From Phoronis australis (Eukaryota; Animalia; Phoronida): a stretch of DNA of 64,000 nt. Shown here one piece after another: positions 1-64,000 of this stretch. Made by a program: the position numbers and the translations under genes. The notes under the pieces are model-generated. The model did no database searches. It had not been told where the DNA came from and saw only the letters and a list, made by a program, of their open reading frames with translations. Position 1 is the first letter of the stretch, and the number at the start of each line of letters is the position of its first letter. The stretch is from the NCBI GenBank assembly GCA_002633005.1, contig NMRA01000165.1:719766-783765 (forward strand), written 5' to 3'.

Positions 1-136
1 CATGTCAACTTCATTTTTTCTAGTTTGTTGTTAGCGATTTTCACTTGAACTACATGTGTGTTTGTGTGTGTTGAGTTTGTTCATAGTTGGGTCTTTAGGT
101 TTGTTCTTCCTAACATAAACTGTTGACCATTTCCAG

Positions 137-3100
137 TGGCTATGGCCGTACCTACTTCTCGTGCACTTCAGCCCACACATGTACTGGTGATGGTACAGCT
201 ATGGTGTCCAGGGCAGGCCTGCCCAATGAAGACATGGAATTTGTACAGTTCCACCCGACAGGTCTGTGTCTTATAGTGATTGCTCTATGTCACAGAGAAT
301 CCTGCTGGTTGTGCTGTCTCGAAAAACTGATCTTCCTAAAAATTTTCTTATTTGTGATGAAAAGTAAAGGTTTTTGAGGTGTTCATAGTTTGTATCAATA
401 TTTTTTCTTCAAATATTGTGTACTTCGGGTTATGTCAGACATTTTACCAGATTTCCCCCTCATGGTTGACGGTATGCATTGAATGTCCTTCCTTTTTTAA
501 TCTTGCAGGTATCTATGGTGCCGGTTGCCTTATCACGGAGGGATCTCGCGGTGAGGGCGGCTACTTGATCAACAGTGAGGGAGAACGGTTCATGGAGCGC
601 TATGCACCCACGGCTAAGGACCTGGCTTCAAGGGATGTCGTCTCCCGTTCCATGACTATTGAGATTCGTGAGGGAAGGTAGGTGTATGTATATTGTGGTC
701 ACTATCTGATATAGCTGTTGCAGAATCATTGTATGAAATGCAACATCTAGTCAAAAATGAAAAAGTAAGGACTGTAGTTGGAGCCAGAGACCTTTTGCTT
801 TTCGTGTCATTTTTAGAAATACAAGCCCTTCGGGGCATCTGCTTCCTGTCACGAATAATGGTAGGGGATAACATGCAGTTCTACTTTTGAATTCCTGGTG
901 CCTCTTGTCAATACCCACTAGCGAGTTTGGATCCAGCTCCTGCCACAGAAACTAGGTCTTTCAGTATCCATTACTTCACTAGCAAAGTGAAGTTAAGTGT
1001 GTGTTCTTGTATGATTATCTTCTCATTAAAAGTGTCGCTGAATAAGTTCATTGGGCTGACTCGATATAACAAGAGTGAGGCTCTTTGTGTACTAATAAGA
1101 AGATTCAACAACAACGCTATATCTGATTGCTTGAGACTGTGCCTAGGTTGTCAGCACCAACCTGACAATAGAATAAGAAATGTCAAGGAAGCTATTTGGA
1201 TAATATAAATGAAGGAGGCTATGAATCGCAGTGAAGGGTGGATGATATTTCTGGAGTCTGAAACAGCCTGACAAGCTCCACCTAACTTCCGTGTTTGAGA
1301 ATGGCAACTACTGACTGACCAAAACGATTTCAGTTGTTTATAAATAACTCAACTTTCATAATAAAGCCTGTCACTTGCCTATTGCAGAGGTGTGGGTGAG
1401 GAGAAGGACCACATGTACCTACAACTGTCTCACTTGCCAGCTCAACAACTGAAGGAGAAGTTACCTGGCATCTCTGAAACAGCTATGATCTTCGCTGGCG
1501 TCGACGTGACCCGCGAACCTATCCCCGTGTTACCCACAGTGCATTACAACATGGGCGGTGTGCCTACCAACTACAAGGGTCAGGTATGCACTTGGGGGGC
1601 ACAGTTGCAGTCAGTCCGAATTTGAGAGGGGCGAAATTGCAGTCAGTATGCACTTGGGAGGGGTACAGTTGCAGTCGGACAGGAACGTTTGTGTTAGATA
1701 AGGTTCTTACGATTTAGGACAGTAACTGCTGCCATCCAAAGTATTAATAATGATTGCATTTATAAAAACTATTATCATAAGAACCGACGGTGACGTTGAT
1801 GAGCTCCTTGCCACCAAGCTGGCTCAGGCTTTGACAGCTATGTTTGCCAAGAAGAAGTTATGAACTTTGGTTAAATCATTACCTGTTGCTAGCCTTATTG
1901 TATCTCTACTGATAATAAACTTCATCCTTGATACAAAGTTTACATCTATACACATTTGCAGGTTATCACTCACAAAAACGGCGAGGACCAGATTGTGCCT
2001 GGTCTGTATGCCGCTGGCGAGGTGGCGTGCGCCTCAGTGCATGGTGCTAACCGTCTCGGTGCCAACTCCTTGCTGGACCTGGTCGTCTTCGGCCGAGCTT
2101 GCGCCAATACCATTGCCGAGGAGCATAAGCCTGGAGAGGCCATTGGGGATCTGAAGCAGGTGGGTCGTGGGTTCACATTGGGTGACGATTATCGTGGTGG
2201 GCACAGGGTTCATTTTTGATTTACACTCCACGCTATAATTGTCTCTTTAAAATGCCTGGTAGCACAAAGTAATGTTCAAAGGTTGCAAAAGCATTCCTAA
2301 GCTGATCTACATATGTCAGACTGTAATTGTAGTTCGTTTATGCACCCTGCTGGTGTCTTGTTCACCTCCACCATGGCCAGTCTCTACCAGACCTAGACAG
2401 TTTCTTTCCCCTGTCATGCCATGTAATTTGTAAAGAGAAGGCCTCTTGCGACTGTTAATGTCCCGACTGAAGTAAAATGCCTGGAATCGTGCTGTTGACG
2501 TACGGTTGTCTCATAAGTCAGTGTGAATGCACCTCAACTTGAACTTTGCTGGTTTTGTATGCAGAATGCTGGTGAGGAATCTGTCGCTAACCTGGACATG
2601 CTGCGCTTCTCTGACGGCTCAACGCCTACCGCCGATTTGAGATTGAAAATGCAAAAGGTGAGGAAGATCTACCACTTGGGATTTCACTTGCCAATAAATA
2701 AACAATACATTTAAAAGCCCACAACGTGATGGAGAGGGCACAGAAACTGGTCGAATAAGAATTGCTGAAACTTCAAGTTTACTACTTAGTGTCTACTTAC
2801 AGGAAGGTTAAACGTTAGGTTGGTGGCTTGTGCCTCGCTACAGAAGAGTACATCGGCCACTAAGTGCTCATACTTAAGGAAGTGTTTTATTGCATTACTG
2901 CGGACAAACTGAAAGTAATATAACCTGGCAACATTTGACGTGAAGTGTAAGCATGAATTGAAAATCTCAGGCTGTGTCCTGGCTACCTCTTATGGTATAT
3001 TTAACTTTTACTCTGTCTAGCTGTTGTCTAAGTGGAGTGTATGCGTTTTTGTTTCTCGTGCTGTAGACGATGCAGAATTACGCTGCTGTGTTCCGCGACG

Positions 3101-5251
3101 GGCCAACGTTGAAGGAGGGCGTGAAACAGATGAGGGAGCTGTACGGTCAACTAGAAGACATCAAGGTGACTGCCTGTCCTTGCATTTTGCTTGTGTCAGC
3201 CTAGTTTGACTACGACAATGTTAGTTTTAGCCATATCACCAGTTTAAGATGTGTAATCAGGAATGCTAAGTCATCATATACATTTAGGATCCAACTCTAA
3301 AATGTTAACCAAAACAGTTCTTATCAAAGATAGTGCTGCATGGAGCTTTAAACAGTAGATATGGACGATTTTGAAATATTTATGTCTCGATGTTAAGGCA
3401 GTGTGGAAATGAATGTATGCCTGATTGTTATTGTATATGTTTCATAATACCTTAGGTTTATGTCAAGAATAGATTTTATCTACTCAGTTGGATTATTGAA
3501 TAAGTAGCCACAGTTTTTTGTTTCTAAGCAACGACTAATGAGTCATGATTGAGCGCAAAACAGTTACTTTTTGGCAAGCCACAATTCACTCACTAGCAGT
3601 TAGTAATGTATTTCTGTAGGTTTGCATTCAAAGTTGCATTCGTTTATTTTGTGTTAATGTGGTTGTATGATCTCCAAACATTAAATTTAAGTGACGTGAT
3701 GAACATTTTGCTTTACCCCTTTCAAATAGGCTTCAAAAGGAATATCCCTAAAACAGAGTGATTTTCATGATTTGCAAGGTAAAAGAAGCTATTCGCTATC
3801 TGTGTATTCCCCATTATGCATCTGGAGTGTCTCTGTCTGTGTCTGTTACCACTATGTTCAGCATGTAAGACAGAATGTGAAAACAAACTATTGTGTCGAT
3901 GTGACGATGCATTTACATAAAATGTTATTAAGTTCATGTTGTGAACTTTGAATTTCGAACAGGTCAGTGACAAGGGCATGGTGTGGAACTCAGACCTGGT
4001 GGAGACACTGGAGTTACAGAATCTAATGCTGAATGCCTGCCAGACAGCCGAGTCAGCGGAGACTAGAAAGGAGAGCCGCGGAGCTCATGCCCGCGAGGAC
4101 TTCCCGGTGAGTTAGCAGTCTCTGTTGTTGTTACATTATAACTTCTTTGGGAAGAAAGTTTCTTTCGAAGTTCACAAGTGCCATGAGATTGCATTTGTTT
4201 GCATACATATTTAACAAGTCCTGGTGAATACCAGGCAAGTACTATTTCAAGCCAATCTGAGTTCATTAGTCCATATTTGTATTCCGGCTGCAAGCCAGTG
4301 TTACCAGCATACCTCTGTTTAATCTCATAGGACCGACTAGACGAGTATGACTACAGCAAACCATTAGAAGGTCAACAGAAGAAACCCTTTGACCAACACT
4401 GGAGAAAGCATACACTGAGTTATCAAGACCACAGAACGGGCAAGGTAACATGCTTTACTTTGGCCCCGGCCCTGTAACGTGAATTATTGATGTTCCATAA
4501 CAGCCCATCATTCCAATAGAAAAACGTAGAGTGGCAATTAACCAGCCTTATTTTAAAAAGACTAGCTTTTGAACCCGGGGGAGTCACTCATATTGACAAG
4601 ATGCCGGCAAGCGTGTGCAAAAAAATTGCTGAGAGACTCCCTATTGCCTGTACCAGGTCTGCTAATTCCCACCCCCTTTTGTAGGGTAGATTTTGAAAAG
4701 TTTTCTGAGCTTAGTATGTGAAAGGTGTTGATTTGTGCGTGGAGTCTAGCTTTTAGTTTTTGAAAAAAGCACTTGACCGTTATTTGTTGAGTGGAAATTT
4801 GACATGTCACTGAAGCGTAGCACTGTAAAATTTCATATTTTGTATTCAAGGTAGCCATGGCAAAAAGTGCTGTATGTACTCTGAACATTGAGCCTTTTTT
4901 ACTAAATAATACTCCTGAAGTTAGCTGTACACAACCTCAATAAAAACCAACAGTTGAAACACATACTACAAAACACAAGTTTCGCTGGTTGTCGTCAAAG
5001 CTGTGTTAACTTGAAAGCTAAAGGTATTTTTTATATAAAATCACGCAGTAGATTGAAACTGTCATTTCAGCATGACCTATTTTTTAAAATTTACTGTTTC
5101 ACTAATGCATTTTCATCAATATTTGCCCAGTTATGTTTGGTGTAAGACCTTTTCTCTATTACAGGTTACCATCGACTACAGACCTGTCATCGATGACGTA
5201 CTTGACCCTAAAGTAGTTGACAGTGTACCGCCTAAACTGCGATCGTACTAA
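137..5251 (+). CDS. SDHA: Succinate dehydrogenase flavoprotein subunit (complex II), 3' part of a spliced gene; the 5' exons lie upstream of the window
   Basis: GT-AG exons 137-261, 509-677, 1388-1583, 1962-2159, 2565-2657, 3067-3165, 3963-4106, 4331-4444 and 5165-5251 join in frame (about 407 aa). Hallmark motifs are [84 protein letters not shown] and HWRKHTL, and the protein ends [11 protein letters not shown]. Confidence 0.97.
1584..1677. repeat. ~31-bp imperfect tandem repeat (3 copies) starting at an SDHA intron donor
   Basis: Copies read gtatgcacttggggggcacagttgcagtca / gtccgaatttgagaggggcgaaattgcagtca / gtatgcacttgggaggggtacagttgcagtcg. Confidence 0.75.
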
Positions 5252-5920
5252 ACCAGTAGACGCATACTCATAAGAGACTTGGCTGACAAACTCTAGTCTG
5301 TGCCAGTTCGTGAAGTGAGGTTATTTGGAACAAAAAGTACTGTGCTTGGACACTGAGAGGGTTAAAGGATGTAAGGTCTGCGTTCAAGTCACGAAGTGTG
5401 TGCTCCATAGACGTTTGGCAAATTCCTCTTGTAGTACAATTTGTCAGGTGTCTGCATAGTTCATTGCCTCCTAATGGCTAGCAGTTAAACACACAAGTTT
5501 AGCATTTAAGCACTATCCACCATGTGTTTCATTGGTTAATTTTAATTCAGTCCCCTCTCCCCCACTGTGGCTACGCTAGTGGTAATAAAATAATGATTCC
5601 AAGGTGCAATTTGCCATCCTCTCAATGTGAGCACTTTAAAAAACTGTTTTTGAATGCTGGAAGACAATATCCTGTTGGTCTGTAGATGAACACGTCAAAG
5701 TTATCAGTTCCTGGCTGAAAACTATGTACGATGTTGCCCTGTATTGAAAAATACTAAATGTCTTAGTGAATCCTTGTTTTGCAGCAGGTATAACATTTTG
5801 TTGTTTTTTCTGACTTCAGACTGTCGGTGTTTCAAAATTTGGTGATGCCAATTTCCAATTGAACTGTGTCTGGATTGTAGTTGAATAATCTTTTTCTATT
5901 ATTGATATTTATTTTATTGT

Positions 5921-6035
5921 AATAAAGTGGTTTCTGTGATCACACAGTTGTTTATGAATGTCTCCAACAAGTGTAAATGTACAATCTGCTGTGGCATATG
6001 AATAAACATTAAGTTGAATATTTTGTGTTGTGTCT
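5921..6035 (+). terminator. Probable SDHA polyadenylation region
   Basis: AATAAA at 5921 and 6001, followed by a GT-rich tract (tgtgttgtgtc, about 6024). Another AATAAA lies at 5584. Confidence 0.5.
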
Positions 6036-6259
6036 TGATACTGAACATGATTTTTATTTGGTTGTAATTTTATGTGGTGTCCTTGGAGAAAGAGGGGTCA
6101 TAAAGTTCATGTTAAGTGCTGAATAGGCTTAAGTAACTCATTTATTCTGGTGTTGCTAAGTGTGCCAGTGTAACACAGGCATCCTTGTTTTTGCCGCTGT
6201 CCTTGACCCTCGTCCACTGCTGTATCTTTAAAACCCATGGATGGATGTTCATGCAGCTC

Positions 6260-7210
6260 CGTATACCGATGTGCCCCCCAGTGGCAATTTTATTTTTATG
6301 TTTGCTTCATTATCTTCGAAGTTCCTTGATGTTTTTTCGTTAACTTTGTCAAATGGGAGATGACGCAACCTAGTGGCTAGTTTTACTGTTTTCAAGTCTT
6401 TTTTGGCGTCTGCCTATTAATCTGCCAAACTATTTGAAAGTGGATTATGAAAGTTGGCATATGGATCCCTGCTGGGGGGATGATGGCTGACTAATTTTTT
6501 GATGGCTCCTACTACGGTGGTGCTTCCTAGTGGTATGTTTTGCATCCATGCTATGTCTCTTGGCCTATGCTGATCTTTGTTAATGACAATGGTATTTCTA
6601 TGAAAGTGGCAAGGATGACGACTTCAGGACAGATTCAACTACCGCTACGCCCCATGATGTCATTTTTTTCAGATGCGTTTGACGTAATGTACACCATCTA
6701 GTAGCCATTTTTAATATTTCCGAGTCTGGTTTTGGCATCTGCCTCTCTATCGCTAAATAGGGAACATCATGGCCTCTCCGACTGGCTAATCCCCAATAAC
6801 GATTGTTTGAAAAATTGGTTTATATATTCCTAGTGGGAAGAGTATGGCTGGCTATGATTTTTTGGACATCTGTGGTGCCGCTAGTGGCAGTTTTTCACGT
6901 CCACTCAGTTACTGTTTCTCCTAAACCAAAGTAGGGTCTTTGTGAAATTCGACAAGTGTATGTCTACGAACCGTGACGACGCATCTGACTACTGTTGTGC
7001 CCCGTAGTGGTAATGCTATTTTTGCGTTTTCCTCTGTATGATTGAAGATTCTAAACGTTTTTTCGGGAAATTTGGTAAAGAAGTTTCAAAAAAGATTAAT
7101 GACACCTTCCCGTTTTCGATTTGACTCATGGTACGCCACCTAGTGGCCATTTTATTTTTTGGGGGTTTTGGCGTCCTACTCTCTATCCATCTCTAAACAT
7201 CATTATGAAA
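6260..7210. repeat. Degenerate ~350-bp tandem repeat (about 3 units) with recurring (C)CTAGTGG / CTCF-like motifs
   Basis: Homologous blocks recur at 6271/6647/6997, 6363/6691/7133 (each followed by ttttggc(g/a)tc) and 6520/6874. Confidence 0.6.
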
Positions 7211-9309
7211 ACTGAATAGATAGTTCCGTGGAGCACAAGACCAACTTTCTGACTTAGGTCTTAAGTCAATTTTCATGGAACAGAACACAGGTGGTTTAAA
7301 TTTCAGGGTAGTTTGAAAACAAATGTGACGCGAGAATCCGTATGAAATTATTTTTAATTCGGTGACGTGGCTTGAGAACCGAGAGAAATTGGATTCGAAT
7401 CTCGATGAAGTGGGTGTAACATTGCAAAATAGTGACATAAAATTTGGAAAGGCGTAACTATAATTGCAGTTATTATTGCAATTTCTAATGACTGGTTTAC
7501 AATTCTATAATATGTCCAAGTCATGTGATAATTGCATTGTGTGACTCGTTCACAGCGTCACAATGTCTGGCTTTAAGACCTGTCAATTTCGCTCCTAAAA
7601 AATCTACTGAAAGGGATCAAAATATCTTCAAGTGTTACTAAAATGTTGCAAATTGACCAAAAACTGCTCCAGTAGTGTAAAGTATTGATAGGCTTATGCC
7701 TATGAAGGCTACTTTCATAATTTTTTAACGTTAAGGAGGTTTATTTAGTAGAGATGGCTCTTTAGGAAGTATGCATAGGCTTATCATACACCTGGCGGTT
7801 ACCTTTATAAATCATTTAAAGACTAATGTAAGAGCCTAGGAAGTTTCCTCCACTGATAAATAAACGCGCTCTAGGGCAGGGAGACATTTTGTCGATATGG
7901 AAGTAAAAACTAATGATGACGTGGGCTACAACACTCAGCAGTGGCGTTGTTGAGATTATTGCTGCTCATTTGGGAGATAACGTTTCAATTCTCCCAATCT
8001 TCCTTGCTTGTGCTGACTGGCTCTTGGCCGTTGCCAGTTTCCCGGTGTCTTCCCGCCAACGCTATTGACGCACGGAGCATTGTGACGTTTCCGGCAACGC
8101 AACGACGCCAAAGTTGCCGACGACGGCGAAAAAGAAGACGGACGACAAAGAAGACAACCAACTGACGACAATGATGATGGGGAAGTCAAATTCATCTGAT
8201 GATGACTTGTTTTAGTACACTGCAAGGGCGGCGCTGCACTGAAAAACGTGGGGATACAGCCCCCGGCCCCCCTATGGTGCGCCCCCAATGCATTGTACCT
8301 AGTTTATAAAACTTGCCAAAATTATCTCAGCGCCGGGCAGCCATTTTTTCACGGGTTGAAAGTTTTCGACGTAAAACTTTAAACCCCGTCACTGAAAAGG
8401 CGACCATTTTTCAACGATGCAGGAGCCTTGGTGTCATTTATCACAAGATAAAAGTTTATATCAAACCAGCTACAATATATTTGGGAATTCCTTAACTATA
8501 GCTTTTTAAATACTTGGATTTAAACCCCACCTGTTCCTGGCTAATTCCGTTGTCAGTTGTTTTACCTTATTGACCGATAACCAGATAAACTAATTAAATA
8601 TATATTAAACAATTCGTGTTTTTATATGAATGACTGCTATTAGCCGAAGTTGCTGTGGCAAGCGATATTCAATCGGTACATCAAACTCGGCTAATATTTT
8701 CTCTCATATAAAACAGGTGCAGGGATTACGTCAGATCCCGTTAGTGTTAGAGTATTTTACGCGAATACAGAGATTCGAAACCTGTGGCCTCTTTATAATT
8801 CTTTTTTGATAAGACATCGAAATGATTTTTATTTTGGTAGGGTTCTCAATCTTCTTTGCTTCAGTGTATAATGAACACGGTTTTTGTCTATAAAAGTTCT
8901 TTTTAATAAACTTTAAAAAGTTTATTTGCAAGGAAGCACCTTTTCTAAAATCTGCGAAGGGTTCGCTGGATATCATTGAACTAGTCAAATAATGGATTTT
9001 TAACAGATATAATTTTGTGTTGTTGATCTTTTACGTGCAAATAAATTTCACATTCTGAGAGTTGAACATTTATCGCAGGAATTTGTACAAACGACTTTTT
9101 TCACGTAAAAGACGTTGTATTGGCAGAGTGACTTAATTTTTTTTTTGTAAACTAGCTGACACGTACTAGGCCAACCATAACTGGACACCCTGAGGTCAGT
9201 TATTCAGTTTACGTTTACTTTCACGTTCACGTAAAAATTTAGCTGTTTCAAAACCCATTTTTGTCACTGTAATGTGAATCGGCACCTGCAGTTATAAGTA
9301 TGTGTGGTA

Positions 9310-9727
9310 CCGGGGTTTTCCGTAGATAAGCCCAACCGATGAAACACCCATGGGCGTTCATTTGGAGTATCATGCCGAATAAACGCCCATGGGCGTTTAT
9401 TTGGTATTAAAACTTCTGGTGTCAAGTGTCCAGATAGTGGGACGTTTAATCGGAACATTTCCTCTTAAAAGCCCTCTAAACGTCAACTTTTAGTCACACA
9501 TTCAGTTTTGTGGAGCATTTATCAGTTAAAGAAACGAACAAAGTGCTGGCGAACTATGCATATGTTAACATAAAATTTAAAAACACATTTTTAAGTAAAA
9601 AAAATCTCAAAGTCAGGAAACCTGTGGCACGCCCCTTTTTCCTGGCGTTTATTTTCTGTTGTTAAAACGTCTGCATTTTTTCATTTTCTGAATACACGCC
9701 CAAGGGCTTATCTACGGAAAATCCCTG
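9310..9727. mobile_element. MITE-like element with 24-bp terminal inverted repeats and internal palindromes (Tc1/mariner-pogo-like)
   Basis: Left end ccggggttttccgtagataagccc and right end gggcttatctacggaaaatccctg match with 2 mismatches. A perfect 24-bp palindrome AATAAACGCCCATGGGCGTTTATT lies at 9378-9401, with a degenerate copy at about 9340. The superfamily is inferred. Confidence 0.75.
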
Positions 9728-9809
9728 CGTTGTATCTAAAACGTTTTACTACTTATGCCCACGTGGACACGCGAATAAAACGTGATCTGATATATCGTGA
9801 GGTCTGCTG

Positions 9810-11620
9810 ATGAACAAGGTAATTTGGAGTCTAAGTAACAGTAACCCACGTTCTAAAATCAGTATGATTGCCTTGGCAAGAATATTCAGATGTCGTCGAT
9901 ATGTGGTAAGTTTAGCAGGGGGATATCTCAGTATAACTGTTTTGCACTCTTCTCATAGCCTTCTTAATTGTCGCGTGAGATGTAGACCTCGTTTCCTATA
10001 TGCCTACAAGCAATCATGACAACTGAGCAGTGTCCGTTCCGTCGCAACGGCCAGGTTTATGTAATTACGAAATGCTATAACTTTCCAGGGGTTTCGCATA
10101 AGGAGAGCCGTTCGTCTACCAACTGGTACCTTGACAATTGCTGCTTGCCTGGTTCTTAGTTATTACTTGTGGCCATACTTCGTGGATAGTGCCAGTAAAT
10201 CACTTCGTATTCTCAAGAATTTATCAGTGCACGGTATGTTTTCTAGTCTACATGTTGTCAATACTTCCGGGACGGCCAAGCTATATACATCAGTCAACCT
10301 ACGAATCTACCTAGCTGCCTACCTATGTACTACACACGCTCCTAATTAAGTATTCTTTAAACATAACGATGCTTTGTAACAACACTCCATCCTCGAAAGT
10401 TTGGAGTCGCTTAGTCGAGCCGAATCACGGAATAAATGTCTTTGAATTTTGTCGCATAGTAAACGAAACATCGCAGAAGTTGAAAACATGCCATTAGGAT
10501 CTGGTTTCAATTACCACCTGTAGGATTGTACTGTACGCGCATCCGTTTCCGGAAAAGTGAATTCTTGGCGTGTACTCTATTTCCTTATAGATTTGCGTGA
10601 AACCCGACAGCCAAGGTGCAGAGCGGCAGAACTTTCCGGGCTTGTCGAAGAATTTCGATCTCAAAGCAACCGGTTTATCGTTGACTTTTTCTCGTTACAG
10701 AGCTTCTTAACTTCCCGCCTCTGGTACAGTTCGAAGAGACTGAAAAGAGGATTAGCGCGCAACGACAGAGACATCGAAAACTCTCCGTGGAACATTTCTG
10801 CCAGAAACACAAAGAAAATGTAATCCTGGACATTACCACGATCCCGCAGCGAAATCTTGCTAACTTGTTGTTCAATGACAAATACAGTGCTATCTACTGC
10901 TTTGTACCGAAGGTGGTATCTACAAACTGGAAGCGAATATTTTTGTTACTGCAAGGAATGCCGCTAAAATCAGTGTTGGTCATGGATCGAGAAAACGTTC
11001 ACATGAGCTCGATACCGACGTTGGGGGACTATCATGATAACAAGACCGCCATGATTCACAGGCTTCGAAGTTATACGAAGTTCCTCTTCGTTCGAGATCC
11101 ATGGGAGAGGTTATTGTCGGCCTACCGCGACAAATTTGCTAATGACAGCTATGAGTCCCCTCAGTCCAAAAGATGGCTGAGCTATGTCCTGATTTCTCGA
11201 AAATATTCAAGGCCCGCTTATAGTCAGACATTCGAGTCTTTCATAAAATTCCTCGTAGGCGAACCAGACGCTGTAAGCCGTTTGTCGCCACTGTTTCCCG
11301 AAAACGAACACTGGGCTCTCTATAATGACCTGTGCCACCCGTGCGCTGTTCATTACGATGTCATTGGAAAATATGAAACGCTGGAAGAGGACATAGGCCT
11401 TGTCTTTAGGACGATCAACATAACGCATTTAGGTTTCAAGTTCCCAAAAAGGACAACACGGGAACAACTGTCGAGAAGTACCTCTTCGATAATGAAGGCT
11501 CAGTATTCCACAATAAGTGAAAGCTTAATCCAGCGTGTTAAAAAACTGTATTCTCAAGACTTCGAGTTGTTCTCGTATTCATCACGTAATCCCGCAAACC
11601 GTGGAAAGGAAAGGAAATGA
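9810..11620 (+). CDS. Carbohydrate sulfotransferase (CHST11/HNK-1ST-like, Sulfotransfer_2 family), type II Golgi membrane protein
   Basis: The catalytic exon 10701-11620 carries the 5'-PSB motif CFVPKVVSTNWKR, the 3'-PB motif FLFVRDPWERLLSAYRDKF, HW...LCHPCAVHYDVIGKYETLEED and LYSQDFELFSY. The upstream exon 10089-10233 (GFRIRRAVRLPTGTLTIAACLVLSYYLWP..., a basic tail plus transmembrane helix) joins in phase 1. The start exon ATG AAC AAG|gtaatt (9810-9818) is tentative. AATAAA lies at 12053. Confidence 0.88.
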
Positions 11621-11652
11621 GACCCCGTTTTGAGTTAACTCGCAAACCCAAC

Positions 11653-11783
11653 CAGTGGCAGATTTAGTGGGGGACAAGAGGGCCCCCAGATTCCATTGGG
11701 CAGTTCGGGTGTGCGAATGTCTGACAGGCAAAATCCTGGTTAATACTATGCCCCCCAAACTCAAAATCCTGGATCCTCCCCTG
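11653..11783 (-). mobile_element. Short non-autonomous hAT-like MITE (CAG(G/T)GGCGGAT termini); inverted relative of the 20144-20309 copy
   Basis: Its reverse complement (CAGGGGAGGATCCAGGATTTTGAGTT...GACATTCGCAC...GAACTGCC...ATGGAATCTGG...TAAATCTGCCACTG) aligns along its length with 20144-20309. Flanks are ccaac/tcaac. Confidence 0.8.
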
Positions 11784-12295
11784 TCAACGGTATTAGAAAA
11801 AACTGAGACGTAGTAAATTATATTGTAAATGTGCTGCCAGTCAAATCTGGACAGTAAATACGAAGTGAACATCCGATGTAGTTATCTCGATAACGTCCTT
11901 AATTGTGCCACTGTCACATTTAAGTTGCTTATGTTGCCAAAACAATCGTGATCTTGCCACGTACGGGCTTGTTATTCGCATACAAGCGTTGGTAGAAATT
12001 ACGTCATAGTTTGATTTTGTGCTGCCTGTTTGTTCAGCGTTATGCTTTGTGCAATAAATACTGAAGCACTAGTTGCCAGGTCAAATTCTAACTATGACCA
12101 AAGTCATTGCATTGTTATTATTATTTATTTATTATAGTGACGTAAGAGTGCCAGTAAATACAGTCTCAAAGACAGAATATGTTGCGAAAGTTTCTCATCA
12201 AACAAGAAAATCATCCAAACGTCATCTTTATTGCCATTCCGAGCTTCAGACTTGATCGGATTAGTTCATCCTCATTTTCAAGAATGTTCACACCG

Positions 12296-12548
12296 CATGC
12301 GCACACCCAGCCTTCAATATGGGGGCTCGATGTGGTACTTTTACTAACAATATAGTCAGTCGACTGAAAAAAAATCAGTACCACTACCGGAGCTGTACGT
12401 GCTGTGAATTTGAATTCTGCGTTTGCTCCTTTCTAGTAAACTTTTTATTTCGTTTTCTCAGACTTTTTGTTTATCTGAGGCGGACCTTCTTGCCCACTTC
12501 GCCAAATGAGGGGCTCGTTCGAGCCCCTCCCCCCTGCGTGAGCGCATG
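12296..12548. mobile_element. MITE with CATG termini and a perfect 5-bp target-site duplication (CACCG)
   Basis: TIRs are catgcgcacacccag ... ctgcgtgagcgcatg, with caccg at 12291-12295 and 12549-12553. The internal block tctgaggcggacct...ccacttcgccaaatg.ggggctc is shared with 18372-18651. Confidence 0.8.
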
Positions 12549-14021
12549 CACCGTACGCTTTAGGGGGAGGAGGGGTATTTCTTGTCAGCGTACGTTTTTT
12601 GACGACATTGGCGTTATCTAAAGTCAACATTTAATAATTACTTGATAACATGGTAAATCTTGAAGAAAAAATAAAGAACAGAAATGTCGCCAGGACCCAA
12701 CCACCATCTGGAGGATATATGACTATCGCAAGACGTCGCACAAATTGTTTCCCGCAGTGTCACTCCGTTCGGTTGCTCGATTCTGGTTGTGATCTCGACA
12801 TGGCTCAGTTGTCTAAAGGGCCGAGAACAGTTCTCAACAATCCATCTAATGATTCACAACATTTCGTCAATGCACATTGTTATGTCATTGCACGGGCAGA
12901 GACACCGCTCGGTTCTTGTCAAAAACGCGCAGTAAATATAGCTTTCTGAAAGTAGAAAGTCTAGAAAATTTTATTTTTTGTCTTTTTTCCAATCTGCTAT
13001 TAATTGCATCACGAGAACATTTGTTTTTATTAAAATTAAGTAAAAATGAAAGATATACTGATAGCAAAACTATGGTATTAATAACATGATCAAACTTTAT
13101 TTGACGTAACTGCTCAGATTGAGATATCTAAGGCACTGTCAGAGTTTTCTAAAATATCATTTCTTTTTTGTTTTGTACAACTTGAAAGACTTAGCCATGA
13201 AAATCATAAAAGTCCTATTTTTGATAGCCCCTCATGTAAAAGTGGACCACTTGAAAAACAATGCATGGCAGTGACTTTGAGATCAGGGCATAAAGCGTAG
13301 TGTCTGGCAGTTTCACACGATTCCGATAAGGCGTTTTTGAGATATGATGTTCCGAAATCAGCTGGCAAATTTGACCATTTTATAAATATTTGAAATGAAG
13401 ACTTTGAGCACCACTTTCGTTTAATTAGTTCCTCTGTGCTCAGATTAACGTGAGGGATTGGGTACACTCTAGTTCGCAATGCTACGTATAGTTGGCGCTA
13501 TATCAGAGGGTAGGGATAAGTTTCAGAGAGAATGTTCGGTGACTACACTCCATTTGTAATAGAACATGCGGTTACGATGGTTCATCTTTGCATGCATTTT
13601 AATAACAATTGCCGTTTCATGAATTTACCTGCATGGAGGTCACTTCATGTTTACTTTCAACGTTTGAGAGTTTCACATCCAAACACTGCAGGGCTCTTTT
13701 AGTTTCTGTTACTTCATGTTCAATAGTTCTCCAGTATGGATTTTGTCTCAACAAGAAGTTAATTCATCCCGCATTTCTTCGCCAAAATGTCAGCCACGCT
13801 TGCTGGCCGGTTTCAGCTTCAGAATATGAAAAGATATTTTAAACTTGTTCCAAACTTAAGAGAACCGACGAGAAATCCTGGCAAAGTAGTATTTTGTTTG
13901 AAATATTAAAATGTTCTAGTTATAATTAATGAACAAAACAGGGTTTAGTAACTTTCGAATGTACAGTTCGACGTGCCAACCCTGCTGGGTAGAACACAAA
14001 CTAGCACATGCACCGCCAAAA

Positions 14022-16022
14022 TTACTTGTCATTGTATCCGGTGGCTGAAAGGCCATCATGAAATAGTTCTTCCAGTGGGGTCCAAAATGGCTTGCCATTA
14101 CCTTCCCCACCGTCACAGGGCAGAGGTCCTTCCCAATCACACGGCTCCATGATCGGCATCATTGTTTTCCACCATCGCTGCACTTCCGGATCCGCCGCCA
14201 TCAATGACGCGTCCTTGTCAATATCCGTTCCTGAAGATATCCCGACAATTGTACTTCAGTAACCTAGATAGTTGAACACTGACGTAACTTCTGTCGCTCA
14301 GTTTCTTCTTGACTATTCATTGTTAGACTTTCATGTAAGAAAAGCTCTGACTATAAACTTTGCAAACGTTATATTTTAAGGGAAAATAAAAAATTACGAC
14401 AAATGTCTGTTTCAGTACTTTTTAGTTTCTCTCACAAAAGAATATCAAAACAAGGATGGCGCTATTTATCATTTATCCTATGATGTCATTCATACATCGA
14501 GTCACGGACTGTTTTTTATGCCTCCTTTGACTTTAGATCGCCATGGCGTATAAATTTGCATTCAAGTTATACGGCCTCCAAGCGAACAATACACATACCT
14601 ACGTATTCCATGTGTGAGAAGAGAAGGTTGTGTATCTTGTCGTAATAAATGGTGAAGTTGCGCCAATTGCATTTTCGGAGCGACTCCAAGACCTAAAAAG
14701 TGTAAACTACAACAAAAGCAGACCACGAAATCATTCTAACCGCGGCATCAAGATTGTTATTCTGATCTCAAACAAACAACATTAAAGCTGCCATGATAAA
14801 CTTCCTCATTTTCGTCAAAGAAACCTTTCCTTTATATCTCTTCTCATTATTGAACCAGTCTCAATTGTTCTTTGCAATTTCGGCACCTTGTTCTCCCGTA
14901 AAAAGATTTTCTAAAAGCCAGTGTCAAGCCTGCAGCATGGTCTCAAGAATTAACTTTTCACGGTTCTGAGTCCAAGTCCAGAAATTACCTCTGATTGAGG
15001 GACAAGATGACCAGGCCAATTTCATAATTCCGTAAACTCCGGTGCTCAAAATGAAACGTTGAGTTATTTTACGGAAGGCGGCTTCATAGCTACTAAAATC
15101 ATGTGTTGTCATTGTTCAGTTAAAATGCACGCAGACATCAGTGGAGCGTTTTAAACAATCGGGGCAGATACGCTCGCCAATAAGTTTTGTGCAGCGAGCA
15201 TGGTCTCAACTAAACTTTCAAACCCCAAAAACTACTTCTCATCTGAGCACGGGACAAAGTTCATGCCATGCCGTCTCGCTACAAGCAAGATTGTAGCCTA
15301 GGCGAGGTATCTTACCTTATCAAAGTAGCAAGTCAAGCCAATTCATAAAAACATGCAACTGAGTTACCGGCTGATTAAGCATGTAAACCTTTGTGCGCCC
15401 TCCTGCATTTCAGTGCTCCGACTGTTAAACTGGGCCCGGTCTCTAATCTTTGTACTCAAAACGAACTCGAAACTATTTTTGGCAATTTCTCTGCTCCTTT
15501 TGTGCGAACTTAAGATAATTGGTTATCAGACTGTGCTCGAATACATTATAGTTTATGCATAGGAGTTTCTAGTTCAAGTTTGCCCTTGAAGACCCTTATA
15601 TTCGTGCTACAAACTCGAGTAAAAACTCGAAACTTCGAGTTCAAACTCGAACTTATTGCTTTAATATTGGGTTTACAAACTGTGAACTAAGGGCAATAAA
15701 TAATCTCCGTAAGTTATTGTGTACTCGAGCATAGAATAATAGACACTTATCTTGAGTTCGCCCAAAAGTAGCGTAAAAAATGCCAAACCTAATTTCGAGT
15801 TCCATTTCGAGTAAAAAGATTGGAGACCGGGCCCTGGCCTAACTGGATTACAGCTACACTGCTAATGAAGTTGACCTATAGGCCATTTTGTGCAACTATC
15901 TTGCGGCTGTCACGCATACTTACACCAGGCCATACGGACTCGTGATATTTTTTATACATTTCGTAATTTTCTGGCGTCAAGCCACAAACGGAGCCATAAC
16001 GTTTACCCGGAACTTGGGCCAT
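14022..16022 (-). CDS. rhaM: L-rhamnose mutarotase (RhaM/YiiL/DUF718 family) homolog, 133 aa, three exons
   Basis: Exons 16022-15924, 14692-14599 and 14230-14022 have canonical GT-AG sites and translate to MAQVPGKRYGSVCGLTPENYEMYKKYHESVWPG|VLESLRKCNWRNFTIYYDKIHNLLFSHMEYVG|TDIDKDASLMAADPEVQRWWKTMMPIMEP...WTPLEELFHDG...NDK*. The family motifs Y-x3-H-x3-WP, N(F/Y)(T/S)I(Y/F), LF-x-x-x-EY, P-x-x-QRWW and LEE-x-FH are all present. Confidence 0.88.
15433..15833. mobile_element. Near-palindromic (foldback) PIF/Harbinger-type MITE in intron 1 of the rhaM-like gene
   Basis: The ends ggcccggtctc(t/c)aatcttt.tactc.aaa are inverted, and arm homology extends over 100 bp inward. A 3-bp CTG target duplication flanks it (15430-15432, 15834-15836), matching the CWG/TWA TSD of Harbinger elements. 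Confidence 0.85.
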
Positions 16023-18371
16023 AGTTTGTCGACGGTGCAGTAATGGTAGATCGTCCTAATAGACCAGGGTAGAGATCAGTAGCTATCGCGCGGCTAGGAA
16101 ATCTAGCCCAAATCACTTGATCTCATTTGAAATACATTGCAATATCTCGCGTATTCTCGCGAAGTTTTAGTTTTCTAGCGAGGTCATAGCGAAGTCCAGG
16201 CGGACCTCTATTCTGACCTTGTACAGAGATAACGCAGACCTACTCAAGAATAACTGCCCTCTGTTATCGCTTTCGTCTTTTGCCTTCGAGGTATTCTATG
16301 ATTAGGCCAACCCGCACATAGGAAAGTTTCGTGGCATTCGAAGCGAATAATCCTTCAAGACCCAATCTGCTTTTATCTCTTTAGTGAGTTATATGATCAA
16401 ATTTATAAAACGAACTTTAACGCAAAGCAATCTTATCAGTCAATATTTATTCCCAAACGGCATTCTGTGGCCATTTTTATAATAAAATACAATACAATTT
16501 AAGTGGTGCGAAACCCGTGCTTTCTGTGAAAAAGTGGTACGTTCTTATATTAGTGTTCCTTAGACAAAATAGATGTGATTTCTGTGCTTGGAAAGAGGTG
16601 AACTGACTTCGTAACATTTCTTCAAACCAAGCTCAAAATTTAAAATCACCTGAAGATTTCACTAATGATATTTAAGATTGATCTGAATACTGGTAGTTTT
16701 ATAAGACTTTCTAGTCCAGGCATCACTCCTGAAATGAGAATTTAACGAGATAAGAACAATTCCATAACAGCAAGAGGCCAAAATCAATACTTGCTTCCTC
16801 ATGACAGACTAACACGCGGGTTTACTACCGCTTTAAAATATTCATGTTTCGGCGCCGGGCAAGCCCGGTTTCTCAATTATGTTGAAGAACCTAGTAACTT
16901 AGATCGTTTACCGATAGGGAATTGGAAGTGACTTTTGTTCTTCAGAACAGACAGTTTATTATTTTCCGAGATCATCATCTTCGAACTGAATAAAATGACA
17001 CCATGACAAACAGTAAAACCTTTGAGCCGTTACTGTCGTCGTCCAGTGGCCTTGTAGAGTGGTGACCGGGTCTCAAGTCTTTACGAACCGTTCAGTAATG
17101 CCAAAACCCATAAATCCCACTCATTTTGACCAAGGAACAGCTTAAAACCAATTTCATGGCGGCAAGTGAGCTAAATCAAAAGTTGCTTTTATAACTTGTC
17201 CCGGAGTTCGAATAGAGTTGTCTTCCAGAGGAGACCTATTCCACCACCAACCCTAAGGTCATACTAGAAGGACCCCAAAAATGAAGAATTAAAATGAGGT
17301 GGATCGGGTTTGACGTCAGTTTTGGGGACTAAATGGGAAGTGATTGCCACAAATGGCCTTCAGTAGTTTCTTAAAGTTGTTTTGAGTAAACTGAGTGCAG
17401 AAATTTGACTTGCGCTCATGTCTACTGGAATACGGAAGTGCAGCCACACACTGAGACGTTTGTGTCCGCCCAAATGATCGGGGATTTGTGCAACCATACA
17501 CTATAGATAGGGACTGCCAACTCCCGTCAGAATATCTATGGTGCAACGTAACACCTTCCAGCAAATTTTTAATTTTATTAGAAACAACTTTTCAGTTATG
17601 TGCTCAACAGGTAAGAATGGTCCTTTCATCTACTAGAGAAAATTCGACTTTCAAAATTTGGCAACCACCTTCATTACTGATTTTTTTTTCTGTAACATAA
17701 AGTTTAGAGGCAATGGCGAGTAATTTCAATGAGTTCATTGATGACAAAATATGAAATGTTAATTTTGTTTACATTTGAACATCTTGCAATGAAGCAGACC
17801 CTCCGTTTCATACGTAAGTAACCAAACTACTTTTTACCTATTGAATTTTAATCTCAAGCCCTTTTCTACTGTATAAACACTCAAAGCACTGCGTTCAAAA
17901 TACCAAAAGCACAACTAAAACAAAAATAATTCAAAAGACAAGCCAAGAGTTGCGACACATATAAAACATAGCTGTTCATATTCTATGAATGTTTATTTTG
18001 TAGAAATAGCAATTATCATCGCCAGAATAACTTAACAATCAATGTTAAGTTATTACATCATAAATACATTTTTACATCTTGAGACAATGAACAATTAATA
18101 CTTAAGCCTGGTTTTTATCCGTAATACAGCTACGCTTAATTTATAATACTAACCTAACTAAAAAGCTGTGCATCAAACACCGTTAAAAAGATTACATTTA
18201 GCCATCATTAACATCGAAGATGTCTTTGAAAGGGTGTGATAAAAATAGACTACACTTCAAATTCTTAATTATGCAGCAGTTCCATGCATTCTTGAATACA
18301 TAGCCATGAACCATTTACTTGAACTTTTCAACGATAACAGCAGCTAAAAAAGTTATAAATACATATATTAA

Positions 18372-18651
18372 CATGAGCGTGCGCGCACCCAACCTAAATT
18401 ATAGGGGGGCTCGAATTTTTCGGTACGTAGACTTTTACTGGAAAAATCAACGAGGACTAAAAAACGGGACCACTAGGCTTAGGCCTATATACTAAGGATT
18501 TTGCATCCCCCGCCGAATTCCTGTGGACTTTGTGGACTTTTGTCTCGTTTTCTCGGAAATTTTGTTTCTCTGAGGCGGACCTTTTTGTCCACTTCGCCAA
18601 ATGGGGGGCTCCTTCGAGCCCCCCGAGCCCCCCCCCCTGGGTGAGCTCATG
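18372..18651. mobile_element. Second copy of the CATG-ended MITE family (compare 12296-12548)
   Basis: It reads gcgcgcacccaacc...ggggggctcga ... tctgaggcggacctttttgtccacttcgccaaatggggggctccttcgagccc...ctgggtgagctcatg. No clear TSD. Confidence 0.75.
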
Positions 18652-20143
18652 CATTCACTTCGGAGGGGGGGGTCTTTTTTAAATTGAATCGTTCTTGTTT
18701 CATCTTTTTTACTTTTCTTAGAACTTGGGTCTATGCATTCGAGTAGAGAGAGGAGTATCCAATGAAAACTCGCCTCCTCGGGCATCACCAAACCTCTGCA
18801 CGCTACTGCATTTTCGTGATTATCGTTATTATTATTTCGAGAATTAAAAATTTGAAACTGTCAACCACAAAATTCTAACCAAATAGTTAAATTTCTTCTC
18901 TTCAAGTTGCAAATGGGTGAAATTTCGGAACGTTTTAGGATATTGTGTAACAATCCAGACTGAAAGAAATGAAAGAAGAAAAAAACAAACAAACAGAACG
19001 CTAGCGGTTCTTAGGACACAGAGTTCGTGTCGCAACGACTCATGGACTACATTTTAACACTTTTGTTTCCCTACTGAGGATGGACAAGAAAAATGTTATC
19101 CTTCAATCATAAGTTAAACGGTTGACGTACGAAGCCAAGATCAAACACTAGAAATGTCTGGACATTAATTTTGTATCTAAACGACTAGTGCTGAAGGGAT
19201 TGAAAACGCAATTTTGCCGGGAGTTGATCGCAAAAGCAAGGTTCTTTAGTGCTTCGAAAATGTCCCAGTGATGTGGTAGTAAAATAATTTTATGTCAAAT
19301 ATGCAAAATATGCTCTGTCCTGTCTCAATCCAATGAGCTCGTAATATTTAGTAAGAGCCCGCGTATCTGCTGGAATACACAGACGCCGGGTACATTCAAC
19401 GTGGAAGACGCACATGCATTTTACTTTTATTGCAATTTAAAAACTTAGTTCTGCGAATTAAATAGAGGAATACATCTTATAAGTTCTGCTTTATCAGCGC
19501 TTTTGGAAATTCGTCGAGTGGACACAATTAACCACGTCTTTCGATTTAATTCATTTTCCGACTTTTCTGAGACTGTTGTATTGTGACAAAAAATCTCCGA
19601 AAACAAGGCGACTGATGGTTTTGAAGTACAAAGGGCTGTCTTAGTGTTGCGGAACAGCACATGACGAAGTCATCCCGGCGTGTTTTAGTTATAATACCCG
19701 AGTTGGTTAAAAGCCCCTTAATTTGCCGCAAGGTGCTCGACTCCCGAGTGAAACGTAGGTCTCTCTAACCGCCCGAAGCTTGTAGAATAACAGAACACCT
19801 CAGTTTAGAAGGAAATTTCTATACAAGCACAGTTATTACAAGCGATTATGGGTTAAAAAGTACACATGTCATTGGCTATCCACTCACTTTTTAGTGTTGA
19901 CGGATAATTGTTTTCTTGTGCGGCCAGCCGAGCCACAGAAAACTTGTTGCTTGCCATGAATCTGGAGACCGAAGACAACTAGATGTGCGGGACTCCCTGG
20001 TTTAATATGTTGAAGAGGTTTCCGGCAAATGCTGAAAAGCATTCTTTATCGGGTTACCTGATCAGTGCCAGTGCAATTTCTTGGCCCTGCGCAACGTGTA
20101 TCAGACAGCCTAAAATTATTCTTTTTATATATGCTTATAACCG

Positions 20144-20309
20144 CAGGGGCGGATCCAGGATTTTGAGTTAGGGGGGCCAGGACAGAGTATTAGCTGCAGG
20201 ATTTTGCCCGTCTGAGACATTCGCACCCCCGAACTGCCAAATGGAATCTGGGAGAATTTTAGGGAAAGGGGGGCATGGCCATCTTGGCCCCCCTCTAAAT
20301 CCGCCAGTG
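20144..20309 (+). mobile_element. hAT-like MITE (CAGGGGCGGATCCAGGATTTT ... TAAATCCGCCAGTG)
   Basis: It has imperfect TIRs, is homologous to 11653-11783 in the opposite orientation, and is flanked by taaccg/taacca. Confidence 0.8.
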
Positions 20310-20376
20310 TAACCATTGAGCAGTTTTCTAACCTTGAGTTTTTTAAACCCGTATAGTATATTGTGGACAATCAGAA

Positions 20377-20780
20377 GCTGAGGACGCCTGTGGTTTAAAC
20401 TGCCTCAAAGGCGGTTGCCGACCCTCCCCATCGACTACGTCGAAAAGTCGCCCCCGCACACACTCTCCCCACCCCAGTGCTTATCGCCTCTAAAAATCTT
20501 GAGCCTCATCAAACGTGGCCCATCCCCCGGCACACTCTGCCTTTAAACACCCCCATGAGCACGGCGCGCCTCCCATCGCATGCTACCGCCTCTATGAGCC
20601 ACCTCCGTTGCAAGCACGGCGCCAAAAAAGCCTTGAGTGTCATACGGGTGGCCAAATCCCGGCATGTGCTGATGCTAAAGCCACCACCATCACCCCCCGC
20701 ACGCTCCTCCTCAATCCGACAGGCCTTGAGTAGTGGGCTCCCAGCCGGAGCCGTGGACTGAGTATTTGCTTCACTTTTCT
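20377..20780. other. GC-rich, structured-looking element of unknown nature (ncRNA or retroelement terminus) upstream of SGSM3
   Basis: A sharp GC/CpG-rich block in an AT-rich context, with several hairpins and internal short repeats and no convincing ORF. See findings. Confidence 0.3.
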
Positions 20781-21101
20781 CAATAGGTGGCAATAGTTGT
20801 CAAAGCGTAGTAATACCAAAAATTACACTACAACTTGTTCTTGAAATAAATTCCCTTTTAACAAGATTTCAGATTATTTTTAATAAAATACAATGTCTTT
20901 GCGACATGATTTTTTATTTCTTGTGCGTCCTTATCGACATATACAGAATTTCCGAAATGCACCGTTTCTGAGCGAATGAATAATTACCACATTTCGCGGT
21001 TAATCGTCGCTAAACATAAACATGGAGGATGGTACATGTATTATAACATTATGATAATGGGTACCAGTTTTTGATACAAATTGTACTGAATTTGAATCGT
21101 G

Positions 21102-24100
21102 ATGGATGTAATTGCTCGCTCTATGTTTGGTGGAAGATCAACTGAAGGATACAGCTCGAAGGGACATCACGGTAAAGCATACACGCTGTGTTTCTGCACA
21201 CACGTCGCACTCCAGACGGTGACCGTCTCTAACTCAATAGCTGGCCCTTAGGCTAGAGTTTAGACTAGTGCAGTAGGAGCTTCATACGCCGGAAGCTTTT
21301 CGGCGAATTATGCCTTACACTGCTTAAAACAGCAAAGTACCTTGTGCGCATTGAGGGTCACCTGAGGAGGCCGTTGATGTCTTTATTTCCTACCAACTGG
21401 AACAAATAGTGAAATACTCAACTAGGGCTAGGCCTATGGCTATGAGTATGACTATGCAATCTTACTTTTTCTTTGAGCTCGTCTTCGTTCAGTTGCACTT
21501 TTTCTTTGAGCTCGTCTTCGTTCAGTTGCCAGGTTGGATGGCACTAGTCGGATGTAGCGGTCCCACTTTAAACCACCATAACTTCTTTACTTTTTAATCT
21601 AGAATCATGATTTTAGTATCCACGACAATCCACGTGTTCACTAGGCGTATAGAAGTTCATCTGTGGCGTTAATTTTCCCATACCTTCATCCCATGTTTAA
21701 TTAATTGGCTTTGAAGTTCGAGTTCTTTTTCCGACTTTGATGGTTTAATCAGTGCGAGGCATAATTAGCTGAAATGCTTCTGGTATGTAAAGCTCCTATA
21801 TGGATAACTAGAGACGCTAGTCGCTGTCAAGTTACACTCTTGTTATCCATGTTGCCGCACGTCGATGCCCGTGGATGAGGCAGTCGCACTCCTAGGCTGT
21901 ACCACCGTCTCAACTGGCAGTAGACACAGTGGCCATCCCAGAGGCCCTCCACACGCTGGAAGCTTTTCAGCAAATTATGCCATAGGTACCTTTTTACGCA
22001 AAGATAGGCTATTACATCGCCCTGTAATGCCGCAGACATACAGCTTACAGGGTGATGGCCTACCCTAAGAGAAGTTACTCATTTTAAAATACAGTAAATA
22101 AAATCAAATGAAGCTTGCATATATGCACAGTGGGTTATAATCAACACATACTGTGACTATTGAGAGACATAATTTAAACAAATCTATGAAAATCTGTGGT
22201 TTTGCTCGAGCTTCCCTCGCCTGGTGCCATTTTGAGGAAGTTACCAGTTTCTTCCTTTCAGTGCTGAATATCCCTCTCACAGACCCATTTCCTAAAGCAG
22301 TCGCCCTTGGTTGTCACACATTACCTGTACTTGTCTCATAAACAGGCCCTTCCAGTTTCTCCTGAACGATTTCCTCCAACTGTTTAATACATGTAGTATT
22401 TTGAGTCCGTGCTTGGATGTGTGAGTGGCGCCTTTGGTCACCAAACAAAACCTGAGGTCGCATTGGTGACCTGCAATAGACCTTATTCACGCAGTCGCCA
22501 TGTTGCAAAGAGCCTCCATTTAGGTTTTAAAAAAGAATGCATTCTGCGCTTAATCACAGCTCAAAACATGGTTTTTTCGCATGCCGACTGTGAATCAGGT
22601 GCAGCCTGCAGGTTGAAGCCAAATTTTCGGGGTGTAAAGAAGGAAATGCTTCTACAACCTCCCAATATGGAGGGGAAGGTGCAGGCCTTCATGCAGTGTA
22701 GGTCCTGGGCATCCAAATGGACGCCTTAATACTAATCTGGACACCCTGACAAGGAGCCCAATGTATCATTTTCCCAGGGGATTCTCCAAAAAATTGGTAG
22801 AGGTGTTCCGCTGAGACCAACATAATACCTTGGAGGACGACAGAATAACAACTGGAGATAAAATCAAATGATAAAAAACCCTACACGAGACAATATCGAG
22901 ACTAAAATACCTACCGGAGACAATACCAACTTTGCGAATACCTTCCAGTTTCAACACCTCATAAATTTGTTTATTTCGATAGATAAGTTGCGAGAACTGC
23001 TGATTTCTTGTCCTAGGCTCGAGAACATAGTAGCGACACAGCAGAGGTCACCTTCCATGTAGGGAGAATATGTATTCCAGATTTCTACCTAAGACATTAC
23101 CTCAAGCCAAATTACCCACTCAAGACGATACCTGAGAAGGCCAATATATCAATGGAGCACACATCCATGCACTCACTCCCTCTATGGATGAACCCCCCTA
23201 TCCATTGTGTTCTGAATTCCTTGAACCTAGACTGTGTCAAACACTTATTGTTTCTTTTATCCAGGCTCTCCTTTTCACCTTTTCATGATCAGCAATTTCC
23301 TTCAAGGGTTTATAGTTGATGAGAATGATCAACCATGTCTTTCTTTTGTCCCCTTTCAGCTTTTTTCAGTTGTGTCTGAATTGAGGTTTAGATACTTGAT
23401 AGAGTTCATCAGTATATGATCAGCTTGATTACCTCTTGAATTGTGACATTGTGGCCCAGAGTATGGTGTTGTAAGCATATATAACTATGAGACGTGCTTG
23501 GAGAAAGCTTCAACAAGAACGGTTGGATCGCAGCTGGTGGCACCAGGCACGCTTTTACCACCAGTTACTTGACAGTGGGCAGCTATTGGTGGAGGGGATA
23601 GTCACTGGTGTCACTGGTCATAATAACGCAGGTGTGGTTTGCCTCCATGTTCTGAGTTGGGCAACAGATTACTTGACTTCTCTTTGATGAATGTCGTTTG
23701 AGACTTGTCTTGTGTTGGATTCGTGTTCATTTTCAGTTCATGTTGTTGTTCAAAGTGTGTGGTGTAATTTGCCCCCAATCATCTAATCAAAGATATCTTG
23801 CTTTAAATGCAAATGGCTTTGGTTTCTGATGAAAAGGGGCTAGGACTTGGGGCTTTTCATTCAGCTTTTTCATCAGCCCCATTAAACCAACTTGTACCAA
23901 GAAGCGTTTCAGTACCAAGTAGTCTAGATACCACCTCTTTCACAAATACGCCCCCCTCCCCCAAATGATGCCATCTAGATTGCAAAATAACCTGAAGCTG
24001 TCACATGTCTGCTCCCTGTAGTATGGCGCCACTATCAGCGTTCCAAAATTCTCCTTGACTGTCACTAAACGTCTATGCATGACTGGAGAGTATGTAAAAA

Positions 24101-27100
24101 CGTTCACCTTGGTTTATTTGGACTAGATAATCTTGAATCAAAAGCTTCTGCCATGGTATCTAGTCAGGTGAGGTTCTTCTTTTGAGGGCAGCTCTGGTGA
24201 TACAGTATCTTCTCCACAGCACCTCAGGATTGAGAACTTCAACTCTATAGAACAGCAAGGCAGACAGCTGAGCTGGGGTAGCAAAGATAGATAGGTAGTG
24301 TCCTGACGTAAGAAGACTTATTTTATGTGGTATCAAGTCTAAGATTGTTTGGTAATGTCAGACGCCGTCTAAAGTTAGTACAATATTTTCCTAATCCATT
24401 GACCGGATACTTGTCAAAGTTTTGAGAACTGTTGTTACTTCTGTAACGCATTCAAGTGATAAATGTGACTGTGTGATGTTTCCACAATTGTCCTGATCCT
24501 CGAGCTCCTAAGTGCTAAATAGTCTGAGTTTATAAGATCATAGGCTACCCTCCTGTTTTTTGGTTGTATGCCTAATAACATTTCTTGACATTTCAGTCGA
24601 CACCTTGTCCGAGGATGAGGATGATCCGCACATCGGTGAGAGCATTGGTCCGACAACCATGGACCTTCCAGGCAGCTCGGACTTCACACCCACCCCAGGT
24701 GGCCCCTTCTCTGCCTTGACCCCTTCCATGTGGCCCCAACACCTCCTGTCAAAGATCAACAATCCGGTAAGTGCTGGCTCCGATTTATCTAGCTAGTGTG
24801 GGGCGCAAGGTTCTAAATGTAACTCTTGAGCATTGTGTTTGGTCCAACGTGATAATTGCTGCTTGACTCCGTTTCTGTTGTGCAGGATGGTTAGAATTGA
24901 CAGGGCCAAAAAGGGTTTTTTCACTTGTGTAGATTTTGAAGCGTTGGACGTTGTGTGTGAATCATCAAATATCACGCCATTCTGGACATTATGTACTGTT
25001 GTTAAGATGAGTAAAACAGCGTGTGTATAATTAATAGAATGTGTCTGTTCTATACCATAGCAATTTAGAGAGTGAGCTGCATGTGGTTGGATGGAGTGTA
25101 TCTCATGTAATCAGAAGACCATGTTAATACAAACTGTATGTTATTAAAGTTAGCCATACCAGCATTACACACCACACATACTATCGGTGAATTTCAGTGC
25201 AAGATTTGCATAGCGCATTATACTTGGTCCATTATGTGTTCGGCATCAGTAAGCCATACACACAGTGATCTCTATGACGTGTTATATGATGTGTTGCTGC
25301 GATCACTTTGCCAGCAATTGCGACACGACACGACTGAATGGCATGTGACCTGTTTAAAAAACTGCAATCAAACTGTAAAAAGGCATCATCATCCGACATA
25401 GTAAACAATGTCTGCACTGCTTTAAGTTAGAATTAACTGCAACTGACCATCGCCTATAAGTACACTGAGTAACAAGTGGGTAAAAGTAGTTAAATGTACA
25501 CTTGAGACCCTGCAACTGCAAGCTCACTTGCATTACAGAGGTCGTCAGCTGATATAGACTTGCGACGCGCTTGTTGGCGTTGGCGAATTTCTGCCACGTT
25601 TGTATTTTTGGTTGCAGAGATCACTGCATAAACTACTGGCAGATTATGCTCATCTTGGTCAGGGTAATTGGTTTGTCCCAACTGAAAAGCTACTCAGTCA
25701 AGCTCAATTACTGTGAAAATAAGTATGGCATATACCCTTTAGCACAAATCCCTTCTCTTTGTCACATGCAGTGTTTTTAGTTTTAATCATTGGAGGGCAA
25801 TTTTCGGGCCTGCTCAGGAGAATTTTGTGTGATTTTTTAAAAATATTTTTCGTTGGGAAATGGGGTCGATATTTGCCCACAGGTACATAAACCATATACA
25901 TGTCACTTTATTATTTTATTTCCCATTTCCAATTTGCTTTAAACCATCTGTTCTGAGATTTGAAGTTTAAACATGAACGTATCTTGTTAAGCTTTTAAAA
26001 ACTGATAACATAATGTTTGCTTTAAGGATCCTACAATTTGAACTGCACTAGACTAATCAATACCCTCTCAAAGCCAACGTCACATACTTCTGTCAATGTA
26101 GAAGAACTATGTTTGACAATTTGTAGAGCTATCTACATCACTGCTCAGATTGCCGAAGAAGTGGTTGACTTCTCCTGATAACATTTTTCTTGTATGTCCT
26201 CTCTTTATCTCCTGTTTAGAAATTTGAAACGCCCAAAACCCCCAGTGTTGATGTCTTAGCTATTATCAGTAACCAGTGACCAAACATTAAAGCATGACAT
26301 CAATCAAAACTACTGTAAATTAGCTCTCTAAGTATTTCACATGCAATAACAAATATTTTTAAGGCTTAATTGATAGAGATTTTGTCATTAGAATTAGCCG
26401 GTGTTTGTTCAATTTCGACTGCATCAAGCAGTATCAAAAGAGAATTTGGTGGCAACATCAGCTCAAAATCAACTACCGGAGTGTTTGTAAAAGTGACCCG
26501 GTAATTACATCCAAGTGAGGCATCCCTGCTGAGAGTTCATTACAGGTAGTGGACGTGCGTCATTAGCAAGACGTCTGCTTTTGGTCATTAACATAATGAT
26601 ACTCCCACACCTCACCACACAACACTTTTGAAGAGCATAGAATGATCTGCGTGTTTAGAACATAGCAATGTGGGAGAGAGTGGTGTCAAGATGTTCTTTT
26701 TGAAGTTATAACATGCTAACCTAAGCGCTTAGTTCTTTTAAAAACTGCAATAAACTCACCCCTACATTAAACTGATTGTTCTTGTGTCTGCCATAGAATT
26801 TTATCTTTTTGCCTGTAGTTTACTCCCAAGAAGTAGGTATTAAGGCCCACATGCCTGTACTTGAAATAATGTTTTTTCAAAAGACTATTTTTGCTTTCAA
26901 GTTTTTGCTTCAGTGGTGCTCAAAGATGACACACATAGTTGCTCTACAATTTTATCTGCAGAATAACGAAATAACAACAATGTCTTACCACTGATAATGT
27001 GTTCTGTTTACTCAAGGAGGAGTGTAGTTTTTATGAATAGTAATTTTGTGTCAGATTTTATTTTCCTCACTTTTTACCCCATATTGATCCAAAGCTGTAT

Positions 27101-30100
27101 ATTTGTGTTCGCACAGCTTAGTACCAAGGCTAATAGGATACATGACTGCCAGTAGGACGGCTTTTAAAGGGTACCGTGGTTTCTCTAATAGTTCGTACAC
27201 TCTATTAGTCATACACGGCCCCTTGAAGCATGATGTTTGTACAGTAGGCGTCCTAGGGAAAAATAGTTCATACACTAGTGTACGAACTATTAGAGAAAAT
27301 ACCATATGTTACTTTTTCTACTGAATATGTTATGAGAGATTCCCAGTTCAGGAGTTTGCGCATACACAAAACGTCTTTTGGCTCTTCGATAATCTTCGTT
27401 CTTTCTGTAAGCAAGCTACAGTACAAGACAAAAGTAATCGGACAAAATATGGTTTTCCTGCCATGAGGAGTCATTCGATTAACTGCAAAAGTGACTTGTA
27501 ATAAATGTTATGGGAAACAAATTAATATTGCATACACCTTCCAACTTTCCGGTTAATGCCTCTTTGTTTTTGGTCATGAGGGCAAACCGTTTTGACTTCT
27601 GACTATGAATTTGACTTTTGCCAAGCTGTCCTGAGGGGGGGGGGGATTCCGGGTCATTTTGTCTGAATACATTGGACATATTCTATACATAAAAATACGT
27701 TATTTGGGGCACTGTGCATCCTACATTTTCAAAAGATCTCCACAACTGAAAACTTAACATATCAGAAGTGAGCCTGTGCGAACCATGCAGGGGCCAACAT
27801 TTTTTGTACTGTGTAAGAGTACTTGCAGCTGCTCTGTCTGAAGTACACACATACTTAAACAGTAAAAACACTGCAGTACAGAAAGGCTGTGTTTGTTCAA
27901 CTGTTTACATTTTTAAACTGATGGCAATTTATTTACGAAGAGAAATCTCATTTTTTTATTTTCCAGCAGTACCTAGCATTTTTTCTCAGCACCTGAAAAC
28001 ACAAACATGCCAAGGGGACCATTGGCAGTGTTGCAAGTGCTGGTAAACAGGTTGCAGCGACAAGTTGAAACTGGGTTCATGTGTGGAGAACACTAGGTGT
28101 TCTACTGGAATATGTAAACAAGTATATTGGTGTGGGCTTAGGTCACCGTGAAGGACTTCAGTGACCACTTCATTTTCATAAAAAACCCTTATCAGGGATT
28201 TCGGTGGACCAACATGTAAACAAAGTGCAAGTTGTGTGTCATGTTCTCGTGTAGCAATCTTTCTTTCTGTTAATTAACGACAACAAATAGACATTATTTT
28301 CAATTGTTTGGCATGTCACTATGATTTTGACTGCTAAATAAATAAAAGTGTAACATTTGGAACATAGTTACATTCATCTGGCTTAAGAGCAGAGAATGAT
28401 CATGCTTTTCAAACATTGATCACGATTTCATACATGGCTTTTCAAAGGTGACGCAAGATTTCCGGTGCAAAACATTTTAAACAGGTGCAGCAATGTGTTT
28501 GATTATTTGTAAGGATAACACTGCTTACTGTGACCTTCTGTCACAGCTCATCATTACAGTTGCTAGGCGCCCAGATGGCCCTTATTCTTTTCCTGAACAA
28601 AACAGACATATCTGACAGTGATCAAGCCTGTGGCTGTCGACAGTGCAGTTTATGGACAGGCAACTTAAAAGCATAATTTATAATGATTACAAATATGTTA
28701 CAAACCATGCTGGTGTGATTAATATCCATCATTTACCCATCTGTTTCTCACTTGTCCTTTTTGTGATGTATGCAGGGTTTTCTTGTTTACAACTAACATA
28801 TTTTGTTTCTTGTACACAAGCTGTAGGTCAAAGGGATTTTTCCTACTTGCTCACCACTTAAAAATGCTCGCATTACAAATTGCAGTTTGTTTATCCATGC
28901 TGACCTCTGTAATTTTTGCACAAATAGAATTGCCAAAATAACATTTTTTCCATTTTTCAAACACTGATTACAAAGTGCTTAAAGTTTTACCATGAAAGTT
29001 TTGTTTTATGTTGAATTCAAGTTTATCTCAACATTTGCTTTTGTTAAGAAATTTGAAAAAAATAAATTTACATGTCTGTCATCTTGTGAGCAGCATTTAC
29101 TGTACTCAACTACACAAAACAAATTTATCTTTCTGTGCGATAAAATAAAACTGATTTTCATTGCAAACAAATCACTCTTGGAGGAGGATGGCGAGTAAGA
29201 CTGTTGAAATATCGGTTTTTGAAGTTTGACTTGCCAATCTTTCCGTGATTGGACCAGTTGCTCTCTCTTTTCAGGTGTACAATGCTGTCAACGTAGTATT
29301 TTCCCATTGGTCATTCTGGTGTCAATTAAGTTATTGCTTAAATAAAAAGTTGCTAAGCACTGATAATAATATTTTTGAAAAGCTGACCTGTTATAAATCG
29401 TTACTAGTAGTCCATCTTGACTCCGAAGTGTGTTACTGTATCCAGCATACATTTCAAAATCCTGATCAATCCCACATTGCATTTTGTATCTCTGCAAAAG
29501 GAGAACTGAATTTGAGACATGTGAATGGCTTTGCTGACTAGTGTATTTGCTAGAGCTATCAGCTTATCTAGTTATTGTTAAGACGTTTATGATGCCTTTA
29601 GCCAGCATTCAATATATTGCCCTCATTGTTTTGCAAATGTGCCTGTATACATTATGATCACCTATGGTGGTAAGGCCCAGTTTACACACTGCAAACTTTA
29701 ATTTGGCTTTTAAGCCCTCTTTGTGTCTCAAGTCAGTTTACGGAACCAGCGTATGTAAATGGTACCAAGCCAAACCCGCTTGAGGAGATGGATTTGAACC
29801 AAATTAAGTCTTAGCCGATATGTACCTCGCAAGTGTAAACGGGCTATCGAATCACATCGACTCATATGGGAAATGATGTATAGTTGCGCATATGCAGATA
29901 TGGTTCCTGGGTCTATTTTCGTTCGCAGTATCCCGCGTCTGTGACACCTTATCTCAACGCATGTTACAAATGATCTCTACTATGGCCAAACAAAAGCAAA
30001 ACGGGAGAGATAATGATGCTACTTGAGGTATGGGGGCCGGGTCACCATTCTCTCTTGCGAGGGTGGCAGGACTCCCCAGCGGAACATGAAATCTGTCACT

Positions 30101-33100
30101 AGTATCTTGGTCTTGGTGGTGTAGAGGAAACAGTTTGAGCTGGTCGGAATAATTGCTAATGTGGTGTAAATGTGAGACAAAGCAATTTGAGCCCCTAGAG
30201 CTGTATAATGTAAACTCAGTTGGTGTTATACCATAAATATGGTGTAAGCAGACAGATCACCTATACATTATCTGTATTGTTCTCTTGACAAACCAAAAAC
30301 ATGTTTGTAACAGTACATGACCACAGAATGGTCAGGCCAGCTGTTGCCAGTATTATGCCGTTCTAGTGTGGAGAATAATGATGCGCATCACATAAAATAC
30401 ATGACACCTTTGATTAGATAGCTGACATTTCCATGAATATAAATAGTCTGTCTATGTGGGTGTTTATGTGTTAGAGCACCAATAACAGGTTTGATAGAAT
30501 CGATATGATGTATTAATACAAAGTGATGCAGTAGTGTTCAGCATATGGAATGAATGGGGCATAGTAGAACATGATTATTTGGGAATATTACAAGTATTTG
30601 TTATTGCTTGTATGTTCATTTGAAAATGTAATTACTTGTAAGTCAGTTTAGGCATATCTGTTGACATCGTTAGGGTCTTTGATACTGAATATCGACCTCA
30701 TTCATCTTTAAGATCATTTTGAGTACAACATTTGAGAATCGTGAAAAATTCTCTTCACTTGGCCAGAATATCATTCCTCTCTAACAATTAAAAATTCCCC
30801 TCAGGTGTAAAATTGGTTTCAATTCATGTCCATGAAAGAATCAATTTACAAGAAAATGTAAATTTCTTAAACTCCTGATTTTAAGAGGAATATGAAATTG
30901 TCTCTTCACGAAAGACATGCTATACCCTGTGCCCGGTTGCCTAGAACAGTCGCTTTATCTTCTGCATTTTTGTGTCATTATTTACCTACAGGTGATAATG
31001 TTTTTCTAACATTTTATCTTTATATGAGGTCTTTAACTAATGACACCATTTTTTAATAAAATATCTGAAAACAGCCCTAATTTCAATGAAAATGAATAGA
31101 GACTTGGTCCTTAAATTAGAAGTGTTGCATGATAAGATCCCTGTCTATTTTCAGTAATATTGAGTACTCAGCGTAGAGTTTACACTCAATCTGCGTCAAA
31201 ACCAAAAGTTGGCTTAGTGTTTTTACAAGTCCACAAATGCAGCACTTGAAAAGTTAAGGAACATAGCTGAGTCCCTTTTTCTTAGGACTATTTCATGCAA
31301 CTGTGCATTGGGGCACAGAACTATGAAAAATGCTAACGACTTCATCACGGGGAGCAAAAAGTTCACTAATTGACAAGTGTCTCTAAAAATTCTACCATAG
31401 CTGCCAAAATCTCTGGCATAGTGTGATTCTGATTATCATCTAGTACAATACATCCTTAACACCGCGTCTTCAGTTTTCTGATAGAGTTGTCCCCACTGAC
31501 GTTGAGCGACAAGTCGTATGATTACCGCACCCTTCTTCATGTGATTCAATCGTGTTTTCAGCCTGAAGATGCCTCTGGACAGATGGACTACAGATACGAT
31601 GAATTTGGTTTCAAAGTTGAAGAGGAAGGTGAGTGGTGGTGGTGGAATCTGAAAATGTTTCAGAATCGATTAATTTGAAAATCATTTCCGATTCGAGGCT
31701 CTGTTTCTCTAGCGAACATCAGATGATGATGCCTTTGGTTGCCAGGCAAAGATTTGCGTGCGGCCGAGGAGACTTTGCCCTGTTTGCTTGACTTCTTGAA
31801 AAGTTTTAGCAGTACTAGACGAAGAGTTGTGTGCAGCCGAGGAAACATTGCGCCATTTCCAATTTTTTAGAAACATCACAAAATCAATTTTACTCTTTTG
31901 TAATCGGATCTCGATTCAATGTTTTTCTTTAGCGACGATGTCGGCGACAAATTGTCGAATTGTTGCAAGACTAGTGAGTGGTGTTATTATTCGTGTGGAT
32001 GATGGTTGGTTTTGTCCAAGACCTGTCTGTCTGAAATGATGAAGTGGCTCTCATAGGGTGAGGGGGCCATAGTAAAAGTAATACATATGACGATAAGTCT
32101 GTTGGCTTGTATCAAGCAACATTGTGTGGGAATCTAGTAGTTATTTTTGTGCATCCGTTCATAAACCTTGTGTTTGAACCAGAGATAATGGATTGTGGTT
32201 CCGTGGTTTGTACATATTGACTTTGTAGGTTTTGTATTTTGTAATGAATATAAACCACTTTTAATTATGGAAGATTATGTAATCGTATGGAGGTGACGTA
32301 CACAAAATGTGAGCTAATCTGAAAGTTGCTACGGTTGCGTGTTCCTAATTTTAGTACCATTTACATGACAAACAAGCTTTCTTGACTGGAGATGTTCATT
32401 CTTTGCTATAATATAGAAAACGCAGTATCGTGGTACAATTTTGAAAGTTTTTCTAACATGGAAATGAGCATGGGATTGCCTTGAATTCAAGTACTAAATG
32501 TACTACCACATATTGGCTGCTGTTGTGATGTGTTTTGTATTCTGGAGCAACTTGAGATGATAATTTGGTGAATGCGTCTATTGATTCATATTAAATTTCT
32601 TCCTGATCTTTCAGATGGTCCTGAGGAGAACTCTAGCAAACTTCTAAGCACTCCTTTCATAGAGGACCCCCAGCACCGCCTGAAGTGGACAGCATACCTC
32701 GAGTTCACGCACAACCACGAAGTGGGAGACCTGACCTGGGACAGGGTACGTGGGATGGTTAGACGTTGTGCTTGGAAATCGTTGTTAGTAGTACTGTGCT
32801 GCCATTCTATTTATCGCGTCCGTGGTTAACCTTTCGCCATTCTTGCGAGACTTTTAACATATTTTGTTTTTTCCTGTTTGCAAAGTTTTTTTATTTACAT
32901 ATAAGCAGCTGTGTTGTTATCAGAAAGATTTTAAATGTTATTCGTGTTACTCACTAGGTGGAGCAGCGGTTGCCGCGGTCGGAGAAGCTGCGGCTGATGA
33001 TCAAGCAGGGCATACCTCACTCCCTTCGCCAGCACATCTGGCCCAGGATCTCCGGCGCCCTGGAGAAGAAGAAGAACTCACATACCAGCTACAAAGACAT

Positions 33101-36100
33101 TGTAAAAACCAGCTCCAATGACTTTCTGGTCACATCCAAGCAAATTGAGAAGGTATCCGGATCCTATAGAACGTCAATAGCAAATGCTGTTTATTATAAT
33201 GAAAGTAGAAAAGTGACCTCCACTTGAACTTCTTTCAAATTTTGTTGCTTACTTGGGCGATGTGGGCAATAAGTGAAGTCAAATTTTCTCCATCTTTAGA
33301 CATTTCACAGTGTTGGTAGTGATTGGAAGTATGATGGTTGTAAAGAAATTTGAAAATTCTGTATAGTGCCACTGCTTTAAATCTTCATCCAGGTTGTTTG
33401 TGAACTCTAGGTGGTGCTGAACAATATTGTCTTTAATTTTCTGGTGGCACCACTGATTTGAGTTGGTTGCCACTACACTGAAAATGCACTTCGGTGTATG
33501 CAATCTTGGCTGTGTGCCGTAGGCGCAATAATCTTACGAGTAAATCTTATGTGATGAGGTGCTTTACTTCTAGTGCGTGCAGGGCTTGGAATTTTCTCTT
33601 TTTAGAGGATTTCATCTTTTTGGTTTCAATTTCTTCTTTAATATTTGATTTCCAATTTCTTATTTTTTGCGTATCTTTTTTATCAATATTTTGAATTTAT
33701 TCATGCAAAACGTTCAATTAAATCTTACAACACAACAAAATATTTCTATCCCATGAGCCTATTTATTTGTGGAACGATACATCACTTGGAAAATTTTCCT
33801 CTTTTTTGTGATTAGTCATACCAAACCCTGATGGTGTTATCGCGCAAAGATCTTGTGTTATGGAATGCAGCCCCTATGATGGCTGTTTTTTCCACCTTTA
33901 TTACTTGCATGTCTGTGTTAAAACTTACCACCTTCCCTCTCTGTAGGACCTGTTGCGCACAATGCCGAGTAATGCATGCTTCTGCAACATCAACAGCACT
34001 GGTATCCCACGGTTACGGAGGGTACTGCGCGGCCTGGCCTGGCTCTACCCTGACATTGGTTACTGCCAGGGCACGGGAATGGTGAGTCCAGTGGTTTTGT
34101 TAATCAGTATATTCTTGTAGTTACCGATCAATGTCCATACAAGTTGTTAGACTGCTGTTTATAATTATTATGTAGTGTGATTTCTTTACTACCGACGTCA
34201 GTGCTCGTGATCACTCTTTCTAGGCAGGCTCAGCAATTCAGTCAATGTTGGTCACTAATACTAGTCTCCCCATATTTGATTCAGACTGTCTTTATCTTGC
34301 TACCAAATACCAACCATAATTTCTGTATATTTTACCCCTCTCCTCCAATCTCCTTGATGAGGCCCTCTTCTTGGCAATCCATGTTGACTTCTAATGACAG
34401 CTTGTCAACCTCCACGTGAACTGTGGGCTGCATTTCTCTATATACTTACCATAATCTCCTCAATTCCCGCCAGATTGCCGCCTCTCTCTTGCTGTTCCTG
34501 GAGGAAGAGGAGGCATTCTGGATGATGTGTACTATCATCGAAGATCTGCTTCCTGCCTCCTACTACTCCAGCACACTGATTGGTGTACAGGCCGACCAGA
34601 GAGTCCTGAGGCAGCTCATAGTCAGCTACTTGCCTGATACAGACCTGGTGTTGAAGGAGCACGATATTGGTACGTGAAGCATTACCTGAGTTGGTAAGGT
34701 TAGATTTTAAAGGTGTGTCTTTCCATACAGGCTCACTGGTAAGTGTTCAGGTTGACCAGAGAGTCCTGAGGCAGCTCAGTCAGCTGTTTGCCTGATACAG
34801 ACCTACTCATTTTGCTGAACATATCTGACCTCATGTTTAAGTCCATAGACATATTTTGCTGGAAGTAGAAATTTAAGAAATGGGAAATAGGCGGATCAGC
34901 AAAGAATTTTTTCTGGACATGCTACAAAATGCTTGTGACTGCATTCTTCAGTTGCTGCATCCCTTTCATAGTTTTGTCAATCTCTTGCAGAGCTGTCGCT
35001 GATCAGCCTTCACTGGTTCCTGACGTCCTACGCCAGCGTGGTTCACATGAAGGTGCTTTTGCGTATCTGGGACCTGCTCTTCTACGAAGGCTCCGTTGTG
35101 CTCTTCCAGGTCACTCTAGGCATGCTGAAGATGAAGGTGGGTGGACAGTGAAACCTTCTGTTTGTAGTCTTGGGTTGAGTTGACTTGACTATTACGTACC
35201 ACTTTGGTTGTTAACTTATGCGAAAACATCTCGAAATAGCCAGGATGAATACTCTGACTAATGGATGGCTAAGAGGGGAATGTTATCTTTATTAATTATT
35301 AGTCAGTTTGCTAAATTTTACTTATTCTGTGAAAATGAAATTAATAAAGAAAGTATTTCAAACCGGAAGTAGGACACTAGAAAAACGTTCAAATTAGGTC
35401 AAGTTTGGGGCATCATATCTGGCAAATGGCTTATTAGATTCAAATGAAACTTTCAACTACTGTGCTTAATGCACTGTTCTCAAAAACACTGTTGGGATTA
35501 TTGTTTTTAAAATGTTCCTCTTTTGCATGGAACGTGCGTTTATTGCCACTTTCATTTAAAATTTCTATAGATTTAATGTATTANTTAAAACTTACCACCT
35601 TCCCTCTCTGTAGGACCTGTTGCGCACAATGCCGAGTAATGCATGCTTCTGCAACATCAACAGCACTGGTATCCCACGGTTACGGAGGGTACTGCGCGGC
35701 CTGGCCTGGCTCTACCCTGACATTGGTTACTGCCAGGGCACGGGAATGGTGAGTCCAGTGGTTTTGTTAATCAGTATATTCTTGTAGTTACCGATCAATG
35801 TCCATACAAGTTGTTAGACTGCTGTTTATAATTATTATGTAGTGTGATTTCTTTACTACCGACGTCAGTGCTCGTGATCACTCTTTCTAGGCAGGCTCAG
35901 CAATTCAGTCAATGTTGGTCACTAATACTAGTCTCCCCATATTTGATTCAGACTGTCTTTATCTTGCTACCAAATACCAACCATAATTTCTGTATATTTT
36001 ACCCCTCTCCTCCAATCTCCTTGATGAGGCCCTCTTCTTGGCAATCCATGTTGACTTCTAATGACAGCTTGTCAACCTCCACGTGAACTGTGGGCTGCAT

Positions 36101-39100
36101 TTCTCTATATACTTACCATAATCTCCTTAATTCCCGCCAGATTGCCGCCTCTCTCTTGCTGTTCCTCGAGGAAGAGGAGGCGTTCTGGATGATGTGTACT
36201 ATCATCGAAGATCTGCTTCCTGCTTCCTACTACTCCAGCACACTGATTGGTGTACAGGCCGACCAGAGAGTCCTGAGGCAGCTCATAGTCAGCTACTTGC
36301 CTGATACAGACCTGGTGTTGAAGGAGCACGATATTGGTACGTGAAGCATTGTGTGAGTTGGTAAGGTTAGATTTTAAAGGTGTGTCTTTCAATACAGGCT
36401 CACTGGTAAGTGTTCAGGTTGACCAGAGAGTCCTGATGCAGGTCAGTCAGCTGTTTGTCTGATACAGATCTACTCACAGAGCACCACATTTGGCTCTCAG
36501 CAACATGCATTTCATTCATTTTCCTGAACATATCTGATATTATGTTGAAGTCCATAGACATATTTTGCTGGGAGTAGAAATTTAATAAATGGTAAATAGG
36601 CGGATCAGCAAAGAATTTTTTCTGGACATGCTACAAAATGCTTGTGACTGCATTCTTCAGTTGCTGCATTCCTTTCCTAGTTTTGTCAAACTCTTGCAGA
36701 ACTGTCGCTGATCAGCCTTCACTGGTTCCTGACGTCCTACGCCAGCGTGGTTCACATGAAGGTGCTTCTGCGTATCTGGGACCTGCTCTTCTACGAAGGC
36801 TCCGTTGTGCTCTTCCAGGTCACATTAGGCATGCTGAAGATGAAGGTGGGTGGACGGTGAAACTTCTTCTGTTTGTAGTCTTGGGTTGAGTTGTCTTGAC
36901 TATTACGTACCACTGTGGTTGTTAACTTATGTAAAAACGTCTCGAAATAGCCAGGATGAATACTCTTGACTTATGGATGGTTAAGAGGGGAATGTTATCT
37001 TTATTAATTAAGATGTTTTTAGTCAGTTTACTACATTTTACTTATCCTGTGAAAACGAAATTAATAAAGTGTTTCAAACCGGAAATAGGACTCTAGAAAA
37101 GCGTTCAAATTTGGTCAAGTTTGGGGCATCATATCTGGCTAATGGCTGATTAAATTCAAATGAAACTTTCAACTACTGTGTTGTTTTTAAAATGTTCCTC
37201 TTTTGCATGGAACATGCGTTTATTACCACTTTCATTTAAAATTTCTATAGATTTAACGTATTGGTTGTAATTTGGCTAAATGCTTTTGACTTGGCAATAA
37301 GATCCCACACAACTTCCTGCTCTAATAAGTGAGGGACATGTGTAGTTGGTGTGTGCAGTTTTTTAAGATTTCTGTAAATTATTTTAGACAAATGAGTGTT
37401 TTCTGACAAATATTTTGTATTCCTGTTTATTTCCCTATTGATAAAGTAATGTTTAAAACCTTATGTAACATTTTCAGGAGCCAGAGTTAATGCAGTTAGA
37501 CAACTCAGCCCAGATATTCAACTGTCTCTCTGATGCCCCTGGCGACGTACAGGACGTCGATGACTTGATCGAGGTATTAACAGTATTGTGTCTTTTGTGA
37601 GTTAAACATACACTGTCCACTTCCTTTATTGTTAAAAACTTCTTCAAAGGAATTTAATGGCGATCCAATCTTGTTAAATTTTATTCTTAGTTGATCCTCT
37701 TTCAACACGTCAAATGTTTTCAAAATAACCAGAACTTAATATGAAATTTTCAGATGATAGTTGACTTTCTTCCGGTTCACTACCAAAATAGCTGGTGCAG
37801 TTGAACGGCTTTGAACTTGCTTTTCTGGGAATTGTCAGTAAAAACGTAAATACATGCTGAGCTTAAATTTACAATTACATCTTCCTATTTTAGTGACGTT
37901 CTGAGATTGGTGAAACTTACTGTGTTTTAAACTGGTAGAACTAAAGGAAAGTCTTCATCATTTCCATTCTAGCCTTCCACGATTGTAGTATGTCCTGGCT
38001 GGAGCTATTGGATGTTATTGTTGACATTTTGAAGCATTTCAAACTTGTCTTATCCTAGTTTGAGGCCTCTAAAAAGCTTGCACAATCTCTTTAAATTGCA
38101 TGCTACAAACGATTCATCCCTTGCCTTTGTTCTTGTTCAGATTTCCTACCGAGTAGCCATGTCTCTCACAGACGTCATCATCGACACGCACCGACGAAAA
38201 CATCTGGCTTATCTCATGGCTGACCAGGGAACGCTGGTCAATCCGGAGTCGAGCAGGAACCTGCCAAAACAGGTAAAGTGAGAAGGGCTTTCTGCGGAAT
38301 TTATTTCTTCATGAAATTTGTCTGTCACAAAGGTGTTGGGTTTATGGTGTACATTGGGTTTATGGTGTACATTGGGTTTTGTTGCTATGTAATTAACTTA
38401 TCTTAAAGCCTGGCAGGGAAGCCAATCTTCTTGTGTTGTATGGACATTCTTTTTACAACATTCATTTATGAATAACTGTTCACAGTTCTTTTCTTTTGAT
38501 CTGTTCATTCTCAAGCACATTCTTTCAACAAACCCATTTCTTTATCCACAAGCCAGTCTAGTGACTCCATACAATTTGGTTCACACAAACACTGTACATC
38601 ATAGAATAGAGGAATAACACTACGGATGCAAGTATATTCATCGTTACAGTACTCCAATGTTTTACTTCATCTTCAGAGTTACAAAATATTGTAACTATGA
38701 ACATATTTTGTGTTTGTCATGTTATTCCTCATTGATATATGACCTAAGCGTAACATCATTAACAATGAAATAGCTGTCCCACTATGACAGTTGTTTAGAA
38801 TTAGCTTTTCGCTACCTTTGATCGTTTGTTATGCACTATTTAAAATGTTAGTTGTTGCCGTGAAATGAAAAATATAGCGACTGATTTGGGTAAGGTAGTG
38901 CAATTGAAGACTTGTTTTTCAATAGTGCTTGGACAAGAAAATTGCAGTCTGACTAACGTTATTTCATTTCTAAATGATGTTTTCATTTCTGAATCAGCAA
39001 TTGAACAAAAGACAGCTGAAGCGGTCCAAGTCTCTCATCTCACTACTGTTATGGGGTGTGGACGATGATGACGACTGGGGTAAAGCTAAGAATATCCGAC

Positions 39101-42100
39101 AGACCGAGCTCCTCGTCGACCTACGGGAGGCCATACTGCAGATAGCCCGACACTTCCAGTCAGTCGACCCAAAAAATATGAAAATAGTGAGTGACCTTTC
39201 AACTTTCAACTAATGTGTGTTTTGTTTTATTATCATTCAGTGATGACAATAAGCAAAGAGAGTACTGAAAGTGCAAAAGGGCGTTACATCTGAGCTAGTA
39301 ATTTTTTATGTGTAAGCTGACAGCTCGTGTTTAATTCTGCTAAACTTGTCGGCGTAACGTGGTTTTTCGTGCTGGTTTGCCGGTCTTCATAGAAATAGGC
39401 GTCAGCCCTACCAAGTTCAAGCAGAAATCTAAACGAAGGTTTTCAGTATTTTGATTAACCACTACGTACGTCTAGTAGTTGCGCAATTGACTCGAAGTGT
39501 GCTTCAAAGCCGACAAATTTGACTACTTGTAGACTGAGATAGCGTCCTCTATTAAAGTTGTTTACCTTAATTCTGTAAACATCCAGGTGCAGTACTTCTC
39601 CATTTGTTTTGCACAAAAATAATTGTCGTAATTGTAGTTTTCCACTTTCCAAAGGCCGCTTATTTTGTTAATTATGCAAATCTTACTAAATGTTGTTTTA
39701 TGGCATCTACACAGTGCATACTATGCTAGCAATAAACTTTTTTATTTTTGTTGAGAAATTTGATAAAATAGAATTTCTCTTGTCGGCCCTATGAATAAGT
39801 GAAAAGTTACTGTAGAGTGCATCGTATGTCTTGAAGTAGTTGCTTTAGAATATTCTACATCCACTCATCCTCAGAGAGCCACTTCATGGGTGTATCGCAT
39901 GTACTTTTAGAATCTCCAAGCAGACTACTCGATGGAAAGTCATTCTATGGACCTGGAGAATTATGTGAACGTAGCCAGAACACGGAGGCGGCGGGCTAAG
40001 GCCCTGCTCGACTTTGAACGACATGATGATGATGAACTGGGCTTCAGAAAGAACGATATCATCACGGTAGGCATTACAGGATAATACCAGAACATGTAAA
40101 GTTTAACGCTAAACAACTGTTATGTAATAGCTGCGTTTTATGTCTTGTTAGTGATCTAATATGGGTAATAGTCAGTTATAACGTTATCGTATTTTGAGAA
40201 CCAGTTTGATGCCTGTTATTCAGTGGAGAAAACTGGTTCTCAAAATTCGCCCTGTTATATCCGAACACTACCCTAGTTTGGCCGTTATTTTTGCGATAAA
40301 TTTAAGTACACTCTGATAATTTTGGAACTTTTCCAAATTTACAGATAATTTAGTTATCCGTTAATTAAAATGACTTGAAATAAATCGGAGACATAACATT
40401 CAAATGAATCCTTTTGATATCTGAATAGAGTGAGAGAGCATGTTCACCAGCTTGATGACATTGTCAGAACACGGGTCGTGTAGAATTACATGAATGCAAA
40501 TATTTATACAAGTGGGTCATTACTTCACCAGCGCCACTTAATGACTTTCTACCTGTGATGCAGATAATCTCTCAGAAGGATGAGCACTGTTGGGTTGGTG
40601 AGCTGAATGGTCTGCGGGGCTGGTTCCCCGCCAAGTTTGTGGAGCTGTTAGACGAGAGGAGTAAAGACTACTCGTGTGCTGGCGACGACAGCGTCACAGA
40701 GAATGTCACCGACCTGGTGCGCGGAGTGTAAGTTGTTCGATGTTGCAAGCCAAGTTCATTGACTGACATAGTTTGTGTTCGAGTTCCAGCACTTCGATGT
40801 CATCATGGTGTAGAGTGAGTGAGGAGATCGTGACATAAGGCTTATAACTTAATTGTTGTGAACAAGCTTCATCTGTGGCGAAGTAGTCAAAGTGTCGTCT
40901 TAAAGTTATGTACTTAGGACCTTATCGACAAGTCTGTGTCTTTAGCCATATGTCAAGAAATCTGTAGATTGTAGAATTTGATATTTAACTTCATGACAAT
41001 TTCCCATTAATTCAGTCAAGTGATCACGTAATGAAATTTAGCGAGAAAAAATCAAATATTAAGGTACTGCATTAATCTCAAAACACTGGGAACAGTAGCT
41101 AACTTACCCGTCAATCCACCTTCATTATCAGTCTTGTGGGAAGACTACTTGGATGATGAATTTGGCTTCCAGGTCATCTTAGTCTGAATATTTCGTCTTG
41201 CTCTGTACATTTATCCTGTTTTACCTCTGTACTTCAGGTTGTGTCCTGCTCTGAAGAACATATTTGAACATGGTCTAAAGAAACCCAAGTTACTTGGCAG
41301 TACTGTTCACCCGTGGCTCTTCATGGAGGAGGTAGGCTTGTTAGACAATTTAGCTTTTAATCTTTCAATTAAGCTTGTAGCGGTAATGTAGACTCGGTTC
41401 CTGCATTTTACGACACGTGTTCTTTAGAAATCTTTCTCCTTGTAACGGTGCGTCTCTCCCGTTTCTGCAGGAAGACTCCTTTTTGTAGTTCATCACTGCC
41501 AAACATTCCGTTCTGAAGACTTTCCACAAATCTCGCTAGCTCATTTCCATGCAACCAATTATGACCGATTTTAGCCTGGTAGATGATGGTTTCAGTATGC
41601 TTGAAGTGTTGTATTTACATTTACTGACTTTTAAATCTTAACAAGGGTTCACAACAATGAGTGACTCGATACTCATGAAGTGGTGCTCAGGAATAAAAGT
41701 CCTTCTTTTCAACTTTTGAATTCATTGAGAGCAGAAGGTAATTCACCAGCATGAGAGCGTTCATGTGATAAGGGACCCACATGACTTGCCCAAATGCTGA
41801 CATTTCTATGGTAAGGTCCCTTGCTTCACTTGTGACACCCGGTGAATTTCGAGTTCCTCAGTTAGACATTGACTATGGTGACTGTTGATTGAGCTTGTGT
41901 CCTTAATTTGGAGGTTGACTACTTTGATGTGCCGAGGACGATAATTGATTCTCTCTCCACTCAGGCTGCCATCAAAGAAGTAGAGAAGGACTTCCAGTCA
42001 GTGTATTCAAGATTGGTGCTGTGCAAGACCTATAGGTAAATGAGATTATGACACTGACATCAACCAGTGTTATGTCAAGTTTCACACAAAGCTATTTGAT

Positions 42101-43334
42101 CATAATAGATCGTCCCAGGTAGCCGGCACGCCCACTCGGGTCGGTCAAATTTTCTGAGCAAATCACAGGTGTTTGTGTGGTAGATGACATGCGATTTCAC
42201 ACTCTGTCTTGTACACGTTAGTTTCTTAATGAAACAAGGTTCTCATTATCAGAACAATAGCCCAAACAGTGTGAGTGGGTAAAATCATATCACTGTTAAG
42301 AGCATGCCTAGTTCATAGTCCATGAAGTCTCTGAGTTTGCATGACAACCATTTCGTCTCATGACCAGAGCTAAAGGTGTTGTAACAGGCTTTGTTCAAGA
42401 TAAATTTAGATCCAGATAACTCTTGATTTTGTTCCTTTGTGATCACAAAACATTAAATTTGCAATAGAACCAGTGTGGTTGTCTCTAATTATTCTTGACC
42501 ACAATTGTGAAATGTCTAAAAGGAATGCCATCAATGTTAATTTATAGTAATTGCCAGTTTCCCATCATTAATACTCTCAGTTCCTTTTTAGGCTCTCTTT
42601 TTTTCCCTCATGTTTTCTTGACTTAATATTTTAGGCTTGATGAAGATGGGAAAGTGTTGACTCCTGAGGAAATTCTGTACAGGGTATGTTATATCAGATT
42701 GGGTTTTAGATGCCTTGTTTTTTAAATGAGGCATTGTTTAACAACAGAGAAGTTTTGTGCTTCTTTTGGCCATCATAACTGTTTTCAATGTCTCCAGATT
42801 TGTAGTTCATAATAGTGTAACAGTGCACACTTGTTTGAAGGTGTCTCTAGTTGTTTGTTGAGACCAGGGGTGTGCTCTTCAGATGCAAGAAACTTGCATA
42901 AATGCAAGACCATGCAATATCATGCGAGTGAAAAGCAGGTGTTTCGCAAATATGCTCGGGAGCTTAGTAGCATACCCTGGCAAAGTGGCGACCTCTGTAG
43001 TGATTGGTTGGTAAGGTTGGACTGTTGGGTTATGTGATACAATTCAATGTTTTCACTCCATAAGCAAACATTTCTTGTCGTAAGTGCTTTGCGAGTGTAT
43101 CGGGTCTTCGGAATGTACCATTGGCTGTTTTGGACTTAGGAAACAACCAGTTGGCAACAGTAGTATCAAGTCAATGACATGGTTGGTTGTTTCTTTCAGG
43201 CGGTTCAGTCGGTGAACGTGAGTCACAACGCTGCTCATGCCCAGATGGACGTCAAGTTTCGCTCGCTCATGTGCTGTGGGCTAAAGTGAGTCGTTAGTGC
43301 TAAGAGTGATGTTAAGAAAATTTATATGTATATG

Positions 43335-43387
<53 letters not shown>

Positions 43388-46300
43388 CACCTTGTCACTG
43401 TCTAGCTACTTACCAAACAAGTTAAAATAAGTAAGTTTTAGCACGTTATTGATGAGATGAGCTGAGCATCTGAGTTTTAAGTTATTATCCAAATGAAGGA
43501 CATTCCATGTCATTGTTCTCCAGTCTGGATTAAAAACTATCTGACTACTTACTTCACACTAGTTGTTTTTTGATAAATTATTCATTTGGTTTAAGCTTAT
43601 TTGGACTGCAGTTGGTTTCATGATTGTAAAATTGTTCAAAAACATTCTAAACAACTTTTATGAAAAATGGTGTGAAGACATCTCAAAAAGCACTTTTTTC
43701 CTTTTGTTGCCACACACACTATGTAAAAAATCCTCGTGTTCACAAATTGCCCCCCATCTTACCCCTCATGTCTGCGACTTTCTTCCAGTGAGCAGGTGCT
43801 TCACCTTTGGCTAGAGACCCTGTGCTCTTGCTGTGAGGTGGTAGAGAAGTGGTACCACCCCTGGGCCTACATGAGGAGTCCTGGTTGGGTACAGATCAAG
43901 TGTGAACTCAGGTACGTGCAGCTGGCCCGTGTGCTGTGGCGGTAGGGTAGCCGGTGACGGGCTTTGTTGGTGGGAATGATGGGGTGGGTATCCGTGAGGC
44001 AGCATTGACTTTTTTGTGGAACCCGTTAGCTCTTGCCCAGGTCTCTTGCCAGTGGCATGGTTTTGATTCTATAAAACGTGGTTTTGTGACAAAGACACGC
44101 ATGCTTAAGGCCATTTGTATGGAAATCAAAATTCTACTCTTAATATTGACCAATAGGTGTCACCGCTATCATCTCGCCTAGTGCCATTTCTTTGCAAAAG
44201 TCTACACCTGCCTTTAAGTTAACTGACAAATACATTACCTACTTTGATTGTGAAAAATTCTTAGCATTGCATAAACATGCAGTCTCTGTCTTCCTTTTAA
44301 GTTTTGAGTTGTGCTCTTTCTATTGTGTATATATGTTAGTTGTCTGATTGGTGTGTTCAGTTACTGTTGTTTGAATGTTGGTGCCTCTGTTGGTTAATTG
44401 GTGTTGACGTTATATTTTTATACTTTGACATCTCTGTATTAGTGATTATTTAGACCGCAATCCTAAGATGATGTTTTTTCCGAGACATCATATGACCGAC
44501 GAGTTAGTTTTGAGTTGCCTAAAGTTAGTACCTCACCAGTTTAGTGTTTTCACCAACTGTTGTGAAGGAGGGAGCTCACTGCTGTACTCTGAAGGACTCT
44601 AGCTTGCAATCAACACACACCTGGGCGCATGCTGTAGGTTCTTCTGGGTTTTGACTTGAATGTGTCTTTGTGTGCGTGTGTATATGAATGTCAGCCAGTC
44701 GGATATTGTGTTAAGTTTAGTTATGACATTGATGGTGGTGATGGCGACGATGATGACGACGACGACAACAATGATGATATTAAAACACTTCATGACTTGA
44801 ATCAATTTCCTGCGGCATCATTTTAGACCATTATGCAAGTTGTTTTTCAATCTGAACCTGAAGAGCGAGCTTCTAAACTCTGGCTCTAAGCAGCGCCATC
44901 TGCAGGACGCGTTCTTGGAGGATGTCTGCGACATGCTGGTCAAACACCAGCTGTTCAGTTGGGACATTATGGACAAGGGGAAATCCTTCAGCTACTGAAA
45001 GGTTTGCGTCACTGTCAGGAGTGCATGTGCCAAGATAGGACCCCAAATTTCAAATTTGTTCTCTCAATGGCAGTTGGGTTTGCACCTGTTTTGTTATCTA
45101 TTCTCTATGGGGAATGAGTTCGACCAGTTCAGTATCAAACTTCGCTGCAGTACTTAATCTAGTTTGAAAGCAGTAGGGTGCAAATCCTTTAACTGATAAT
45201 TGCTTTGAATGCCGGTTTTGGTTCTGAATGCTCAACCATGACATTTTTCTTACTTAGCTGATGTATGTCACAACTGTGATTCAGAAGTGAACATTGCACC
45301 CAACTCCCATGCCTATTTGTTAGAGCACGCTCCCATAACAAGTTTACTTCAATAACTGTGCAATTTCTACTTTCAGGGACACTTCTCTCTTTGTAGTGTA
45401 GGTTGCTACGTTTAACATTTTCTAACAGCTTATTAACTCTGTCTCCCAGTGGGTATGGATCATCAAATTCAAATGTTCTGCTGAAGTCCCGCATGTATGT
45501 TTTAATTAGCATCAGGCGAGCGTTTACACATCTTGGGTTTCTGTGATTTCAAAGGGCTGAAACGTAATGGAGACTCTGTGCAGTTGGACTAACAACGAAG
45601 TACCATCCATTCTCAGTTGTGTGAGCCTTTGTCGTTCAGTCACTGTCAAGTAACTCTTAGTTTTGACATGTTTTAAAGTTTAAAATGGTTCAGTAAAACA
45701 TCACTTGTGACTACACTTGTGATGTGCGAACCAGTCTTAGCATTAATTCAGGTCATTTCTTCGTTTCATGTGATGTCAGTTTTGTATGAAACGGTAAAGC
45801 CAGTTGGTCTGAATGTTGTGCGTGTTCATTTCTATAGTTAGTAGTTGACATAGGACCACCTATCAAGCTCATTCTAGGGACCATCTGGACAAAAATTAAA
45901 CTTACGTAATGTGACACTTGTGTGTCAGTTTACTCCACCTCTTCAAGATAGTGCAGCCTGCCTCTGATTTACTTGCCTTGATGACAACTTCAACTATCTG
46001 TGTGGACAGAAACTGTGTCGATTGGCTGTCTGAACACAGTTTGTTAGTGTCCGACTCGTGTGTTGTTAGCATCCACTGGCATAGTCACAGGAGGGCACAA
46101 TGGGTCCATGGTCCCACTGTTTATTGCAAAACAGCCCCCCTCCAGTCAAAACTCGGTATGATTTTGCATTTGTGTCACACTGTTCTTTGCAAAGTGCCCC
46201 CTGGTGGCCAACAATTTTGTGTTTGCCCTGTCCTGTTGAATACTTTTGGCTGTGCCAGTGTTGGCATCTGTCTGAAAGGAATTTCTCCACAGTTCGCTAC

Positions 46301-48526
46301 TTGAATGAGTGAGAATGTGCGTTTTATAAGAATCAGTGTGAGCGATACTTTTGTCGTTTCTGTGATCACGTTTGCATTAGAATCAAGCGGGATAGAATAA
46401 TTAAGTCTTGCTGGAAGAGAAATTCAACCAAGAAATCTGTGTCAAATATTAGTTTTGATGTGACATAAAGTTCATTCCGAATGTTACAGGAAAATATGGT
46501 TGTTGCCATTGCCTATATATGTATATAAATTGTGCGACTGCTTCAGTGATTAGTCTAAATGTTGGTCTCTGTCATTTCTTGAACTTTTTCTGTTAACTCA
46601 GTCCTGTGCTTTCAGGATTCTCAGTCAATTCTCGTTTCGTCTCTCCCTTGACTGGGAGTTGCCCAAAAAGGACGCGTCTCGGGCCCTTCAGGACTCTGTC
46701 AAAGACTTGCTGGTCAAGCACCATTTGTTCAGTTGGGACAGCTGAGGTTAATTGCCTGCTGTGTGCGTGTGCGTGTGTGTGTTTGTTGAGATATCTTCAT
46801 GGGCACCGTGATGCTGATTGTGGATTGGCGCGTTTGCTGAGCCGTCCGACACTGCTTATCAATTTCTGACTACTCATTTGCAGATTTAGTTGGTTTGCTG
46901 CGCACGTGTTCTGATGCTCGTTGAAACATTCATGCGCTTCTTCAGTTTGCGGAGATTGGACGTTCTCCATTTTGTTGTTGTTAACGGTGACTGATGTATG
47001 TAGAGTTTTAACGTAGAATGAAACTTTAAATTTCCAAAAAATTTCTGAGACTAATTTCAATTGATAATGGCTCACTCAAAAGATGGGTGTTCACATAACT
47101 TATCCGTTGAGAGTCGTCTAGTTTTAGGCAACAGTGGTGAAAAATGGTAATGTCTTTGTTGAATATTGGTGATTTCATGAAGTTTTAAGTGTGCAGTCTG
47201 AACGTTGCTCATTATATGTTTCAACATACTGATTATTTTCATCATTTTGACACAACTTTAAAATGTCTTGTCATTTTCTTTCTGTCACTAGTTAGAAATA
47301 GTGTAAAATCTTGCCAATTTCAGAAAAAAATATCGTAAAACTGACCTATTTTCTTTTTACAAAGGCTTTTAACATTGTTATGAATGCCCACAAATTTTAT
47401 AACCATTGTCTAGTGGTAGCTATGGCATACAACTTAAGAGCAATAAGGCATTTGTTTAGTGTAACTTGCTTTTTATAGAAAATAGAATTTCACTTGTTAG
47501 TCATACTGTGTCCTCAATTTGTGAGATTGTGCAGTCGCTTGGTGAATACCAGCTCTTGAATTTGACTCTTCTCACGGTTCAGTCAGGGGGTGTTTCGCAG
47601 ATGCAAGAAACACGCCTAAAACCAAATCACGCAAGAGCAGATAAAATCACAAAAGTGAAAGGCACGAGTAAGCTCGGACCTTGGGCTCCCTAGCAAAATG
47701 GCTGCCACTAATGTGATTGGTCGGTGAGGTTGGACGTTGAATCATGGGATAGAATTCACTGTCTCCATTCCATGTGCAAAGATTTCTCGTTGCAATCCCT
47801 TTGCGAGTGTCTGGGATCTACGGAACACAGCCTAGATGATAGATCGAAGACTAATGCTGAGAGGGCAGTGTTGGGACTTACACGTGTCGATGGACTTTTA
47901 TCATGGACACACTTAACACTTAATGCAGTATCATCATCATCTCACTGCTTTTCTATTGTTTGCTATTGTATGTGTTTCCACTGCCAACTTCCACTAACCA
48001 TAATAACGTTTATGTGTGTGTTCTATATTAACAGGGCAAACTTCATACTAACATACTTGATATACCAAATCTGAGTTAATCAATTGTTTATTGCACTAGT
48101 ATGTTTTGTGTACCGGTAACTACCTTGATGTTAACGATAATTTTTCACCTTGCTAAATGTCGTAATGTAACATACGGTTGGTAAATTTTAAATTGTTTTT
48201 GCAGAAAATCTGAAAAATTCATTCACAAAATTTGATTTTCTCTTGTTGTCTCATCATTCTCTATGGCCTTCATAAGTAGCATTTCATCAGCAAATACAGT
48301 TTTGCTTGGCAAGACTTCTGAGAATGCCTAAACATCGGCGTTCACTTTCATCTACGTTCTAAGCCTAAAACGTGTTGCCCTCTGTTGCAGAATCCTGTCA
48401 CAGTTCGCTTTCAACCTGTCGCAAGACTGGGAGATCCCCTCTATCAAGGACAAAACGAGCCAACCCCTGAAAGACGGAGTTCGTGACATGCTGGTTAAAC
48501 ATCATTTGTTTAGTTGGGATATATAA
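21102..48526 (+). CDS. SGSM3: Small G protein signaling modulator 3 (TBC/RabGAP + SH3 + RUN domains), about 801 aa using the distal terminal exon
   Basis: In-frame GT-AG exons: 21102-21171 (tentative start, [11 protein letters not shown]...), 24597-24766 ([14 protein letters not shown]), 31562-31628 ([13 protein letters not shown]), 32615-32745, 32958-33152 (GIPHSLR...KQIEK), 33947-34081 (DLLRT...YCQGTGM), 34474-34669, 34991-35136 (these three are duplicated at 35614-35748, 36141-36336 and 36700-36845), 37478-37573, 38141-38272, 38998-39186, 39911-40066 (SH3, [24 protein letters not shown]), 40564-40727 ([21 protein letters not shown]), 41238-41331 (RUN, FEHGLK), 41965-42035, 42635-42683, 43200-43285, 43789-43911 ([13 protein letters not shown]) and 48391-48526 ([13 protein letters not shown]). 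Confidence 0.95.
21204..21981. repeat. Three related ~100-130-bp segments (two direct, one inverted) sharing a GGCATAATT end and a small hairpin
   Basis: 21204-21314 and 21883-21981 share gtcgcactcc...accgtctc...acgcYggaagcttttcRgcRaattatgcc. 21758-21825 is the reverse-complement version (ggcataattagctgaaatgcttctgg...aagctccta...agagacg). Confidence 0.7.
21464..21529. repeat. Perfect 33-bp tandem duplication in SGSM3 intron 1
   Basis: actttttctttgagctcgtcttcgttcagttgc occurs twice in tandem. Confidence 0.9.
27174..27304. mobile_element. Small palindromic MITE-like element (TA-flanked, Tc1/mariner-like) in SGSM3 intron 2
   Basis: gtggtttctctaatagttcgtacac is inverted against gtgtacgaactattagagaaaatac. 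There is also an internal palindrome, aatagttcatacactagtgtacgaactatt. Confidence 0.6.
29674..29845. mobile_element. Harbinger-like MITE remnant in SGSM3 intron 2
   Basis: Inverted ends ggcccagtttacac ... gtgtaaacgggct, with TAA on the left flank. Confidence 0.5.
33918..37262 (+). repeat. 1.67-kb tandem duplication containing three SGSM3 TBC-domain exons, joined at an N gap (probably two haplotypes assembled in tandem)
   Basis: Copy 1 is 33918-35583, the N is at 35584 and copy 2 is 35585-37262. The first ~540 bp are identical; after that come SNPs and intronic indels. All coding differences I could see are synonymous. Confidence 0.92.
38336..38378. repeat. 18-bp tandem repeat (about 2.4 copies)
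   Basis: tgggtttatggtgtacat occurs twice plus a partial copy. Confidence 0.8.
42866..43119. mobile_element. Old dispersed repeat (~250 bp), copy 1, in an SGSM3 intron
   Basis: It shares the blocks ggggtgt...cagatgcaagaaac, gtgattgg..ggt.aggttggac, aattca.tgt and ctttgcgagtgt...cggaa, in the same order, with 47585-47832. Confidence 0.65.
43322..43386. repeat. (TATATG)n/(TA)n microsatellite
   Basis: Directly visible TA-dinucleotide run preceded by tatatg units. Confidence 0.95.
44827..44998 (+). CDS. SGSM3: SGSM3 alternative terminal exon A (proximal, most diverged)
   Basis: The acceptor catcattttag|A matches the phase-2 donor at 43911. It translates R|[56 protein letters not shown]. Confidence 0.75.
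46616..46745 (+). CDS. SGSM3: SGSM3 alternative terminal exon B (middle)
   Basis: Acceptor gtgctttcag|G, phase 2. It translates R|[42 protein letters not shown]. Confidence 0.85.
47585..47832. mobile_element. Old dispersed repeat (~250 bp), copy 2, between SGSM3 terminal exons B and C
   Basis: Homologous to 42866-43119. Its ends gggtgttt...gaacacagcc are weakly inverted. Confidence 0.65.
48391..48526 (+). CDS. SGSM3: SGSM3 terminal exon C (distal, closest to the canonical SGSM3 C-terminus)
   Basis: Acceptor tctgttgcag|A, phase 2. It translates R|[44 protein letters not shown]. Confidence 0.93.
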
Positions 48527-51041
48527 GCAATTGAGCTCCACAGCAGTGACCAATAAGGGTCTGAATTTACCGTACCATCACAAAGGGTCTTTGCTGTAAC
48601 TAGTTGCCTTCTTGGTTAAGATGTGGTTTTGCTAGAGAACTGCGCAGTGATTTAATCTTTGACTCTTCCTAACGCCTGCATTTTACAATCTCTGAATGTT
48701 AAAGTTTGATTGAAAAGATGAATCTCTGAAACGTTCAAAGAAAGTCATATGTAAATTAATGCTAGTGGTCGCTTGTAGCAGTCTTGTCAATATGGCGACT
48801 GTACAGTAGCCTACAGAGTCTACTGCTGTGTAATTAACTCTGCGCTGAGACCAAAGTAAGCAGTTGCCTCTCTGACCTCCGTGTGTCAGTCTGGCAGAGC
48901 TCTAATTTGGTTGGGAAAACTTTGTGCCGAAAGTCCCTGCAGAATTGAAGAAATGTGACACATTGTAGTTGAGTAATGTATTTTGTTTCCATAGAGAACG
49001 AGGATCTATACCATTTCCATTAAAGTGCGAATCCTTGGGTTTGTGTAGTTTTGAGGGGTAAAAGTGTACTGTGACTGAATAGCCCTATACTTTTTGTTAT
49101 TCATGGTGACGTAAGTTCTGTAATTGTCCAAAGTGCTCGTGACTGCTGAATCGCCTGCCTCGCAATCAGAATCTCAGTTCTTGCAATCTAGCATGCGGCA
49201 ATACGTAAGTGTGTGTGTGCACTGCCAACTTTGCACCTGTTTCAGCTTAACCGTGGCTGTTTCAAAAGCGTGGCAAATTTGAACTTTGGTGAAAGGGTCA
49301 CACCTCTACTCCAATCTGTTCATGACAAGTATCACTTTAAAATGTTGGCCGTTGTGAGCACTGTTAGATCCATGTCTGACTATCAACGAATCAAACGGTT
49401 CTTTTTGGACGTTGTAGGATCTGTAGAACCCGATTTCTGCACGGACATCAAACTGGTTCTCAAAATGCGTGTAGTGTGTAAAATGTGCACTGATGAATTA
49501 ATCACAGTCACTGAGATTATGTTGAATGATACAGCGCTAGGGGCTTGGTAGTTATTGTTGTCATTGTCACGGTTTGTTTTGTTCAAGTATTGTTGACAAA
49601 CACTGCGGACCATTGAGGTCTGCTGATGTGCCACATGAAAGGTCCAATGTCTTCGACAGACCGAGATAAGCTTACATGTGTATTTCGGTAGACTTATTAT
49701 TATCACTATTGTATAAAATGCAAAATTTTCATGGGACCCATTGTTGTTACCTGTATTCATTATGGAGAACTCACCTTTCACAGGAGGTACTATCTGAAAA
49801 GCAAATCAGTCTAATGGAATTGGGATCATTAAATTAATAGAATTTATTTTATTACCGTTCTAATGATAGTGTAGCTTGTCTATGATTCCTCAACACTGCC
49901 TTTGCTGCAGCTGTCTAAATTTAAAGTTTTTTTGAAAAGCATTAAATGTGAACTGATGTGATGTATAGTTGAATGAACGTTTCATATGAAAAAGCTGAAA
50001 AAGATTATTCATCAGCTAATTTAGGTAGGCATCTGGCTAAAAGGATATTCCACTAATTTAAAATCATGAATATTTATTTTTCAATTGATGTTTTTCACTT
50101 GAAATTTAATTGTTCATGTGTCGGTTTTGAATATTTGGTAAATATCTCTGATTGTGGAGAGTATGTCTTTGTATATAATAGTGTATGTATGTATGTATTG
50201 TAATTTCTTTTTCGTTAATAAGGTGCAATATTAAAACTTAATTGAGTGTTGTCACTTTGGTTAGTTCCTCATTGCTAGGAACTTAGTGTGTCTGGCATTT
50301 TCACTTTCGTTTATCAGGTTTGACTGAATCTAACATCGGAGTTTCATGTATACTTCACTCTTGTGGAAATTTGGTGATTAAAATGTCACGGTGATCAAAA
50401 TATTTATTTTCCATCACCTTAAATCCCCTCGTTGTACAAAAGAGGTCCTCCAACAGATGTCATGGTGGTTGAATCATTTATCAGAAAATCGTGTACATTG
50501 TAGGTCTTGTTACAATATTTTTGATTCATGAAAATAAAATTCTTGCTGTGTTATAACATTCCACAAATGAATCTTCATTTTAGTCGCTTTTTCTGCCTTT
50601 TAGATTAAGTTTTTACACAATTTTAGTGTTTGGTGGTATGGATCTGAACTTATACTAGATTTAAATTTTGATTTATCTTAATTTTTGTAGAATCTGGTTA
50701 AATTACGTCATCTATCTTGTGTCATTGGGAGATCCATTTTTAACATTGGAATTTCGTTGAGATTGTGTTCAGGAGTCTGGTCTAGCTGGGATCAATGTGC
50801 TGTGACGTTTTAAGCATGTCCACCAGGTGTCACAGTAGTCGACGTAGACTTCTGGTGTGACACTATTCATCTCTACTTAAAAATGTCATTAATCAAAGTT
50901 TGAGACAGTGAGATTGGTTAGTGCAAATTACACTGTAGGCTTTATATTATGATGTTCTGACAACTATTGTATTATAAAGAAATTGTGCTTAGGAACACAT
51001 TTAAATTCATTCCTCAAAGGTGACATTTTTGTAAATCATGC

Positions 51042-51095
51042 AATAAAGCATTTCATGTTTCAACTTCACTGATGTGTTCGTTTTTTCTGTTGCAT
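51042..51095 (+). terminator. Probable distal SGSM3 polyadenylation site (implies a ~2.5-kb 3'UTR after exon C)
   Basis: AATAAA at 51042 is followed by the GT/T-rich tgtgttcgttttttctgttg. A second AATAAA lies near 50533. Confidence 0.45.
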
Positions 51096-54065
51096 CTCAG
51101 CTTGGTTTAGAAAATTTATGATGGTGTAGCTATTATTATTGAGAAGAGAAATCGTTTGGCTTCGTCCTTTGCTTAACATGTGGGAAGCTTTTGGATATGA
51201 TAGTTTTGTCATTCTGGTCGTGGTAGCATTGATCGTAATTACAATTTTAATTGCTCCTTACCGCAATGAAAACTGTCGTCAAAAGAAAGGTTTTGAATAA
51301 GCGATAACGTGTTAAAATGGCAAAGGCAAAACATTTCGTAGAAACTGACTTCGTCGATCGATTGTTTTTGTAGGCCCCCTGAACGAGATCGGGGTATCGG
51401 TAGAGCAAATGGGCTAATATGAATCGAGTCATTTATTCAGTATAGAAGATTACAACCGGAGTTGTAAACCCGCGTTCCGTCCAAGAATCGAACTTTTGGT
51501 TCACTAACTACTCACAACTATAACCAATTGTTTTCGACCGGTTCCCTTGAGTGAGCATGGTCTTCAGACTAAGCTCTGCACGACCCGCTATGACTACAAG
51601 CCAACATGTGTAGCGCAGGGTCTCGGGCAATAACCATCTGTCAGTTTTTTCGAAACCCTGAAATCTGCATTAGGAAACCAGGCAGTTCAGTATTTTGTAG
51701 TTGGACAATGTCTGCATCAACGGAGAAAACCGGTGTCGCCGTCCACCCCTTGACATCACGAAATCTAAGCTCGTTGTGTTGCACAGAGCGATCACGTGGT
51801 AGATACGTTCTTAGTAACAATTTGAGACCAATGTCAAAACGGACATGATCTAAATCAAGCTTTTTGAGATGGAAGGGGGGGGTCATGGTTGCCTTGATTG
51901 ACGTTGTTGAATGACTGAGGAGGCGGATGAAACACGTACTCGTACGGTCCGTGCCTGATCGGACAGGTAGGTGACTTGCGATGATACGGGGAGTTGCTTT
52001 TTCGGATTAATTTCCTTTCGAAAGGGTTCAGTTCTTGGCTTGCATTTCTTCAAAGTGCCCATTTTTGTCACAGAAGTCTACAGAGTTGTTTTGTATTTTA
52101 TGGTGGTTGTGTTGTGAAGTAAGGATTTTGTAGATGAAAATTATATGGATATTGCTATTACCGACGAATTTGTAAAAACAACGATCTAAAAATGAAAAAA
52201 TATAAGAAGACTGATGCTTTTTAACGGTTTTATGTCGAATTTTGTCCATTTAGCATTTTGCACATAAAAATGATTACCATGGGAAACTCAGGCTAATCTA
52301 CGAAAGGATATTTCCATAGAATTTACAACTGAAATGGATCCCCATTGGGGTTTCGTCTTGCCCACTTTCTAATAAGGATGTACACAGTACTAATATCCCA
52401 GTGGTACACCCCCTCAAGATATCGTCGAATGAGTCACCACCACTGATGTTATCAAAAATATTTTTGACACGAAGAACACCGGAATCCGGGGGAGCTACAG
52501 AATGGTAAAACTTGGAGTGAAAATTGGCATCCCCAGCTCGGGCATATACCTCAGTTGCTACAGGGCGGCACACGAGATGGCTTTGATACTGAACTAACAA
52601 TTTCTGTAGGTGAATGTCTTGTAGCCGTATGCTCATAAGATGAAAGTCATGCGAGTTGTCAAAACGGTTGGGTGTTTTATACGAATAAAAGACAAAAGCG
52701 TTTTGGCTATAGCCTATCCGTTTTGGTGGAAACCAAACTTGGAAGTTCTCAAAGGTCTTCAATGTGTCCAGTCTACATTGTTTCTGTCTCAGTGTTTTAC
52801 CTTTTATGCCTCATTTTACTTGACACGGAACAGAACTCGTACGTCCAAATGTCTAAAATGGAGAAATCGGTTACTGGTGAAAAACTAATAAACAATCACT
52901 GCATTGTTTCTGTGTTTACGAAACACCTCTCCAAAGTGCACTCACGCAGCAGGTGAATAAGGTCGAAATGAAGTATTTTTGCTTGTGGTTAAAGATAAAC
53001 ACTTCAAAACTTCAATTGCTGTTCGTGCAACATTTTGTGACGGGTTTGTAGGGCTTAGTAACGTAAGAGTGGTTTTGGAAAGAAAGGAAGCGAAATTAGC
53101 TAATGTTGCAGAGTCATGGCAAGTAATGGAACGCATTGATGGCCTTTAAGTTACACTTGCTAGCATATTTCATCTGGGTGTGTCTTTCTGGTGGTGTACC
53201 AAAATCTCCAACTGGTCTGGTCAGACTGACGTCTCATGAGCGTTTTGTCCCGTGTTTTTTTTTAGCCTGAACCAGATGTCCGATCTGCCTTCTGGCCGTA
53301 CGGCATGTGGAATGCACGGACAGCATCCGTTAAACTTCACCTTTATGCGCGTATTTAGGGGCCTATATTCAAAACAATCCGTTTTTCAAATAATGCCGTG
53401 TTTCACTATCTTGGGCGCATACGCCTAAGTTTCACTCCTGTAATACTGGCGGCCACGATGCACACGTGTCCCAAGTTTCGTTTAGTGTTTGTCCATTTTT
53501 AATATTTTTCCTTTGACTCCAATTAGTCCCTGGAAAAACCCTGTGTGTAAAATTTTGAGTGTTAACGTGGCTCACGAGACCTCGAAGTGGCTCCATCCAA
53601 CAACAAAACTGGTTGTGACAGAATACCATACAAGTGTATAATTGCAGCAGTCTTCCTGTAATAGCAGACAATACAGGCAGTCAGGGCCACAGCACACAAA
53701 CGAAGAAACTAAAAAGATTTAACCCGTCAGGGGGAGTTAGGTTTGTAACCACCTTAGTACATTTGGCCACTGTGAAAGTAATCTACTAATTTATATTACA
53801 AGCAGCATGCAGCGCCCCCGGAGGCGTCGCTGCTCAGAAGTGTGACTTTTACAGTCCAGCTGTTTTCATTGAAAATGTATCTTTCCTGAACTAAAGGGTG
53901 CCTTGTCTTTTCATTACATACAAAAAGGTTCCCTATGACCAACTGCAAATATTCATAGAAGGATTTTAATATGATGTTTCGTTGATTGCAACCGACAACG
54001 TAACTGCACATCTTTTGTTGCGAACGATAGGTAAAATACTGGCTGTCCATGAATCTCTAGCCGGG

Positions 54066-54331
54066 CAGTGGCGGATCTACGTTTTCAGTAAAGGAGGGGT
54101 TTAGGATTCCCGAAAAGGTCGAATCCGAGGCGCGTGGCNACAGCAATTCACAATGCAAAAAATATATTTTTAGAGTGAACCCCCCCCCTCATTTTTTCCA
54201 AGTTGGTTTACTAGGGGTTTACACACGCTGGAGGTGCCGTTTTTGTTTTGCTGGAGGCTTTTTTTAATTTTTGGGTCCTGGCCCGAGGGGGGGGGGTTAA
54301 ACCCCTGAACCCCCCCGTAGATCCGCCACTG
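54066..54331. mobile_element. hAT-like MITE with perfect 16-bp TIRs
   Basis: It runs CAGTGGCGGATCTACG ... CGTAGATCCGCCACTG, is flanked by ccggg/ccgcg, and contains an N gap at 54139. Confidence 0.85.
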
Positions 54332-54932
54332 CCGCGGGCTATGGAAGTTTAAGCAGTAGTTTGAGGGTTAAGTTATGGAGTGAACCCCAAGCAAAATGCT
54401 CTACTAAAACTCTACGAAAGGGTGACTTTTTCGTGGGAACTCCATTTTTCAGTGAAGGACCACTGTCTAATGTTGGGTGGGTATCCTAATTTTCCAGCCG
54501 CACTCTGCGGCCAAAAATACAGTCGAACGTCCTCCAGGAATAGTACCCGCAGGCAGTCCTGTTAGGCAAGGCACGTCATACGGACGCTGGCACTTATAGT
54601 ATAAGGCCTTTGTTATTTTTCGTGTACCAGGGATCGAAAACATCCCAAGAAGTGTGGAAATGTGCTGCAAAGCAATGCCGCTGCGATGTCGGCTATTGGC
54701 TGGTTTGACTTGCAGAATTCGCGGTGTCAGTGATTGGCGTGTATTCGATGACGCTTTTATTGGACCTGCAAACAACTGATGAATGGCTTGTTTAGCTAAC
54801 CAGGGCATTGAAAATGTATCTGAGTACTTCAAGGACCCGGGAGAAAAAGGCAACAGCTGATTGCGTGAAGTATGCAACTGAAACTGGAGATCATGTGACC
54901 AGGCTCTCTTTCATTGCCTTCCGATAGTCATC

Positions 54933-57140
54933 ATGAACAAGATTTTGCTGATAGTTTTTGTGCTGTTGTGCGTTATTTACATAATAGGTGAGTGAACTTT
55001 TGAGGTTCTGCAATTAAAAACTCCCTTGATCATTTAGAGGCCACGTGTACAGAGATCTGTGCTCAGGTGGGGTTATAATCGACTTGAATGGCTCAGCACA
55101 AGCTGGGATGAAGCTTCTTTCACAAAAATGTTGTGAACTAGTTTGCGTAGTGTTGTACATGTCGAACAGACGTTGCAAACCTTACTGCATCATACTTGAC
55201 AATAAATGAACAGAATCTATCTAATATATACTGCTAGGCACACCAAGGTGGGATTCAGTCTCAGAGAACTTAATGTGCCACAAATTACAACAGCCTATGA
55301 AGCTTTTGGAAGTGCAAAGGTTGCTAATTTATTAAATGATCAATTAGTATACTTTACGCGGAATGCTTTTACAAGCCTTTAATCTTCGTGGGTGTTCTTC
55401 ATATGCAATAAAGGTAACGTCAGCTCTAATCCTTCCCGGCGCTTTGCACCTCAAATTCCCAGGTACGCCGTAGATTCAACAATGAAGATTCCGAGCCAGC
55501 GGGGCGCCGTCTGAAGTGTTGTCTTTCATTGTTTGAAAAGGGTTACAACATATAAGCCCCAACTCATATTTTCAAGTGTAATCGGCCAACCCTAGATGCT
55601 TATACTTTTTCTATAATTTAGGAGATAAAACAGATGGTAACTCGTCTTGCGCACCGACGAGTGCAAATATGCAATAGACAATACCCGCGTTTTGCAATAA
55701 ACAAATTGCTTGTGTTGAACTCACCGCGAAGGCGAGCCAGTGGCAATATAATTTTAGGAAAAACAGTTCTTATGTTTACATAAAATCCAATGGAATTTGT
55801 TATTAGTAGGCCTTGGCAACGTCTTCCTGGAACATATTAAATATGGTGGTCAAAAGCCTGCAGCATCCATTAGGTCTAAAAATAAATCAAAATTATGCAA
55901 TAAACGATTTCGGCCAAGAACCAGGATTAAAAACTCCTCCATTCCTTTGTATGTTCACTGCTTTATGGAAACAAAGAAATAGTACCTCGGAGTATGGTAA
56001 TTGAACATTTGGTTCAATGCCAAAGTAGCCCATTTCTTTTCTTATGAAACTTAGGAAAAGTGTTTGGGTCTATTGTTTTATCACGGTCGAACCAGTGGGA
56101 TATGACTACGAACGACTTGTGCACTCTATTGTCACTAACCTACAGAGATGCACGGAATTTATTCAGATTTCGATTTCAGTTTCGTACTGTGGTACATTTT
56201 GTTGACAAACTGCGCTACAGGGAGTCTGTTGTGATTTCAAGAACTTCGCAGTTAAACACCTGTTAGATGAAGCTAAGATGAAGTTGGCACCTGGAAATGC
56301 GCTTTTCTCCAGTACATTAATGTCCCCAGAATGAGTTCAATTCTTCCTGTGAAAACAAACACATACGGCCAGGAAATAAACTTTTATTTATACAGAGGGA
56401 AACACTTATGGCTGGCTGTGTTGTTTTTGTTTATATTTCTGAAAGACAGCACGACACTTTTCCTACAAAATCGTTAAGAATTAGAAAGTTCATCTCAAAA
56501 TCATTTGAAATATTGATAATCGTCATCTCCGTTGACTGATTAAATAACTCTTTTTGTCTTTTTCTCACAAGTAACCGTTCGCTGAATATTTTTGCTCACT
56601 GTTAAAAAGATATTCAACTGAATTTCGCATGTTTACTGTAGTTCGTTTCTTGGGTCTTTTTCAGAATGCGTTAAGCCGGTTCCACAAAGCTCGTGGATAA
56701 GGGATTCGAGTTGGAAACGCCTCATGGAAAAGCAACGCGAGAAAGCAAGATTGGCCAGGCAAAGGGTGGAAAAATCAAAAATCAAGCGGGAGTTTAGACC
56801 AACTTCGCGAAAATGTTGCAAATTGGGTGAAAAAGCCGCCCGGAAGAGAATGGCGTGTACTGTCGATGTTCACATGGTAGCGAAGAACAGAAATGTAATC
56901 CACAAAGCGCATTTGAAGATGGTGGATCCAGACAAAGACATTTTTGTTTTAAAAATGATGACGAAATTGGCGAAATGTGGCCTACGTTACTCAAAATATT
57001 TTGAAAAATGTTGCCATTTTAGAGCGGCGTTCGAAAAAGAAATGAATGACTGCAGACGGTTGCGTGTTCATGGAAATAAAGGCGAAAGACGATTCCAGAG
57101 GAAAAGGTGCAAGAAAGTGACACGACAAAAATATAACTAA
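54933..57140 (+). CDS. Secreted, highly basic 176-aa protein with an anaphylatoxin-like cysteine pattern
   Basis: Exon 1 (54933-54987) encodes the signal peptide MNKILLIVFVLLCVIYII and ends at a strong G|gtgagt donor. It joins in phase 1 to exon 2 (56665-57140, acceptor tctttttcag), which encodes ECVKPVPQSSW...RKCCKLGEKAARKRMAC...KCGLRYSKYFEKCC...NDC...RCKKVTRQKYN*. Confidence 0.8.
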
Positions 57141-57693
57141 ACACTAGTCTTCACGATGCCACTCTTGTTGTCTCTGAAATACTCCTCAGAAATCAAATAT
57201 CTGGGTGCCCTAAAATGGACTTTATGTATGCACAGGTCTGCATAGACCAAACTAATCGTACAAGTAGTTCTCTACATCCAGTTGTTAACTGAAATATTTG
57301 AGTTAAACCAAAGATCCAATATAACCTTTTAAAGCTAATTGTGAATCAAAGATCAAACAAAAAATACGCTTCACAGCAAAGCAAAGTTACGTTTCGGTTC
57401 ATTTGACGACTTATCCGTTCGTGTATTATTTTGTTAACGGCGTAAATTTGCTCACGTGATCTCGACTTGATTTTTGAGAAAGTATCCTGGACTCCTTGAA
57501 AGTCAGGTCATGTAACACCTATCAAAAATATTTGATTTTTGTCAGTTTAATTACAACTTTAGTTCCATTATTTTTCAGTCGTAAGAGTTTGTCGAAGTGA
57601 CATTATCGGGGAGAATAGTGATTTTATGAGTTCGACTGCAACGGCATCAAACCTGCCACCCCCGCAGTCGCCGCATCCAAACGCTCTGCTGAA

Positions 57694-57855
57694 CAGTGGT
57701 GTAGTGGTAAAATTAGAGCTAAATAGGCGCCCAAAGCCCATCGTATCACCTTGAGCACTGAACGTAACTCACGGTGCGTAGGCGCTACGTTCAAATGCCA
57801 AAAGGTGGTTGGCAGCGCTTACGTGCGCCTACGCACCACTTCAGCACTGCTACTG
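57694..57855. mobile_element. Small MITE-like element with CAGT termini
   Basis: Ends are cagtggtgtagtg ... cagcactgctactg, with an internal inverted pair ggtgcgtaggcgc (about 57773) / gcgcctacgcacc (about 57825). Confidence 0.5.
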
Positions 57856-60324
57856 ACGGAGCTAAGACCCACACGAGAAATGCACTACAAGCGTATTTTA
57901 ACTGGGAAAGTGACCGGCTTTGATTTCACCGGATGTCTGACAGACAACGCCAAGAATTAGGATTTAGAATTGAAATCGCAAAAGACAGCCGTCGTTTCAC
58001 TGCTCTAGTCAAAGTTAAGAACTCCATGCAGTCTATCCTATCCGAAAATTGTCCACAAAAATGTGTATTTCGGCCGTAAACCCGATAATGTTCTTTAACT
58101 TCGGGAATTTCTAAAGCTTGTGAAATCTTGATAAGAACAAGTGCGGTGCGGAAAATCGAGTTATCGCAAACATTCTTTGAGTCTTTTCTGCACACCGGTT
58201 TAAAAAGATCTACATATTCATATATACCAAGACAATTAAATTTGCAGTTGGGTTTGTTGGTGTTACGCTGTCGGTTATTTCTAATGTCTTGTGCTATATT
58301 GTTTTGTAACAGTAAATCTGTGAATTATTGCATTGTTGTGGATACAGAATGATAATATACTTTTATGATTATTGTTCATATAATGAACCGGTGACGTAAA
58401 CAAATCTCGCAAACGTAACGGTTACGATGCCCTTAGATACATTCGAGTGAATTATTCTTCCCGTCTGTATTCAATGACGCTAATACTTAACGACTTCTTG
58501 TTTCATCAATTAGTGAATCACAAGATCGTTCGGAAGCTCTCATTGGTTAGATAGGGTTGTCGTACGATTGATGAGCAGGGTGGCCATACAGCATAACTTT
58601 CTATGAGTACTTGATCATTCGTTTTTTGTGTTAGTGTTTCCGGGGCTCACTCAACCAAAACACAATACTTCGTTAAAAAAATATTCGTCTTCAGCAAATT
58701 TAATTATATAAACCAGGGCTGTCCGGTTGGAGTACGGAGATAGTTATTTTGTTTACATTCCCCAGACTGGCGTTGCGATAATTGCACTACTTATAGGATC
58801 ATCAGCTGTACCAGAATATCACACGATGTTCAGGTCAGTAACTCCTTACACAGGTCAGTCCTGGTGACAGACAGAGAAGATAACACCAAGCGCCAGTCAA
58901 CCACAGTACAATATTTTAGTCTCATGTTGAAAATCACGTGTGAAATGAACAAACCCTAGAGTTTTACGTCAATTTACTCTAAACAAAACGATCGTTTTCA
59001 TTTCCTCTCACTTTATAGACAGAAAATATTTTTCAACAAAACAAAATTCGAATATCGGTAGCTCTGGGACAATAATAGACCTTTCCCTTTTGTCTGGGAG
59101 GCATTCACGGGGTTATTAGTTGTTGGAATTTTGTAAACTCATCAGTTTTTTTTCTAATTTCCAGTCAGATAACCCCCCCCCCCCTTTAATTACTTCNAAC
59201 TGGAGACCGACTTGACCCGACAAGCTTCAAGAAATTAGTCTTTGACCATGGAGAAAATTTTTGTGTACTGTAGGAAATTTATCAAATACACTGCTGCTGT
59301 TTTGCTTATTGTCCACTGTGGATATGCTGTGGTGAATCGGAGACGTGTAAGAGAAGTGCGCTATCAACACTTTGATGGTAAGTGACTTAGCTTTTCGTCG
59401 GGAAATAAATGTAAAAGTCAAAATTTACCCTCTACAGGCAGAATACAGTGACGTCGTTTTGTCTTTCGATAAATATGGAAAACGTCCTGGAGAATCTTAC
59501 CGAAAAGTTCGTAACCACGAAGACGCATGACCACGGATTTTGTCCATTATAAAGTTGCACATACGCTAATGACGAGACTAGAAAATAGTAGAAATTTCCA
59601 TGTGACAAGGAAAACGGGCAATTTTGAATTTTCGTGAACACTGCCTGTAATCAGTATTTGGATCCTATCAATATGAATTACTGTTCATGTAAACTTTTCA
59701 GACGAATGTGGTCGTCAACGTGATTAAAAGAATAGACATCTCGTAAGCAGTTTTGTTTACGTTCACACTATTGGTGCTAGAAATGACCAATCAACCAGAA
59801 TACAACGCACAGTTTGAGGTTTGATGCGCGATATCACCCAGCACTAGCAGGTGGTTGAGTAAATTTTGATATTTATTCCTGCAGCTGAAATGGAGCAACT
59901 AGAGTTTGCTTTATCACGGGTAATCGCGGTCACAAAGGTCCCATCGTAATCTAGAGAGGATTAAGCTTGCATTAGTAAAGGACAGAGAACAATAGTTTCA
60001 AAGGAAGTCAAAGAGCTTGACAGTGAAAGGGAAATCCAATGCTTCATTTGCTCCTAATCTTGTGTAAATAAAACGCGGAGTCGCAACAACACGTTGAGTA
60101 AGAGTGAATGACGTACGATGTGTTTTTAAACCGTCATTGCGAAACCACGGAGACTGAAAACCTGGAACGAAACCGCCTTTGTTCTAGCCATCGATTTAGG
60201 GGCTGGTGACGTTTTGTAAGAACGACAATGACCGATACACTACGATGTCAGTCTGTGTTGTGCGCGGAAGTTCACAGGCTATGTGTCTCCTATCGCATAG
60301 ACCATTGGTTTTTCCTCGTCAATT

Positions 60325-60485
60325 GAAGGGCGGATCTAGGATTTTTTAAAAGGGGGGTCGGATCAAGGATTTTTAAAGAAGAGTCCAAGTCAACAATTTG
60401 AAAATTCTAGGTTTGATATCACTAAAACCGAGGGAAATGGGGAGTCTGGACCTCCTTGACCCCCCCCCCCCCCGATCCGCCTATG
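60325..60485. mobile_element. hAT-like MITE remnant (GGCGGATC ... GATCCGCC)
   Basis: It reads gggcggatctaggattttttaaaagggggg ... cccccccccccgatccgcctatg, the same architecture as the 20144 and 54066 elements. Confidence 0.65.
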
Positions 60486-63092
60486 CAATCATTATTCAGT
60501 CGTCAATAACATTCGTTCTTGACCAAGATTTCTTTACCAACAAGACTAACATGTGCGTATCTCGATTGAAGAATCGTATGTAAAATGTCCTTGTGGAATT
60601 GTCTGTAATGGAAACGAAACTCAAGTAGTACAAAATGGTGTGTTAACCAGCTATAAGAACCAACACGCTATTGTTCCTCGCTGCAAGTGACTACGAATCA
60701 GTGTTAGTGTCAGTCAAGTCTCACTTTTCCAAGTAAACACGTCGCTGCTCACGCAAAACAAGTTTATCATTCGACACTCAAGTGCATTATGTAATTTTTT
60801 GAGATCAAATTCTTGAAACCATCTTGAGACCACTCAAACTGCGACGAACAAAATGCAGGTAATGCTGACTGATAGCGTCTGCAAATTCAGATTTTCATTG
60901 CTATGACTTGCAGTCCCAAAACGTCACTGAATCCATTTTCGCTCGTTCGTAATAAAATCAGCCGCCGCGAAGTTGGCAAAAGCAGGCAAAAGCAGCCATA
61001 AACAATCTCAATTTAAAAAAGCAATCAGTTAATGGTTCACTTCTGGGCCTGGGTTTAGCTGCGTGTCAAACTGTCACTTAACGATGCCGACATATAGACC
61101 TTATCTTGTATGAAATTCAATCGTTACAAACCAGCGACGGGGTCCCAGATTTTTGATGGTTAGGTATCTTTTGTTTCCACTTTTAGTTGTTATGAGGGGG
61201 GTCAAGTGGAATTTCTTTAGGGACATTTACGCGATAATTGAAAACGCGAAAGCATGCGGTACCAAGTTGAAAAAAGTGTTTCAGCACGAAGTGGTATTTT
61301 AATGCACTCCACCGAATAAATGCGACCTTGTCGAGGGTGACGGTGTATGTGCGCCGCCAAGTCCCGGACGTCTCGTACAAGCGCATGTGCTGAATAGCGC
61401 GGAAAACGGCAATTTTTGAATTCATTCTTTACCGCTATAGTTATAGTGATGGCGATGATGTTCATGAGAAACCGTGTTCTTCAGATTTTGACGTTACATT
61501 CCCGAAGCCTCGTAAATCTTTCGTTTCAGTGTCAGTCACTTCGCCCAGGGTGACGGTTTATCGTAAACTCAAAACTCTTATCTGTGGAGATGACAGGTCA
61601 TATCGTTAAGTACGAACTCACTGGCTGTAATCGCTTTTTACGATCTATGAGTGCAAATCAAAATGTATCTGAAAAGTGAAATGTTACCTAACACGAACGT
61701 TACGAAAACGCGTGTGAAATTAGATGTCTCAAATTGTTTGCATTCGCCGTTATTCTCTGTATTTGCATATCAAAAATAAATGTTTCCACGCATTTGTTCA
61801 TTAGATGACCATAGGTGGCGCTACATGAGATACTGCGATCGTTATGAACCACAAGGTGGGCTCTGGTCGCCGCTTGACGCCAGACCCCCGGGTGGGTTCG
61901 GCATTATCACTCTAAGCATAGACTTACATTCAGGTAATGTAAGTTCATGCAGCAAGCAAGAAGGAAGTGATATCACATGAATTCATGCCTAACCGTGACC
62001 GTAAAAATAACGCCTGAACCCGGCGGTCTCGGTCGATACGCGGAATAAAGTCTCGTAGGATATTACTTCATTTACGCCAATCGAGGTACGTTTTTTACTT
62101 ATCCCATACGCTTCGAATTCCTAAGTTTCTTAAATTTTTCACCCACACTGTTCACGTGGCGTGTCACATCCTATATCTATGTACTTGCGCGTCAGGCTGC
62201 AGGTTTTCTGTAGTAAAAGTGACAGGTTTAAATGTGACGATTTATTACTTGAAAAGAGATAATAAGGTGAAAACAAGGGTAACTTTTCATTGACCTTATT
62301 ACATCTCCTGAAAATAGTTAAATAACAACAATATTTGATATTGTAGGCGGGAATTGGCGCCTTAGTTGCACTGAGACGATAAAATATTTAGCGAGTGAAA
62401 ACTGAGACAGAACTATCATATAATGAACAGTCCTGTTCCAGAAATTACGATTGGGACCTGAGTCTATGTTGAGCGTTATTTATTCCGCTTTAACTGTATT
62501 ACTTTAAACTATTTTCCGAAAGTTTGGTGATCCAACCGGCTAACGACGTCGAGTCGACATTGACCTACGTTTTGAACTTTCCCTGTCAGAGGTCACTGTT
62601 GAAGTAGCGCGGGAGGTGATTATGGAAAACTTTATTCCCTCGACAGATTCTACGCGTATGGGATAAAATCGTAAACACTCTGGGGTGCTGATTGTCTGAT
62701 TTTGCTCGGTGTGATAATGCCGAAGAGACTGAGCCAAATAACATAATCTGCTACATTTCGGAAGTCCGGCATCATGCAGAATGACGTGGTCCGTCGTGCG
62801 GGTGTTTGAATTTCAAAATTAAAATACACACAGTTGTAAAATATATCATAAACTTGCAATTTCAGTATAAAAGCAATGCATAAGAAACTCTACCCGATCT
62901 TTACTGTGGGACAAACTTAAATAGCTCGATAAGATTTAATTCATAACACGTGAATGAACAAGTTGATAAAGTATGAAAGCAGTTAGAGATTTTTAAATGA
63001 TTACCTATTTTTCTGTACTTTCGTTGCTGTTAATATAGCTCCTAATTCGCCAATTAAAACTGTTTTGTTTCACTTGGTCTCCCTATGAATAC

Positions 63093-64000
63093 ATGGACCT
63101 CGACAGAGGAATCCTCAGGAGACCCGTAAGTTAGTTATAGCTGAATGAGTGTTGGTGGAATCAACAGTCGTGCGTTGTTTAGCCGAGTAACATTTACGTG
63201 ATGAAAGGTAAACATGGCCATGTTTGTAGTATTACACTATAGAACGCAAGGGAGAAACAACCGATGAACACAACTCGACTCACCAGGTTAGGCAACGGTA
63301 AATATCACAATGGAAATAACATGCCTGCCGTTTCATTAATACAATGAGGTAGGCCCTAGCAATTATTATCACTCATTCTCTGTACGTTTCGTTCTTACAG
63401 ACTATCTCGTGGGTGCTCTGTCGACAGTGAATTTAAATCGGCTTAGACTGCCTCCAGCTCGTCTGAACCCCGGCGTTCCTCTCCCCACGCGCGACCCAAC
63501 AGACTCGTCAGAAACAGGAAGTGGACACCACGGGAATAACACCAACAGACCAGAGTCATCCACCCCTGATCTGCTGCAATATTTCAGAGGTGTGTCTATA
63601 TTTTTCCTGCTCAATGTCAGTTGCCGGGTTAGAAGTGATTGTTTGGGGGGAGGGGCGGATGAAGCAGTTGACGGCAAGATTGTGCCTGCAGATCACCTCA
63701 GATATTCAGGGCCTAGGTGTCTTGTAGCTCAGGGCCCCGGGAAATCTTAATCCGGCGCTTTTGATCTCGGAAAGAGTCTATTTGAAGTTAATTTCTAACG
63801 GCAAGTGTTAAAAAATAAAAAAATAGTTTCTGACAGAATGCGGGTTTGTAAGTACCTTTAAAAGTTCAGACAGACTTAAGTTTGAACGCACGTGTGTTAA
63901 AATGATGAAGCTGGGTCTCATTTCTCAAACATAATGCTAAAGTGGTATGAAATATAACATTTTATCTTCATTTACAGATGTACCTCGAGAACATTGGTCT
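63093..64000 (+). CDS. Probable 5' exons of an unidentified gene running off the window end
   Basis: A phase-consistent GT-AG chain: 63093-63125 (MDLDRGILRRP, open upstream to an acceptor at 63038), 63243-63297 (NAREKQPMNTTRLTRLGN), 63401-63589 (DYLVGALSTVNLNRLRLPP...PDLLQYFR) and 63978-64000 (DVPREHWS). No domain recognised. Confidence 0.4.

What the first reader, a model, noticed from the sequence alone, without database searches (positions are those of the whole stretch)
44827..48526. SGSM3 ends in a cassette of three tandem, homologous, probably mutually exclusive terminal exons
Seen: after the phase-2 donor at 43911, three separate exons (44827-44998, 46616-46745, 48391-48526) each have an AG acceptor in the right phase, an open frame and their own stop. 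All encode versions of the same C-terminus (..D(M/L)LVKH(H/Q)LFSWD). Their DNA is strongly diverged and I see no homology in the flanking introns, yet the motif is kept, which points to old duplications under purifying selection rather than an assembly artefact. Known: this segment completes the RUN domain and the conserved tail of SGSM3, and tandem duplicated last exons are an established source of isoform diversity in invertebrates. Inference: three isoforms (about 813, 799 and 801 aa) have different RUN-terminal surfaces and could bind different small GTPases or partners. Exon A lacks the DWE(L/I)P motif and adds a DKGKSFSY tail. I know of no such cassette described for SGSM3.
Basis: partly seen in the sequence, partly recalled or inferred. 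Interest (0 to 1): 0.85.

Follow-up and report, generated by a model that had tools for sequence, protein, structure and literature searches.

The report
SGSM3 gene with swappable tail exons
A trafficking-regulator gene (SGSM3) carries three old copies of its last coding exon; RNA reads show the first copy being spliced in front of the last one, where its own stop codon ends the protein early, and annotated proteins of many molluscs and a lamp shell show the same three-way choice of tail, which likely tunes the protein's binding partners.

Summary
The three exons are real: AG acceptors, phase 2, open frames, own stops, isoforms of 813/799/801 aa. Stranded RNA from three runs of one study shows 43911>48391 (22 reads), 43911>44827 (6) and 45001>48391 (21): exon A is an internal, stop-bearing cassette spliced onto C, which becomes 3' UTR, as in ITGA6 exon 25. 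No splicing to B was listed; a fourth acceptor at 45377 was (6 reads). The cassette is old: 18 of 50 named lophotrochozoan species have three annotated homologous tails and 11 have two. An annelid-like alternative exon has dN/dS 0.054, and one intronless contig shows the same cassette-onto-last-exon join. Sea cucumber, coelacanth and paddlefish swap only the second half of the tail. The exon starts at the last turn of the RUN fold and mostly encodes an extension beyond it, so altered GTPase binding is untested. It is a new member of a known class (C-terminal tandem exon substitution). I found no paper on it, and the scan had no earlier SGSM3 note.

The parts
43789..43911 (+). Last constant exon; encodes the end of the RUN core; phase-2 donor at 43911|43912
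   Evidence: Pfam PF02759 positions 77-116 of 131, E 6e-12; RNA joints from 43911
44827..45001 (+). Exon A: internal cassette, stop TGA 44996-44998, weak donor (AAG|GTTTGC) 3 nt after the stop; isoform 813 aa with a 9-residue extension
   Evidence: 6 reads 43911>44827 and 21 reads 45001>48391; loose ends of 6 and 13 reads in run X4 match the upstream exon and exon C
45377..45401 (+). Unreported fourth acceptor 'D': 8 non-homologous codons then TAG, followed at once by GT; would give a 764-aa protein without the tail. Its 3' end is not resolved
   Evidence: 6 reads 43911>45377 (4 in X2, 2 in X4); translation
46616..46746 (+). Exon B: open homologous tail, stop 46743-46745, candidate weak donor (GAG|GTTAAT) 1 nt after the stop; isoform 799 aa predicted, splicing not seen
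   Evidence: Sequence; no joint or loose end at 46616 or 46746 reached the 3-read listing threshold in any of 3 runs; groups with Lingula isoform X5 at 97/87
48391..48526 (+). Exon C coding part: canonical tail with the PLKDG motif (801-aa isoform); serves as 3' UTR when A is included
   Evidence: 22 reads 43911>48391; 84% identical to Lingula X4
48527..51050 (+). Shared 3' UTR; AATAAA at 50533 and 51042
   Evidence: Sense-strand depth 9-66 in the bins from 48573 to 50975, 1-3 in the bin 50976-51242; hexamers
45480..46946 (+). Candidate long-range stem, arms 45480-45516 and 46910-46946, that would loop out exon B; weak lead only
   Evidence: Longest inverted repeat in the region, -42.7 kcal/mol; equalled by 3 of 60 shuffles and 4 of 12 other blocks of the window

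Best explanation
This SGSM3 gene ends in three anciently duplicated tail exons, of which the last (C) is the true terminal exon, A is a stop-bearing cassette that RNA reads show spliced in ahead of C, and B likely works the same way in tissues not sampled, so the gene likely makes up to three proteins that differ only in their last 42-56 residues. How it works: the donor at 43911 picks the acceptor of A, B or C. If A is picked, a weak donor 3 nt past its stop joins it to C (shown), so translation ends in A and C becomes UTR. The stop lies 3 nt from the last junction, so by the 50-55 nt rule (recalled; not tested here) the mRNA would escape nonsense-mediated decay, and all isoforms would share one 3' UTR and poly(A) site (inferred from depth). 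The swapped piece is the last turn of the final RUN helix, the F-x-L motif, a variable linker and a C-terminal helix ending in HHLFSW (predicted from a relative's model). The invariant residues likely keep this helix packed on the protein, while the linker and the start of the helix (PLKDG in C, lost in the others) would tune partner binding or localisation, probably by cell type (inferred).
For: RNA joints 22 (direct to C), 6 and 21 (through A) in runs X2-X4, confirmed as loose ends in X4. No AATAAA before 50533. 18 of 50 named lophotrochozoan species have three annotated homologous tails, each with exactly one PLKDG-type, and 11 have two. Tandem copies with AG acceptors, canonical copy last, in genomic contigs such as L003, L015, L019, L029, L031, L047. 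Alternative exon dN/dS 0.054 over 10 distinct sequences from 14 loci; 0.067 against 0.036 for the canonical exon in 7 loci holding both. Intronless contig L025 reads alternative tail, stop, 16 nt, canonical tail. AG|GT within 3 nt of a stop triplet occurs at 47 of 1726 background positions (2.7%), yet follows A, B and D. Seven invariant columns in 25 tails.
Against: B junctions were not listed in any of the three runs. All three RNA runs come from one study and about 18-19% of each was read; counts are small, and the 6 versus 21 imbalance across A is unexplained. 0 of 16 genomic alternative copies in relatives have AG|GT within 3 nt of the stop and no conserved donor shows in 11 aligned annelid-like loci; transcript-like contig L074 runs 58 nt past its alternative stop without reaching the canonical exon. 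So other lineages may use true alternative last exons. A is the most diverged tail (end branch 2.77); no close orthologue was found and its own dN/dS could not be computed. The functional step has no direct evidence; the extension helix has pLDDT 56-71 and matched no solved RUN structure.
Confidence: 0.8

Rival explanations
1. Three true alternative last exons, each with its own poly(A) site. Could still hold for B here and for relatives.
For: B has not been seen spliced onward; variant poly(A) hexamers lie after A and B; relatives lack a donor right after the stop in 16 of 16 genomic copies; L074 continues past its stop in non-canonical sequence.
Against: 21 reads join 45001 to 48391; no AATAAA from 43900 to 50533; no drop of depth marking a transcript end after A or B.
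Confidence: 0.1
2. The copies act mainly as a dosage switch: slow or retained splicing of the last intron and inclusion of A or D lower the amount of canonical SGSM3-C, the alternative tails being tolerated rather than specialised.
For: The whole 43912-48390 region has sense-strand depth of 2-32 per bin while 43500-43766 in the previous intron has about 0; acceptor D gives a tail-less protein; A is diverging fast.
Against: Strong purifying selection on the alternative exon in relatives and type-specific tail sequences kept across bivalves and gastropods mean the alternative peptides matter as peptides.
Confidence: 0.06
3. In this species B (and perhaps A) is a decaying relic of an ancestral cassette.
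For: No B junction listed; candidate stem that would loop B out; cephalopod records show a single tail, so loss happens.
Against: B is fully open, 64% identical to C with saturated third positions, has a good acceptor and a Lingula counterpart; A is spliced at a substantial share.
Confidence: 0.04

Closest known systems
Human ITGA6 alpha6A/alpha6B (exon 25); listed as a C-terminal tandem-exon-duplication event in the supplement of PMC8373072; mechanism from passages of PMC5930856
   Same: An internal exon with its own stop is included or skipped; the downstream exon is coding when it is skipped and UTR when it is included; the two tails are homologous.
   Different: Two tails, not three; integrin cytoplasmic tails sharing little beyond GFFKR, against tails 50-67% identical here; ESRP1 control is known for ITGA6, no regulator here.
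C-terminal tandem duplicated exon substitutions (77 of 236 human events; passages of PMC9741552), e.g. the three 3' exons of TPM1, fly Tm1 and worm lev-11, which arose independently
   Same: Homologous, old, selected C-terminal swaps; repeated independent origin in the same gene family.
   Different: SGSM3 is absent from the human catalogue searched (PMC8373072 supplement, 0 hits; control genes found) and from PMC9741552 text and held supplement.
Drosophila PGRP-LC, CG42235 and Pip 3' variable regions (abstract and outline of PMC6191721)
   Same: Several 3' cassettes compete for one upstream donor.
   Different: There, competing RNA pairings are shown to drive the choice; here only one non-significant stem was found, and A splices on to a shared last exon.
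[quoted passage not shown]
   Same: Same phyla; several optional exons at the C-terminus.
   Different: The passages seen do not describe those exons as homologous copies.
RefSeq SGSM3 isoforms X1-X3 of oysters, mussels, clams, snails and Lingula
   Same: Same three-way tail choice at the same junction, already present as automatic annotation.
   Different: Annotation only; no description found in the papers searched.

Membership tests
SGSM3 (RUTBC3) orthologue | TBC, SH3 and RUN domains in that order; high full-length identity to SGSM3 | tested here: met
   About 80-83% identity over about 800 aa to named lophotrochozoan SGSM3; SH3 and RUN exons by Pfam; TBC exons by tblastn
Tandem-exon-duplication C-terminal substitution | Exons are homologous, tandem and in the same phase | tested here: met
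Tandem-exon-duplication C-terminal substitution | At least two are used as alternative protein ends | tested here: met
   RNA joints for A and C; no peptide evidence
Tandem-exon-duplication C-terminal substitution | Old and under purifying selection | tested here: met
   Relatives' isoforms; dN/dS 0.054 in annelid-like loci; not computed for the window's own A and B
Stop-bearing penultimate cassette exon (ITGA6 exon 25 type) | Exon with stop is spliced on to the terminal exon, which turns into UTR | tested here: met
   Exon A: 21 reads 45001>48391
Stop-bearing penultimate cassette exon (ITGA6 exon 25 type) | Same for exon B | tested here: inconclusive
   Candidate donor at 46746|46747; no reads listed
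Alternative last exons with separate poly(A) sites | Each exon ends the transcript | tested here: not met
   A continues to C; depth ends only near 51 kb. Holds for A; B open
Strict mutually exclusive exon cluster | Exactly one exon of the cluster per mRNA | tested here: not met
   A and C occur in one mRNA; whether A and B exclude each other could not be seen
Docking-site/selector control (PGRP-LC, Dscam type) | Conserved competing RNA pairings | tested here: inconclusive
   One stem around B, reached by 3 of 60 shuffles and 4 of 12 other blocks; no close genome to test covariation
RUN domain GTPase-binding surface | Swapped segment covers the binding helices (first and eighth in Rab6IP1, per PMC3676764) | tested here: inconclusive
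   Model aligns to 3cwz_B up to residue 167 (Z 9.8, rmsd 3.7, 125 aligned); the exon starts at 169-170 inside helix 160-172, so it borders the last helix but supplies only its last turn

The most novel reading that the evidence does not exclude
The helix that follows the SGSM3 RUN domain is a swappable specificity module that animals duplicated at least twice independently (whole tail in lophotrochozoans, half tail in deuterostomes), kept for over 500 million years and lost again in tetrapods and arthropods; choosing among the copies switches which small GTPase or partner (Rap, Rab, merlin) SGSM3 engages, which makes these natural variants a ready map of an uncharacterised binding surface in a human intellectual-disability gene.
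Probability: 0.3. Interest if true: 0.7.

Novelty: new member of a known kind. Interest (0 to 1): 0.5.

Why it matters
SGSM3 is poorly understood; loss of its RUN region is linked to intellectual disability in people, and its RUN domain is reported to bind RAP proteins and merlin (passages of PMC11725557). A conserved three-way swap of the segment just past RUN marks that segment as a likely regulatory surface and supplies natural variants to test. It also adds a cross-phylum, probably convergent case of C-terminal exon duplication, and explains chimeric gene models in several genomes. The mechanism class itself is known, which caps the surprise.

Tried and rejected
No whole genome was held, so no genome-wide or close-relative comparison. 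The look-up of sequencing runs listed no indexed RNA holder; three raw runs came by species label and one contig run (X1) covered none of 44600-47100. A homologue search with exon A alone gave 4 candidates, none at E<=0.01; weak evidence, since isoforms collapse into 90% clusters. The HMMER search of protein representatives with A never ran, so an A orthologue among fragments is untested. Pfam gave no match for any of the three tails. The full-length AlphaFold model of Lingula X4 had pLDDT under 50 over most of RUN and was not used. The tail tree (72 rows, 44 columns, 16 of 69 inner branches starred, bootstrap not settled) cannot say whether the three copies are orthologous across phyla; A sits on a long branch. 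RNA-pairing control: not significant (the first null was inflated by self-palindromes and was redone). Conserved donor after the stop in relatives: not found. Assembly artefact rejected: the copies are saturated at third positions and both A and C are spliced. Complex prediction was not used: no partner is established for the invertebrate protein. Paper searches without a description of this cassette: 3 papers, listings only; none of 40 listed held SGSM3; 0 papers with SGSM3 and 'mollus'; subscription journals and bioRxiv supplements are not covered, and the held supplement of PMC9741552 was only 15,271 characters.

Full report
Observation. The gene is an SGSM3 orthologue on the + strand, 21102 to about 51050, about 80-83% identical to named mollusc, nemertean, annelid and brachiopod proteins. 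After the phase-2 donor at 43911 three exons (A 44827, B 46616, C 48391) have AG acceptors, open frames and their own stops, giving 813, 799 and 801 aa (811/797/799 from a model begun two codons after the ATG). They share 21/42, 21/43 and 28/42 residues; third codon positions agree at 14-17 of 42-43 and second positions at 29-34; the introns show no direct-repeat homology. The last 44 coding nt are still 77-84% alike.

RNA. Three stranded raw runs of one study (about 18-19% of each read) and one contig run were laid on 43500-51500. Joints, as X2/X3/X4: 43911>48391, 7/2/13; 43911>44827, 2/0/4; 45001>48391, 4/1/16; 43911>45377, 4/0/2. A second lay on 44600-47100 showed, in X4, 6 reads running from 44827 into the upstream exon and 13 from 45001 into C. 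So A ends at a donor 3 nt past its stop and is joined to C. It is a cassette, not a terminal exon. Nothing was listed at B's ends (threshold 3 reads in a run). Depth falls off near 51 kb, by AATAAA at 51042; the only other AATAAA after 43900 is at 50533. The whole last-intron region carries sense reads (2-32 per bin) while the stretch 43500-43766 has about none, which suggests slow or incomplete splicing here. Caveats: small counts, one study, a filter that can drop reads on conserved exons, and an unexplained 6 versus 21 imbalance across A. All 18 constant donors begin GTA or GTG; those after A, B and the new acceptor D begin GTT. AG|GT within 3 nt of a stop triplet has a background of 47 of 1726, so B's candidate donor is suggestive, not shown.

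Relatives. From two homologue searches and three cluster look-ups, tails were read after the constant QIKCELR motif. Of 50 named lophotrochozoan species with at least one clean tail, 18 have three distinct homologous tails (4 Mytilus, 3 oysters, Argopecten, Mercenaria, Mya, Dreissena, Haliotis asinina, Patella vulgata, Babylonia, Littorina, Pomacea, Biomphalaria glabrata, Lingula), 11 have two and 21 have one; many of the last have a single record. Records without the motif and chimeric models were dropped from this count. In each of the 18 exactly one tail has the PLKDG-type motif of C. Chimeric models of Ridgeia (three copies), Batillaria, Mya, Pomacea and Paralvinella put the canonical copy last. 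All 11 Octopus RefSeq isoforms share one tail, which lacks the motif. No arthropod record listed shows a second homologous tail. Apostichopus, Latimeria and Polyodon have two isoforms that differ only in the second half of the tail; none of 42 further bird/reptile, amphibian and rodent members does. Because the duplicated unit differs, the deuterostome case is probably independent (inference).

Genomic loci. One metagenome scan kept 74 loci (the best 80 of 129 confirmed stretches). Several host-derived contigs hold tandem copies with AG acceptors, alternative first and canonical last; L070 holds two alternative bivalve-like copies. For the annelid-like alternative exon, 10 distinct sequences from 14 loci give dS 0.68, dN 0.037, dN/dS 0.054; in 7 loci with both exons 0.067 against 0.036. 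L025 is intronless over the whole coding region and reads alternative tail, stop, 16 nt, canonical tail: the same join as A-to-C in another animal, though from one contig. Against generality: 0 of 16 genomic alternative copies have a donor within 3 nt of the stop, none is conserved in 11 aligned loci, and L074 runs 58 nt past its stop without reaching the canonical exon. The tail tree is weak (44 columns); C sits with canonical tails, B pairs with Lingula X5 (97/87), A has a 2.77 branch. Orthology of the copies across phyla is unresolved.

Structure. The last constant exon matches Pfam RUN 77-116 of 131; the tails match nothing. A model of a relative's RUN-plus-tail fragment (P0298, 212 aa, pLDDT 67) aligns to NESCA RUN (4giw_B, Z 11.9, rmsd 3.3, 132 aligned, model 1-166) and Rab6IP1 (3cwz_B, Z 9.8, rmsd 3.7, 125 aligned, model 16-167); Foldseek's best hit is RUSC2 with Rab35 (E 2.8e-4). 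The exon boundary falls at R169, in the last turn of helix 160-172; the exon then encodes a linker and helix 193-204 (pLDDT 56-71) outside any matched part. A review passage says Rab6 binds the first and eighth helices of the Rab6IP1 RUN domain (PMC3676764). The swapped segment therefore borders, but mostly lies beyond, that kind of surface. Seven columns are invariant in 25 tails; variation sits in the linker and the start of the final helix.

Mechanism. Shown: choice between C directly and A-then-C; one shared 3' end by depth; selection in relatives. Inferred: escape from decay (50-55 nt rule, recalled), use of B elsewhere, cell-type control, altered partner binding. A 37-nt stem around B (45480-45516 with 46910-46946, -42.7 kcal/mol) would fit B's silence but is equalled by 3 of 60 shuffles and 4 of 12 other blocks.

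Known or new. C-terminal tandem exon substitutions are a known class: 77 of 236 human events (PMC9741552, passages). ITGA6 exon 25 has the same stop-cassette logic (PMC5930856, passages; listed as a C-terminal event in the PMC8373072 supplement). SGSM3 is not in that supplement (controls found). PGRP-LC (PMC6191721, abstract and outline) and lophotrochozoan Mhc (PMC3912159, passages) are looser analogues. Searches found no description of the SGSM3 cassette; I saw listings and abstract starts only, and subscription journals are not covered. The isoforms do exist as automatic RefSeq annotation. Verdict: a real, ancient, apparently undescribed member of a known kind, with a corrected architecture. 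Interest 0.5.

Noticed in passing
window 33918-35582 and 35585-37262: Three SGSM3 TBC exons appear twice with identical protein on either side of the single N at 35584 (98.7% over 892 nt, 92.5% over 669 nt, 96.3% over 82 nt). Probably two haplotypes joined at a scaffold gap; not tested with reads.
   Followed up: partly
window 45377-45401: Fourth acceptor used in 6 reads, giving a tail-less 764-aa protein; TAG followed at once by GT could make it a 25-nt stop micro-exon, but at least one read runs 49 nt past the joint.
   Followed up: partly
window 43912-48390: The last-intron region is covered by sense RNA throughout while the preceding intron stretch is not: possibly a detained intron.
   Followed up: partly
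proteins P0147, P0230-P0243, P0132: Cephalopod SGSM3 records carry a single tail that lacks the canonical PLKDG motif and resembles an alternative gastropod tail: the canonical exon may have been lost.
   Followed up: partly
proteins P0308/P0116, P0045/P0046, P0354/P0355: Sea cucumber, coelacanth and paddlefish have an alternative homologous second half of the tail, not seen in the tetrapod records listed.
   Followed up: partly
proteins P0002, P0004, P0165, P0259, P0265, P0282: Public gene models that stitch tandem tail copies into one chimeric C-terminus: annotation errors caused by this cassette.
   Followed up: no
proteins P0153, P0131: Haliotis rubra X3 and Dreissena X1 tails leave the frame midway, while congeners or other models keep it: assembly errors or decaying copies.
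   Followed up: no
window 15432-15835 and 21251-21339/21734-21823: A 400-nt near-perfect palindrome and an 88-nt inverted repeat pair, likely small transposons.
   Followed up: no
window 47690-47757 and 49441-49473: Short dispersed repeats that attract reads from elsewhere, including opposite-strand joints in the 3' UTR.
   Followed up: no
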